Of a DNA stretch of 64,000 nt, positions 1-64,000 are shown in pieces. Location: NCBI GenBank assembly GCA_964537735.1, contig CAZICL010000002.1:66573-130572 (forward strand), read 5' to 3'. Made by a program: the position numbers and the translations under genes. The notes beneath the pieces are model-generated. The model was not told the DNA's origin and did not search any database. It saw nothing but the letters and a program-made list of their open reading frames with translations. Source of the stretch: an uncultured Rhizobium sp. (GTDB taxonomy: Bacteria > Pseudomonadota > Alphaproteobacteria > Rickettsiales > UBA1997). Numbering within the stretch: the stretch's first letter is position 1; the number at the start of each line of letters is the position of its first letter.

Positions 1-1
1 G

Positions 2-991
2 ATGCCACATTTTCCGGCGGCATTTTCTGATTTAGTTTCTTTTCCAAAAAAGTTTGATGCCTTTTTTAACGATAATTACGGCATGCGTAAAACTCTGATC
101 ACTTGGCATAGTTCAATGATGGATAAGATTTTTGATGAATCTCCTAGTTCTCGTGTTGTGGTGGGTGAAAATGGCTGGAATTATTTTAATAACTACAACT
201 CGATCCTTGATGCTCAAGGTGAGGCAACTATTAGCGAAGATTTAGTTGATCTTGGCGTTAAGCATTTTGCCAAAAATCGCAAACTGGTCGAAGATAGCGG
301 TATGGAATATTTACTCATCATTGCTGCTGATAAAACTTCGGTTTATCCAGAATTTTTACCGGATTATATCAAGTTTAAAGGTCCCCATCGGGTGGATAAA
401 TTTTTAGATGCTTTGAAGAAACAATATCCTGATTTTCCGGTTATTGATGCCAGACCAATTTTGCTCAAAGCTAAATTGAAAGAAGAAGTTTATCACAAGA
501 CTGATACACATTGGAATCGCCGTGGAGCTCATGCGGCCTATGTTGAAATGATGAATTTGTTGGCAAGAAAAGATCGCCGTTTAGTTGCGATTCCACGCAG
601 CCAGTTTATTGATGTAGCTGATGAATGGATTCGTGGAGATATTTCCGATATTATGGGAACTAATGACGCTAATCTGAATTATGAGCTAAAACCAAAATTC
701 CGCGAAACTATCCACAGAATTGAACCCAGTGCAGAAGAAAAAAAGAAATTTCACAACGTGACAATTTATTCTAACGAAAATAAAAACCTGCCGCGACTTT
801 TTGCTTATCAAGATTCTTACTTCGGCGATTTGTTCCGCTTTATTTCCAACCATTTTTCTTACGCCTTCTACACTAACCAATATCCCTGTGACATTGAATT
901 AGAGACGGTTAAAAAATACCGCCCTGATGTTGTAATGCAGGAATTTTGGGAAGGTCGTGTGGAAGTTGTGTTGAGTAGTTGTAAGGACTAA
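2..991 (+). CDS. AlgJ/AlgX-like (DHHW-type, SGNH-like) polysaccharide O-acetyltransferase family protein; 5' end lies outside the window
   Basis: The ORF is open to the window edge. The motif KTDTHWNRRGAH resembles the D-x-H-W catalytic motif of AlgJ/AlgX/DHHW family proteins. Confidence 0.55.
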   Translation: MPHFPAAFSDLVSFPKKFDAFFNDNYGMRKTLITWHSSMMDKIFDESPSSRVVVGENGWNYFNNYNSILDAQGEATISEDLVDLGVKHFAKNRKLVEDSGMEYLLIIAADKTSVYPEFLPDYIKFKGPHRVDKFLDALKKQYPDFPVIDARPILLKAKLKEEVYHKTDTHWNRRGAHAAYVEMMNLLARKDRRLVAIPRSQFIDVADEWIRGDISDIMGTNDANLNYELKPKFRETIHRIEPSAEEKKKFHNVTIYSNENKNLPRLFAYQDSYFGDLFRFISNHFSYAFYTNQYPCDIELETVKKYRPDVVMQEFWEGRVEVVLSSCKD

Positions 992-1051
992 TATCCAATC
1001 CAAAACACTATGCTTTTTGCATTATTTATCTCTTATTAAATTTTCTTCAAA

Positions 1052-2065
1052 ATGATCCTAAAAAATCTTCAATCACTGCTGCAATCCCCAAACCTGGCCT
1101 CTAAAAGATGGATTTATGAGCAATATGACTCACAGGTGATGAATGATACACTATATACTGGTGGCGATGCGGCGATTGTTCGTGTTCATGGCACTAATAA
1201 GGCATTAGCAATGAGCGCCGATTGTACTCCGCGTTATGTTGAAGCTGATCCCTTCGAAGGCGCCAAACAAGCTGTTGCTGAAACTTATCGCAATATTTCG
1301 GCCGTAGGTGGCAAGCCGTTGGCGATTACTAACTGTTTGAACTTCGGTAATCCGCAAAAACCAGAGATTATGGGTCAGATTGTGCGTGCAATCAACGGTA
1401 TTACTGCAGCTTGCAAAGCTTTGGATTATCCGGTGGTGTCAGGAAACGTTTCGCTTTACAATGAAACAGACGGCAAAGCGATTCAACCAACTCCAGCGAT
1501 TGGTGGTGTGGGCTTGCTGAAAGATCTTAACAAAAGATGTAGTTTAAACTTTAAAAGAACTGGCGATGAAATTTTTGTCATCGGCAAAACGCTTGGACAT
1601 ATTAACTGTTCTTTGTTTGAAGCTGAAATTCTTAAAACCGAGAGCAAAAAAAATCCGCCTTCAGTTGAGTTGGAAGTTGAAAAAAAACATGGCGAGTTTG
1701 TGCGTGAATTGATTGAAGCTAATGTGGTTGACGCCTGTCACGATATTTCTGATGGCGGTTTGTTAGTTGCCTTGTTTGAAATGTGTGGTGCTGAATTGGG
1801 TTGTGATGTGGATATTACGGCGGTTCTTGCTGATCAAGATATTGATATTAATCATTTGCTTTTCGGTGAAGATCAGTCGCGTTATGTTGTGACTCTTGAT
1901 CCTTCGTCAGTCGCTGATTTTAGAAAAAAAGCCGAAAAGAAATCTGTCGCTGTTTTTAGAGTCGGAACTGTGATTAAGGAAAAAATAAGAATCGCTGAAG
2001 AAGAGGTGTTGGTTAAAGATTTGCAAAATTTAAACGAAGCAGTTTTTCCGAAATATTTTAACTAG
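1052..2065 (+). CDS. purL: Phosphoribosylformylglycinamidine synthase subunit PurL, C-terminal half only (truncated, possible pseudogene or split gene)
   Basis: The 337 aa match the second AIR-synthase-like repeat of PurL (SPNLASKRWIYEQYD, ...VSGNVSLYNET..., HDISDGGL). Full-length PurL is about 730 aa. No N-terminal half lies upstream; there are only 60 nt to the preceding gene. Confidence 0.8.
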   Translation: MILKNLQSLLQSPNLASKRWIYEQYDSQVMNDTLYTGGDAAIVRVHGTNKALAMSADCTPRYVEADPFEGAKQAVAETYRNISAVGGKPLAITNCLNFGNPQKPEIMGQIVRAINGITAACKALDYPVVSGNVSLYNETDGKAIQPTPAIGGVGLLKDLNKRCSLNFKRTGDEIFVIGKTLGHINCSLFEAEILKTESKKNPPSVELEVEKKHGEFVRELIEANVVDACHDISDGGLLVALFEMCGAELGCDVDITAVLADQDIDINHLLFGEDQSRYVVTLDPSSVADFRKKAEKKSVAVFRVGTVIKEKIRIAEEEVLVKDLQNLNEAVFPKYFN

Positions 2066-2113
2066 AGAAAAGAGTTCGTATCTCTGCGGATTATATTTTG
2101 CCTGGAGTTTTGA

Positions 2114-2148
2114 AAGGGTCAGATCTCATGAGGTTCTGACCCTTTTTT
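2114..2148 (+). terminator. Rho-independent terminator after the purL fragment
   Basis: The stem aagggtcaga / tctgaccctt is followed by a T-run. Confidence 0.6.
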
Positions 2149-2169
2149 ATAATATATTAAATTCATAAA

Positions 2170-4338
2170 ATGGCTTCCAAAGCTTTTAAATATACCGCTC
2201 TGGCGCTTAAAGTTTTAGAAAAGATTTTAGGTTCGAAATTTTCAGTTCAAGGTATCGAAAATCTGCCCAATCAACCGATTCTATTCGTTAGCAACCATTT
2301 CACCCGTTTTGAAACCTTTGTTGTTCCCTACATCATTTACAAAAACACCGGTCGTCAAGTTAGATGTCTAGCTGATTCCAGCTTGTTTCATGGTATGTTG
2401 GGAAAATTTCTCAATTCGGTTGGCGCTGTTTCAACTAAGGATTCAAAGCGTGATGGCATGATTCTTAAAGATTTGCTGCGCGCTGAATATGATTGGATGA
2501 TTTATCCCGAAGGCAGCATGATCAAAAGCAAAGAAACCAGAAAAGAAAGCGGCTTTATTAACTATACTCCCGGTCGTGTTGGTCCGGTGCGCACCGGTTC
2601 CGCAGTGATGGCGCTTAAGTCACAGCTTTATCGCGATGATATGAATGAGGCTTATGTGGATCATAATACCAAGTTATTACACCGTCTGGAGAAAGAAGCA
2701 GATCTTGAATATGACCCCAGTTTTTTTGGCATTAATACTTTTATCGTTCCGCTGAGTATTAGCTATTATCCCATTCGTCCGGGTGACAATAAAATCAAAA
2801 AAATGGCACTGCGGGTGATGAAGAAAATCCCCTCAAAAATTTCTGAAGAATTAGAGATTGAAGGAAATCTTTTGTTGGAATCGGAGATGAATTTGCACTT
2901 TGGTCAGCCGATGAATCTTTTTGAATATGTTAAATCAGTGCGTGGATTGGTTTATCAGGTGCCGCTGATAAAAAGTGAGACTAAAACTAACTTTATCCTG
3001 AAATATTTTAAATATCGTCTGACTAATGATTTTATGGATAAAATTTATTCCAATCTGCAAATAAATTTTGACCATATTTTTAGCGCGGCAATACATCATA
3101 TTCCACAACAAGAAATTGATATTGATCACCTAAAGCGGGTTATTTATCTGACGGCGATAAAAATTGATCAGCGTAAATATCGTATCCATCAATCAATCGT
3201 TGAGCATAATTTGTTCAAAATTTTTATTGATGAAGCTCATAAAGAATTTGATAGCGTCTTTGAATTAGCTAAGAGTCAGAACTTAATCACAGAAATTGCG
3301 GGACATAAAATCAGGATTAATAAAGATATTCTGAATAAAAAATATGACTTCCATGAAATCAGGCGGGAGAACACTTTACAGGTCATTGCTAATGAATTTT
3401 TTCTGCTCGATGATCTCAATAATATCGTTGCCAAAATCTGCAAAATTTCTGATGTGCAGTTGCGTCATAAGGTTTTTGAAGAAATTTGTGAACGTGATTT
3501 TCAGATTTTTGATAATGATTACAAAAAGTTTTTTGATCAAAAATTCTCCAAAGATAAAAAGGTGGGGTCACCTTTCTTTTTGAGTTCTAACCCTAAGAGT
3601 TGTGCTAAAGCCAAGAAAGTCGGTGTTTTGGTTTGTCACGGTTATAAATCAGCACCGCAAGAAGTTTTTGAGTTGGGAAAATTTATTAATGATTTTGGTT
3701 TTAAAGTTTATGGTGTGCGTCTTAAAGGCCATGGTACGGCGCCGGTTAACATGAAACATGTCACCTGGCAGGATTGGTATGATTCAATGCAGCGTGGCTA
3801 TGCTGCTTTAAAAAACTGCTGCTCGGAAGTTGTGATCATAGGCTTTTCAACTGGTGGGCTTTTGGCGTTATTATCGGCGGCACATAAAAAAAATGTTACC
3901 GGCATTGTGGCGATTAATTCAGCTTTGAAGCTGCTAGATTTGCGTACAATGTTGGTGCCTGGAATTAACATGTGGAATGAACTTTTGGACAAACTCAATA
4001 TCAGCAAAAGCAAGATGGAATATGTGGATGATTATCCAGAAAATCCCCATATCAACTACAACAGAAACTATTTAAAGGGGGTAGAACAATTAGAGAAATT
4101 GATGAAAGAATGTGATAATAATCTACAAAATATTTCAGCTCCATCTCTGATTATTCAGGCTAAAAAAGATCCGGTGGTAAATCCGGTGAGCGGTAAAATA
4201 ATTTTCAATAAAATCAGCTCGGAAAATAAAATTTTACTTGAGCCAGATTTTTCCAATCATTGCATTGTTAACGGCGAAAACAGAGAAGAAATTTTTGACA
4301 TGATAAAAAAATTTTTTTGCCAGCTAAACTTGTTGTAA
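2170..4338 (+). CDS. Fusion protein: N-terminal PlsC-like lysophospholipid acyltransferase domain plus C-terminal alpha/beta-hydrolase (lipase/esterase) domain
   Basis: The N-terminus has NHFTRFE (an HX4D-like variant) and YPEGSMIKS (a PEG motif). The C-terminus has VLVCHGYKS and GFSTGG (the GXSXG nucleophile elbow). Confidence 0.6.
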   Translation: MASKAFKYTALALKVLEKILGSKFSVQGIENLPNQPILFVSNHFTRFETFVVPYIIYKNTGRQVRCLADSSLFHGMLGKFLNSVGAVSTKDSKRDGMILKDLLRAEYDWMIYPEGSMIKSKETRKESGFINYTPGRVGPVRTGSAVMALKSQLYRDDMNEAYVDHNTKLLHRLEKEADLEYDPSFFGINTFIVPLSISYYPIRPGDNKIKKMALRVMKKIPSKISEELEIEGNLLLESEMNLHFGQPMNLFEYVKSVRGLVYQVPLIKSETKTNFILKYFKYRLTNDFMDKIYSNLQINFDHIFSAAIHHIPQQEIDIDHLKRVIYLTAIKIDQRKYRIHQSIVEHNLFKIFIDEAHKEFDSVFELAKSQNLITEIAGHKIRINKDILNKKYDFHEIRRENTLQVIANEFFLLDDLNNIVAKICKISDVQLRHKVFEEICERDFQIFDNDYKKFFDQKFSKDKKVGSPFFLSSNPKSCAKAKKVGVLVCHGYKSAPQEVFELGKFINDFGFKVYGVRLKGHGTAPVNMKHVTWQDWYDSMQRGYAALKNCCSEVVIIGFSTGGLLALLSAAHKKNVTGIVAINSALKLLDLRTMLVPGINMWNELLDKLNISKSKMEYVDDYPENPHINYNRNYLKGVEQLEKLMKECDNNLQNISAPSLIIQAKKDPVVNPVSGKIIFNKISSENKILLEPDFSNHCIVNGENREEIFDMIKKFFCQLNLL

Positions 4339-4416
4339 CTTTTTCTTGAGGAAAATAGTTTTGGCTCGCAAGTTTTGATTTGTTGTGCGCCTTGTTAATT
4401 CATCCAAAATACGCTA

Positions 4417-5742
4417 ATGAAAAGCAAATTCACGAAGGTTCTTTCTCCCGAAAAAGAGCCTGAAGATAACGAGAATATTGAAAATGAAGAAAGTTCGGAT
4501 GTAGAAGCTGGTGGTCCCGCTATCGCTTTAGCCAAAAAAAATCGTATGATCGTCATTGGTTTGTCGTCAGTTTTGATTACGATAGTGGTCTATTTCATTT
4601 TTTTCAAAAGCGGCGATACACCAAAGCCGGAAAAATTGCAGGAAGTTGCTGTGCCTCCAACTAGAAATGTTGCTACTTCTGATGATGGAAAATCCTCACC
4701 TTTTGCCATCGACATTCCACAAGAAAAATCACCAGAAGAGGTTGAACTGCTTGATAAACCAGCGGTGCCAGAAATTCCATCTTTGCCAGATAGTGCAAGC
4801 TTGCAGCAAGATGACTCAGTGTTACCGCCAGCACAAAATGTTCAGCCGGTTATTGCCATTCCTGGCCAGCCTCTGCTTCCTGCAGTACAGCCTTTGCAGC
4901 CCAACCCAACTATTCCTTTAGCTAATAATAACGCGGCATCTGAGCAGAAGGAAGAGAAGAAAAAAGATGTTAATCCGCGCTATTCACCGATTGTGGTCTT
5001 TTCTGGTGGTGGGGCATCTCCAGATCTGGGTGTTGGTTATGCTAAAAATATCGTCAACTTAAATGAAGATCCGATTGGTAAACTGGAAAAAAGTACGGTG
5101 GCAGTTAAAACAACTTACGTGGGTGATCGTACTCACGCTATTACACAAGGTAAGCTGATTACAGCAGTTCTTGAAACGGCAATCAACACGCAAATCCCAG
5201 GCTTTGTTCGCGGTATTGTCAGTCGCGATGTTTATGCTGAGTCGGGAAATAAAGTTTTAATTCCAAAAGGATCAAGGCTTTATGGATCTTATTCCAGTCA
5301 GATTAGCCGCGGGCAGGGCAGAGTTAACATTTCTTGGACACGTTTAATAAGACCAGATGGCGTCGATTTGAATATCTCATTTAATGCGTCGGATCAATTT
5401 GGTCGTGCCGGTATTCCTGGAGATGTTGATAATAAATATAGCTCAATCATTGCCGGTTCTCTCTTAACCAGTATCTTAGCAGTCGGCGGCGCTGCGGCAG
5501 CTAATAGCTTGCTTAACACTGGCAATAACAGTGTTTCGACCACAACCAGTAACGGTGCTGTAACTACAACCGGTGATGCTACAAACCAGGCGATTGCTGA
5601 TGTTACTAAGTCTATCGTCGATACGACAAGTCAGATTGTTGGTAATGCTCTTAATACCACTCCAGTTATTACTATTTCTCAAGGCACTAAAATCACGGTG
5701 ATTGTTAATGCTGATATGAACATTCCTTATTTTGCTTCCTGA
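4417..5742 (+). CDS. virB10: Type IV secretion system protein VirB10 (TrbI family)
   Basis: It has an N-terminal TM segment, a Pro-rich linker, and a TrbI core (GSRLYGSY...GQGRVNISWTRLIRPDGVDL...GIPGDVDNKY). Confidence 0.9.
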   Translation: MKSKFTKVLSPEKEPEDNENIENEESSDVEAGGPAIALAKKNRMIVIGLSSVLITIVVYFIFFKSGDTPKPEKLQEVAVPPTRNVATSDDGKSSPFAIDIPQEKSPEEVELLDKPAVPEIPSLPDSASLQQDDSVLPPAQNVQPVIAIPGQPLLPAVQPLQPNPTIPLANNNAASEQKEEKKKDVNPRYSPIVVFSGGGASPDLGVGYAKNIVNLNEDPIGKLEKSTVAVKTTYVGDRTHAITQGKLITAVLETAINTQIPGFVRGIVSRDVYAESGNKVLIPKGSRLYGSYSSQISRGQGRVNISWTRLIRPDGVDLNISFNASDQFGRAGIPGDVDNKYSSIIAGSLLTSILAVGGAAAANSLLNTGNNSVSTTTSNGAVTTTGDATNQAIADVTKSIVDTTSQIVGNALNTTPVITISQGTKITVIVNADMNIPYFAS

Positions 5743-5747
5743 TACTA

Positions 5748-6587
5748 ATGATCGAAAAAAATAGAAAAATAAACTTACACTTAATTTCAGACTCAACTGG
5801 AGAAACTCTTAGTTCAGTGTCGAGGGCTGTGTTATCACAGTTTGAAGGTGTTGAATCTAATGATTTTATTTGGCCTCTGGTGCGTAATAAATCGCAGTTG
5901 GATAAGGTTATGGAATCGATCAGTAAAAATCCCGGCATTGTGCTTTATACCATCTTGCAGGATGGTTTGATTGAATCGCTAAAAAATCATTGTTACGAAT
6001 TGCAAATTCCCTGCATTCCGGTTTTATCTCGTATAATTACCGAATTTTCGAATTATTTGGGCATGAATATTTCTCATGCGATTGGCCGTCAACACTTGCT
6101 GGATGAAGAATATTTTTCGCGTGTTGAAGCAATCAACTATACTCTTGATCATGATGATGGACAATCAACTTGGGATTTGTACGATGCGGATATTGTTGTG
6201 GTTGGCGTGTCGCGTACTTCCAAATCGCCAACTTCAGTTTATTTATCTTGTCGTGGTTATAAAACTGCCAACGTTCCATTTGTGACTATCGATACTATTC
6301 CTCAGACCATTTATGATTTAAAAAAGCCTTTGGTCGTGGGGTTGACGATTAATCCAGAAAAGTTAGTACAAATTCGTCAAAGTCGCATGTCTTCTTTAGG
6401 TCAAGAAACTACAAGCGACTACATTGACATTGAGGCAATAAAAGTTGAAATTGCGGAATCACGCAAATTATTTTCTAAACTTGGTTGTATTGTAATTGAC
6501 GTTACAAAAAGATCAGTTGAGGAAACCGCAGCAAAAATCATCCAGCTAGTGCAAGAAAAGCGTAATAAAGCGCTGTCAGAGAGTTAA
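5748..6587 (+). CDS. Pyruvate, phosphate dikinase regulatory protein (PDRP/PpsR family kinase-pyrophosphorylase, DUF299)
   Basis: It has the P-loop VGVSRTSKSPTS and a typical length and N-terminus (HLISDSTGETL). Confidence 0.85.
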   Translation: MIEKNRKINLHLISDSTGETLSSVSRAVLSQFEGVESNDFIWPLVRNKSQLDKVMESISKNPGIVLYTILQDGLIESLKNHCYELQIPCIPVLSRIITEFSNYLGMNISHAIGRQHLLDEEYFSRVEAINYTLDHDDGQSTWDLYDADIVVVGVSRTSKSPTSVYLSCRGYKTANVPFVTIDTIPQTIYDLKKPLVVGLTINPEKLVQIRQSRMSSLGQETTSDYIDIEAIKVEIAESRKLFSKLGCIVIDVTKRSVEETAAKIIQLVQEKRNKALSES

Positions 6588-6716
6588 ATTCTGTTTTACC
6601 GTTTATCATTTCCTCGCTTTCCTATCGTTTGAGAAGCACTGGCAAAACTCGTAGTCAAAAATGATAAATTAAGGATCAAACTTTCTACTAATATTAATAA
6701 ATTCTTCTTCCTAAAA

Positions 6717-8156
6717 ATGGTAAAAAGAAATATTTTGATTGTTGATGATGAACCTACAATGTGTAAGGTTCTGAGTAAGTTTATCGGTAATATGGGTCAC
6801 TCATATTTAGTGATGAATAGCGGTATGCAGGTTGTCGATTTTTTTATGAATCGAAAAGTGATTGATGGCATTTCATGCCATGATATTGATGTGATGTTGC
6901 TTGATCTTTCGATGCCGGATCTTGATGGTTTAACGGTTCTGAAAGAGATCAATCCGATTAAAGGTGATTTGCAGGTTATTGTTTTGACTGCTAATAAAGA
7001 TATTTCACGGGCTATTAACGCCATTAATCTTGGTGCTATCGACTATATCGTCAAAGGCGAGAAAGACATTTTTGCTCGTGTCACTGCTTCCATTAACAAC
7101 GCCATTGAGAAAAAAAATCTCAAATATCAGGTTTCGCATTTAGCCAGAAAAGGTAAGGATCAAGTGGCCTTTTCTGATATTGTTGGTCAAAGCCCTTCCA
7201 TCTTAAGCATGGTTAAGTTGGCAAAAAAAGCGGTTAATTCTTCAATACCAATTTTGATTGAAGGTCCGCGTGGATCAGGAAAAGAATTGTTGGCCCGCGC
7301 TATTCACGGTTCAAGCTTAAGATCAGGAAAACCTTTTGTGGTTGTTGAGTGTGATTTGTTAAAAAATAGCACGGCAGAAGAAGAGTTGTTTGGATCGGAA
7401 AAAGTTGCTGCGGATGGTTCGGCAAAAAATATCGGTAAAATTCGTGAAGCTAATAATGGTACGATTTTCTTCGAAAAGATCGATGCCTTAAAAATGGATT
7501 TGCAGGTTAAGGTTTTGCGTTTCTTGCAAGAAGGAGAGTTTGAACCGGTGGGTTCAAATCAGGTAGTGCGAGTTAATGCCAGAGTGATTTCTTCCACTAA
7601 TCGTGATTTGTCAAAAATGGTTGATGGCAAAAAATTTCGTGAAGATTTGCATTATCGCGTTGCTTCATTGCCAATTACTATGCCATCGCTGCGCGAAAGA
7701 GGTGAAGAAGATATTAAACTTTTAGCAGAAAATTTCTGTCGTAATTTCAGCATTAACGAAAATAAAAAGATCAAAGGTATTGGCAGTGATGCTTTGTATT
7801 TACTCTCTAACTACGAATGGGAAGACAATATTCGTCAGTTAAAAAATTCGATTTTCCGTGCTGTTGTTTTGTGTGATGAGGATTTTTTGAAGCCGGAGCA
7901 TTTTCCACAACTTCTTAATAAAGAAAATAACAGCCTTACTAAATCGAAAGCGACCATCAAGGATAATTCTGATATTAACAGCGAGTTGATTGATATTTTT
8001 GACGATGAAGGAAGGTGCAAAACCTTGGATATTATTGAAGAAGAAATTATCAAAAGGTTGGTCGATATTTATAACGGAAACCTCTCGGAAGTTGCAAAAC
8101 AACTGGATGTTGGCAGATCAACGATTTATCGAAAACTAAAAATTATTGAACAATAA
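6717..8156 (+). CDS. NtrX/NtrC-family response regulator (receiver + AAA+ + Fis-type HTH)
   Basis: The receiver domain has DVMLLDLSMPDLDG. Walker A is GPRGSGKE. The C-terminal HTH reads LSEVAKQLDVGRSTIYRKL. The GAFTGA loop is replaced by VAADGSA. Confidence 0.8.
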   Translation: MVKRNILIVDDEPTMCKVLSKFIGNMGHSYLVMNSGMQVVDFFMNRKVIDGISCHDIDVMLLDLSMPDLDGLTVLKEINPIKGDLQVIVLTANKDISRAINAINLGAIDYIVKGEKDIFARVTASINNAIEKKNLKYQVSHLARKGKDQVAFSDIVGQSPSILSMVKLAKKAVNSSIPILIEGPRGSGKELLARAIHGSSLRSGKPFVVVECDLLKNSTAEEELFGSEKVAADGSAKNIGKIREANNGTIFFEKIDALKMDLQVKVLRFLQEGEFEPVGSNQVVRVNARVISSTNRDLSKMVDGKKFREDLHYRVASLPITMPSLRERGEEDIKLLAENFCRNFSINENKKIKGIGSDALYLLSNYEWEDNIRQLKNSIFRAVVLCDEDFLKPEHFPQLLNKENNSLTKSKATIKDNSDINSELIDIFDDEGRCKTLDIIEEEIIKRLVDIYNGNLSEVAKQLDVGRSTIYRKLKIIEQ

Positions 8157-8222
8157 TTTTTAAAAGAAGGGCAGAAGTCAGAACCTTTTTTACTAACAAT
8201 CAACTAACAACCAAAACCAAAA

Positions 8223-9098
8223 ATGCGTAAAGTAAAAACTGCAATTTTTCCAGTTGGCGGCCTTGGAACACGTTTCTTACCAGCAACAAAATCAATGCCA
8301 AAAGAAATGCTGCCCATCGCTAATAAGCCAATTATTCAATATGCTTATGAAGAAGCACGCGATGCTGGAATTGAGAAATTTATCTTCGTTACCGGACGTA
8401 ATAAAAATTCTATTAATAATCATTTTGATCATGCCTACGAGCTGGAATCTAAACTTGATGAAAAAAATAAATCGCAGGAATTATCACAAGTTATGGGTTG
8501 GCTTCCTGATGCTGGACAAATTGCTTTTGTGCGTCAACAAAAGCCGCTTGGCCTGGGTCATGCTATTTGGTGTGCGCGCAATTTTATCGCTAAAGATGAA
8601 GCATTCGTCGTAATTTTGGCTGATGAAATGATGATGCAAAGCAAAGGACGTAAAAGAAATTTTTTGGGTGAAATGATTGATCTTTACAGCTCAAAAGAAG
8701 AAACCTCAAGTATCGTTGCCGTTGGGGAAGTTGATCAACAAGACACTAATAAATATGGTATTATTGAAATTTCTGGTGCTGAAAAAATCACTAATATGGT
8801 TGAAAAACCTCAGCCGGAAGTTGCTCCAAGTAACCTTGCGATTACTGGTCGCTATATTTTACAGCCAGAAATTTTTCAATATTTAGAAAAATTCGAAATC
8901 GGTTCTGGTGGTGAAATACAACTTACTGATGCCATGAAATCAATGTGTCAGAATCATTCTTTTTATTACAAAACCATTGATGAAAGGCGCTTTGATTGTG
9001 GCAATGTCTTGGGGTATTTAGAAGCCAACATCGCCTTTGCTCTTGAAAATCAGGTGATCCGCGAAGATGTTAAAAAAATTCTTAAAAAATATTCTTAG
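8223..9098 (+). CDS. galU: UTP--glucose-1-phosphate uridylyltransferase
   Basis: The N-terminus is AIFPVGGLGTRFLPATKSMPKEMLPI, and VEKP is present. Confidence 0.9.
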   Translation: MRKVKTAIFPVGGLGTRFLPATKSMPKEMLPIANKPIIQYAYEEARDAGIEKFIFVTGRNKNSINNHFDHAYELESKLDEKNKSQELSQVMGWLPDAGQIAFVRQQKPLGLGHAIWCARNFIAKDEAFVVILADEMMMQSKGRKRNFLGEMIDLYSSKEETSSIVAVGEVDQQDTNKYGIIEISGAEKITNMVEKPQPEVAPSNLAITGRYILQPEIFQYLEKFEIGSGGEIQLTDAMKSMCQNHSFYYKTIDERRFDCGNVLGYLEANIAFALENQVIREDVKKILKKYS

Positions 9099-9103
9099 AA
9101 TAT

Positions 9104-27952: not shown

Positions 27953-29374
27953 ATGTTTGACGAATTACACGAAGAATGCGGCATTTTCGCCATCTATAAC
28001 AGCAATGATGCGGCCGTAAATACTGCGCTTGGTCTTCATGCATTGCAACATCGTGGGCAAGAATCGGCGGGGATTGTTACTATGTCTGGAGGATCTTTCT
28101 CCGCTCACTATGCTGAAGGTCTAGTTTCTGATAATTTCAATTCGGCGGAGATTGCCAACAAACTTGAAGGCACTTCTGCCATTGGTCATGTGCGTTATTC
28201 CACTGCTGGCAAAAAAACAGCTCGTAACTGTCAGCCGATTTATGCTCAATTAAGCTTTGGCTTTTTGGCTGTTGCTCATAACGGCAATTTGACTAATGCC
28301 AATACTTTGCGCAACCGCTTGATTGAACGTGGAGCCATTTTCCAATCCACTATGGATACAGAAGTTATAATTCATTTAATTGCTCTAAGCCAAAAGGCTG
28401 GTCTTCACGATAAAATTATTGATGCGGTTTCGCAGATTGAAGGAGCATTTTCTTTGGTGATAATTCACAAAGACGAAATTATTGCCATTCGTGATCCAAA
28501 TGGTGTGCGTCCTCTTTCAATTGCCACGCTGGGAGATGCGTTCGTGGTTGCTTCTGAAACTTGTGCCTTTGACATTATCGGCGCTAAAGTTGTGCGTGAT
28601 GTTGAACATGGTGAGATGGTGATCATCGGCAAAGATGGCATTAAGTCGCTGCAACCTTTTGAAGTGAAACCGTCAAAATTTTGTATTTTTGAATATGTTT
28701 ATTTCGCAAGGCCAGACAGCGTCATTGAAGGTAAAAATGTTTATGCCATGCGTAAAAATATCGGTATTGAACTAGCAAAAGAAATTGCCATTGATGCCGA
28801 TGTTGTGGTTCCAATTCCTGACTCTGGAGTGCCGGCAGCGATTGGATATTCTATGCAGTCAAAAATTCCCTTCGAGCTTGGCATCATCCGCAATCACTAT
28901 GTGGGCAGAACTTTTATTGAACCAACTGATAAAATTCGTCACTTTGGCGTGAAGTTAAAACATAATGCTAATCTGGAAGTGATTAAGGATAAGAGAGTGA
29001 TTTTGATTGATGATAGTATTGTTCGTGGAACAACTTCAAAAAAGATCGTGCAAATGATGCGTGATGCCGGAGCTAAAGAAGTTCACATGTTAATTGCCAG
29101 CCCACCAACAATTGCACCATGTTTCTATGGCGTGGATACACCTGATAAAAAAGATTTGGTTGCTGCTAATTACTCAGTTGAAGAAATCGGAAAAATGATT
29201 GGTGTGGATAAGCTTGGCTATATTTCAATTAATGGTCTGTATCGTGCTATTGAAGGCAGCAAACGTAATGACGAAAATCCACAATATTGTGATGCTTGTT
29301 TTACTGACCAATATCCTATCCGTCTTTCCGACAAAGAAGGTGGTGCTATTCCGCTTTTTGATTTTATGAAATAA
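27953..29374 (+). CDS. purF: Amidophosphoribosyltransferase
   Basis: CGIFAIY is the N-terminal nucleophile. The PRTase motif VILIDDSIVRGTT is present. Confidence 0.95.
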   Translation: MFDELHEECGIFAIYNSNDAAVNTALGLHALQHRGQESAGIVTMSGGSFSAHYAEGLVSDNFNSAEIANKLEGTSAIGHVRYSTAGKKTARNCQPIYAQLSFGFLAVAHNGNLTNANTLRNRLIERGAIFQSTMDTEVIIHLIALSQKAGLHDKIIDAVSQIEGAFSLVIIHKDEIIAIRDPNGVRPLSIATLGDAFVVASETCAFDIIGAKVVRDVEHGEMVIIGKDGIKSLQPFEVKPSKFCIFEYVYFARPDSVIEGKNVYAMRKNIGIELAKEIAIDADVVVPIPDSGVPAAIGYSMQSKIPFELGIIRNHYVGRTFIEPTDKIRHFGVKLKHNANLEVIKDKRVILIDDSIVRGTTSKKIVQMMRDAGAKEVHMLIASPPTIAPCFYGVDTPDKKDLVAANYSVEEIGKMIGVDKLGYISINGLYRAIEGSKRNDENPQYCDACFTDQYPIRLSDKEGGAIPLFDFMK

Positions 29375-29379
29375 TTAAA

Positions 29380-29601
29380 ATGACTAAAAAATCTCCGAAA
29401 AATTTTGCTGAAAAAATTGCCAAAATGGATTTTGAATCTGCAACCTCGCGTCTTGAGGAAATTGTTGAAATTATGTCATCAGAAAAAATCAACCTGGATT
29501 CGATGGTTGATTTGTACGAGGAGGGAATTGCTCTGAAAGATCATTGTAATAAAAGGTTGGAAGAGGCGAAAATGAAAATTGAAACGATTGCTAATAAATA
29601 G
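29380..29601 (+). CDS. xseB: Exodeoxyribonuclease VII small subunit
   Basis: FESATSRLEEIVEIM...LDSMVDLYEEG. Confidence 0.9.
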   Translation: MTKKSPKNFAEKIAKMDFESATSRLEEIVEIMSSEKINLDSMVDLYEEGIALKDHCNKRLEEAKMKIETIANK

Positions 29602-29648
29602 GTTTCAGATTTAAAGCTGTGCTTCAAAATCTGAAATTAATGTTTAAG

Positions 29649-29790
29649 GAGACTGTGGCAAATCAAACTTTTCGTCGAATTTTTCGCAATTCAAATTTTT
29701 TTGAAACGCACGTACATCTGGGTACGCTTACCTTTCAAAAAAATTTGAATCACAAAAACTTCTTAGAAAATTTTGATTTGCCACAGTCTC
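29649..29790. mobile_element. Palindromic MITE-like element, family 1, full-length copy (142 bp)
   Basis: The terminal inverted repeats are gagactgtggcaaatcaaa / tttgatttgccacagtctc. The internal sequence is identical to the copy at 48847-48988. Confidence 0.85.
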
Positions 29791-29807
29791 TTAAGAACTA
29801 GAATATA

Positions 29808-29828
29808 ATGAGACTGTCGCAGTCTCAT
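29808..29828. repeat. Minimal palindrome made only of family-1 terminal sequence (atgagactg tcg cagtctcat)
   Basis: A perfect 9-bp hairpin lies 17 nt downstream of the full copy. Confidence 0.7.
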
Positions 29829-29863
29829 AATCCTAACACTAAACCCAAAAAAGCTTCTCTCCA

Positions 29864-30475
29864 ATGTTCCAAATGAAACAAATCCCAAACTTTTTGACCA
29901 CCTTCCGCATTGCTATTATTCCGGTTCTGGTTTTGTCATTTTATATTCCAGGAATGGTTTCAAATGTTATTGCAGCAATGCTTTTCGCTATTGCTGCTAT
30001 TACTGATTATTTTGACGGATATTTTGCTCGTGTTTTGAAGGTTCAGTCAAATTTCGGTCGTTGTCTTGACCCGATTGCCGATAAATTATTGGTAATTGTG
30101 GCGATTGTGATGCTGATTAATTTCAGTGATCGCAGTTTGTGGATATTGATTCCGGGATTGATAATAATTTGTCGTGAGGTTTTGGTTTCCGGTTTGCGAG
30201 AGTTTTTGGCTGAACTGCGTGTCAGTGTTCCAGTCAGCAAACTAGCAAAGTATAAAACTATGGTACAAATGGTGGCAATTACCGGACTTTTGCTTGGTGA
30301 AAATGGCACAGACTATACTTTTTATTATCTGATCGGCAATTGGATTGAAATGGGGATCAAATTTTCTTTGGTGGTGCTCATTGTGTTATTGGCAAAATTA
30401 TTATTCTGCTTTGCTGCTGTTTTGACTGTCATGACCGGATACGCCTATTTCCGTGTCGGTTTAAAAAACATGTAA
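29864..30475 (+). CDS. pgsA: CDP-diacylglycerol--glycerol-3-phosphate 3-phosphatidyltransferase
   Basis: The CDP-alcohol phosphatidyltransferase motif DYFDGYFAR...G..LDPIADK is present. Confidence 0.9.
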   Translation: MFQMKQIPNFLTTFRIAIIPVLVLSFYIPGMVSNVIAAMLFAIAAITDYFDGYFARVLKVQSNFGRCLDPIADKLLVIVAIVMLINFSDRSLWILIPGLIIICREVLVSGLREFLAELRVSVPVSKLAKYKTMVQMVAITGLLLGENGTDYTFYYLIGNWIEMGIKFSLVVLIVLLAKLLFCFAAVLTVMTGYAYFRVGLKNM

Positions 30476-31414
30476 CTAAAAAACCGACCCGGCATAGCTA
30501 ACAGTGTCTAAACAATCCTTCTGAATCTGTTCTTTTAACTCTTCAAGCGAGTTAAATTTTTTCTCATCGCGAATAAAATCGACAAACTCAACTGCAATTT
30601 TCTTGCCGTAAAGATTTTCGCTAAAATTAAAAATATGACTTTCAAACAAAGGAGAATTATTTCCTGCTATTGTTGGCTTGATTCCGAAATTCGTAACTGC
30701 GAGAAATTTTTTTCCTAAAGATGGCACAAAAACCCGTGTCTTATAAACTCCAAACTTAGGTTTAATAATATGAGGCTTGGCATTTAAGTTGGCTGTTGGG
30801 AATCCTAGTTGAGAAGCCAGTTTTCTGCCTTCATTAACAACTCCGCAAACAGTAAAATTTTTGCCTAAAAATTGATTGGCCATATTTATATTTCCATCAG
30901 AAATTAACTGGCGAATCAGGCTGGAAGAACAAATTTTTCCTGAATTGTAAAAGGCTGGGATTTCGTTTAATTCAAAACCGAATTGTGGCGCCATTTTTTC
31001 AAGTAGCACAAAATTTCCTTCACGATTTTTCCCAAAAATAAAATCATAACCAACTGATAAATGCCTGACATTTAAGGTTTTAACAAGAATCTCTTTAACA
31101 AAATCCTCAGCTTTCATCTGAGCGGTTTGTTGATTAAAATGTAGAAAAATGGCATAATCAATGTTCTGCTCAGCAAAATTTTTTAATTTCTGCGCCAAAT
31201 TATTGATTCTAAAATCCTTGGCTAAATTACCCTTAAAGAAAGTGATTGGATGAGGTTCAAAAGTTAAAATTGCTGAGGCTAAATTTTTGGTCACAGCAAT
31301 CTTTTTTACTTCCGAAATTATTTTTTGATGTCCCAAATGGACACCGTCAAAATTGCCAATGCTAAGTGCTAATGGAGTAGAGGTGGTTTTATTTAAACTG
31401 CGGATTAGTTTCAT
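30476..31414 (-). CDS. ribF: Bifunctional riboflavin kinase / FMN adenylyltransferase
   Basis: ALSIGNFDGVHLGHQKII is present, plus the C-terminal riboflavin kinase segment GFPTANL. Confidence 0.9.
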   Translation of the reverse strand: MKLIRSLNKTTSTPLALSIGNFDGVHLGHQKIISEVKKIAVTKNLASAILTFEPHPITFFKGNLAKDFRINNLAQKLKNFAEQNIDYAIFLHFNQQTAQMKAEDFVKEILVKTLNVRHLSVGYDFIFGKNREGNFVLLEKMAPQFGFELNEIPAFYNSGKICSSSLIRQLISDGNINMANQFLGKNFTVCGVVNEGRKLASQLGFPTANLNAKPHIIKPKFGVYKTRVFVPSLGKKFLAVTNFGIKPTIAGNNSPLFESHIFNFSENLYGKKIAVEFVDFIRDEKKFNSLEELKEQIQKDCLDTVSYAGSVF

Positions 31415-31577
31415 TTAACATTTATATACTCAATCAAATTCAAACTTTATTTGAATTTGGGTTTAGTTGTATTGCTGCTCGGCAAATAAATTGCTGCATC
31501 CACAATAGATTTAATTTTTTAGAACCTGTTCAAAATTTTGCGGTGACAACAAAATTTCAACCTTTTTCAAAGGTAAA

Positions 31578-31598
31578 ATGATAAATGATAAATGTTAA
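31578..31598 (+). repeat. Heptamer array ATGATAA-ATGATAA-ATGTTAA spanning the start of the downstream gene
   Basis: Three ATGs lie 7 nt apart. The second (31585) opens the long ORF. Confidence 0.7.
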
Positions 31599-33303
31599 AT
31601 CAAGTTGCATGCAATTTTTTATTTTCTTTCTGTTGCTATTTTCTTCCAACGCCTTGGCTGATGATGAATTTAGTGGAAAAATAGCCACCTTTGATGATTC
31701 CAAATATAGCCAAAATTTTGATCATTTTTATTACGTAAATCCGCAAGCACCAAAGGGTGGTGCTGTTCGTTTTGGGGTTGAGGGAACTTTCAATAATTTA
31801 AATCCATTCATTCTCAAAGGCATTAATGCCGCCGGTCTTTCCTATCTTTATGATAGTTTGATGGAAGCTTCAGAAGACGAAATATCTGCATGTTATGGTC
31901 TTATTGCTGAAGGTGTGCATTATTCTGCCGATAAATTTGAGTTAATTTTCAAGCTAAGAAAATCAGCGCGTTGGCAGGATGGTGAGCCAATCACAGCCGA
32001 TGACGTGGTTTTTACTTTTAATAAATTAATCACTGACGGACATCCTTCTTACAAAATGATTTATCGTGACGTGAAGGATGTAGTAAAGTTGTCGGATCGG
32101 CAGGTAAAGTTTATTCTTAAAAATAATCAGAATCGTGATTTATTGGTCATGATCGCTTCAATGAAAGTTTTGCCGAAACATTATTTTGAGAAGGTAAATT
32201 TTTCTACAACCACACTGCAAGCTCCCATTGGTTCTGGGCCATATAAAATTAAAGAAGTTAACCCGGGAAAATCGATCACTTATGAACGTGACAAAAACTA
32301 CTGGGCTAAAAATTTAGCGGTCAATCGCGGGCGCTATAATTTTGATCTAATTAGCTATGATTATTACCGCGATAATAACGTTCTGATCGAAGCTTTTAAA
32401 GCCGAGCAATATGATTTGCGTCAAGAAAATGTAGCGCGCAATTGGGCTAACGCTTATAATATTGAAGCTGTTGCTAGTGGAAAAATAATTAAAAAAGAAA
32501 TCGCCAATAACTTACCAGCACCTCTACAAACCTTTGTTTTCAACCTGCGCCGCGATAAGTTTAAAAATCCAGCATTGCGCAAAGCATTAACTTACGCCTT
32601 TGATTTTGAATGGCTTAAAAACCATATTTTTTATGGTGCTTACAAACGTAGTGAGAGTTATTTTCCTAATTCTGTTTTTGGCTATAAAGGGTTTCATATG
32701 CCGCAATCGCAAGGCGATGGTTTTAACCGCAACAATTTACTTCAAGCCAAGCAAATCCTTGAAGTTGCCGGTTATAGAATGATTGATGGCAAGTTGATTG
32801 ACCAAGCAAATGGTGAACAATTAACTATCGAATTTTTGATTGATACGCCATCTTTTCAGATGATTACGGCGCCCTTTGTAAAGAACCTTGAGAAGCTTGG
32901 TATTGCAGCAAAACTACGTTTTGTTGAGGAAAATCAATATCAAACACGGGTTAATAATTTTGATTATGATATTATTGTTGCGGTATTTGGACAGAGTTTA
33001 ATTCCAGGAAATGAGTTATTCGCCTATTGGCATTCGTCACAAAAAGATATTAAAGGCTCGCAAAATTTGTCCGGACTCAACGATAAAACAGTTGATGAGT
33101 TGGTCGAAAAAATTGCCGCAACCAAGGACAAACAAAAGTTGATAAAATTATGCAGCGAATTTGATCGCTACATGTTGGAAAATTATTATACTATCCCGCA
33201 GTGGTACAATAGCAGCTATAGAATTTTATATCGTAATATTTTTGCCATGCCAAAAATCACCCCAAAATATTCTTTGGGGCTTGATAGCTGGTGGATAAAA
33301 TAA
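31585..33303 (+). CDS. ABC transporter substrate-binding protein, family 5 (peptide/opine type, YejA-like)
   Basis: It has a signal peptide, YYVNPQAPKGG, and family-5 SBP length and organisation. Confidence 0.8.
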   Translation: MINVKSSCMQFFIFFLLLFSSNALADDEFSGKIATFDDSKYSQNFDHFYYVNPQAPKGGAVRFGVEGTFNNLNPFILKGINAAGLSYLYDSLMEASEDEISACYGLIAEGVHYSADKFELIFKLRKSARWQDGEPITADDVVFTFNKLITDGHPSYKMIYRDVKDVVKLSDRQVKFILKNNQNRDLLVMIASMKVLPKHYFEKVNFSTTTLQAPIGSGPYKIKEVNPGKSITYERDKNYWAKNLAVNRGRYNFDLISYDYYRDNNVLIEAFKAEQYDLRQENVARNWANAYNIEAVASGKIIKKEIANNLPAPLQTFVFNLRRDKFKNPALRKALTYAFDFEWLKNHIFYGAYKRSESYFPNSVFGYKGFHMPQSQGDGFNRNNLLQAKQILEVAGYRMIDGKLIDQANGEQLTIEFLIDTPSFQMITAPFVKNLEKLGIAAKLRFVEENQYQTRVNNFDYDIIVAVFGQSLIPGNELFAYWHSSQKDIKGSQNLSGLNDKTVDELVEKIAATKDKQKLIKLCSEFDRYMLENYYTIPQWYNSSYRILYRNIFAMPKITPKYSLGLDSWWIK

Positions 33304-33367
33304 CATATAATTTGTGATTTACGATTTATGATTGATGCTTTAAAAAGAGTAAAAATTCATGAATTAA

Positions 33368-33389
33368 GAGACTGTCGAAAATCAAACTT
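33368..33389. repeat. Left-arm fragment of palindromic element family 1
   Basis: gagactgtcgaaaatcaaactt lies immediately upstream of the nfu-like start. Confidence 0.65.
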
Positions 33390-33398
33390 AAATTAATT

Positions 33399-33962
33399 AT
33401 GTTTATCCAAACTGAAGAAACGCCAAATCCAGCAACTTTAAAATTTATTCCTGACGGTCACTCAGTTTTAGCTAGCGGTACGGCAGAATTTAAAAATCAA
33501 AAATCAGCCGCAACCAAGTCTCCTTTGGCGTTACAGCTTTTTGAAATCAGCGGAGTTGAAGCGATATTTTTGGGTCGTGATTTTATTACAGTGACCAAAA
33601 CGGAAAAAGTGGAATGGTCAAAAATCAAAGCTGATATTTTAGCCACAATCATGGATTTCTTTGTTTCAGGAAAGCCGGTGTTATATGATGCTGCGGCACA
33701 AGATGATGGTGTAAATGATGATGATAGTGAAATTGTAAAGCAGATAAAAGAACTAATAGAAATTAAAGTTCGTCCGGCAGTGGCAATGGATGGCGGTGAT
33801 ATTATTTTTCATTCTTTTGAAGAGGGAATTGTCAGATTGGTTTTGAAAGGTTCATGTTCGGGATGCCCTAGCTCCACTATCACTTTGAAAAATGGTATTG
33901 AGAATATGCTTAAACATTACATTCCAGAAGTGGAAGCGGTTGAGCAGGTGCAAGACGATTAG
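33399..33962 (+). CDS. NifU/Nfu-type Fe-S cluster scaffold protein (Nfu_N + NifU C-terminal domain)
   Basis: MFIQTEETPNPATLKFIP and the CSGCPSS motif are present. Confidence 0.85.
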   Translation: MFIQTEETPNPATLKFIPDGHSVLASGTAEFKNQKSAATKSPLALQLFEISGVEAIFLGRDFITVTKTEKVEWSKIKADILATIMDFFVSGKPVLYDAAAQDDGVNDDDSEIVKQIKELIEIKVRPAVAMDGGDIIFHSFEEGIVRLVLKGSCSGCPSSTITLKNGIENMLKHYIPEVEAVEQVQDD

Positions 33963-34083
33963 TTGATTTTTTGGCGTGTAAGAGTTTTAAAAGAATAACG
34001 GGCGAAGGCTATGCCGCTCGCCCCGGCTCTTAATTGTCTTCGAGCGTAAGCGAGAAAAGCGATTAAGAGTGTTACAAATTTTA

Positions 34084-34160
34084 GCGTTCGTAGCTCAACT
34101 GGATAGAGTATTGCCCTCCGAAGGCAAAGGTTGGAGGTTCAAATCCTCTCGAGCGCACCA
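34084..34160 (+). tRNA. tRNA-Arg (anticodon CCG)
   Basis: GCGTTCGTAGCTCAACTGGATAGAGTATTGCCCTCCGAAGGCAAAGGTTGGAGGTTCAAATCCTCTCGAGCGCACCA. The cloverleaf is consistent and the anticodon loop is CT-CCG-AA. Confidence 0.95.
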
Positions 34161-34247
34161 TTCGCTTACGCTTTGCTACAGCGCAATTGATTTGATAAGT
34201 GAGTTTTGCGCATCCTTATTTTTAGGGAAAAATTAAAAATTAAAAAC

Positions 34248-34985
34248 ATGAAAAGCATTGTCACAGCAGCTTTCGTAATGATTGGAGATGAAATACTTTC
34301 CGGTCGCACCGAAGATAAAAACCTTAATTTCCTAGCAAAAAGTTTGACGGAATTAGGAATTAATTTACGCGAAGTACGAGTTGTTCCTGATAATGAAGAA
34401 GAAATTATTTCGGCAGTAAATTTGATGAGAGAAAAATTCGATTATGTTTTTACCAGTGGTGGAATTGGCCCAACTCACGATGATATAACTTCCTTAGCAA
34501 TCGCCAAAGCCTTTGACGATGAATTGGTTCAAAATGCTGAGGCTACTGCAATCATGGAAGTTTTTTACGGTAAGGGAAATTTAAATGAAGCGCGTTTAAA
34601 AATGGCTTTTGTACCAAGTCAGGCCAAGCTTTTAGACAATCCAGTTTCTTCTGCTCCGGGTTTTAGAATTGACAATGTTTTTGTAATGGCTGGTGTGCCA
34701 AAAATATTTCAAGCTATGTTTGCAGCGGCAGCAAAAGAACTAGTTGGTGGCACGAAAGTGCGCGCAAAAGAAATAAAAATTTCGTTAACCGAAAGTATCA
34801 TTGCTCAGGATTTAAAAACCCTGCAAACACAATATCCGCAAGTGGCAATGGGAAGTTATCCTTTTGAAGGTGGAACATCTTTGGTTTTTCGTAGTAATGA
34901 TTATGAATCTTTGGAGAAATCATCAGTGCAAATGATCGAAATTCTTGAAAGAATAAAAAGCGCTTCAATAATCTCCGTCAGCTAA
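34248..34985 (+). CDS. CinA-like / MoCF-biosynthesis (molybdopterin-binding) domain protein
   Basis: AFVMIGDEILSGRTEDKNLNFLAKSL and SGGIGPTHDDIT are present. I prefer the ATG at 34248 to the TTG at 34206. Confidence 0.75.
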   Translation: MKSIVTAAFVMIGDEILSGRTEDKNLNFLAKSLTELGINLREVRVVPDNEEEIISAVNLMREKFDYVFTSGGIGPTHDDITSLAIAKAFDDELVQNAEATAIMEVFYGKGNLNEARLKMAFVPSQAKLLDNPVSSAPGFRIDNVFVMAGVPKIFQAMFAAAAKELVGGTKVRAKEIKISLTESIIAQDLKTLQTQYPQVAMGSYPFEGGTSLVFRSNDYESLEKSSVQMIEILERIKSASIISVS

Positions 34986-35011
34986 TTCTATTGCACTTCA
35001 TCCGCTAAAAA

Positions 35012-35878
35012 ATGGAACAAAAATTCGAGTCACTTAAAAAAGAAAATCCCGAGCAATTGGCGGAATATTTTGATTTCGTCAAGACTTCCGTTAAAGATGG
35101 CAGCTATTTTAAAGATGGTGTGAATTGGTATTTTTTTCGTTATGTAAATCCTTTTTGTGAAAGAACCGTTCTTTCTTTTGCCAGCATTGTAGCCTGCATC
35201 ATCTGTTATTGTTTGTTTGTTATGATCCAGGGTGCTTTTCCTTTGGTGCAAAAAGATCCGATTATTATTCGCTCCATTGACGAGTCGCGCTATTTTCCAA
35301 ATTTGATTCCGCTCAAACCTCACTCTACTGGTCCAGGATTTGAAGAATATGATCCTAAAATTGTCACAGTGGATGAGGCGATTGCAAAATATTTGGTTTC
35401 AGTTTATGTCACTAATCGTGAAGCTTATGATTTCAGCAAAGCCGAGGTTGAAGATGTGAATAATAAATTTAATCGTATCAGGAATACTTCCGTAGATAAG
35501 GAATACCGTGAGTTTCAGCTTTATATGAGTAAAGATAATCCAGACAGTCCGATTTTAAATTTTGGTCGTAATGTCGTTAAAACCATTGATATAACATCGG
35601 TTAAGTTTGTTAAGAAAGACGCCAAGGATTTTGCTAGTAAAGCTAAGGATTTTATTTCTGTGCAAATTCCCACCGATGCTGAAGTGCGTTTTATTGCAAC
35701 TACAAGTTCGGTTGATGATGAGGGAACAATCAAAACTCAAAGCCAGAATTATTTGGCAAAAATTAATTTTTCTTTTTCCGGCGCAATCAAGGTTAGTAAA
35801 AGAGATCGCGTCAGAGAGCAGGGTAAAAAGCCGTTAGATTTTATAGTCAAAAATTACAAATTGTACAAGGTGGAATAA
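35012..35878 (+). CDS. virB8: Type IV secretion system protein VirB8
   Basis: It has a single TM segment after the cytoplasmic N-terminus. YVTNREAYDF and the C-terminal PLDFIVKNYKLY resemble the VirB8 NPLGF.V..Y motif. It lies directly upstream of virB9. Confidence 0.7.
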   Translation: MEQKFESLKKENPEQLAEYFDFVKTSVKDGSYFKDGVNWYFFRYVNPFCERTVLSFASIVACIICYCLFVMIQGAFPLVQKDPIIIRSIDESRYFPNLIPLKPHSTGPGFEEYDPKIVTVDEAIAKYLVSVYVTNREAYDFSKAEVEDVNNKFNRIRNTSVDKEYREFQLYMSKDNPDSPILNFGRNVVKTIDITSVKFVKKDAKDFASKAKDFISVQIPTDAEVRFIATTSSVDDEGTIKTQSQNYLAKINFSFSGAIKVSKRDRVREQGKKPLDFIVKNYKLYKVE

Positions 35879-35880
35879 TA

Positions 35881-36741
35881 ATGAAGTTTTTTAAATTTTT
35901 TCTTTTGGTTTTTTTAATCGTTGCGCCTTGCTCTCTTAAAGCTGCCCAACAACCACGTTTTCTTGGTACGGAGAAAAAATTTAGAAGTTATGTTTATAAT
36001 CCCAATGATGTTTACCTTTATTTAGGACACTACACCTATCAAGGCTTTATCGAGTTTGAAGCTGGCGAAACTATCAGCACCATTTCTATGGGTGATCCAT
36101 CTTTGTGGATGTTTGAGCATTTGCAAAATCGTCTTTTTTTAAAACCAGTTGGCGAAGATAATTCTGAAACCAACATGACCGTAATCACCAACAAAAGAAT
36201 CTATCATTTTGAATTGATGGCCAAAGAGGCTAAAAGCATTAATGACAAAGATTTGATCTTCGTTGCCAAGTTTGTTTATCCTGATGAAAAAGATAAAAAT
36301 ATTGTTGAATTTGCTAGGTCGGAAAAATCTGATGAGCCTGATATGCACGATATCTCCATTTATAACTTTAATTACCAATATACCGGTGAGCCTTCAATTG
36401 CACCGCTTAAAGTCTTTGATAATGGTGAATTTACTTATTTCCAATTTCCGAAAAAGAATGCCGAAATTCCAGCAATTTTTACCGTCGATTCTGCTGGTTT
36501 TGAATCGCTGGTTAACTTTAGATCAGCTGGTCAATATATTATTGTTGAAAGAGTCTCGCCGCAATTCACCTTGCGCAATGGAGCTGAAATTGTCTGCGTT
36601 TACAACACAACTATGTTTAGTGACGGCAGATCCATTTCGGCTCCACGTTCTGCCAACGCGCCGGTGATGCCAAATAGTTTTGTTAACCCTCCTCCGTCTG
36701 GGGCAATCCCGCAGCAAATGATTCCTAGAAGGAATTATTAG
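35881..36741 (+). CDS. virB9: Type IV secretion system protein VirB9 (CagX/TrbG family)
   Basis: It has a signal peptide, RIYHFELM and EFTYFQFP motifs, and starts 3 nt after the virB8 stop. Confidence 0.8.
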   Translation: MKFFKFFLLVFLIVAPCSLKAAQQPRFLGTEKKFRSYVYNPNDVYLYLGHYTYQGFIEFEAGETISTISMGDPSLWMFEHLQNRLFLKPVGEDNSETNMTVITNKRIYHFELMAKEAKSINDKDLIFVAKFVYPDEKDKNIVEFARSEKSDEPDMHDISIYNFNYQYTGEPSIAPLKVFDNGEFTYFQFPKKNAEIPAIFTVDSAGFESLVNFRSAGQYIIVERVSPQFTLRNGAEIVCVYNTTMFSDGRSISAPRSANAPVMPNSFVNPPPSGAIPQQMIPRRNY

Positions 36742-36786
36742 GTTACACAACTCACAATCACGGCCAGAAAAAATTTATTAGAAAAC

Positions 36787-39700
36787 ATGAGCGATATTTC
36801 AAATTACAACCATCAGCTTGCCGAAAAAAAATGGCAAAGAATCTGGGAAGAAAAAAGCATTTTCAAATTTGACGAAAATTCGACCAAAGAAAAATACTAT
36901 GTCTTGGAGATGTTTCCGTATCCTTCGGGGAAAATTCACATGGGGCATCTGCGCAACTACACAATTGGTGATGCCATTGCTCGCGTAAAAAAGTTGCAAG
37001 GTTTTAATGTTTTGCATCCGATGGGTTTTGATGCTTTTGGTTTGCCTGCCGAAAATGCAGCGCTTGAGCACAAAATTCATCCTGAAAATTGGACGCTAAA
37101 AAATATCGAACAAATGCGTGCCGAATTAAAATCGATTGGATTGTCAATTGATTGGAGTCGTGAAGTTGCAACCTGTTTGCCAAATTATTACAAACATGAG
37201 CAAAAAATTTTCCTCGATTTTGTTAAAAATGGCTTGGCTTACCAAAAAGAATCTTACGTCAATTGGGATCCAATTGATCAAACTGTATTGGCTAATGAAC
37301 AAGTCATTGACGGCCGTGGTTGGCGTTCTGGAGCATTGATTGAGAAGAAAAAGCTTAAGCAATGGTTTTTAAAAGTTTCCGATTTTTCGGAAGAACTTTT
37401 GGCTGAATTAAAAAATCTTCCCGGTTGGGATGAGCGTGTTTTAACCATGCAAGAAAAATGGATCGGCAAAAGTGAAGGGCAGATAATAAATTTTTCTTTG
37501 GTGGACAATTCTTCTAGCACCATTGCGGTTTACACAACTCGCCCAGACACTCTCTTTGGTGCATCTTTTGTAGCGATTTCTGCACATCATCCAATTGCGC
37601 TGGAACTAGCTAAAACCAATGCGGAAGCAAAGCAATTCATTGAAGAATGTAACGTCTCGGCTGTGGATGAACAAACTATCGAAAAGCAAGAAAAGCGTGG
37701 TTTTAAAACTGGTTTGCAGGTTGAACATCCGCTCGATCCAAATTGGAAACTTGATGTTTTTATCGCCAATTTTGTTTTAATGGAATATGGCACAGGAGCT
37801 GTATTTGGCTGTCCGGCACATGATGAGCGCGATTTTGAATTTGCTAAAAAATATAATCTGCCAATCAAACAAGTTGTAGAAAATTACGATAAATTTTTAG
37901 CGGAAACTGATTTGATCGATTATTCAAATCCAGCAATCCAATCAGTAATTTTAGCTCTTAAAGCCAAAGCAAAAGATGAAGTTGAATTGACTAAGTTAGC
38001 TTTCGAATTTGTGCGTGACGCAATTAACCACGCTATGGATGACAAAAAATATTTAAACGAAACACCATTTTTAAAGGCTAGCGAAGTTCTGTCAGCAAGA
38101 GTTGGATTCTGTTTTGGTAAAGCGATTTTATTGTGCGCGCTTTTACGCGGATTAAAAATTCGCTGTGGATTTTCCGATCAACTTTTGATGTTTGATGAAA
38201 ACATCTCTGAGCGCAAAATTATTCACACCGTCAACGCAGTTTATTTAAACCAAAAATGGCTACGCCTTGATGCAAGAGGCAACAAGCCAGAAGATGTTGA
38301 TGCGCAATTTAGTTTGGCTGAAGAAAAATTAGCTTATCCGGCACGTGCTGAATTCAATGAAATCGACAATCTTGGTATCTATGCCGAAATTTCTAAAAAC
38401 ACGCTGCACTTGCACAAAATCAGCAAGACTAACGCCGAGTTAATCGACAATCTTTTTGCCGAAATCAATCAAGTTGAAGCAGCAAATAGCGACGATGGCA
38501 AAATGATCAATTCGCAATTGCTTGATGGGCTTACTTGTGCGCAAGCTAAAGAAAAAGTTTTTGAAATTTTATCAGCAAAAAATAAGTCTGAGAAAAAAAT
38601 TAATTATCGCTTGCGTGACTGGGGAGTGAGTCGTCAACGCTATTGGGGTTGTCCAATTCCGATACTTTATTTAGAAGATGGATCTGTTGTGCCAGTGCCG
38701 GAAGATCAATTGCCGGTTGAGTTGCCTAAAGATGTTGAATTTACCGGTGCTGGAAATCCTTTGGCACTGCATCCAACTTGGAAATACACAACTTATAAAG
38801 GTCAGAAAGCAATTCGTGAAACCGATACTTTTGACACTTTTTTTGAAAGCTCGTGGTACTTCCTACGTTATATTTCCTTGAGAGAAGATAAGGCTTTTGA
38901 TCGTGAGTTGGCTAATAAATTTATGCCGGTTGATCAATATGTTGGCGGTGTTGAACATGCGGTTTTACATTTGCTTTACGCTAGGTTTTTTACTAAAGCT
39001 TTGAAAAAATGCGGTTATCTTGATGTCTCTGAGCCGTTTAAAAACCTGCTTACACAAGGTATGGTTTGTCATGCAACTTATAAAGATAAAGCAACCGGCA
39101 AATGGCTTTTCCCGGCACAAGCTTTGGAAAAAGCACCGCAAGATGTGATTATCGGCAGAAGTGAAAAAATGAGTAAGTCAAAGAAAAATACTGTTGAGCC
39201 GGCAAGAATTGTCGAAAGTTATGGCGCTGATGTGGCACGTCTGTTTATGCTTTCTGATTCACCGGCTTCGCGTGATTTGGAATGGTCTGAAAGCGGTATT
39301 GATGGTTGTTGGAAATATGTTAATCGTTTGTGGCGCTTGGTGGTGAGCAAGAATGTGGTCAATGGTGGCGATGAATCAATCATTAAACTTACTCACAAAA
39401 CCATTGCGGCTGTTGCAGAAGAATATGAAAAGATGGGCTTTAACCGCGCCATTGCCAAGATTCGTGAATTTTCCAATGCTTTAGAGAAAGTTGAAACTAT
39501 TCCCCAGGTGGCGTTGAAAAATCTAGTGATTTTGATTGCGCCGATTATGCCGCATTTGGCAGAAGAAATGTGGGCTCAGCTTGGATTTGAAGGTTTAGTT
39601 GTTGAACAAAAATTCCCCGAGTTTGATCCGGCTTTAATTTCTGAAGATGAAGTTGGTGTTGCAGTGCAGGTGGCTGGTAAGTTACGCGCTGTAATTCAAA

Positions 39701-39834
39701 TGCCCAAAGGATCAAGCAAAGAGCTGTTAGAAAAAGCTGCTTTTGAAAATGAAAATGTACAAAAATTCATCGAAGGCAAGGAAGTCAGAAAAATCATTAT
39801 CGTGCCGGACAAATTAGTAAATATCGTAGTTTAG
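36787..39834 (+). CDS. leuS: Leucine--tRNA ligase carrying an in-frame transglutaminase-like domain insertion of about 200 aa
   Basis: HMGH, the CP1 editing domain, [16 protein letters not shown] and KMSKS are all present. It is 1015 aa versus about 860 aa for typical bacterial LeuS. The insertion is at nt 37882-38480. Confidence 0.95.
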
Positions 39835-39864
39835 AGTTCGAAACACCTGCTTTGGGGGGTCTTT

Positions 39865-40545
39865 TTATCTTCGTAATGCATTATGTTGCGATTTTTCTGT
39901 GCTCAACGCTTCGCTGCCCAGCTTTACAAAAATTGTTGAAGGGGTTTGTTTTAGAAGCTGCATATTTTCCAAAGCCTGCTGCTCTGAAGCTGAACCTTTG
40001 ATTTTTTGCAATTCACTGACCAACGCTGGATTCATGGCGTTATTCAATCTCTCATCGCCTTTAATACTAAAAATCAGCAAATTAAGTGCGGCACGCATTA
40101 ATTCTGGACTATTATCAATCAAAATATCGCCGCTGCCTTTCAAGACCACATTGCAAAAATCATTGCCGCTCCAAGAGGTGTGGTTTACTTCCTTATGATT
40201 GGAGTTCTCTTTCAATTCTTTCTCAACCTTTTCCTTAAAAGTTTTGTGTAGTTTTTCAGTGAAACTATGACCAGATTCTTTTTCCATCACAGAGCAACTA
40301 ACATCTTTAATATCTGACCCCAGCAAGCGCATTTCGTTGAAAATATTATTCATATTTTGTTCCAGCTTGTCGGCATTGTCAAAATGCGCAATGGCAGCAA
40401 TTTGTTTGCTAGTATCTAGTAAGATTAAGATTTTACCATTTTTGGCATTTGGTGCAATAATTAGCCCATCTCCAACTGCCAGGCCATACTCGCCACGTAA
40501 GACGACTTCGGGATTTTTGTGCGCGATATTGCTTAAATCAATCAT
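39865..40545 (-). CDS. Hypothetical protein (226 aa), no family recognised
   Basis: A long ORF in a position convergent with leuS. Coding is plausible, but I can name no motif with confidence. Confidence 0.45.
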   Translation of the reverse strand: MIDLSNIAHKNPEVVLRGEYGLAVGDGLIIAPNAKNGKILILLDTSKQIAAIAHFDNADKLEQNMNNIFNEMRLLGSDIKDVSCSVMEKESGHSFTEKLHKTFKEKVEKELKENSNHKEVNHTSWSGNDFCNVVLKGSGDILIDNSPELMRAALNLLIFSIKGDERLNNAMNPALVSELQKIKGSASEQQALENMQLLKQTPSTIFVKLGSEALSTEKSQHNALRR

Positions 40546-40580
40546 TGGGTAAGAAAAATTATATTTATCAGTTAGAGCTT

Positions 40581-40633
40581 ATGAGACTGTCGCAAATCAA
40601 ACTTCTTAGAAAATTTTGATTTGCGACAGTCTC
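40581..40633. mobile_element. Palindromic element family 1, short internally deleted derivative (53 bp)
   Basis: atgagactgtcgcaaatcaaacttcttagaaaattttgatttgcgacagtctc. Both arms are intact and about 90 bp of core is missing. Confidence 0.85.
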
Positions 40634-40773
40634 CTTATTAGCTTTTATTGCTGTAAAACAAACAAGATGGCAAAAAAAATCTAAATTTCCTCAGCTTGCC
40701 TGTTGAAGATTTATTAATGAAAATTTAATTTGTGAAGTAAATCAACAGCATCCAATTCTCGAAAAATTTTCCC

Positions 40774-41946
40774 ATGAAAGACACAAATAATTTCTATCAG
40801 TCGGCCAAAAATGCTGCCTTAATTTTCCCCGATGGCTCATTTTTTTACGGTTACGGAATCGGTAAAAAAGCCCTTACGCAAGGTGAAATCTGCTTTAATA
40901 CTGCAATCACTGGCTATCAAGAAATTCTTACCGATCCTTCTTATTCAGGACAAATTATTACTTTCACTTTTCCTCACATTGGCAATGTCGGCACTAATGA
41001 TTGCGATATTGAGTCAAAAAAACCAAAAGCCTGCGGCCTTATAATTCGTGAACCAATCACCGCACCTTCAAATTATCGCTCTCAATCTCACTTAAATGAC
41101 TGGTTGGAAAAAAATGAAATAACCGGCATTTGTGGAGTTGATACCAGACAAATAACCAAGCTGATTAAAAGTAAAGGTGCCAAAACAGTGGCGATTATTT
41201 ATCAGGACAATCTTGATGAGAATTACATTAAAAAAATTGCTGATGAGTTAAAAAATGCTGGTGATTTAAATGGTGTTGAGCTTGCCGCTGCTGCAAGTTT
41301 AAATCAGCAATATCAATGGCAAGAAGAAGGAAAATGGCAGCAGCCAGAAAACTCTTACCATCAAGTTAGTGACAAAAAACTGAAAGTTGTCGCTGTTGAT
41401 TACGGTGCCAAATTAAATATTCTGCGCTGCTTAACTGAAGCGGGTTGCGATGTTACAATCGTTGGTGCGAAAGCTACTTATGAGGAAATCATGGCGCATA
41501 ATCCTGACGGGGTGTTTTTGTCAAATGGTCCTGGAGATCCTGCCGCAACTGGACAATATGCCATTGCGGTAATTCAAGAAATTTTAAAAAATAAAACTCC
41601 ACTTTTCGGAATCTGTTTGGGTCATCAATTATTAGCTTTATCGATTGGTGCTAAAACCATTAAAATGGAGCAGGGGCATCGTGGCGCTAACCATCCGGTG
41701 CAAAATTTACGAAATAAAAAGGTTGAAATTACCAGTCAAAATCATGGCTTTACAGTTGAGGAGAAGTCAATTCCAACTAATGCTGAAGTTACTCACATTT
41801 CATTGTTTGACGGCACAGTTGAAGGTTTGCGTTTAAAAGATGGTTCGGCATTCTCGGTGCAATATCACCCGGAAAGTTCGCCAGGACCGGATGACAGCTT
41901 TTACCTTTTTGAAGAATTTGTTGCCTTAATGAACAACAGAAAATGA
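40774..41946 (+). CDS. carA: Carbamoyl-phosphate synthase small (glutaminase) subunit
   Basis: GYQEILTDPSYSGQIITFTFPHIGNVG and GICLGHQLL are present. Confidence 0.95.
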   Translation: MKDTNNFYQSAKNAALIFPDGSFFYGYGIGKKALTQGEICFNTAITGYQEILTDPSYSGQIITFTFPHIGNVGTNDCDIESKKPKACGLIIREPITAPSNYRSQSHLNDWLEKNEITGICGVDTRQITKLIKSKGAKTVAIIYQDNLDENYIKKIADELKNAGDLNGVELAAAASLNQQYQWQEEGKWQQPENSYHQVSDKKLKVVAVDYGAKLNILRCLTEAGCDVTIVGAKATYEEIMAHNPDGVFLSNGPGDPAATGQYAIAVIQEILKNKTPLFGICLGHQLLALSIGAKTIKMEQGHRGANHPVQNLRNKKVEITSQNHGFTVEEKSIPTNAEVTHISLFDGTVEGLRLKDGSAFSVQYHPESSPGPDDSFYLFEEFVALMNNRK

Positions 41947-43442
41947 GCGCAATTGCCAATATTTATCTGATTGTTTTTCTACCTCTTATTTCTTCGCTGC
42001 TTTGTCAACTTTTAGGGAAAAAATCCCTACCTTTCTGGATTGCTTTATCTTCGTTAGTATTGTTGTTTTTTTTCACTCTCAAGGTTCTTCCAGATGTCTT
42101 GATTTATGAAAAAATTGCTAATGATTTTCAATTGTCTCCCTTATCGATTGCTCTTGAATTCAGGCTTGACGTTCTTGGTATAGTTTTTTTGCTGCTGCTG
42201 ACTTTTCTAAAAATTGTCATCTTATTTTATTATCGTTGCGACATTGAAAAATTTTTAGATGAAAAAGGCCGCAAGACTTTTTATTCAGTTTATTTGCTGC
42301 ATCTTTTTGCTTTGGTGGGAATTTTTACTACCAACAATCTGCTCAATTTGTTTTTATTCTTTGAAATATACAGCTTTGCCTTTTTTGCCACTTCTTCGGT
42401 TTCAAAAAGTTTAAAAATTTCTCAATTATCTTTCCGTTATTTCTGCCTAAACGCTACATCTTCGCTGATAATTTTATTCTGTTTTTTGGCAATTTATCTA
42501 TCTTTTGGTGAAATAAATTTTAATCGCATTGGTGAAAGTTTCGCCATGACTTCTGAAGTTAGTCAATGGTTTTTAGTCTCTATTTTTCTGCTTCTGGCAG
42601 TTTCTTTTGTCATTAAATTTTTTCCTTTCTGGCTTTATTTCGAAAACCTCAAAAGCACCAATCTGATAGCAAATTTTATCTCCATCGATGCGCTTTTTAT
42701 TAAAAGTAATGTTGGGATTTTTATTATTTTAAAATTTCTGTATTTTTTCTTCGGTAATAACTTTGTTTTCAGCCGTTTTGATTTTGCACCGATCTTTATT
42801 CTAGCAGCGTTAGCACTGATTTTTTACAGCTCAGTAAAACTCTATCAGCAAAAGCATCTTAAGATCATCGCCGCATATCTTTGTCTCAATAATATCGGTT
42901 TTATTTTGGCCTGTGTGGCCATGCAAAGTATCGAGTCTTTGCAAGCTTTGTTCTTTTATTTGCTTAATTTCAGTTTAGTCAATTTGCTGATTTTTATTTT
43001 TGCTACTTTCTTGAAGCGCAATTTTAAAACTTCATCCATCAACAAGATTTGGCTGATACGGAACAACCATTTTATGTTGGTATTGCCGGTAAAATTATTG
43101 GTATTTTTTATCGCTGCTTTTCCGCTTTCAACACTCTTTTTTGCCAACTGGTATTTTGCCTATGCCAGCTTCACTTTTGGTTTTAACGCTTTTCTTTTAC
43201 TGGGTTTAATTGTTTCAAATTTTGTTCATGTGACTTTAGCAATAAAATTGATTGCGGCATTTTTATATAAAAACTCTGCTACAGATGAGGGAGAAATAAC
43301 TCTCAGCCTTGGAAAATATGGCTTCTATCTCATGTCATTTTGGTTTTTGATAGCAACAATCTATTTATCATCTCTGGCATCAAACCTCACCAATAGCATT
43401 GCTTTGAGGTTTGCATCATTCTTACTTTCAAACTCAATTTAA
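41943..43442 (+). CDS. Divergent NuoL/M/N - MrpA/D family antiporter-like polytopic membrane protein
   Basis: The layout parallels the NuoL N-terminus (LPLISSLL..., NNLLNLFLFFEIYSF with the TM5 Glu, GEINF). Its start overlaps the carA stop as ATGA. Confidence 0.5.
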   Translation: MSAIANIYLIVFLPLISSLLCQLLGKKSLPFWIALSSLVLLFFFTLKVLPDVLIYEKIANDFQLSPLSIALEFRLDVLGIVFLLLLTFLKIVILFYYRCDIEKFLDEKGRKTFYSVYLLHLFALVGIFTTNNLLNLFLFFEIYSFAFFATSSVSKSLKISQLSFRYFCLNATSSLIILFCFLAIYLSFGEINFNRIGESFAMTSEVSQWFLVSIFLLLAVSFVIKFFPFWLYFENLKSTNLIANFISIDALFIKSNVGIFIILKFLYFFFGNNFVFSRFDFAPIFILAALALIFYSSVKLYQQKHLKIIAAYLCLNNIGFILACVAMQSIESLQALFFYLLNFSLVNLLIFIFATFLKRNFKTSSINKIWLIRNNHFMLVLPVKLLVFFIAAFPLSTLFFANWYFAYASFTFGFNAFLLLGLIVSNFVHVTLAIKLIAAFLYKNSATDEGEITLSLGKYGFYLMSFWFLIATIYLSSLASNLTNSIALRFASFLLSNSI

Positions 43443-43446
43443 AAAC

Positions 43447-44916
43447 ATGTCTCAAGCGCAGTTTTTATTGTTTCTAATCAGCATCATTCCAATCGCTAAT
43501 TGCCTGGTTTTGAACTTGTGCCAAGATTCACAAAAGCTGGTTAATATTTTAAGCAAATTGTTACCTTTATTGTTCTTTTTGCATCTAGTCGGGTTGTGGA
43601 ACAATCTAGGTCACAATGATGTTTACATTAAAATTATTGAGACGTCACGCGGCATGTCTCTTGGAATAATGGCTGATGACATGACACTGAAATTTCTTTT
43701 CCTGCTCAATTTTATCTGGATAGTTTTGGTGTTTTATTCGCATCGTTTTTTGCGTGTAGAAGAAAATAACAACATCAATAAAATCAAATTATTTTTTGCC
43801 GTTTCTATCGCCTTAGTCAATTTGATTATTATCTCGCAAAACCTTCTGACCACGCTGTTTTGCTATAATTTTCTGATTTTGTTTTGTCATTTTTTTGCGA
43901 CAAAATTTTTACATAAAAAGGAAACTCGCTTCTCTGCAATTTTCACCTTTTTGCTCTATTTGGAGTCATTGTTTTTCTTTCTCGCCACTGTCGCAACCTA
44001 CAAATATGCCGGTCGTATCGACTTTATGTCGAATGGAATTTTGCCGGAAAAAATCACCCAGCTACAAATTTTTATGCTGCTGATTTTATATTTTGGTGGT
44101 TTGTTTTTTTCGACTGTACTGCTGCCATCATCTTTGATTAACCGCAACATCACTTTCAACCCGATGATAATTTATGGGTTATTCTTTCTTTCTTACGCAT
44201 TTAGCAGCCTTTACATATTCATTAAAATTTTAGTAGCGATTATTGGTTTGGAAGAATTTTCATCAGTGATGTCAAAAGTTACCTTGAGCTGTTTTGAAGT
44301 GATCTTCTTGTTTAATTTGCTAGCTTCGGGCGTTCTAGCATTACTTAGTAAAAATCTGAAATCATCATTATTTTATTTGTTTTTTAACCAATTTGTTTTT
44401 GCTTTATTTTCAATTTTTACCTTTGCCATTTTCCAAGAAAACAGAATTTACCTGCCATTATTTTCATTTCTGCTTTCAATAACTTTGATATTTTTATGTT
44501 TGTCCAACCTGATTTTATTTATTGAAAAGTCAGATGGAAAAACCCTGAAGGGTGTGTTTTATGATTTAAGAGTTACCTCAATTCTATTGGCTTTCGCCTG
44601 TTTAAATTTAATCGGTTTTGCTCCTTCAATCGGCGCTTTAGAAAAATTATTTCTGATTAAAATCTTATTGAAAAAGAAGTTATTCTTGGCTTCGGCCATC
44701 TTCATCATCAATAGTGCAATTGTGGCTTTATTTACCTGCCGTCTATTCTATCAAATGTTCACCAAAGCTGATTTTAAAAGATCAGAAGCGGATTTACTAT
44801 TGGCTAAAGATATTGATTTTGATTCCGGTCTGATTTTGACTACATTAACCACGGCAATTATTGTATTTCTGGCGATAATAGTATTACCGCTGCTAACCAA
44901 TTTCTTTAGTGTATGA
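43447..44916 (+). CDS. Second, more degenerate antiporter-like membrane protein (paralog of the preceding gene)
   Basis: It is collinear with the upstream paralog (QNLLTTLFCYNFLILF, GRIDF). The TM5 Glu position is Asn. I prefer the ATG at 43447 to the TTG at 43411. Confidence 0.45.
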   Translation: MSQAQFLLFLISIIPIANCLVLNLCQDSQKLVNILSKLLPLLFFLHLVGLWNNLGHNDVYIKIIETSRGMSLGIMADDMTLKFLFLLNFIWIVLVFYSHRFLRVEENNNINKIKLFFAVSIALVNLIIISQNLLTTLFCYNFLILFCHFFATKFLHKKETRFSAIFTFLLYLESLFFFLATVATYKYAGRIDFMSNGILPEKITQLQIFMLLILYFGGLFFSTVLLPSSLINRNITFNPMIIYGLFFLSYAFSSLYIFIKILVAIIGLEEFSSVMSKVTLSCFEVIFLFNLLASGVLALLSKNLKSSLFYLFFNQFVFALFSIFTFAIFQENRIYLPLFSFLLSITLIFLCLSNLILFIEKSDGKTLKGVFYDLRVTSILLAFACLNLIGFAPSIGALEKLFLIKILLKKKLFLASAIFIINSAIVALFTCRLFYQMFTKADFKRSEADLLLAKDIDFDSGLILTTLTTAIIVFLAIIVLPLLTNFFSV

Positions 44917-46172
44917 GTGAAATAAAAAGCAAAGTTGAAAAAATCTGCCTTGATTCCAAAAAAGCGAGCTCGTCCATTGCCAATCTGGATAGTGTTACCA
45001 AAGATCAAGTGTTGTTGGAAGTGGTAAAATTAATCAAAAAAAATGCTGAAAAAATTATCAAAGCCAATCAGCGCGATGTTAAAGCTGCTAAGGAAAATGG
45101 CCTTGATGCCGCTAAAATTGATCGATTATCATTGGATGAAAAACGAGTTGCTGCTTTGGCAGCTGCGGTGAAGGAAATCACTAAATTACAAGATCCAGTC
45201 GGGAAAATTCTTTATGAAACTACAAGAGAAAGTGGCATTAATGTTAAAAGAATTACTACTCCAATTGGTGTGATGTTGGCGATTTTTGAATCGCGTCCTA
45301 ATGTCACTTCTGATATTGCTGCTTTATCTTTTAAGTCAGGAAACTCGGTTATTTTACGTTGCGGTTCGGATTGTATTCATTCGGCAAAAGTCTTGGCTGA
45401 TATTTATCGTGAAGCTTTTGACCGCTTTAGCATTGATAAGGACGCGGTAATATTGGTTACAGATACTTCAAGAGAGTATGTCACAGAATTGTTAAAAATG
45501 GAAAATCACATTGATGTGGTGATTCCACGTGGCGGAAAATCTTTGATCAAAGCGGTAACAGAACATACTAAAATTGCGGTTTTCCGTCATCTTGATGGCA
45601 ATTGTCACACTTACATTCACGAAAAAGCCGACTTTGAAAAAGCACGTCGTATTTTGTTAAATGCTAAGATGAGAAGAGTTGGAATTTGTGGTGCTACTGA
45701 ATCTTTATTAATTGATAAAAAAATCGCTAAAAAAATTCTGCCTTTGATTTTAGATGACTTACGCGCTGTTGACTGTGAAGTGCGTGGTGATGAATCGTGT
45801 ATTGAAATTGATGCAAGAATTACAAAAGCCGAAGACAAAGATTATTACACGGAATATCTCGATAAAATTATCTCAGTTAAAATTGTTCGTGATATTGATG
45901 ACGCTATTAAACATATCGCTCATTATGGATCTTCACACACTGAAAGTATTATTACAGAAGATGAAAAATCTGCTGAGAAGTTTTTGGCCAAAGTAAATTC
46001 AGCAATTGTAATGCATAATGCCTCAACTCAATTTGCTGATGGCGGAGAATTTGGTCTTGGGGCAGAGGTTGGAATTGCCACTGGAAAACTTCACGCTCGC
46101 GGACCGGTTGGATTAGAGCAGCTAGTTACTTACAAATATATTGTTGAAGCCGATTGTGCTTTGCGAACATAA
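44913..46172 (+). CDS. proA: Glutamate-5-semialdehyde dehydrogenase (gamma-glutamyl phosphate reductase)
   Basis: TPIGVMLAIFESRPNVTSD and GSSHTESIIT are present. Confidence 0.95.
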   Translation: MSEIKSKVEKICLDSKKASSSIANLDSVTKDQVLLEVVKLIKKNAEKIIKANQRDVKAAKENGLDAAKIDRLSLDEKRVAALAAAVKEITKLQDPVGKILYETTRESGINVKRITTPIGVMLAIFESRPNVTSDIAALSFKSGNSVILRCGSDCIHSAKVLADIYREAFDRFSIDKDAVILVTDTSREYVTELLKMENHIDVVIPRGGKSLIKAVTEHTKIAVFRHLDGNCHTYIHEKADFEKARRILLNAKMRRVGICGATESLLIDKKIAKKILPLILDDLRAVDCEVRGDESCIEIDARITKAEDKDYYTEYLDKIISVKIVRDIDDAIKHIAHYGSSHTESIITEDEKSAEKFLAKVNSAIVMHNASTQFADGGEFGLGAEVGIATGKLHARGPVGLEQLVTYKYIVEADCALRT

Positions 46173-46252
46173 ATAGTTTTGACTGCGGCTTGAAATTTCC
46201 CAACGTTCTATTATTTGAAAAGTTAATCCATTAACAACTTTCTGCAAAAATT

Positions 46253-48841
46253 ATGAATATTGAACGTTATACTGAAAAATCCCGTCAGCTCTTGCAAAAT
46301 GCCCAAACTCTTGCTTTGGGTTCTGGTCATCAGAAACTTCTTCCTGAACATATTTTAAGCTGCCTATTAAATGATTCCGATAATTTTGCTGAAAAATTAA
46401 TCATTAACTGCGGTGCTAATTTTGAGCTGATAAAGGCTGAAACTCAAATAAGTTTAAGAAAGCTATCAGTTGTTGAGGGAAGCGGTGTGTCCGGCATTTC
46501 AATTTCACAAGAAATGGCCAGAGTGTTGTTATTGGCGGAGAAAATTGCTGATCAAAATAATGATCAATTTGTTACGGCTGAACGAATTTTGCAGGCCATT
46601 TTGGAAGATGACAAAAATGAAGCGGCAAAAGCTTTAAAAATTGGCGGTCTAACTTCTACAGCACTTCGTAGTTCAATCGATAAAATTCGCGGTGGTAAAA
46701 AAGCCAATTCTGCCGAGTCGGAAAATACTTACCAGGCACTGGAAAAATATGCTCAGGATTTAACCAAAAAAGCTCAACAGGGCAAAATTGATCCGGTTAT
46801 TGGGCGTGATGAAGAAATTCGCCGAGCCATGCAGGTTTTGGCGCGTCGCGTTAAAAACAATCCGGTTTTAATTGGTGAGCCAGGTGTTGGTAAAACTGCA
46901 ATTGTTGAAGGTTTAGCGCAAAGAATAATTAATGGTGATGTGCCGGACAGCTTAAAAAATAGAAAACTGATGGCACTTGATATGGGTGCTTTAATTGCCG
47001 GTGCCAAATTTCGTGGTGAGTTTGAAGAGCGTTTAAAAGCTGTGCTCTCTGAGGTTGAGGGCAATGACAATATTATCCTTTTCATTGATGAGCTACATCT
47101 TTTGGTTGGTGCGGGAAAAACCGAAGGCGCTATGGACGCTTCCAATCTATTAAAGCCGGCTTTGGCGCGTGGAACCTTGCATTGTATTGGAGCCACAACA
47201 CTTAACGAATATCGCCAATATGTTGAAAAAGATGCTGCTTTGGCCAGACGTTTTCAGCCGATCTTCGCTGAAGAACCAACGGTTGAAGACACAATTTCAA
47301 TTTTGCGTGGCATTAAAGAAAAATATGAAGTGCATCATGGCGTTAAGATTAAAGATTCTGCCTTGGTGGCGGCAGCTACTTTATCTAATCGTTATATTTC
47401 TGATCGTTTCCTGCCCGATAAAGCTATTGATTTAATTGATGAGGCAGCCAGCAGTTTGAAGATTGAGGTTGAAAGTAAGCCCAATGATTTGGATGAATTA
47501 GATCGCAAAATCATCCAGTTAAAAATTGAAGCTGAAGCGTTAAAAAAAGAAGATGATGCTGCATCCAAAAAGCGTTTAGAAGTTTTGAGTAAAGATTTGG
47601 AAATCAATGAGAAAAAATCCGCTGATCTTACTTCCTTATGGCAAGCTGAAAAAAATAAGCTCAAAAAAGTTAATGAGTTAAAGGGAAAAATCGAACAAGC
47701 GCGTTATGAGTTGGAAGTGGCGCAACGTAAAGGAGATCTAGCTAAAGCTGGAGAAATCAGCTATGGCATGATTCCATCTTTGCAAAAAGAATTGGCTGCT
47801 TTTGAAAAATCTGCGGTACAAAAAATGATGCGCGAAACTGTCACCGAAGATGATATTGCTGCTATTATCGCCAAATCAACTGGTATTCCGTTGGATAAAA
47901 TTATGTCTGGTGAAAAAGAAAAATTACTCAAAATCGAAGATTTTTTGCGTTCTCATGTGGTTGGACAAGAACATGCTTTAAAAGCAGTGAGTAACGCTGT
48001 GCGCAGATCGCGAGCTGGCTTACAAGATGCCAATCGTCCGATTGGATCATTTCTGTTTTTAGGACCAACTGGAGTTGGTAAAACTCAACTTTGTAAAGCT
48101 TTGGCGGAATTTATTTTTGACGATGACTCAGCAATGTTGCGTATCGACATGAGTGAATTTATGGAGAAGCATGCAGTTGCGCGTTTAATTGGTGCTCCTC
48201 CGGGCTATGTTGGTTTTGAACAAGGTGGAATTTTAACTGAGGCAGTGCGTCGTCGTCCTTATCAGGTGATTTTATTTGATGAGGTGGAAAAAGCCCATCA
48301 CGATGTTTTTAATATTTTGCTACAAGTTCTGGATGATGGCCGCTTGAGCGATAATCAGGGTCATGTGGTTAATTTTACTAACACCATTATTATTCTAACC
48401 TCAAACCTTGGTTCGCATATTTTAAATCAGGCAGAAGAAGAACTGCAAGATCAGACAGCTATTGATGCCAAAAAATCTTTGGACTTTGACCATGTGATGG
48501 AAGTTGTGCGTCAACATTTTCGTCCAGAATTTTTGAATCGTTTGGATGAAATTATTTTATTCAATAAATTGGGTCGTCACGATATGGAAAATATCGTTGA
48601 AATTCATTTTAATAAATTTGCCAAAAGATTAGCTGCACATAATATCAGCGCTATTTTAGAGCCTTCGGCAACAAGCTATTTAGCACAAAAGGGTTATGAT
48701 CCAATTTATGGTGCGCGACCTTTGAAACGTTTAATTCAAAATGAAATTGAAAATATTTTTGCTGAGAAAATTTTGCGTGGGGAAGTGCTGGAAGGCAAAG
48801 AGATGAGGATCAAAGCTGATGGTGATCGGTTGCTGATTTAG
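46253..48841 (+). CDS. clpB: ATP-dependent chaperone ClpB
   Basis: It has two AAA+ modules ([17 protein letters not shown]), a middle coiled coil and a Clp_N domain. Confidence 0.97.
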
Positions 48842-48844
48842 ATA

Positions 48845-48990
48845 ATGAGACTGTCGCAAATCAAACTTTTCGTCGAATTTTTCGCAATTCAAATTTTTTT
48901 GAAACGCACGTACATCTGGGTACGCTTACCTTTCAAAAAAATTTGAATCACAAAAACTTCTTAGAAAATTTTGATTTGCGACAGTCTCAT
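48845..48990. mobile_element. Palindromic MITE-like element, family 1, full-length copy
   Basis: atgagactgtcgcaaatcaaa ... tttgatttgcgacagtctcat. It fills the whole spacer between the convergent clpB and OMP genes. Confidence 0.9.
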
Positions 48991-48993
48991 AAT

Positions 48994-49680
48994 TCAAAAC
49001 ATCAGCGTAGCACCAAAAGTTAGCCAATTTTGATGATTTTCATTGATATTATGACCGTAAATTAAATCGATGATCACATGATCATTGGTTAAATGCCGCA
49101 GTCCAAACTGGGTTGCCGGACGATTTTCGCCACTTCTAAAAGTTCCGTTGGGATAAAAAATTTCCGGTACAAAAAAAAGTTTGTTGCTCAATTTCCACTC
49201 AGCGCCAATTCCGTAATTTAAGAAATCGATGCTTTTATCTTTACGCAAAGCATGACGCCAATTTTGCCATCCTAAATAAAAATTAAGATCAAAATTATTT
49301 GCTACATTCAAGGTATTGGAGCTGTAAGCATAAGCGCCATAAACCTTCTGATTTACCGAAGAATAATTTACGCCAGCGGCGATTGATGATGAAATTTTGT
49401 CACTTTTACCCCACAAATATTTCACCTGTGGCCACAAGGAATTAACATTTTCTGAAGTGGCGTTGTAAGTTTCCTGAACCGCAAATTCAGTGTTGGGAAG
49501 AAGTTGGTAAGTTGGATTTACAACATAAATATCAGTGCCGTCATTGCTGCGGCTATACCAATTTTCAACTTGAACTTTTTTGGCAGCAGTAATGCCACCA
49601 TCATCTACTAGATAAGCTCCGGCAGCAAACAAGGTTTGTGGTAGCAAAATTAACCATGAGAGCAGAATATATTTTTTCAA
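48994..49680 (-). CDS. Outer-membrane beta-barrel protein (family uncertain)
   Basis: It has a signal peptide ending LFA, alternating amphipathic strands and a C-terminal aromatic residue (TLMF). Confidence 0.5.
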   Translation of the reverse strand: MKKYILLSWLILLPQTLFAAGAYLVDDGGITAAKKVQVENWYSRSNDGTDIYVVNPTYQLLPNTEFAVQETYNATSENVNSLWPQVKYLWGKSDKISSSIAAGVNYSSVNQKVYGAYAYSSNTLNVANNFDLNFYLGWQNWRHALRKDKSIDFLNYGIGAEWKLSNKLFFVPEIFYPNGTFRSGENRPATQFGLRHLTNDHVIIDLIYGHNINENHQNWLTFGATLMF

Positions 49681-50426
49681 TAATCGACCCGTAAAAAATA
49701 TAAACCGCAGGAAGGAGCATTGGGGCCAGATTTGGAACGTTGTTTAGCCGCTAAAATTGTTTTTATTTCCTCAGCTTTAATCTTATCAATTCCAACCCAC
49801 ATCAATGTTCCGACAATGTTACGTACCATGTGATGCAAAAAGGATGTGGCACTGATTTCAATTAAAATTTCAGTGTCATTTTTTTGTAAAATTATTTTGT
49901 CGATGGTTTTGATTGCTGATTGGGCTTGGCAGTCGGCGTCACGAAAAGCTGAAAAATCATGTTGGCCGACTAGAAATTGTGCAGCCTTTTCCATTGCTGA
50001 TGTGTCAAGATTCTGTGCCAGATGCCAGGCGCGGTTTTTTTGTAAAGTTAGCGGTGCACGACGATTGATGATAAGATAGCGGTAATGGCGCATTTTGGCG
50101 TTAAAACGCGCATGAAAATCATCGTCAACCACTGTGCAATCAAGAACAGCAATATCTTCACCGCGCAGATAATTATTGAGTCCAGAAACAATTTTTTCTG
50201 CCGGAAATTGTTTGTTTAAATCAAAATGTGCAACTTGAGCAAGGGCGTGAACACCAGCATCAGTACGTCCAGAAGCTATAATTTTAACGCGTTGTTGCGC
50301 AAAATTAAAAACGGCATTTTCAATAATTTCTTCTACTGATTTGTTGGGCAAATCTGGTTGTTTTTGAAAGCCGCAATAATTTGTGCCGTCATATTCAAAA
50401 GTGATTTTATAGCGCATCATTGCCAT
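49677..50426 (-). CDS. truA: tRNA pseudouridine(38-40) synthase
   Basis: RYKITFEYDGTNYCGFQKQ and GRTDAGVHA are present. Confidence 0.95.
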   Translation of the reverse strand: MAMMRYKITFEYDGTNYCGFQKQPDLPNKSVEEIIENAVFNFAQQRVKIIASGRTDAGVHALAQVAHFDLNKQFPAEKIVSGLNNYLRGEDIAVLDCTVVDDDFHARFNAKMRHYRYLIINRRAPLTLQKNRAWHLAQNLDTSAMEKAAQFLVGQHDFSAFRDADCQAQSAIKTIDKIILQKNDTEILIEISATSFLHHMVRNIVGTLMWVGIDKIKAEEIKTILAAKQRSKSGPNAPSCGLYFLRVDY

Positions 50427-53215
50427 TCCTTGATGCGCGATAAGTGAGAATATTCATTTTCACGGTAATTTTGTGGATTAGGTGCGGCAATATAGCCATT
50501 ATTTTTATCAGAAAAATATTGAAAAAGTTTGCTTAAGCTGGCTTTGGCAGCACAGGCTAAAATTTGTATTTCATGACAATCTTGTGAAATTTTAGTTATT
50601 TTTTCTGCCGCAGAAAAAGAAACTTTGCGATAATTTAATGAGGCAATTTCATTTTTAAAACCGCTTTCAAGAAGCATCAAAGCAGCTATGGTTAATTGCG
50701 GTTCATGACCGGATAATACTTCAGTTTTAGTTGGCATGCCGCCAGTTTTATAATCAAAAATATGGGCCTGATCATTCTCATCAAAAGTGATGCGATCAAT
50801 TTTACCATTAATGCAAATTTCTTCTAAAACCATTTTTACCTCAAATTCGGTCAGATTTTTGACCGCTGTAATTTCTTGCTCAACGGCAATAAAATTAGTG
50901 AAAATATTTTCAAATTTTGGCCACCATAATAATTGTGATTCTTCCGCTAAAAAATATTGCTCAAAAATTTTTTTAGATGTGGCAAGTGATTGTTCTATAG
51001 GTTGTGGGTTTTTTATAAATTCTTCCAAAGCCTTGTGTACGAAACTGCCAAATTCGGCGTGAGTAGGGGTAAAATCAATTTCTGGCAGATCACGCAGTTG
51101 CAGAATTCTTTTGGCGTAAATGCTATAAGGATCAGAAATTAGTTTTGAAATATCAGTTATTGCCAGTTTTGTTGGGCGAAATTCAACCTCTGGTTTGGGT
51201 TGTGGGCGTTTTATTTGAGAGGTTGGAATAGCATCTTGGCTTTTTATAGCTGCAAAATATTTGGCATTATTTCCCAAAGTTATTTTCTGTTTTGTTGCCA
51301 GAGTTTCTAATTTAAGTAAAAAAGGTGAGGGCGATGAGGCATTGCCGTTGCTGCTTAAAGAGCGGCTTAAAATTACTTCGCTATTACACAAATAATTGCA
51401 AAAATCATAAGCATTTTGACCGATTTTTTTTAGAGTTTTGTCAATTCTGAGATCTTTTTTAATTTTTTTGCCCAGCCAATCTTGGGCTTCGATGCTTGGA
51501 AAATCGCCTTCATTTAATGAGGCAACAATGACCACATCATGATTTAACAAACGAGCTTCCACAGTTGATAAAATCTGGATTGGTGCCATGGCGTTGGATT
51601 TTTCAAAAAAGCTGATTTGTGAAAATAAGATCTGAAAAACTGTCAAAGCATTTTGAGGTTCAAGAAAAAAATCCTGGTTATTTTTTATCTGATTAAAAAA
51701 TTCAGCTAATTCTTCGCTATCTAATAACTGATCAAATTTTTTAGAGCTGAGATTTTCTATAACACTAATCAAAGACAGGCTGTAATTGGCAATATTGCAG
51801 TGATTTTTTTGCTTTAAAACTGGTGACAATTTTTGGTAAAAATCGTCAAAAAATATTTTTAATTTTTGATTATTTAACGATTCTAGCTTGTCAGTAATGC
51901 CGGACAAACCAGCTCTGGTGCGGTCTTGGCGTAAAATATTATTCTCAAATTCAGGTAAAATACTATCTTTATCTGCAAAAGAACAAAGAGGGTTTTTAAG
52001 AACGGCTAGAAGATCTGAAGAGCTAAAATCGTTTTCCAGCAAATCAAGAACTAACAAAATAAAGTTAACTAAAGGTGATCCAAAAATTCCGATGTCACGG
52101 CTATCGTTAAAAGACAATGACAGGTCTTTGATAGTGTATTTAAGAAGTTTTGCGAGTTTATGATTATTGGTGATTACGGCAGATGTTTTGCCTTGAGAAA
52201 GTTTTTCGGCTAAAATTGTGGCAATTATTCGCGCTTCCTCCAACTCGTCTTTGGCGCTAATCAGACTTATTTTATCTATTTGTGGAATGGTTGGTGATTG
52301 CCATTTTTGAGTTTGATCAGCAGGAAGCATTAAGCTGGAAAGTAGTTCAATTCTGCTTTGAGAGCTTAAGCAAAATTTGTCATTAGTAATTTGAGTGATG
52401 TTCTTTTTGTCAATTTCAAGAAAGTTGATAAGCTGATTTAAGAAAAATTGTGGGTGATTGTCATGGTTAAAATTTTGTTCCAAATCTGCAGCGTGCAAAA
52501 TGACATAACCATTTTCTTGTCGACTAATTTCTTTAATTAATTTCCGGCTTGAAGCCATGCTGCCAGTTGATCCAGCGATAATTAATGGTGATTTTGTGCC
52601 GCATTTTTCTAATGCTTCGCAAAATTTTTTTAACACCAAATTGCGGTAGGAAGCGCTAAAAAAGATATCATTTTTGATTAATGAATTTTTGAGATGAATG
52701 TGAAAATCCTGCAAAAATTCTAAAGTGACCTGGCGATGTTTTGAAAGGTTGGAATCATCAATCTCGCTGAGCTTTTTTAAATCGATTTCTTCATTTTCAA
52801 TTTCGTCGAAAAGATTTTTTAAACGTAGCGCAATGGCCAGATTCTGTGAGGCGCTAAGATTTTTCGAAAAAATCGTTAGTTTTTTAACTTCTTCACTCAG
52901 AAAAAATAAGTGATTAATTCCTGAAATAACTTTGATTTTCAGAAGTTCATCGATGGTTTCTTGCACTTCTTGATGCGGTAAAAAATCGAAAAAATCTTCA
53001 AAAGAAATATCGGAAAGTGACTTAATTTTTGGCAAAATTACTGCGCAATTAGGTGGGGTTTTTGTTAGAAATAATTGGCGTAATTCGCGGCAGCTTCGTT
53101 GGTTGGGTAAAAATATTTTTGCTTGAGAAAGGTTTTCCAAAAAAGTTTCGTGCAAGAAAAAGAACAGTGATTCGAAGAAGTGATAATTGGCTGGGACGTT
53201 AAAAATATTGTTCAT
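50417..53215 (-). CDS. addB: Double-strand break repair protein AddB (alphaproteobacterial type, PD-(D/E)XK nuclease C-terminus)
   Basis: The C-terminus has GKIDRITFDENDQAHIFDYKTGG. The size is about 930 aa. No addA gene is adjacent. Confidence 0.7.
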   Translation of the reverse strand: MNNIFNVPANYHFFESLFFFLHETFLENLSQAKIFLPNQRSCRELRQLFLTKTPPNCAVILPKIKSLSDISFEDFFDFLPHQEVQETIDELLKIKVISGINHLFFLSEEVKKLTIFSKNLSASQNLAIALRLKNLFDEIENEEIDLKKLSEIDDSNLSKHRQVTLEFLQDFHIHLKNSLIKNDIFFSASYRNLVLKKFCEALEKCGTKSPLIIAGSTGSMASSRKLIKEISRQENGYVILHAADLEQNFNHDNHPQFFLNQLINFLEIDKKNITQITNDKFCLSSQSRIELLSSLMLPADQTQKWQSPTIPQIDKISLISAKDELEEARIIATILAEKLSQGKTSAVITNNHKLAKLLKYTIKDLSLSFNDSRDIGIFGSPLVNFILLVLDLLENDFSSSDLLAVLKNPLCSFADKDSILPEFENNILRQDRTRAGLSGITDKLESLNNQKLKIFFDDFYQKLSPVLKQKNHCNIANYSLSLISVIENLSSKKFDQLLDSEELAEFFNQIKNNQDFFLEPQNALTVFQILFSQISFFEKSNAMAPIQILSTVEARLLNHDVVIVASLNEGDFPSIEAQDWLGKKIKKDLRIDKTLKKIGQNAYDFCNYLCNSEVILSRSLSSNGNASSPSPFLLKLETLATKQKITLGNNAKYFAAIKSQDAIPTSQIKRPQPKPEVEFRPTKLAITDISKLISDPYSIYAKRILQLRDLPEIDFTPTHAEFGSFVHKALEEFIKNPQPIEQSLATSKKIFEQYFLAEESQLLWWPKFENIFTNFIAVEQEITAVKNLTEFEVKMVLEEICINGKIDRITFDENDQAHIFDYKTGGMPTKTEVLSGHEPQLTIAALMLLESGFKNEIASLNYRKVSFSAAEKITKISQDCHEIQILACAAKASLSKLFQYFSDKNNGYIAAPNPQNYRENEYSHLSRIKEWQ

Positions 53216-53288
53216 TATAAATTCTTGTAATTTGCCGCTGCGCCAATATTTTGCGCTGCTTTCTACAACTTAAAAATAAATTTTCTTG

Positions 53289-54548
53289 ATGAAAGTAATA
53301 GTTTTAGGTGCTGGGGTTATTGGTGTTACAACTGCTTACTTTTTAGCGCGCAACGGTCATGAAGTTATTGTATTGGAGAAAAACTCCGCTGCGGCTTTGG
53401 GTTGTTCTTACGCTAACGGTGGGCAATTAAGCTATTCTCACATTGAACCATGGTCTTCCAAAGTATCTCTGATCTCACTGCTCAAATTCCTTTCTCCTAA
53501 AGATTTTTTTAACCGTGAATTCTTAAAATGGGCTTTAGAATTTGTTAAAAATTCGGCATTGGCAAAAACTCATGAAACCAGCAAAAAACTTTTTACGCTA
53601 TCCAGCTATAGTAAGAAGGTTATGGAAGAAATTATCGCCAATGAATCAGAGTTGAAATTTGATTATAAGAATGACGGAATTTTGCATTTTTTTTGCAATC
53701 AAAAATCTTTCGATGCAGCAATTAAAGAATCTGGATTTGCCGTTGCTCTTGGTTGTAAATTGGAAGTGTTGAACGCAGAAGAATGTGTAAAAAAGGAGCC
53801 CACTTTAGTTAAAGTTTTTGACAATAAAAAACTAGTTGGTGGAATTTTTTATCCATCGGATGCTAGCGGTAATAGTATGCTATTCACCAAATCTTTGGAG
53901 ACGATCTGTCGTGAGAAATATGGTGTTGTTTTTAAATATGATTGTGAGGTCAAAAATATTTTTACCAACTATCAAAAAATCACCGGAATTCACACTAATT
54001 TGGGTGTGCTTGTGGCCGATAAATACGTTTATGCCTTGGGAGCTTTCGGCAATAAACTATTAAAAGGCATCGGAATCAGTAGTAAAATTTATCCTCTTAA
54101 AGGCTATAGCTTGTCAATTCCCGCCGATTCTGAATTTATTGCTCCAAAAATTCCCTTAACTGATTGTGAAAATAAGGTTGTTTATAGCCGTATTGGCGAC
54201 ATTTTTCGTGCGGCCGGAACCGTTGAAATCAGCGGCGGAAAATTAAATAAAAACAAAAAAAATATTGATTTTTTACAGATGGTCATCCGTTCAACTTTTT
54301 CTGATTTTGGCAATTTAAATGCCGTCTCGGATTGGTGCGGTTTTCGACCTTTTCGTGCTAATTCTATTCCGCTTATTTGCCAAATAAAAAAATATGGCAA
54401 TCTTATCCTTAATACCGGACATGGGTCACTTGGCTGGACTATGTCAGCGGCCTCGGCAAAAATTTCTTCTGATCTTGTGGTTAATAAAAAACATGAGCGA
54501 TTTAGCTTTTTAGAGCAGGAAGAAAACGGAATTTATATCAATAAATAA
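53289..54548 (+). CDS. FAD-dependent oxidoreductase, D-amino-acid dehydrogenase-like
   Basis: VIVLGAGVIGVTTAYFLARNGHEVIVLEK is the dinucleotide-binding motif. The C-terminus has NTGHGSLGWT. Confidence 0.8.
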   Translation: MKVIVLGAGVIGVTTAYFLARNGHEVIVLEKNSAAALGCSYANGGQLSYSHIEPWSSKVSLISLLKFLSPKDFFNREFLKWALEFVKNSALAKTHETSKKLFTLSSYSKKVMEEIIANESELKFDYKNDGILHFFCNQKSFDAAIKESGFAVALGCKLEVLNAEECVKKEPTLVKVFDNKKLVGGIFYPSDASGNSMLFTKSLETICREKYGVVFKYDCEVKNIFTNYQKITGIHTNLGVLVADKYVYALGAFGNKLLKGIGISSKIYPLKGYSLSIPADSEFIAPKIPLTDCENKVVYSRIGDIFRAAGTVEISGGKLNKNKKNIDFLQMVIRSTFSDFGNLNAVSDWCGFRPFRANSIPLICQIKKYGNLILNTGHGSLGWTMSAASAKISSDLVVNKKHERFSFLEQEENGIYINK

Positions 54549-54557
54549 GTCAGTTAA

Positions 54558-55565
54558 ATGGCAGTTTCAGAACATATTCTTGGAAAGCTCAGATCTAATG
54601 ATGCGAGCATGGTTGAACTTAGCTTCAGTGGTAACGGTATTGGGGATGAGGGCGCTAAAGTTTTGGCCAAAGCTTTGGAAGGAAATACCGTGCTACAGAG
54701 TTTGGAGCTTGGAAATAACAATATTGGCAGTGATGGGGTGGTCGCTTTGTCTAAGGCTTTGGCAAAAACAAATTCGCTAAAAACCCTTTATTTACGTGGC
54801 AATAAAATTGGTGATGCCGGAGCGATTGCTTTGTCGGAAGCTCTGAAAATGAATAATTGCCTCGAACATCTTTATCTTGGAGGCAATCAGATCGCGCTTG
54901 AAGGAATTATCGCCTTTGCTGAGGCTTTTACTAAAAATTCTACTTTGCAGGCAATCTATTTGCGTAACAACCAAGTCACCGATGAAGGTGCAGAAGCCTT
55001 GGCAGAATGTCTGGTCAAAAATTTTTCTTTACGGGTTTTGAATGTAGCCAATGCTGAGTTGACAGAAAGTGGCTGTCGCGCCTTGCTTAATTTGCTTAAC
55101 AGTAACACCACTTTGCAAAGTATAGTGTTCGAACATAATGGTGTTAATGACGAAGAGATTGTTAAATCTTTTGCTCAGCATTTGAAATATAACGCATCAT
55201 TGCCGGTAACAACGGCCAATGTTGTGGCCCGAAAAATTCTGGCACATTGTGAAGAATATGAAGAGGCAGAGTCAGAAAACAAAAGTACAGATGCTATTAT
55301 TCAAAAATCTTTTTTGACTCGAGCCGAACAATACCAATGGTCGGGAAATAATTTGCACGGCAACTCAATTTTATGCGCGGCATTCTTATATCGCATGATT
55401 TGCGGCCGATATTTTGGAAATCAAAATACCTCTGATAATCTCATCCGCATTGCTCACGTTCTTTACGATAAACTTATCATTCGCGTTAAAGAAGATCTTG
55501 CCAACAGCAAAGTGCCAAAACCAAATCCAGAGCTTCTGCAAATGGCGCAAAAGTTTGTTGGGTAA
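54558..55565 (+). CDS. Eukaryote-like leucine-rich repeat protein (ribonuclease-inhibitor / RNI type LRR) with a non-LRR C-terminal domain
   Basis: There are about 6-7 repeats of 28 aa, such as L..L.L..N.IGD.GA.ALA.AL..N..L. Confidence 0.85.
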   Translation: MAVSEHILGKLRSNDASMVELSFSGNGIGDEGAKVLAKALEGNTVLQSLELGNNNIGSDGVVALSKALAKTNSLKTLYLRGNKIGDAGAIALSEALKMNNCLEHLYLGGNQIALEGIIAFAEAFTKNSTLQAIYLRNNQVTDEGAEALAECLVKNFSLRVLNVANAELTESGCRALLNLLNSNTTLQSIVFEHNGVNDEEIVKSFAQHLKYNASLPVTTANVVARKILAHCEEYEEAESENKSTDAIIQKSFLTRAEQYQWSGNNLHGNSILCAAFLYRMICGRYFGNQNTSDNLIRIAHVLYDKLIIRVKEDLANSKVPKPNPELLQMAQKFVG

Positions 55566-55589
55566 ATCAGATTTCTTTAGCATAAAATC

Positions 55590-55822
55590 TAAGAACCCGT
55601 CCTAAGTCTTTGACTTATTGAAAATAATCCAACCGATTCTTTGTTTTTAAAAACAAAGGAGGTTTATGGAAAACAAAAAATTTCCTGTAACTTACCTAAA
55701 TCCTCCGGCGCTTTGCGCCACCTCCTTTTTCAAAGGAGGGGAATCTGGTGTAAAACCTCCTTTGAAAAAGGAGGTGTCACGCCCCGCGTGACGGAGGATT
55801 TAAGCGAGTTACAAGAAATCTA
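55590..55822 (+). mobile_element. Nested-palindromic repeat, family 2, copy 1
   Basis: About 150 bp is nearly identical to the reverse complement of 60760-60910. It contains cctcc(t/a)nggagg hairpins and an extra inverted module. Confidence 0.8.
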
Positions 55823-56026
55823 ATTTTGAAAAAGAAGTAACACAAAATCCTGAAAGAAATATAAATTGTAGAAGACTCCGGAAGAATTGTGAAGTGCATG
55901 AGAGCAGAATTTGAACAGTAAATAATCAACCGATAAAACATATCGCTACCTGTTAAATGTTAAATCCAGAGCATATCGATCTCATATCAGAGAAATCACT
56001 GATACCATTATTAAGGCGGTGAAGTT

Positions 56027-57337
56027 TTATTTCTGATTTATCTCCAGCATCTGAGAAAATTTTCTGACATCACGAGCTAAGTGCAGAGAGCCACAGATTA
56101 TGATGCGGCAAGGTTTTTCAGCTTTGGCAATCTGTGAAATAGCTTCTAATAAATCGCTAGTGGCGAAAATATTTATTCCGATATCGTTGCCAATTTGTGA
56201 GATTTTCTCTGATTCTTCGGGATATGGTTCGCCATCAACTCTTACGGCTATAAGTTGAGCCACGTTTTTGAATTTTTCTAAAAATTCTTTTTTGCATTTA
56301 TTTTTACTGAATCCGCAAATAACAAAATTTTCTTTTCTATCTTTTTGATCGCAAATCCAGCGTGCCAAAGCAAAGGCTCCGGCTTCATTGTGGGCGCCGT
56401 CAATCCAGATCTCGCTTTGTGAATCTTTTAAAATTTTATTCAAATTATTATTAACTTTCTCCAAACGGCTGGGCCAATAAACATTGTGAATGGCTCTTTT
56501 AATGGCCTCAATTTCTATATTATAAGGTGTAAGCAGAGCTGCGGTAATGGCGGTGGAAAAATTAATATATTGGTGAGAGCCGGGCAGGGAAGGTTTTGGC
56601 AGATTTTCAAAAATTTGATCTCCAATTCTCAAATCAAACTCACCGCTTTCTTCATCAAGCAAAATGGCAAAATCTTCATCGTAAAAATACGCATCAATAT
56701 TTTGGTCATGGGCTAAGATCTTAATAATTTCAGCAGCTTTTTGTGGTTGTGATGCAACAACCAAAGGTGTCTTTGGACGCATAATCATGGCCTTTTCCAA
56801 AGCTATTTTTTCAATGGAATTACCCAAATATTCGGTGTGATCAAAAGAAATTGGCATGATCAGGCTGAGCAGTTTTTCTTCAATAATATTAGTGGCGTCA
56901 ATGCGCCCACCCATTCCACACTCAATAATGGTAATATCTGCTGGCACTTTAGAGAAAGCTAAAAAGGCACCAATAGTAAAACTCTCCATAAAAGTAAGAG
57001 GAGTTTCAGCAGCAGCAATTCTAGTTTCTTCCATTATTTCAAACAGAAAAGCATCGGAAATTTTTTCACCATTTAATACGATACGCTCATTACATTCATG
57101 CAAATGCGGTGAGGTGTAAATGTGGGTTTTATAGTTGGATTGCTTAAAAATTTCGCCCAGCAAAGCGGTGGCAGAACCCTTGCCGTTAGTGCCAGTAATG
57201 TGAATTACGGGTGATAATTTTTGGTGCGGATTGCCAAGTCTTTCTAAGACTAATGACATTCTTTCAAAGACGGTTTCGTAATCGATTTGTCTTTTTCCAA
57301 AAGTTGCAGGAATGGGCCAATGAGGCAGATAAACCAT
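56027..57337 (-). CDS. folC: Bifunctional folylpolyglutamate synthase / dihydrofolate synthase
   Basis: ITGTNGKGS is present, with Mur-ligase-like architecture. Confidence 0.9.
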   Translation of the reverse strand: MVYLPHWPIPATFGKRQIDYETVFERMSLVLERLGNPHQKLSPVIHITGTNGKGSATALLGEIFKQSNYKTHIYTSPHLHECNERIVLNGEKISDAFLFEIMEETRIAAAETPLTFMESFTIGAFLAFSKVPADITIIECGMGGRIDATNIIEEKLLSLIMPISFDHTEYLGNSIEKIALEKAMIMRPKTPLVVASQPQKAAEIIKILAHDQNIDAYFYDEDFAILLDEESGEFDLRIGDQIFENLPKPSLPGSHQYINFSTAITAALLTPYNIEIEAIKRAIHNVYWPSRLEKVNNNLNKILKDSQSEIWIDGAHNEAGAFALARWICDQKDRKENFVICGFSKNKCKKEFLEKFKNVAQLIAVRVDGEPYPEESEKISQIGNDIGINIFATSDLLEAISQIAKAEKPCRIIICGSLHLARDVRKFSQMLEINQK

Positions 57338-57385
57338 AATTTAACGTTTAGCATTTAGACATTTAGCTTTTAGGTATTTAGCTTT
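57338..57385. repeat. Array of about six 7-8-nt units (consensus GCTAAAT on the minus strand) in the folC / porin divergent spacer
   Basis: aatttaac gtttagc atttagac atttagc ttttaggt atttagc. Confidence 0.65.
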
Positions 57386-57422
57386 TCGCAGCAGATCAGA
57401 TATTCATCAAATAAAATGCTCA

Positions 57423-58643
57423 ATGTTAAATTCTAAATTTCTGAGTCTTACCTCTTTGCTGCTTGTATTTCCGCACTTTGCCGGAGCTACAACCAATTCT
57501 ACAAAAATTGCGCTGACTAAAAATAGCGAAATTATTGTGCAAGGATCTTCAAACTTTTCCGCTGCCAGTAGAAACCAAAGCGCCGCTTACCAACAAAATC
57601 AGTTGCCAGATGGCACTAATAATCGCCAAGATAAAACTCCAGCGCTGGAAAATAATTCTCAGCTATATTTGAAGTTCGAGAATAAAAGTTTTTCTCAAGA
57701 AGTGGGGAAATTTGGTTCGGTTATAAAAGTTGAGTCGGAAGTTTCCTCAGCGCAAAATAAAGGCATCATCAATGTTGATCAGGGATTTATTTATGGTGAT
57801 TCTAAAGATTACGGAAAAATTGAAATTGGCGATAATCTGCCAGTAAATCAAAAGATGAAAGTGGGGCCAGCCAGTTTTGCTCGTGGTGCTGGAGGAATTA
57901 ATGGTAATTATTTAAAATATATAAATTTGCCAACATCATCAAAATTTATTTTAATTGCTGCTGCGCCGATAAGTCATGGAGGACAAGCTTTCAGTGGTTC
58001 GGAGTTAAATCAGAACTCAATTAAAATTCTGCGCAATGGCAGTTTTAATGGCTCTGAAGATGCTACTAAATTAAATTATTATAGTCCCAGAATTGAAGGG
58101 TTTCAGGTTGGTTTGAGCTATACTCCAAGCACTGCACGCAGTTTGGTTTCTTCAACAGTGTTCAATGGTGAGGATAATTCCATAAATAACGTCATTAGTG
58201 CTGGAGCTAATTATACCAATAATTTTGAGAATTTCGACTATGCTTTTTCCATCACTTCGGAAAATGGTAAATCAAATTCAAATACGCAAAATAACTTATC
58301 TTCTTACGATATCGCGACCACAATGGCTTATTTTGGTTTTACCTTCGGTGCTTCTTATGGAAATTGGAAAAAATCAACTCAATATTCTGGGCAAAATTCC
58401 AAGGACGCTATTTATAAAACTTTGGGTATTTCCTATCAATTTGGTCATCTTTCTGTGAGCTTGGCAAATCTTAAGAGCAGCTTTCAGCAAAATGATTATG
58501 ATGCCACGTCTCTTGGTCTTGACTATAAGCTTAGCCGAGCTTTGATGCCATATTTTGAAATCACACAATTTTCATTCAAACCGCAAAGTAGCTCTGAAAA
58601 TAAGGGATATGTGGCTTTAGCCGGTTTTTTGGTTTCATTCTAA
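57423..58643 (+). CDS. Porin-like outer-membrane beta-barrel protein
   Basis: It has a signal peptide, Gly/Asn/Ser/Tyr-rich alternating strands and a C-terminal Phe (GFLVSF). Confidence 0.6.
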   Translation: MLNSKFLSLTSLLLVFPHFAGATTNSTKIALTKNSEIIVQGSSNFSAASRNQSAAYQQNQLPDGTNNRQDKTPALENNSQLYLKFENKSFSQEVGKFGSVIKVESEVSSAQNKGIINVDQGFIYGDSKDYGKIEIGDNLPVNQKMKVGPASFARGAGGINGNYLKYINLPTSSKFILIAAAPISHGGQAFSGSELNQNSIKILRNGSFNGSEDATKLNYYSPRIEGFQVGLSYTPSTARSLVSSTVFNGEDNSINNVISAGANYTNNFENFDYAFSITSENGKSNSNTQNNLSSYDIATTMAYFGFTFGASYGNWKKSTQYSGQNSKDAIYKTLGISYQFGHLSVSLANLKSSFQQNDYDATSLGLDYKLSRALMPYFEITQFSFKPQSSSENKGYVALAGFLVSF

Positions 58644-58668
58644 TCAATCAAATTTTGCACATTTTAAA

Positions 58669-59667
58669 ATGAGTATTGCCGCTCTCGATTCCTATTTGTT
58701 GCCATTAAAAGAGATACTAGACAGAGACGGCGTGAATGAAGTTTCGATTAATCGTCCACGTGAAGTTTGGATTGAGTGTAAGGGCGATATAACCAGAGAA
58801 GAGTTGCCAACTTTCGATCTTAACCATTTAAAGTCTCTTGCTCGTCTTGTTGCACAATCGACCGAACAAAGATTGAGCGAAGAAGAACCTTTGCTTTCTG
58901 CAACATTGCCAAATGGTTATCGTATTCAAATTGTTTTCCCGCCAGCTTGTGAAGTTGGTTCGGTGGTTATTTCAATTCGCAAACCATCAGCCATCAAATG
59001 GAGTCTTGAGGATTATGATCGTATGGGCATGTTTTCCAATGCTTCAGTTGGCGAAGTTGAGGATAAAAATAATCTTATATTGGCCAAGCTTTTAAAATTA
59101 AATCGTATTAAAGATTTTTTAATTCGGTCCGTACTTTACAAAAAAAATGTCATCATTTCTGGTGGTACATCAACTGGTAAAACCACTTTTACCAATGCTA
59201 TGATTCAGTCAATTCCTCACGAAGAAAGATTGATTACAGTTGAAGATGCTCGAGAAATTGACTTAACTTATCATAAAAATCGTGTGCATTTGATTGCCTC
59301 TAAGGGCGGACAAGGTAGAGCTAAAGTTACAACTCAAGATTTGATTGAGGCTTGTTTGCGTTTGCGTCCGGAAAGAATTATTGTTGGTGAGTTGCGTGGT
59401 TCTGAGGCATTTAGCTTCCTGCGTGCAATTAATACTGGTCACCCAGGATCAATTTCAACTTTGCACGCCGATACTCCTAAAATGGCGATGGAACAACTTA
59501 AAATGATGGTAATGCAAGCTGGTCTTGGTTTGGCGCCAAGTGAAATAACTTCTTATATTAGTAATGTTATTGATGTCATCGTGCAGCTTAAGCGTGGTGC
59601 CAAGGGTAAACGTTATATTTCTGAGATTTATTTCAAAGAAATTCACAACCAGCAAAAGTCTGAATAA
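58669..59667 (+). CDS. virB11: Type IV secretion system ATPase VirB11
   Basis: Walker A is GGTSTGKTTF. VGELRG and GHPGSISTLHA are present. Confidence 0.9.
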   Translation: MSIAALDSYLLPLKEILDRDGVNEVSINRPREVWIECKGDITREELPTFDLNHLKSLARLVAQSTEQRLSEEEPLLSATLPNGYRIQIVFPPACEVGSVVISIRKPSAIKWSLEDYDRMGMFSNASVGEVEDKNNLILAKLLKLNRIKDFLIRSVLYKKNVIISGGTSTGKTTFTNAMIQSIPHEERLITVEDAREIDLTYHKNRVHLIASKGGQGRAKVTTQDLIEACLRLRPERIIVGELRGSEAFSFLRAINTGHPGSISTLHADTPKMAMEQLKMMVMQAGLGLAPSEITSYISNVIDVIVQLKRGAKGKRYISEIYFKEIHNQQKSE

Positions 59668-59697
59668 CAAATTTAATAACAAATTATAATAATTAAA

Positions 59698-60708
59698 ATG
59701 AGCCGTAATCTTTTTTTTGATAAAAAATCTGAGTTTTTAACTTTAGCACAGATTATTGAAATTACTGGAGCAACAGTTTCGCAAAATGCTGATTTGAGTA
59801 GCAAAGTTTTTGACTTAGCAACTTTGGAAAAAGCTCAAGAGCAGCAAATTTCTTTTTTTAGTTCCGGGCAATATTTTGATAAATATCAAAATTCAAAAGC
59901 TGGATTTTGTTTGGTTGATGAAAAGTCAGCAAGCAAAGCTCCACAAGGCATGATAGTGTTGATTCATAAAAACCCTTATTTTGCTTATTCAAAAGTTGTC
60001 AGTGCTTTTTACAAAACCAAAGATGTTGAATTTGATGATAAAAATTTGATTCATCCAACGGCGCAAATCGGTGAGGGCACTAAAATAGCTCCTAATGCCT
60101 ATGTTGGTAACAATGTTAAAATCGGTAAAAATTGTTTTATCGCCCCTAATGCTACGATCATGGATAATTGTGTCATCGGTGATGATTGTTCGATTAATGC
60201 CAATGTTGTCCTATCTTTTGTAGTGATTGGTGATCGTTGTACATTTTTAAATGGCGCTAAAATTGGCCAAGATGGCTTTGGTTTTGCTCATAATGCCGGA
60301 GTTAATCATAAAATTTTGCAACTGGGAATCGTGCAGATCGGTAATGATGTTGAGATTGGAGCAAATAGCTGTGTTGATCGCGGTGCTATTGAAAATACTA
60401 TAATTTCTGATGGTGTTAAAATCGATAATCTGGTGCAGATTGCCCACAATGTTGTGATTGGAAAAGGCACGGTAATGGCTGGAGGAACTGGTGTTGCAGG
60501 CAGTACTCATATTGGAAATTATGTTCAAATTGGAGGCAATTGCAGTATTAATGGACATATCTCAATTGGCGATGGCGTTAGAATCGCCGGCATGAGTGGC
60601 GTGATGCGCGATGTTGCGCCAATGCAGGTAATCGCCGGTGCTCCAGCACAAGCAATTCGTGATTGGCATAGAATGAATGCCAAGTTGATGGGTCTAGCCA
60701 AGAAATAA
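59698..60708 (+). CDS. lpxD: UDP-3-O-(3-hydroxyacyl)glucosamine N-acyltransferase
   Basis: It has hexapeptide repeats and the LpxD N-terminal domain, with FGFAH in the active-site region. Confidence 0.95.
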
Positions 60709-60713
60709 TCGTC

Positions 60714-60910
60714 TAAGAACCCGTCACTTCTTTTAACTCGTTTAAATGCATGGTGTATAACCTCCTTTGAAAAAGGAGGTGGCGCAAAGCGCCGGAGGAT
60801 TTAAGTGAGTTACAGGAAATTTTTTGTTTTCCATAAACCTCCTTCGTTACTAACAACAAAGGATCGGTTGGATTATCTTTAATAAGTCAAAGACTTAGGA
60901 GAGATTCTTA
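60714..60910 (-). mobile_element. Nested-palindromic repeat, family 2, copy 2 (inverted relative to copy 1)
   Basis: The ends are taagaacccgtc... and ...gagattctta (imperfect terminal inverted repeats). The core matches copy 1 in reverse complement. Confidence 0.8.
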
Positions 60911-60929
60911 AATAAAAAACGGTCCAACC

Positions 60930-61853
60930 TTAAATTGTAAATCCTAATAAAAATTCTTTTAAGGACATTGGTTTTTTGCCTGGGCGTTGTAGTATCGAAG
61001 GTCGTATAATTCCTTGTCCACATTGAATTGCCAGCTGATTGTCCAATATTTTTCCAGCTGGATTCTCTGTTGAATCATGATCTAAAACTTCAGCAGCAAA
61101 AATTTTTATTTTTTCACCATTATGCATAAAATGCGCTTCAAGTGATCCATTAAGTCCACGAATTTGGCGCTCGATTTCAACAGCAGATTTATTCCAATCA
61201 ATTGCACATTCGCTTTTTTCAATTTTTTTAGCGTAAGTCATTATAGACTCGTCTTGCTTGGTATAAGTCACTTTATTATCATGTAAATTCTTCAAAGTTG
61301 AAATCAAAATTTCACCACCCATTAAAGACAATTTTTCTGCTAAGTTTTTGTAAGTCTCACTACCATCAAGTATAAATTTCTCCTGACAAATCATGTCACC
61401 ACTATCTAAACCACGATCCATTTTAATAATGGTGATTCCGCTTTCGGCGTCACCTTCTAAAATTGGGCGCTGAATTGGAGATGCTCCACGCCATCTTGGT
61501 AAAAGGGAGGGGTGAATATTTATGCAACCCATTTTGGTGCCATCTAAAATGGGTTGCGGCAAGATTAAGCCGTAAGCCACTACTACCGCGACGTCAGCAT
61601 TGAAATCAGAAAACTCTTTTTGAGCTTCTATGGTTTTTAAACTTTTTGGCGTAATAACTTTTAAGCCATTTTGTAGCGCCAAATTGTGAATCGGAGAATT
61701 TTGCAACTTATGACCACGTCCAGCAATTTGTGGTTCTCTGGTATAAACTGCTACAATTTCAAAAGTGGGATCGGCAATTAATTTTTCTAAAGTAGGGCAG
61801 GAAAATTGCGGAGTTCCCATGAAGATAATTTTCATCAATTTATGATTTAACAT
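60930..61853 (-). CDS. fmt: Methionyl-tRNA formyltransferase
   Basis: IIFMGTPQFS and HPSLLPRWRGASPIQ are present. Confidence 0.95.
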   Translation of the reverse strand: MLNHKLMKIIFMGTPQFSCPTLEKLIADPTFEIVAVYTREPQIAGRGHKLQNSPIHNLALQNGLKVITPKSLKTIEAQKEFSDFNADVAVVVAYGLILPQPILDGTKMGCINIHPSLLPRWRGASPIQRPILEGDAESGITIIKMDRGLDSGDMICQEKFILDGSETYKNLAEKLSLMGGEILISTLKNLHDNKVTYTKQDESIMTYAKKIEKSECAIDWNKSAVEIERQIRGLNGSLEAHFMHNGEKIKIFAAEVLDHDSTENPAGKILDNQLAIQCGQGIIRPSILQRPGKKPMSLKEFLLGFTI

Positions 61854-61874
61854 TTAGCATTTAGCATTTAGCAT
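61851..61874. repeat. Perfect heptamer array (catttag x3) starting at the fmt start codon
   Basis: catttagcatttagcatttagcat. On the fmt strand this gives ATGCTAA x3 followed by ATGTTAA (the fmt start). Confidence 0.8.
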
Positions 61875-61924
61875 TTTTTTAGCTCTAACAAAGGGCAAAA
61901 GCTGAATTGTGAGCCATCTCAAAT

Positions 61925-61953
61925 CTTAAATACTAAATGTTAAATGCTAAATG
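61925..61953. repeat. Inverted counterpart heptamer array (cttaaat a ctaaatg ttaaatg ctaaatg) spanning the lspA start
   Basis: ATGs lie at 61937, 61944 and 61951. The first opens lspA. Confidence 0.75.
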
Positions 61954-62440
61954 GAAAAAATCTTTTTTCCTTGGACTTTTTATTGCGGTTACCATTGCTT
62001 TCTGCGACTTATTTACCAAAAAACTAATTTTTGTTATACTGGATAATAAAGCTTTAGAGCTTGGCATTAGTCATCCCGAAATTGTCGTTTTTAATTTTTT
62101 TAGCTTGGTAAAAGTTTGGAATCGTGGCGTCAGTTTTGGCATGTTTAACCAATTGGATGCAGCGCCGTTTCTTTTGTCATTATTACAATTTGCAATAATG
62201 ATCATTGTATTATTTTGGCTTTATCGCAATGAGAAGCCACATTTTACTTGGGCTTTAGGCTTGATTGCTGGAGGTGCCTTAGGAAATCTTACTGATCGCA
62301 TTAAAAATGGAGCAGTTGCAGATTTTCTTGATTTTCATATTGCATCCTATCATTGGCCAGCCTTTAATTTAGCAGACTCATCGGTTTTTATCGGGGTGAT
62401 GATTTTGCTTCTTGATGACCTTATTTTTACAAAGAAATGA
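61937..62440 (+). CDS. lspA: Lipoprotein signal peptidase (signal peptidase II)
   Basis: WNRGVSFGMF, ALGNLTDR and FNLADS are present. Confidence 0.95.
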   Translation: MLNAKWKKSFFLGLFIAVTIAFCDLFTKKLIFVILDNKALELGISHPEIVVFNFFSLVKVWNRGVSFGMFNQLDAAPFLLSLLQFAIMIIVLFWLYRNEKPHFTWALGLIAGGALGNLTDRIKNGAVADFLDFHIASYHWPAFNLADSSVFIGVMILLLDDLIFTKK

Positions 62441-62628
62441 AAAAGATTTTTGCTTTAATTCTAACTTTTTTTCTTTGCTCATGCTTGTCAAATAAGGTGG
62501 ATGATCCTTTGATCGTGCCACCAAATTTTGCTGAGATGCCGGATTTAAAAAATCCGGAAAAAGAAAATCCCGAACAAAAAGATCGAAATGTTGCACGCTT
62601 GAAAGAGTTGTTGTTGCAAAGTGATTAG
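62437..62628 (+). CDS. Small lipoprotein (DUF3035-like)
   Basis: The lipobox is FFLCSC. The PLIVPPNF..MPDL motif is present. Its start overlaps the lspA stop as ATGA. Confidence 0.6.
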   Translation: MKKIFALILTFFLCSCLSNKVDDPLIVPPNFAEMPDLKNPEKENPEQKDRNVARLKELLLQSD

Positions 62629-62721
62629 CCAACAGTGTCTAAAAACTCGAGTGTTTTAAAGGGGTTAGACTCGTCTTTGAATCTGACCTTATAGTTTTAC
62701 TAACCCTAATTTTTTTAAAAA

Positions 62722-63117
62722 ATGCTTAATCAAATTTTAATCTCTGACTCTTTTGCTCAAGAAGCTGAAACTGCTGCTTCTGCTAACCAAGATTTTTCAC
62801 TTACCAGCTTTGTGCCGTTAATTTTAATTTTTGCGGTTTTTTATTTCTTGATTATTCGTCCGCAAACCAAGAAGTATAAGGATCACCAAGCAATGGTTAA
62901 TGGCCTTAAAATTGGCAATAAAGTCGTTACTTCTGGTGGAATTGTTGGTGTAATCAAAGAAATTAACGAAAAAGAAAATCAGGTTGAAATTGAAATTGCT
63001 GATGGTGTTGTGATTAAATTGTTGAAGAGCTACGTTACTGATTTGGTGCAAAAAGAAGAAAAGAAAAAAGAAGAAAAGAAAAAAGAAGAAAAGAAAAAAG
63101 AAGAAAAGAAAAAATAG
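62722..63117 (+). CDS. yajC: Preprotein translocase subunit YajC with a C-terminal (EEKKK)4 tail
   Basis: LILIFAVFYFLIIRPQTKK...GGIVGVI is present. It lies upstream of secD. Confidence 0.9.
   Translation: MLNQILISDSFAQEAETAASANQDFSLTSFVPLILIFAVFYFLIIRPQTKKYKDHQAMVNGLKIGNKVVTSGGIVGVIKEINEKENQVEIEIADGVVIKLLKSYVTDLVQKEEKKKEEKKKEEKKKEEKKK
63055..63114 (+). repeat. 15-bp tandem repeat x4 (gaagaaaagaaaaaa) encoding (EEKKK)4
   Basis: Direct reading of the sequence, in-frame at the yajC 3' end. Confidence 0.9.
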
Positions 63118-63147
63118 TCCTTAAACCTATCGCCTAAAAAAGTCTAG

Positions 63148-63178
63148 TGGGGTCAGAATCCATAGTGATCTGACCCCA
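63148..63178 (+). terminator. Hairpin between yajC and secD (attenuator or terminator-like)
   Basis: The stem tggggtcaga / tctgacccca is followed by ttt. Confidence 0.45.
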
Positions 63179-63207
63179 TTTCCGCTTAATAAAAAACATC
63201 AATTTCC

Positions 63208-64000
63208 ATGCTTAATTTTTCAAAGTTAAAAATATTTTCTATTTTAGCTGTTTGTATTTTGGCTTTTATTTACGCCGCTCCAACCTTTATTCCAGAACAA
63301 AAGAAATCGGGCTTTGAAAATATATTGCCAAGCCAGAAAGTTAATCTTGGTCTTGATTTGCGTGGTGGGTCGCAATTGATGTTAGAAGTTGATTCAGAAT
63401 ATTATATCAGAGAACAGCTCAGTAATTTAAAAGATGAGTTAAAATCAAATTTTCGCGATGATTCTGTGCGAGCAATCCCAGAGATTCGTGGTGATAAAAT
63501 TGTATTTTCTTTAAGTGATGAAGAGCAGCAAAAAGTTGCTAGAACAATTATTAAAAAATTAAGTAATCGCATAGATGTTGATGAAAATTCTGATCAGTTT
63601 GAAATTTATTTTTCTGCAGCAGAAATTGCTTTAACCAAGCAAAACTTGATCAAGCAATCAATTGAAATTGTTAGGAAAAGAATTGATGAAGGTGGCACTA
63701 AAGAGCCAGTCATTCAGGCTCAGGGTGATGATCGCATTTTATTACAAGTTCCTGGTGTAGAAAACTCTCAGGAGATTAAGTCAATTTTGGGAAAAACTGC
63801 CAAAATGACTTTTCATCATGTTGCTGATGAAACTTTTAGTGGTGCTTCTGCTATTGCTGATCCTGATCTGGAAAGAGTTTATGATTATCAGGGGCGGCCT
63901 TATTTGATTAAAAAAGAAGTGGTGCTTAGCGGTGATTTGTTGGTTGATGCTTCAGCAACTTATCACGAGGGTGAGCCAGCTGTTGCCTTTCGCTTTAATG
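63208..64000 (+). CDS. secD: Protein translocase subunit SecD (5' part; continues beyond the window)
   Basis: My translation from the ATG at 63208 gives MLNFSKLKIFSILAVCILAFIYAAP...LGLDLRGGSQLMLEVD. It is open to the window end. It is absent from the ORF track because no stop codon is reached. Confidence 0.9.
   Translation, partial: MLNFSKLKIFSILAVCILAFIYAAPTFIPEQKKSGFENILPSQKVNLGLDLRGGSQLMLEVDSEYYIREQLSNLKDELKSNFRDDSVRAIPEIRGDKIVFSLSDEEQQKVARTIIKKLSNRIDVDENSDQFEIYFSAAEIALTKQNLIKQSIEIVRKRIDEGGTKEPVIQAQGDDRILLQVPGVENSQEIKSILGKTAKMTFHHVADETFSGASAIADPDLERVYDYQGRPYLIKKEVVLSGDLLVDASATYHEGEPAVAFRFN

Follow-up and report, generated by a model that had tools for sequence, protein, structure and literature searches.

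The leuS gene in the window, by which the whole stretch of 64,000 nucleotides analysed here is meant, encodes a leucyl-tRNA synthetase (LeuRS) whose CP1 editing domain accommodates an additional domain, and sequence comparison together with structure prediction identifies this insert as what is apparently a complete transglutaminase-fold Cys-His-Asp enzyme, predicted to be active. Aminoacyl-tRNA synthetases (aaRSs) are among the best-studied enzymes, and CP1 is the textbook case of an inserted module, never of a host. In canonical LeuRS, CP1 is normally only such a module, whereas in the window LeuRS it hosts a third, selectively maintained domain where solved enzymes have a loop of 13 residues, so that three domains are nested one inside another. 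A 2026 survey of 213 insertion events recorded no case in which the CP1 editing domain of LeuRS served as the host (PMC13114784). No published description of a transglutaminase-fold domain nested in LeuRS was found. In this respect the original prediction, which knew of no described LeuRS of this kind, stands, but the insert is not unique to this genome: it constitutes a polymorphic allele across a whole clade and is already contained in public databases under no specific name.

Location of the insert within leucyl-tRNA synthetase

The reading frame of leuS (Table 1) is unbroken upon translation and its product scores 1014.4 bits with the TIGR00396 leuS_bact model against a cut-off of 548.4, the match being split into two stretches of which the first ends at residue 374. 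The landmarks HMGH, TTRPDT, AHDERD, NYRLRDWG and KMSKS are collinear with none missing, which confirms the length of 1015 residues and the canonical organization initially proposed, and they are shared on both sides of the insert with the canonical bacterial LeuRS of E. coli (4aq7/4arc), N. gonorrhoeae (6q89) and T. thermophilus (1h3n). Among 86 LeuRS sequences, insert-bearing as well as insert-free, H51, G53 and H54 of the HMGH signature and T250, T251, R252, T255, H345, D346, R348 and D349 of CP1 are invariant, and the editing-site residues (the Thr-rich TTRPDT and the Asp of AHDxRD) are intact in the window LeuRS. Since all synthetic and editing motifs are kept, this LeuRS presumably charges and proofreads tRNA-Leu normally. 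No second leuS locus was obtained from any assembly among the 79 distinct loci kept, a comparison that distant paralogues would escape. Directly upstream of leuS are located virB8 and virB9, and Rfam searches around leuS gave nothing credible.

Table 1. Positions of leuS, its landmarks and the nested domain in the window
Feature	Coordinates	Strand	Basis
leuS ORF, bacterial-type leucyl-tRNA synthetase with nested domain, 1015 aa	36787..39834	+	TIGR00396, match to 6q89
HIGH-type signature HMGH, residues 51-54	36937..36948	+	translation
CP1 editing domain before the insert, residues 224-366	37456..37884	+	Pfam PF13603
TTRPDT in CP1, residues 250-255	37534..37551	+	translation
AHDERD in CP1, residues 344-349	37816..37833	+	translation
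17-nt imperfect direct repeat (15/17), left copy	37863..37879	+	direct-repeat comparison, shuffles
Inserted segment, residues 367-564	37885..38478	+	insert-free relatives, 6q89 alignment, P0023 match, AF2
Pfam PF01841 Transglut_core match, residues 393-496	37963..38274	+	34.4 bits, gathering score 23
Cys442 codon tgt, predicted nucleophile, within GFCFGK	38110..38112	+	invariant family column
His480 codon cac	38224..38226	+	invariant family column
Asp495 codon gat, within [10 protein letters not shown]	38269..38271	+	invariant family column
17-nt direct repeat, right copy	38463..38479	+	exactly 600 nt from left copy, in frame
CP1 editing domain after the insert, residues 565-605	38479..38601	+	comparison with insert-free relatives
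NYRLRDWG, return to catalytic core, residues 606-613	38602..38625	+	translation
KMSKS loop, residues 794-798	39166..39180	+	translation

Alignment of the window LeuRS with the solved N. gonorrhoeae LeuRS 6q89 (E 1.9e-239) pairs residues 9-367 with 8-373 and residues 566-1015 with 387-877, and about 198 residues of the former occupy the place of 13 in the latter. The insert thus replaces a surface loop of 13-15 residues, whose length in insert-free LeuRS varies from 5 to 45. The Pfam model of the editing domain, PF13603, matches residues 224-370 with its positions 2-146 of 185, all before the insert, and the insert is followed by about 40 residues of LeuRS sequence that are conserved in insert-free relatives; on these grounds the insert is placed inside CP1 and not after it. 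Of the original prediction, the insertion of about 200 residues was therefore upheld, with its bounds (37882-38480) falling within one or two residues of those determined from insert-free relatives, but its placement in a linker after CP1 had to be corrected. Immediately after the insert the window LeuRS has AANS as a relaxed form of the native LP[YF]L, and the final CP1 helix comes next.

The junctions (VVE/NYDKF and QVEA/ANSDDG) are poorly conserved and vary between species. In the model of the full-length protein they are predicted with confidence (pLDDT 94 and 87), which suggests that the attachment of the insert to LeuRS is fixed and not floppy. The insert is bracketed by a 17-nt repeat that beats 100 of 100 shuffles in the window genome; in 21 other insert-bearing genes comparable repeats lie at or near the shuffle maximum, the best being 14/17 in L014. 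As a significant repeat is private to this one genome, its interpretation as a target-site duplication or a relic of the original insertion was rejected.

Fold, catalytic residues and source family

The insert matches Pfam Transglut_core with 37.9 bits when the segment is searched alone, besides a weak match to DUF553 and nothing else. Its AF2 model is of high confidence (pLDDT 93.6, pTM 0.92), and a Foldseek search of the PDB with the predicted coordinates returned 3isr (E 4e-7), TglA 9crn, 1g0d, FXIII/TG2/TG3, the arylamine N-acetyltransferase (NAT) 4nv7 and TgpA 6g49, all at probability 1.00. The matches, which comprise animal transglutaminases and arylamine N-acetyltransferases and also include LapG and putative cysteine proteases, are remote (11-18% identity, TM 0.4-0.5). 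The transglutaminase or cysteine-protease fold anticipated from sequence was thus recovered by profile, predicted structure and fold search alike. No homology of the segment to the known aaRS editing or trans-editing folds (CP1, INS/YbaK, AlaX, DTD) was detected by Pfam or fold search, every fold match being of transglutaminase/NAT type, and neither the insert nor the free-standing protein P0023 matched any PADLOC model of anti-phage defence.

The predicted triad Cys442, His480 and Asp495 corresponds to C76, H114 and D129 of the segment, and its codons, located as originally claimed, fall on invariant columns of a 62-sequence family alignment, of which the insert retains all 25 invariant columns. 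Among the LeuRS inserts of 49 protein clusters, Cys is kept in 46 and His and Asp in every one, as are the polar family-invariant residues S432, R454, Q465 and E525. The three exceptions, P0142 (C to A), P0149 (C to A) and P0208 (C to G), retain the domain, with erosion of its FVRD and DARGNK motifs. This concentration of erosion in the Cys-less lineages implies that selection on catalysis acts in the others. Five positions are fixed in the LeuRS inserts unlike in the free-standing family (I to F441, A to G444, C to S463, Y to D464 and F to Y517), of which F441 adjoins Cys442, and these clade-specific changes suggest a shift in specificity after capture.

A family of free-standing Transglut_core proteins of about 200 residues is, as judged from sequence similarity, the source of the insert. 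The insert corresponds to residues 11-201 of such a protein of about 205 residues plus a short linker; over this range it is 45% identical to the 205-residue P0023 from Lachnospiraceae (E 2e-47). It is collinear at near full length, with 42-52% identity, with proteins of this family, examples of which are P0023 and P0047 of Gottschalkia purinilytica, recorded as 'transglutaminase-like protein', and shares with them the same Cys, His and Asp as well as the FVRD, ASEV and DARGNK motifs. It differs from them in lacking a start and stop of its own and about the first ten residues, in being nested in LeuRS and in the five residues around the active site that are conserved elsewhere. The free-standing family, whose members closest to the insert are in Firmicutes, is large, uncharacterised and mostly found in that phylum, with more than 1,000 cluster representatives (395 at E<=1e-30), and sequence searches of PDB and NCBIfam returned no solved structure and no model for it. 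GNAT is the main fusion partner, present in at least 18 of 51 multidomain members, other partners being methyltransferase, DHFR, class-III aminotransferase, CN-hydrolase, isochorismatase and NUDIX domains. In five genomes no conserved gene neighbourhood or T-box was found near the free-standing homologues. An aaRS gene lies close to the homologue in two of these five (hisS/aspS and glyS), which is regarded as coincidence. A word-indexed search with the insert alone retrieved one LeuRS fragment as against at least 49 insert-bearing LeuRS clusters known, and since such a search misses most of them, its negatives are weak.

Distribution, selection and recombination

The LeuRS-plus-insert architecture was found in at least 49 protein clusters from NCBI, ENA, JGI and Logan assemblies, amounting to 49 of the 86 nearest LeuRS clusters, and in the genomes of 22 other species. 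The exact window protein occurs on two contigs from NCBI, ENA and Logan, and the carriers are uncultured freshwater Rickettsiales-like Alphaproteobacteria. Several related metagenome-assembled genomes (MAGs) have contig breaks inside leuS. With dN/dS values of 0.07-0.16 as compared to 0.04-0.09 for the LeuRS backbone, the insert is, by this measure, under purifying selection almost as strong as that on its host enzyme.

In each of 50 bootstraps the LeuRS inserts are monophyletic against the free-standing family, which shows a single in-frame capture in an ancestor of this freshwater Rickettsiales-like group. On the LeuRS tree, insert-bearing and insert-free proteins are interleaved, including sister pairs with 77-100% bootstrap support. 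In L090 and L091, the DNA from nfu through virB8 and virB9 to leuS is 95-99% identical apart from the insert, where one version is exchanged for the other within sharp bounds; strains with 95-97% identity in their flanking DNA differ by such an exchange. These near-identical strains show that the insert is dispensable and that the alleles are swapped between lineages by homologous recombination, down to about the species level. Insert-free alleles throughout the tree share the motif [DE]SxGAxLP[YF]LEDG, which is relaxed in insert-bearing alleles. Independent de novo deletions were rejected as the cause of the patchy distribution because of this shared empty-site motif and because the L090/L091 difference represents a replacement tract. 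The CP1 helix after the insert (residues 593-601) also evolves differently in insert-bearing proteins.

In several places the trees of insert and backbone disagree with support, which shows some recombinational transfer of the insert. Recent horizontal spread as the main process is unsupported, as divergence of the insert follows that of its host (r=0.70) and no pairs with near-identical inserts in divergent hosts were found among the sequences compared.

In one relative, L071, the same CP1 loop carries a GNAT domain instead (Acetyltransf_3, E 7e-25). When this segment was searched against the protein database, only its LeuRS flanks were matched, and hence the GNAT-bearing LeuRS is a singleton. 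The idea that GNAT had replaced the transglutaminase core within a pre-existing insert was dropped as unproven, since most of the apparent similarity at the N-junction comes from the N-terminus of GNAT itself, and the residues at the C-junction match those native to LeuRS.

Proposed function and competing explanations

The reading favoured here, which is put forward tentatively, is that the insert may serve as an accessory thiol acyl-hydrolase or acyltransferase for leucine-like acyl compounds with which LeuRS deals. His480 and Asp495 would form the relay for the attack of Cys442 on an acyl group, and LeuRS would bind or release the substrate, a small acyl compound derived from an amino acid. 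This substrate might be a leucine look-alike that has been mis-activated or mischarged, a near-cognate amino acid set free by editing, N-blocked Leu-tRNA or an inhibitor mimicking leucyl-adenylate. The insert would in this way add an optional clean-up or immunity step beside the editing site, with aminoacylation itself unchanged. A link to acyl and amine chemistry is given by GNAT, which occurs both in the same loop and as the main fusion partner of the free-standing family. If the insert does act on acyl compounds bound or released by LeuRS, it would reveal quality control of translation, or immunity to inhibitors, of a new kind and suggest a function for the large uncharacterised Transglut_core family.

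To our knowledge, no adenylate-mimic toxin directed at these bacteria has been reported. A comparable combination of a class-I editing aaRS with a small acyl-transfer domain is found in NCBIfam NF040702 ('isoleucine--tRNA ligase, N-acetyltransferase domain-containing'). Both this IleRS and the L071 LeuRS employ acyl-CoA chemistry in a different fold, in contrast to the thiol triad of the window insert, and no published mechanism was found for either. Enzymes that protect aaRSs from adenylate look-alikes are known as well, namely the GNATs RimL and MccE, which acetylate, and the peptidase MccF, which cleaves, the aminoacyl-adenylate mimics that poison aaRSs (PMC3817062). These are separate proteins, whereas the insert is nested in the synthetase, and MccF is a serine peptidase with no homology to it. 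The adenylate mimic TM84 is directed against LeuRS itself, and the self-immunity LeuRS AgnB2 is a LeuRS variant giving protection from agrocin 84/TM84 (PMC5059758). By analogy, this likeness is taken as a lead for the function of the insert. A broader and rather speculative extension, considered unlikely at present, is that the variable CP1 loop might be a docking port for interchangeable acyl-transfer enzymes, which would catch compounds dealt with at the active or editing site of the synthetase, such as a near-cognate amino acid after its release, an aminoacyl-tRNA that is mischarged or N-blocked, or a toxin mimicking an adenylate. If true, it would amount to a previously unrecognised third, strain-variable layer of quality control or antibiotic immunity within an aaRS and to the first functional handle on the free-standing family with its more than 1,000 uncharacterised cluster representatives.

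The main rival, possible but on the whole doubtful, holds that the insert carries out the small-molecule housekeeping or detoxifying reaction of its free-standing relatives, unrelated to LeuRS, and that it only gains expression and protection from loss by lying in a permissive loop whose gene is essential and constitutively expressed. The members of its family are mostly stand-alone or are fused to many unrelated enzymes, and with neither a conserved gene neighbourhood nor a T-box or other leader RNA found for them, a LeuRS-independent function stays plausible. Given the variable length of the host loop, permissiveness alone could explain two different inserts, the transglutaminase-fold domain and GNAT, and near-identical strains manage without the insert. 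On the other hand, domains are joined end to end far more often than one is inserted into the middle of a proofreading domain, with the LeuRS editing domain absent as a host from the surveyed events (PMC13114784); a second acyl-transfer enzyme occupies the same loop in another lineage; and residues adjoining the nucleophile were changed and then fixed after capture. Even as only a passenger, the insert would offer a clean natural case of a whole domain tolerated by an essential enzyme and an example of an accessory domain maintained as a recombining allele. Natural controls exist in the near-identical strains with and without the insert, the Cys-less lineages and the lineage with GNAT in the same loop.

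It is improbable that the domain is a non-catalytic appendage, that is, a structural, tRNA-contacting, regulatory or protein-docking module in which the triad is a relic. The three Cys-less clusters that retain the domain and the altered evolution of helix 593-601 would fit such a role, and purifying selection could partly reflect folding without harm to an essential host protein. Against it stand the near-complete retention of the triad and of the four polar residues, and the confinement of most erosion to lineages without Cys, implying selection on catalysis elsewhere.

Still less is to be expected of a protein-directed activity, in which a protease, deamidase or cross-linking transglutaminase would act on bacterial or host proteins as the 'effector-like' moonlighting envisaged earlier. 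Putative cysteine proteases, LapG and true transglutaminases are among the nearest solved folds, and the organism is Rickettsiales-like with virB genes next to leuS. However, those structural matches are remote, the domain is embedded in a cytosolic housekeeping enzyme of 1015 residues with no evident secretion signal, the fusion partners of the family are small-molecule enzymes with no protein-targeting modules, and the virB8-virB9-leuS order is found beside insert-free leuS too. An effector role of the insert has no support.

A selfish mobile element, invading empty leuS alleles in the manner of inteins or homing elements and periodically lost, is very unlikely. Like an intein, the insert lies in frame at one conserved site in a gene that is essential, is patchily distributed and has precise empty counterparts, and to this may be added the conserved LP[YF]LEDG at empty sites, the sharp bounds of the recombinational swaps and the conflict of insert and host trees. 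Unlike inteins, it contains no Hint, intein or endonuclease domain (no Hint or intein match in Pfam at E<=1) and no splice-junction residues, lacking both a Cys/Ser/Thr at its start and a His-Asn at its end, and is expected to stay in the mature protein, so that the in-frame domain insertion first proposed was borne out and an intein or mobile element was rejected. The junctions are variable, divergence of insert and host correlate with no near-identical inserts in divergent hosts, the flanking repeat is private to the window genome, and ordinary homologous recombination between related strains suffices for the pattern.

Finally, an assembly chimera or a disrupted pseudogene, for which the metagenome-type assembly and the broken leuS contigs of related MAGs might speak, can practically be dismissed, as the ORF is intact with dN/dS of about 0.1 and a GC content of the insert continuous with the remainder of leuS, and as the architecture recurs across independent assemblies, with at least 49 protein clusters and the genomes of 22 other species showing it, and on contigs of up to 1.2 Mb.

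Position and fold of the insert

The window encodes, as originally predicted, a LeuRS of 1015 residues with canonical landmarks: the leuS product scores 1014 bits against TIGR00396 (cut-off 548), belongs to the bacterial LeuRS family, and carries HMGH, TTRPDT, AHDERD, NYRLRDWG and KMSKS in columns invariant among 86 aligned related LeuRS. The TIGR00396 match is split into two stretches, the first of which stops at residue 374. Residues 9-367 and 566-1015 align with 8-373 and 387-877 of the solved N. gonorrhoeae LeuRS 6q89, with about 198 residues standing where 6q89 has a loop of 13 residues. The original placement of this segment in the linker following the CP1 editing domain needs correction, since positions 2-146 of the 185 in the Pfam editing-domain model are matched ahead of the insert and some 40 LeuRS residues conserved in insert-free relatives come after it, which places it within CP1. 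The canonical editing residues of CP1 are intact with and without the insert in the 86 LeuRS, so the domain is no replacement for CP1 editing.

The insert passes the curated Pfam Transglut_core threshold (34.4 and 37.9 bits against 23), the proposed triad of Cys442, His480 and Asp495 is encoded by exactly the predicted codons (tgt at 38110-38112, cac at 38224-38226 and gat at 38269-38271) and lies on invariant columns, and its AlphaFold2 model, built from a 62-sequence alignment, reaches pLDDT 93.6 and pTM 0.92. Foldseek comparison of this model with the PDB returns transglutaminase-fold proteins only, including the putative cysteine protease 3isr (E 4e-7), TglA, fish and human transglutaminases, arylamine N-acetyltransferases, LapG and TgpA. 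Profile, triad and predicted fold thus place the insert in the Transglut_core superfamily, in line with the first reading of the sequence. An intein is excluded, as had been claimed, and the insert matches neither the known editing modules nor the defence proteins of PADLOC. In the full-length AlphaFold2 model (pLDDT 86.5, pTM 0.72), no part is modelled better than the insert (93-97); the scores of its junction blocks, 94 and 87, argue for a fixed attachment to LeuRS.

Features of the window and of a related LeuRS
Feature	Position	Strand	Remark
686-aa ORF	9104-11164	+	no Pfam match
2021-aa ORF	15929-21994	-	no Pfam match
virB8 and virB9/CagX	35012-36741		immediately upstream of leuS
leuS	36787-39834	+	one uninterrupted ORF, 1015 aa
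17-nt imperfect direct repeat	37863-37879 and 38463-38479		15/17 identical; translated as IKQVVE and INQVEA; copies flank the insert in frame at a spacing of exactly 600 nt
226-aa ORF	39865-40545	-	directly downstream of and convergent with leuS; no Pfam or PADLOC match
GNAT-bearing LeuRS, locus L071	~365-565 of 1066-aa product		CBFIDI010000001.1, MAG Rickettsiales Co_bin_67

Capture from a free-standing enzyme family

Searching 5.8 billion proteins with the insert alone yielded more than 2,000 matches, nearly all of them free-standing proteins of about 205 residues with PF01841 as the sole domain and 42-52% identity over 80-99% of the query. Those with a named source come from Firmicutes, for example Lachnospiraceae, Clostridia, Paenibacillus, Gracilibacillus and Gottschalkia. 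As the insert aligns to residues 11-201 of the 205-residue Lachnospiraceae protein P0023 (45% identity, E 2e-47), it is, by this alignment, an essentially whole gene of the family that was captured into leuS. The window insert has all 25 columns that are invariant in the 62-sequence family alignment, among them the Cys, His and Asp and the motifs FVRD, ASEV and DARGNK. In 50 of 50 bootstraps, the LeuRS-embedded copies group together as one clade apart from the free-standing family, and this topology shows that a whole thiol enzyme was captured once into the CP1 loop.

Among 1.84 billion cluster representatives, a profile search detects 395 members of the family at E<=1e-30, a number that rises to 1,293 at E<=1e-10. 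No solved structure of it is detectable by sequence search, and neither an NCBIfam model nor a PADLOC match was found; the gene neighbourhoods of five free-standing members show no informative context and no leader RNA. This uncharacterised enzyme family merits a study of its own. No description of a transglutaminase-like domain in any aaRS was found in the literature; the sequences themselves are already public with automatic Pfam labels. An aaRS with an extra enzyme domain is a known phenomenon, NCBIfam having a GNAT-containing IleRS. In a 2026 survey of domain insertions, the LeuRS editing domain is exclusively an insert, with a host role in 0 of 213 events (PMC13114784).

Distribution and exchange of the insert

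The insert is present in 49 of the 86 nearest LeuRS clusters and, in a scan with one genome per species, in 22 of 65 full-length relatives. Insert-bearing relatives are all MAGs labelled Rickettsiales or Alphaproteobacteria, whose isolate and contig names suggest mainly freshwater sources; in two relatives, the largest contigs measure 1.09 and 1.23 Mb. For some insert-bearing LeuRS (P0131, P0143), the NCBI name is just 'class I tRNA ligase family protein', and the insert may keep the annotation pipeline from giving a more specific one.

On the backbone tree, LeuRS with and without the insert are thoroughly intermixed (Fitch minimum 20 changes), with strongly supported mixed sister groups P0145/P0213 (100% bootstrap), P0153/P0204 (98%), P0154/P0227 (96%), P0171/(P0142, P0144) (95%) and P0137/P0173 (82%, inside a 100% clade). 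Independent deletions as the source of the insert-free state are ruled out by the loop [DE]SxGAxLP[YF]LEDG, which insert-free alleles share tree-wide; L565 and P566 are kept in 35 and 36 of 37 such alleles, respectively, and relaxed in insert-bearing ones. Insert divergence follows backbone divergence (r = 0.70), and no near-identical inserts paired with divergent hosts were found. Insert and backbone trees conflict at supported nodes. When close relatives with and without the insert are paired, divergence is much greater in the 85 columns around the site than in the distal backbone (79% vs 97%, 61% vs 89%, 62% vs 90%). The loci L090, with the insert, and L091, without it, have a common gene order and DNA 95-99% identical on either side; similarity collapses only between about 40 nt before and about 70 nt after the insert, and the difference is a bounded replacement tract. 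In another pair, L092/L093, with about 90% identity, the difference is a clean indel. Together these findings show that the insert is dispensable and that the insert-bearing CP1 segment is an optional allele, which persists beside the ancestral one and is swapped by homologous recombination. The order nfu, MoCF-like gene, virB8, virB9, leuS is kept in L090-L093 with and without the insert.

The 17-nt repeat of the window leuS exceeds all 100 shuffles, and the best flanking matches in 21 other insert-bearing genes lie at the shuffle maximum or close to it, L014 having the highest with 14/17. The repeat could allow precise in-frame deletion of the insert in the window genome.

Possible catalysis and role, and related inserts

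Of the 150 best representatives of the family, about one in three has more than one domain. The partner seen most often by a wide margin is a GNAT acetyltransferase (Acetyltransf_1 in 18 of 51), on either side of the family domain, followed by methyltransferases, DHFR, class-III aminotransferase, CN-hydrolase, isochorismatase, NUDIX and P5C reductase. Fused members include P0242, P0245, P0276, P0251, P0301, P0338, P0253 and P0285, with SAM methyltransferase, DSP phosphatase and Sel1 repeats also among the partners. The partners point to a family acting in small-molecule amine or acyl chemistry rather than on proteins. As a precedent of small enzymes shielding aaRSs, RimL and MccE broadly acetylate mimics of aminoacyl-adenylates, and MccF cleaves some of them (PMC3817062); LeuRS itself is the target of the adenylate mimic TM84 (PMC5059758). 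The favoured but tentative reading is that the insert serves as an accessory acyl-hydrolase or transferase. Its substrate would be a leucine-like acyl compound that LeuRS handles, and it would add a clean-up or immunity step, possibly a new layer of quality control or immunity. The main rival, somewhat less probable, is a hitch-hiking enzyme with chemistry unrelated to LeuRS; promiscuous fusion of the family, a naturally variable host loop (5-45 residues) and dispensability of the insert speak for it.

That the insert is a non-catalytic appendage is improbable. The catalytic Cys is kept in 46 of 49 insert-bearing clusters, and His and Asp in 49 of 49 each; in the remaining three, Cys is replaced by Ala (P0142, P0149) or Gly (P0208), with FVRD and DARGNK also eroded, and these inserts look like dead-enzyme versions. 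The contrast suggests that catalysis is what selection keeps in the others. The three Cys-less inserts read GFAFGK or AFGFGK at the Cys site, have lost R410 in two cases and changed A496 to P in all, and carry deletions in the GNKPEDV loop; the domain is nevertheless retained. Five positions 85-98% conserved in free-standing proteins are fixed otherwise in the LeuRS clade (I to F441, adjoining the nucleophile, A to G444, C to S463, Y to D464 and F to Y517), as a shift of substrate or environment would produce. A protein-directed activity, given the fusion partners, is still less probable, and a selfish element very improbable. Pairwise dN/dS, 0.07-0.16 in the insert compared with 0.04-0.09 in the remainder of leuS, shows the insert to be maintained by purifying selection. 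An artefact is practically negligible, an assembly chimera and a pseudogene both being excluded; the exact 1015-residue protein (P0121) is recorded from NCBI, ENA and Logan assemblies, on two contigs.

The related MAG locus L071 has in the same CP1 loop a GNAT Acetyltransf_3 domain (Pfam E 7e-25) and no transglutaminase-like domain; 3fbu, SpeG and RimJ are the solved proteins nearest to this domain, and the variant is a singleton, absent from the 5.8-billion-protein database. Nesting within CP1 and a natural series with, without, dead-Cys and GNAT make the system attractive. The insert itself can carry secondary insertions: P0158 (1093 aa) is longer by about 70 residues in the insert region, and L015/P0231 has one as well, in L015 about 22 residues directly before the catalytic Cys (…ANCCQENEYLPNAKAVNGAFCYGK). 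Other length-variable spots, in L028, L039, L047, L059 and P0205, lie near window residues 242, 655, 859 and 903, with no Pfam domain in the extra segments; in the LeuRS clade, 16-52 extra residues occur near residue 242 of CP1 and 12-41 in the anticodon-binding region. P0205 (985 aa) apparently has a much larger segment early in CP1, judged by Pfam offset only. At the contig start of L037 (positions 1-120), a short tandem-repeated stretch precedes a partial leuS, and one frame reads PPI*GGASRRVSATMGGV* twice.
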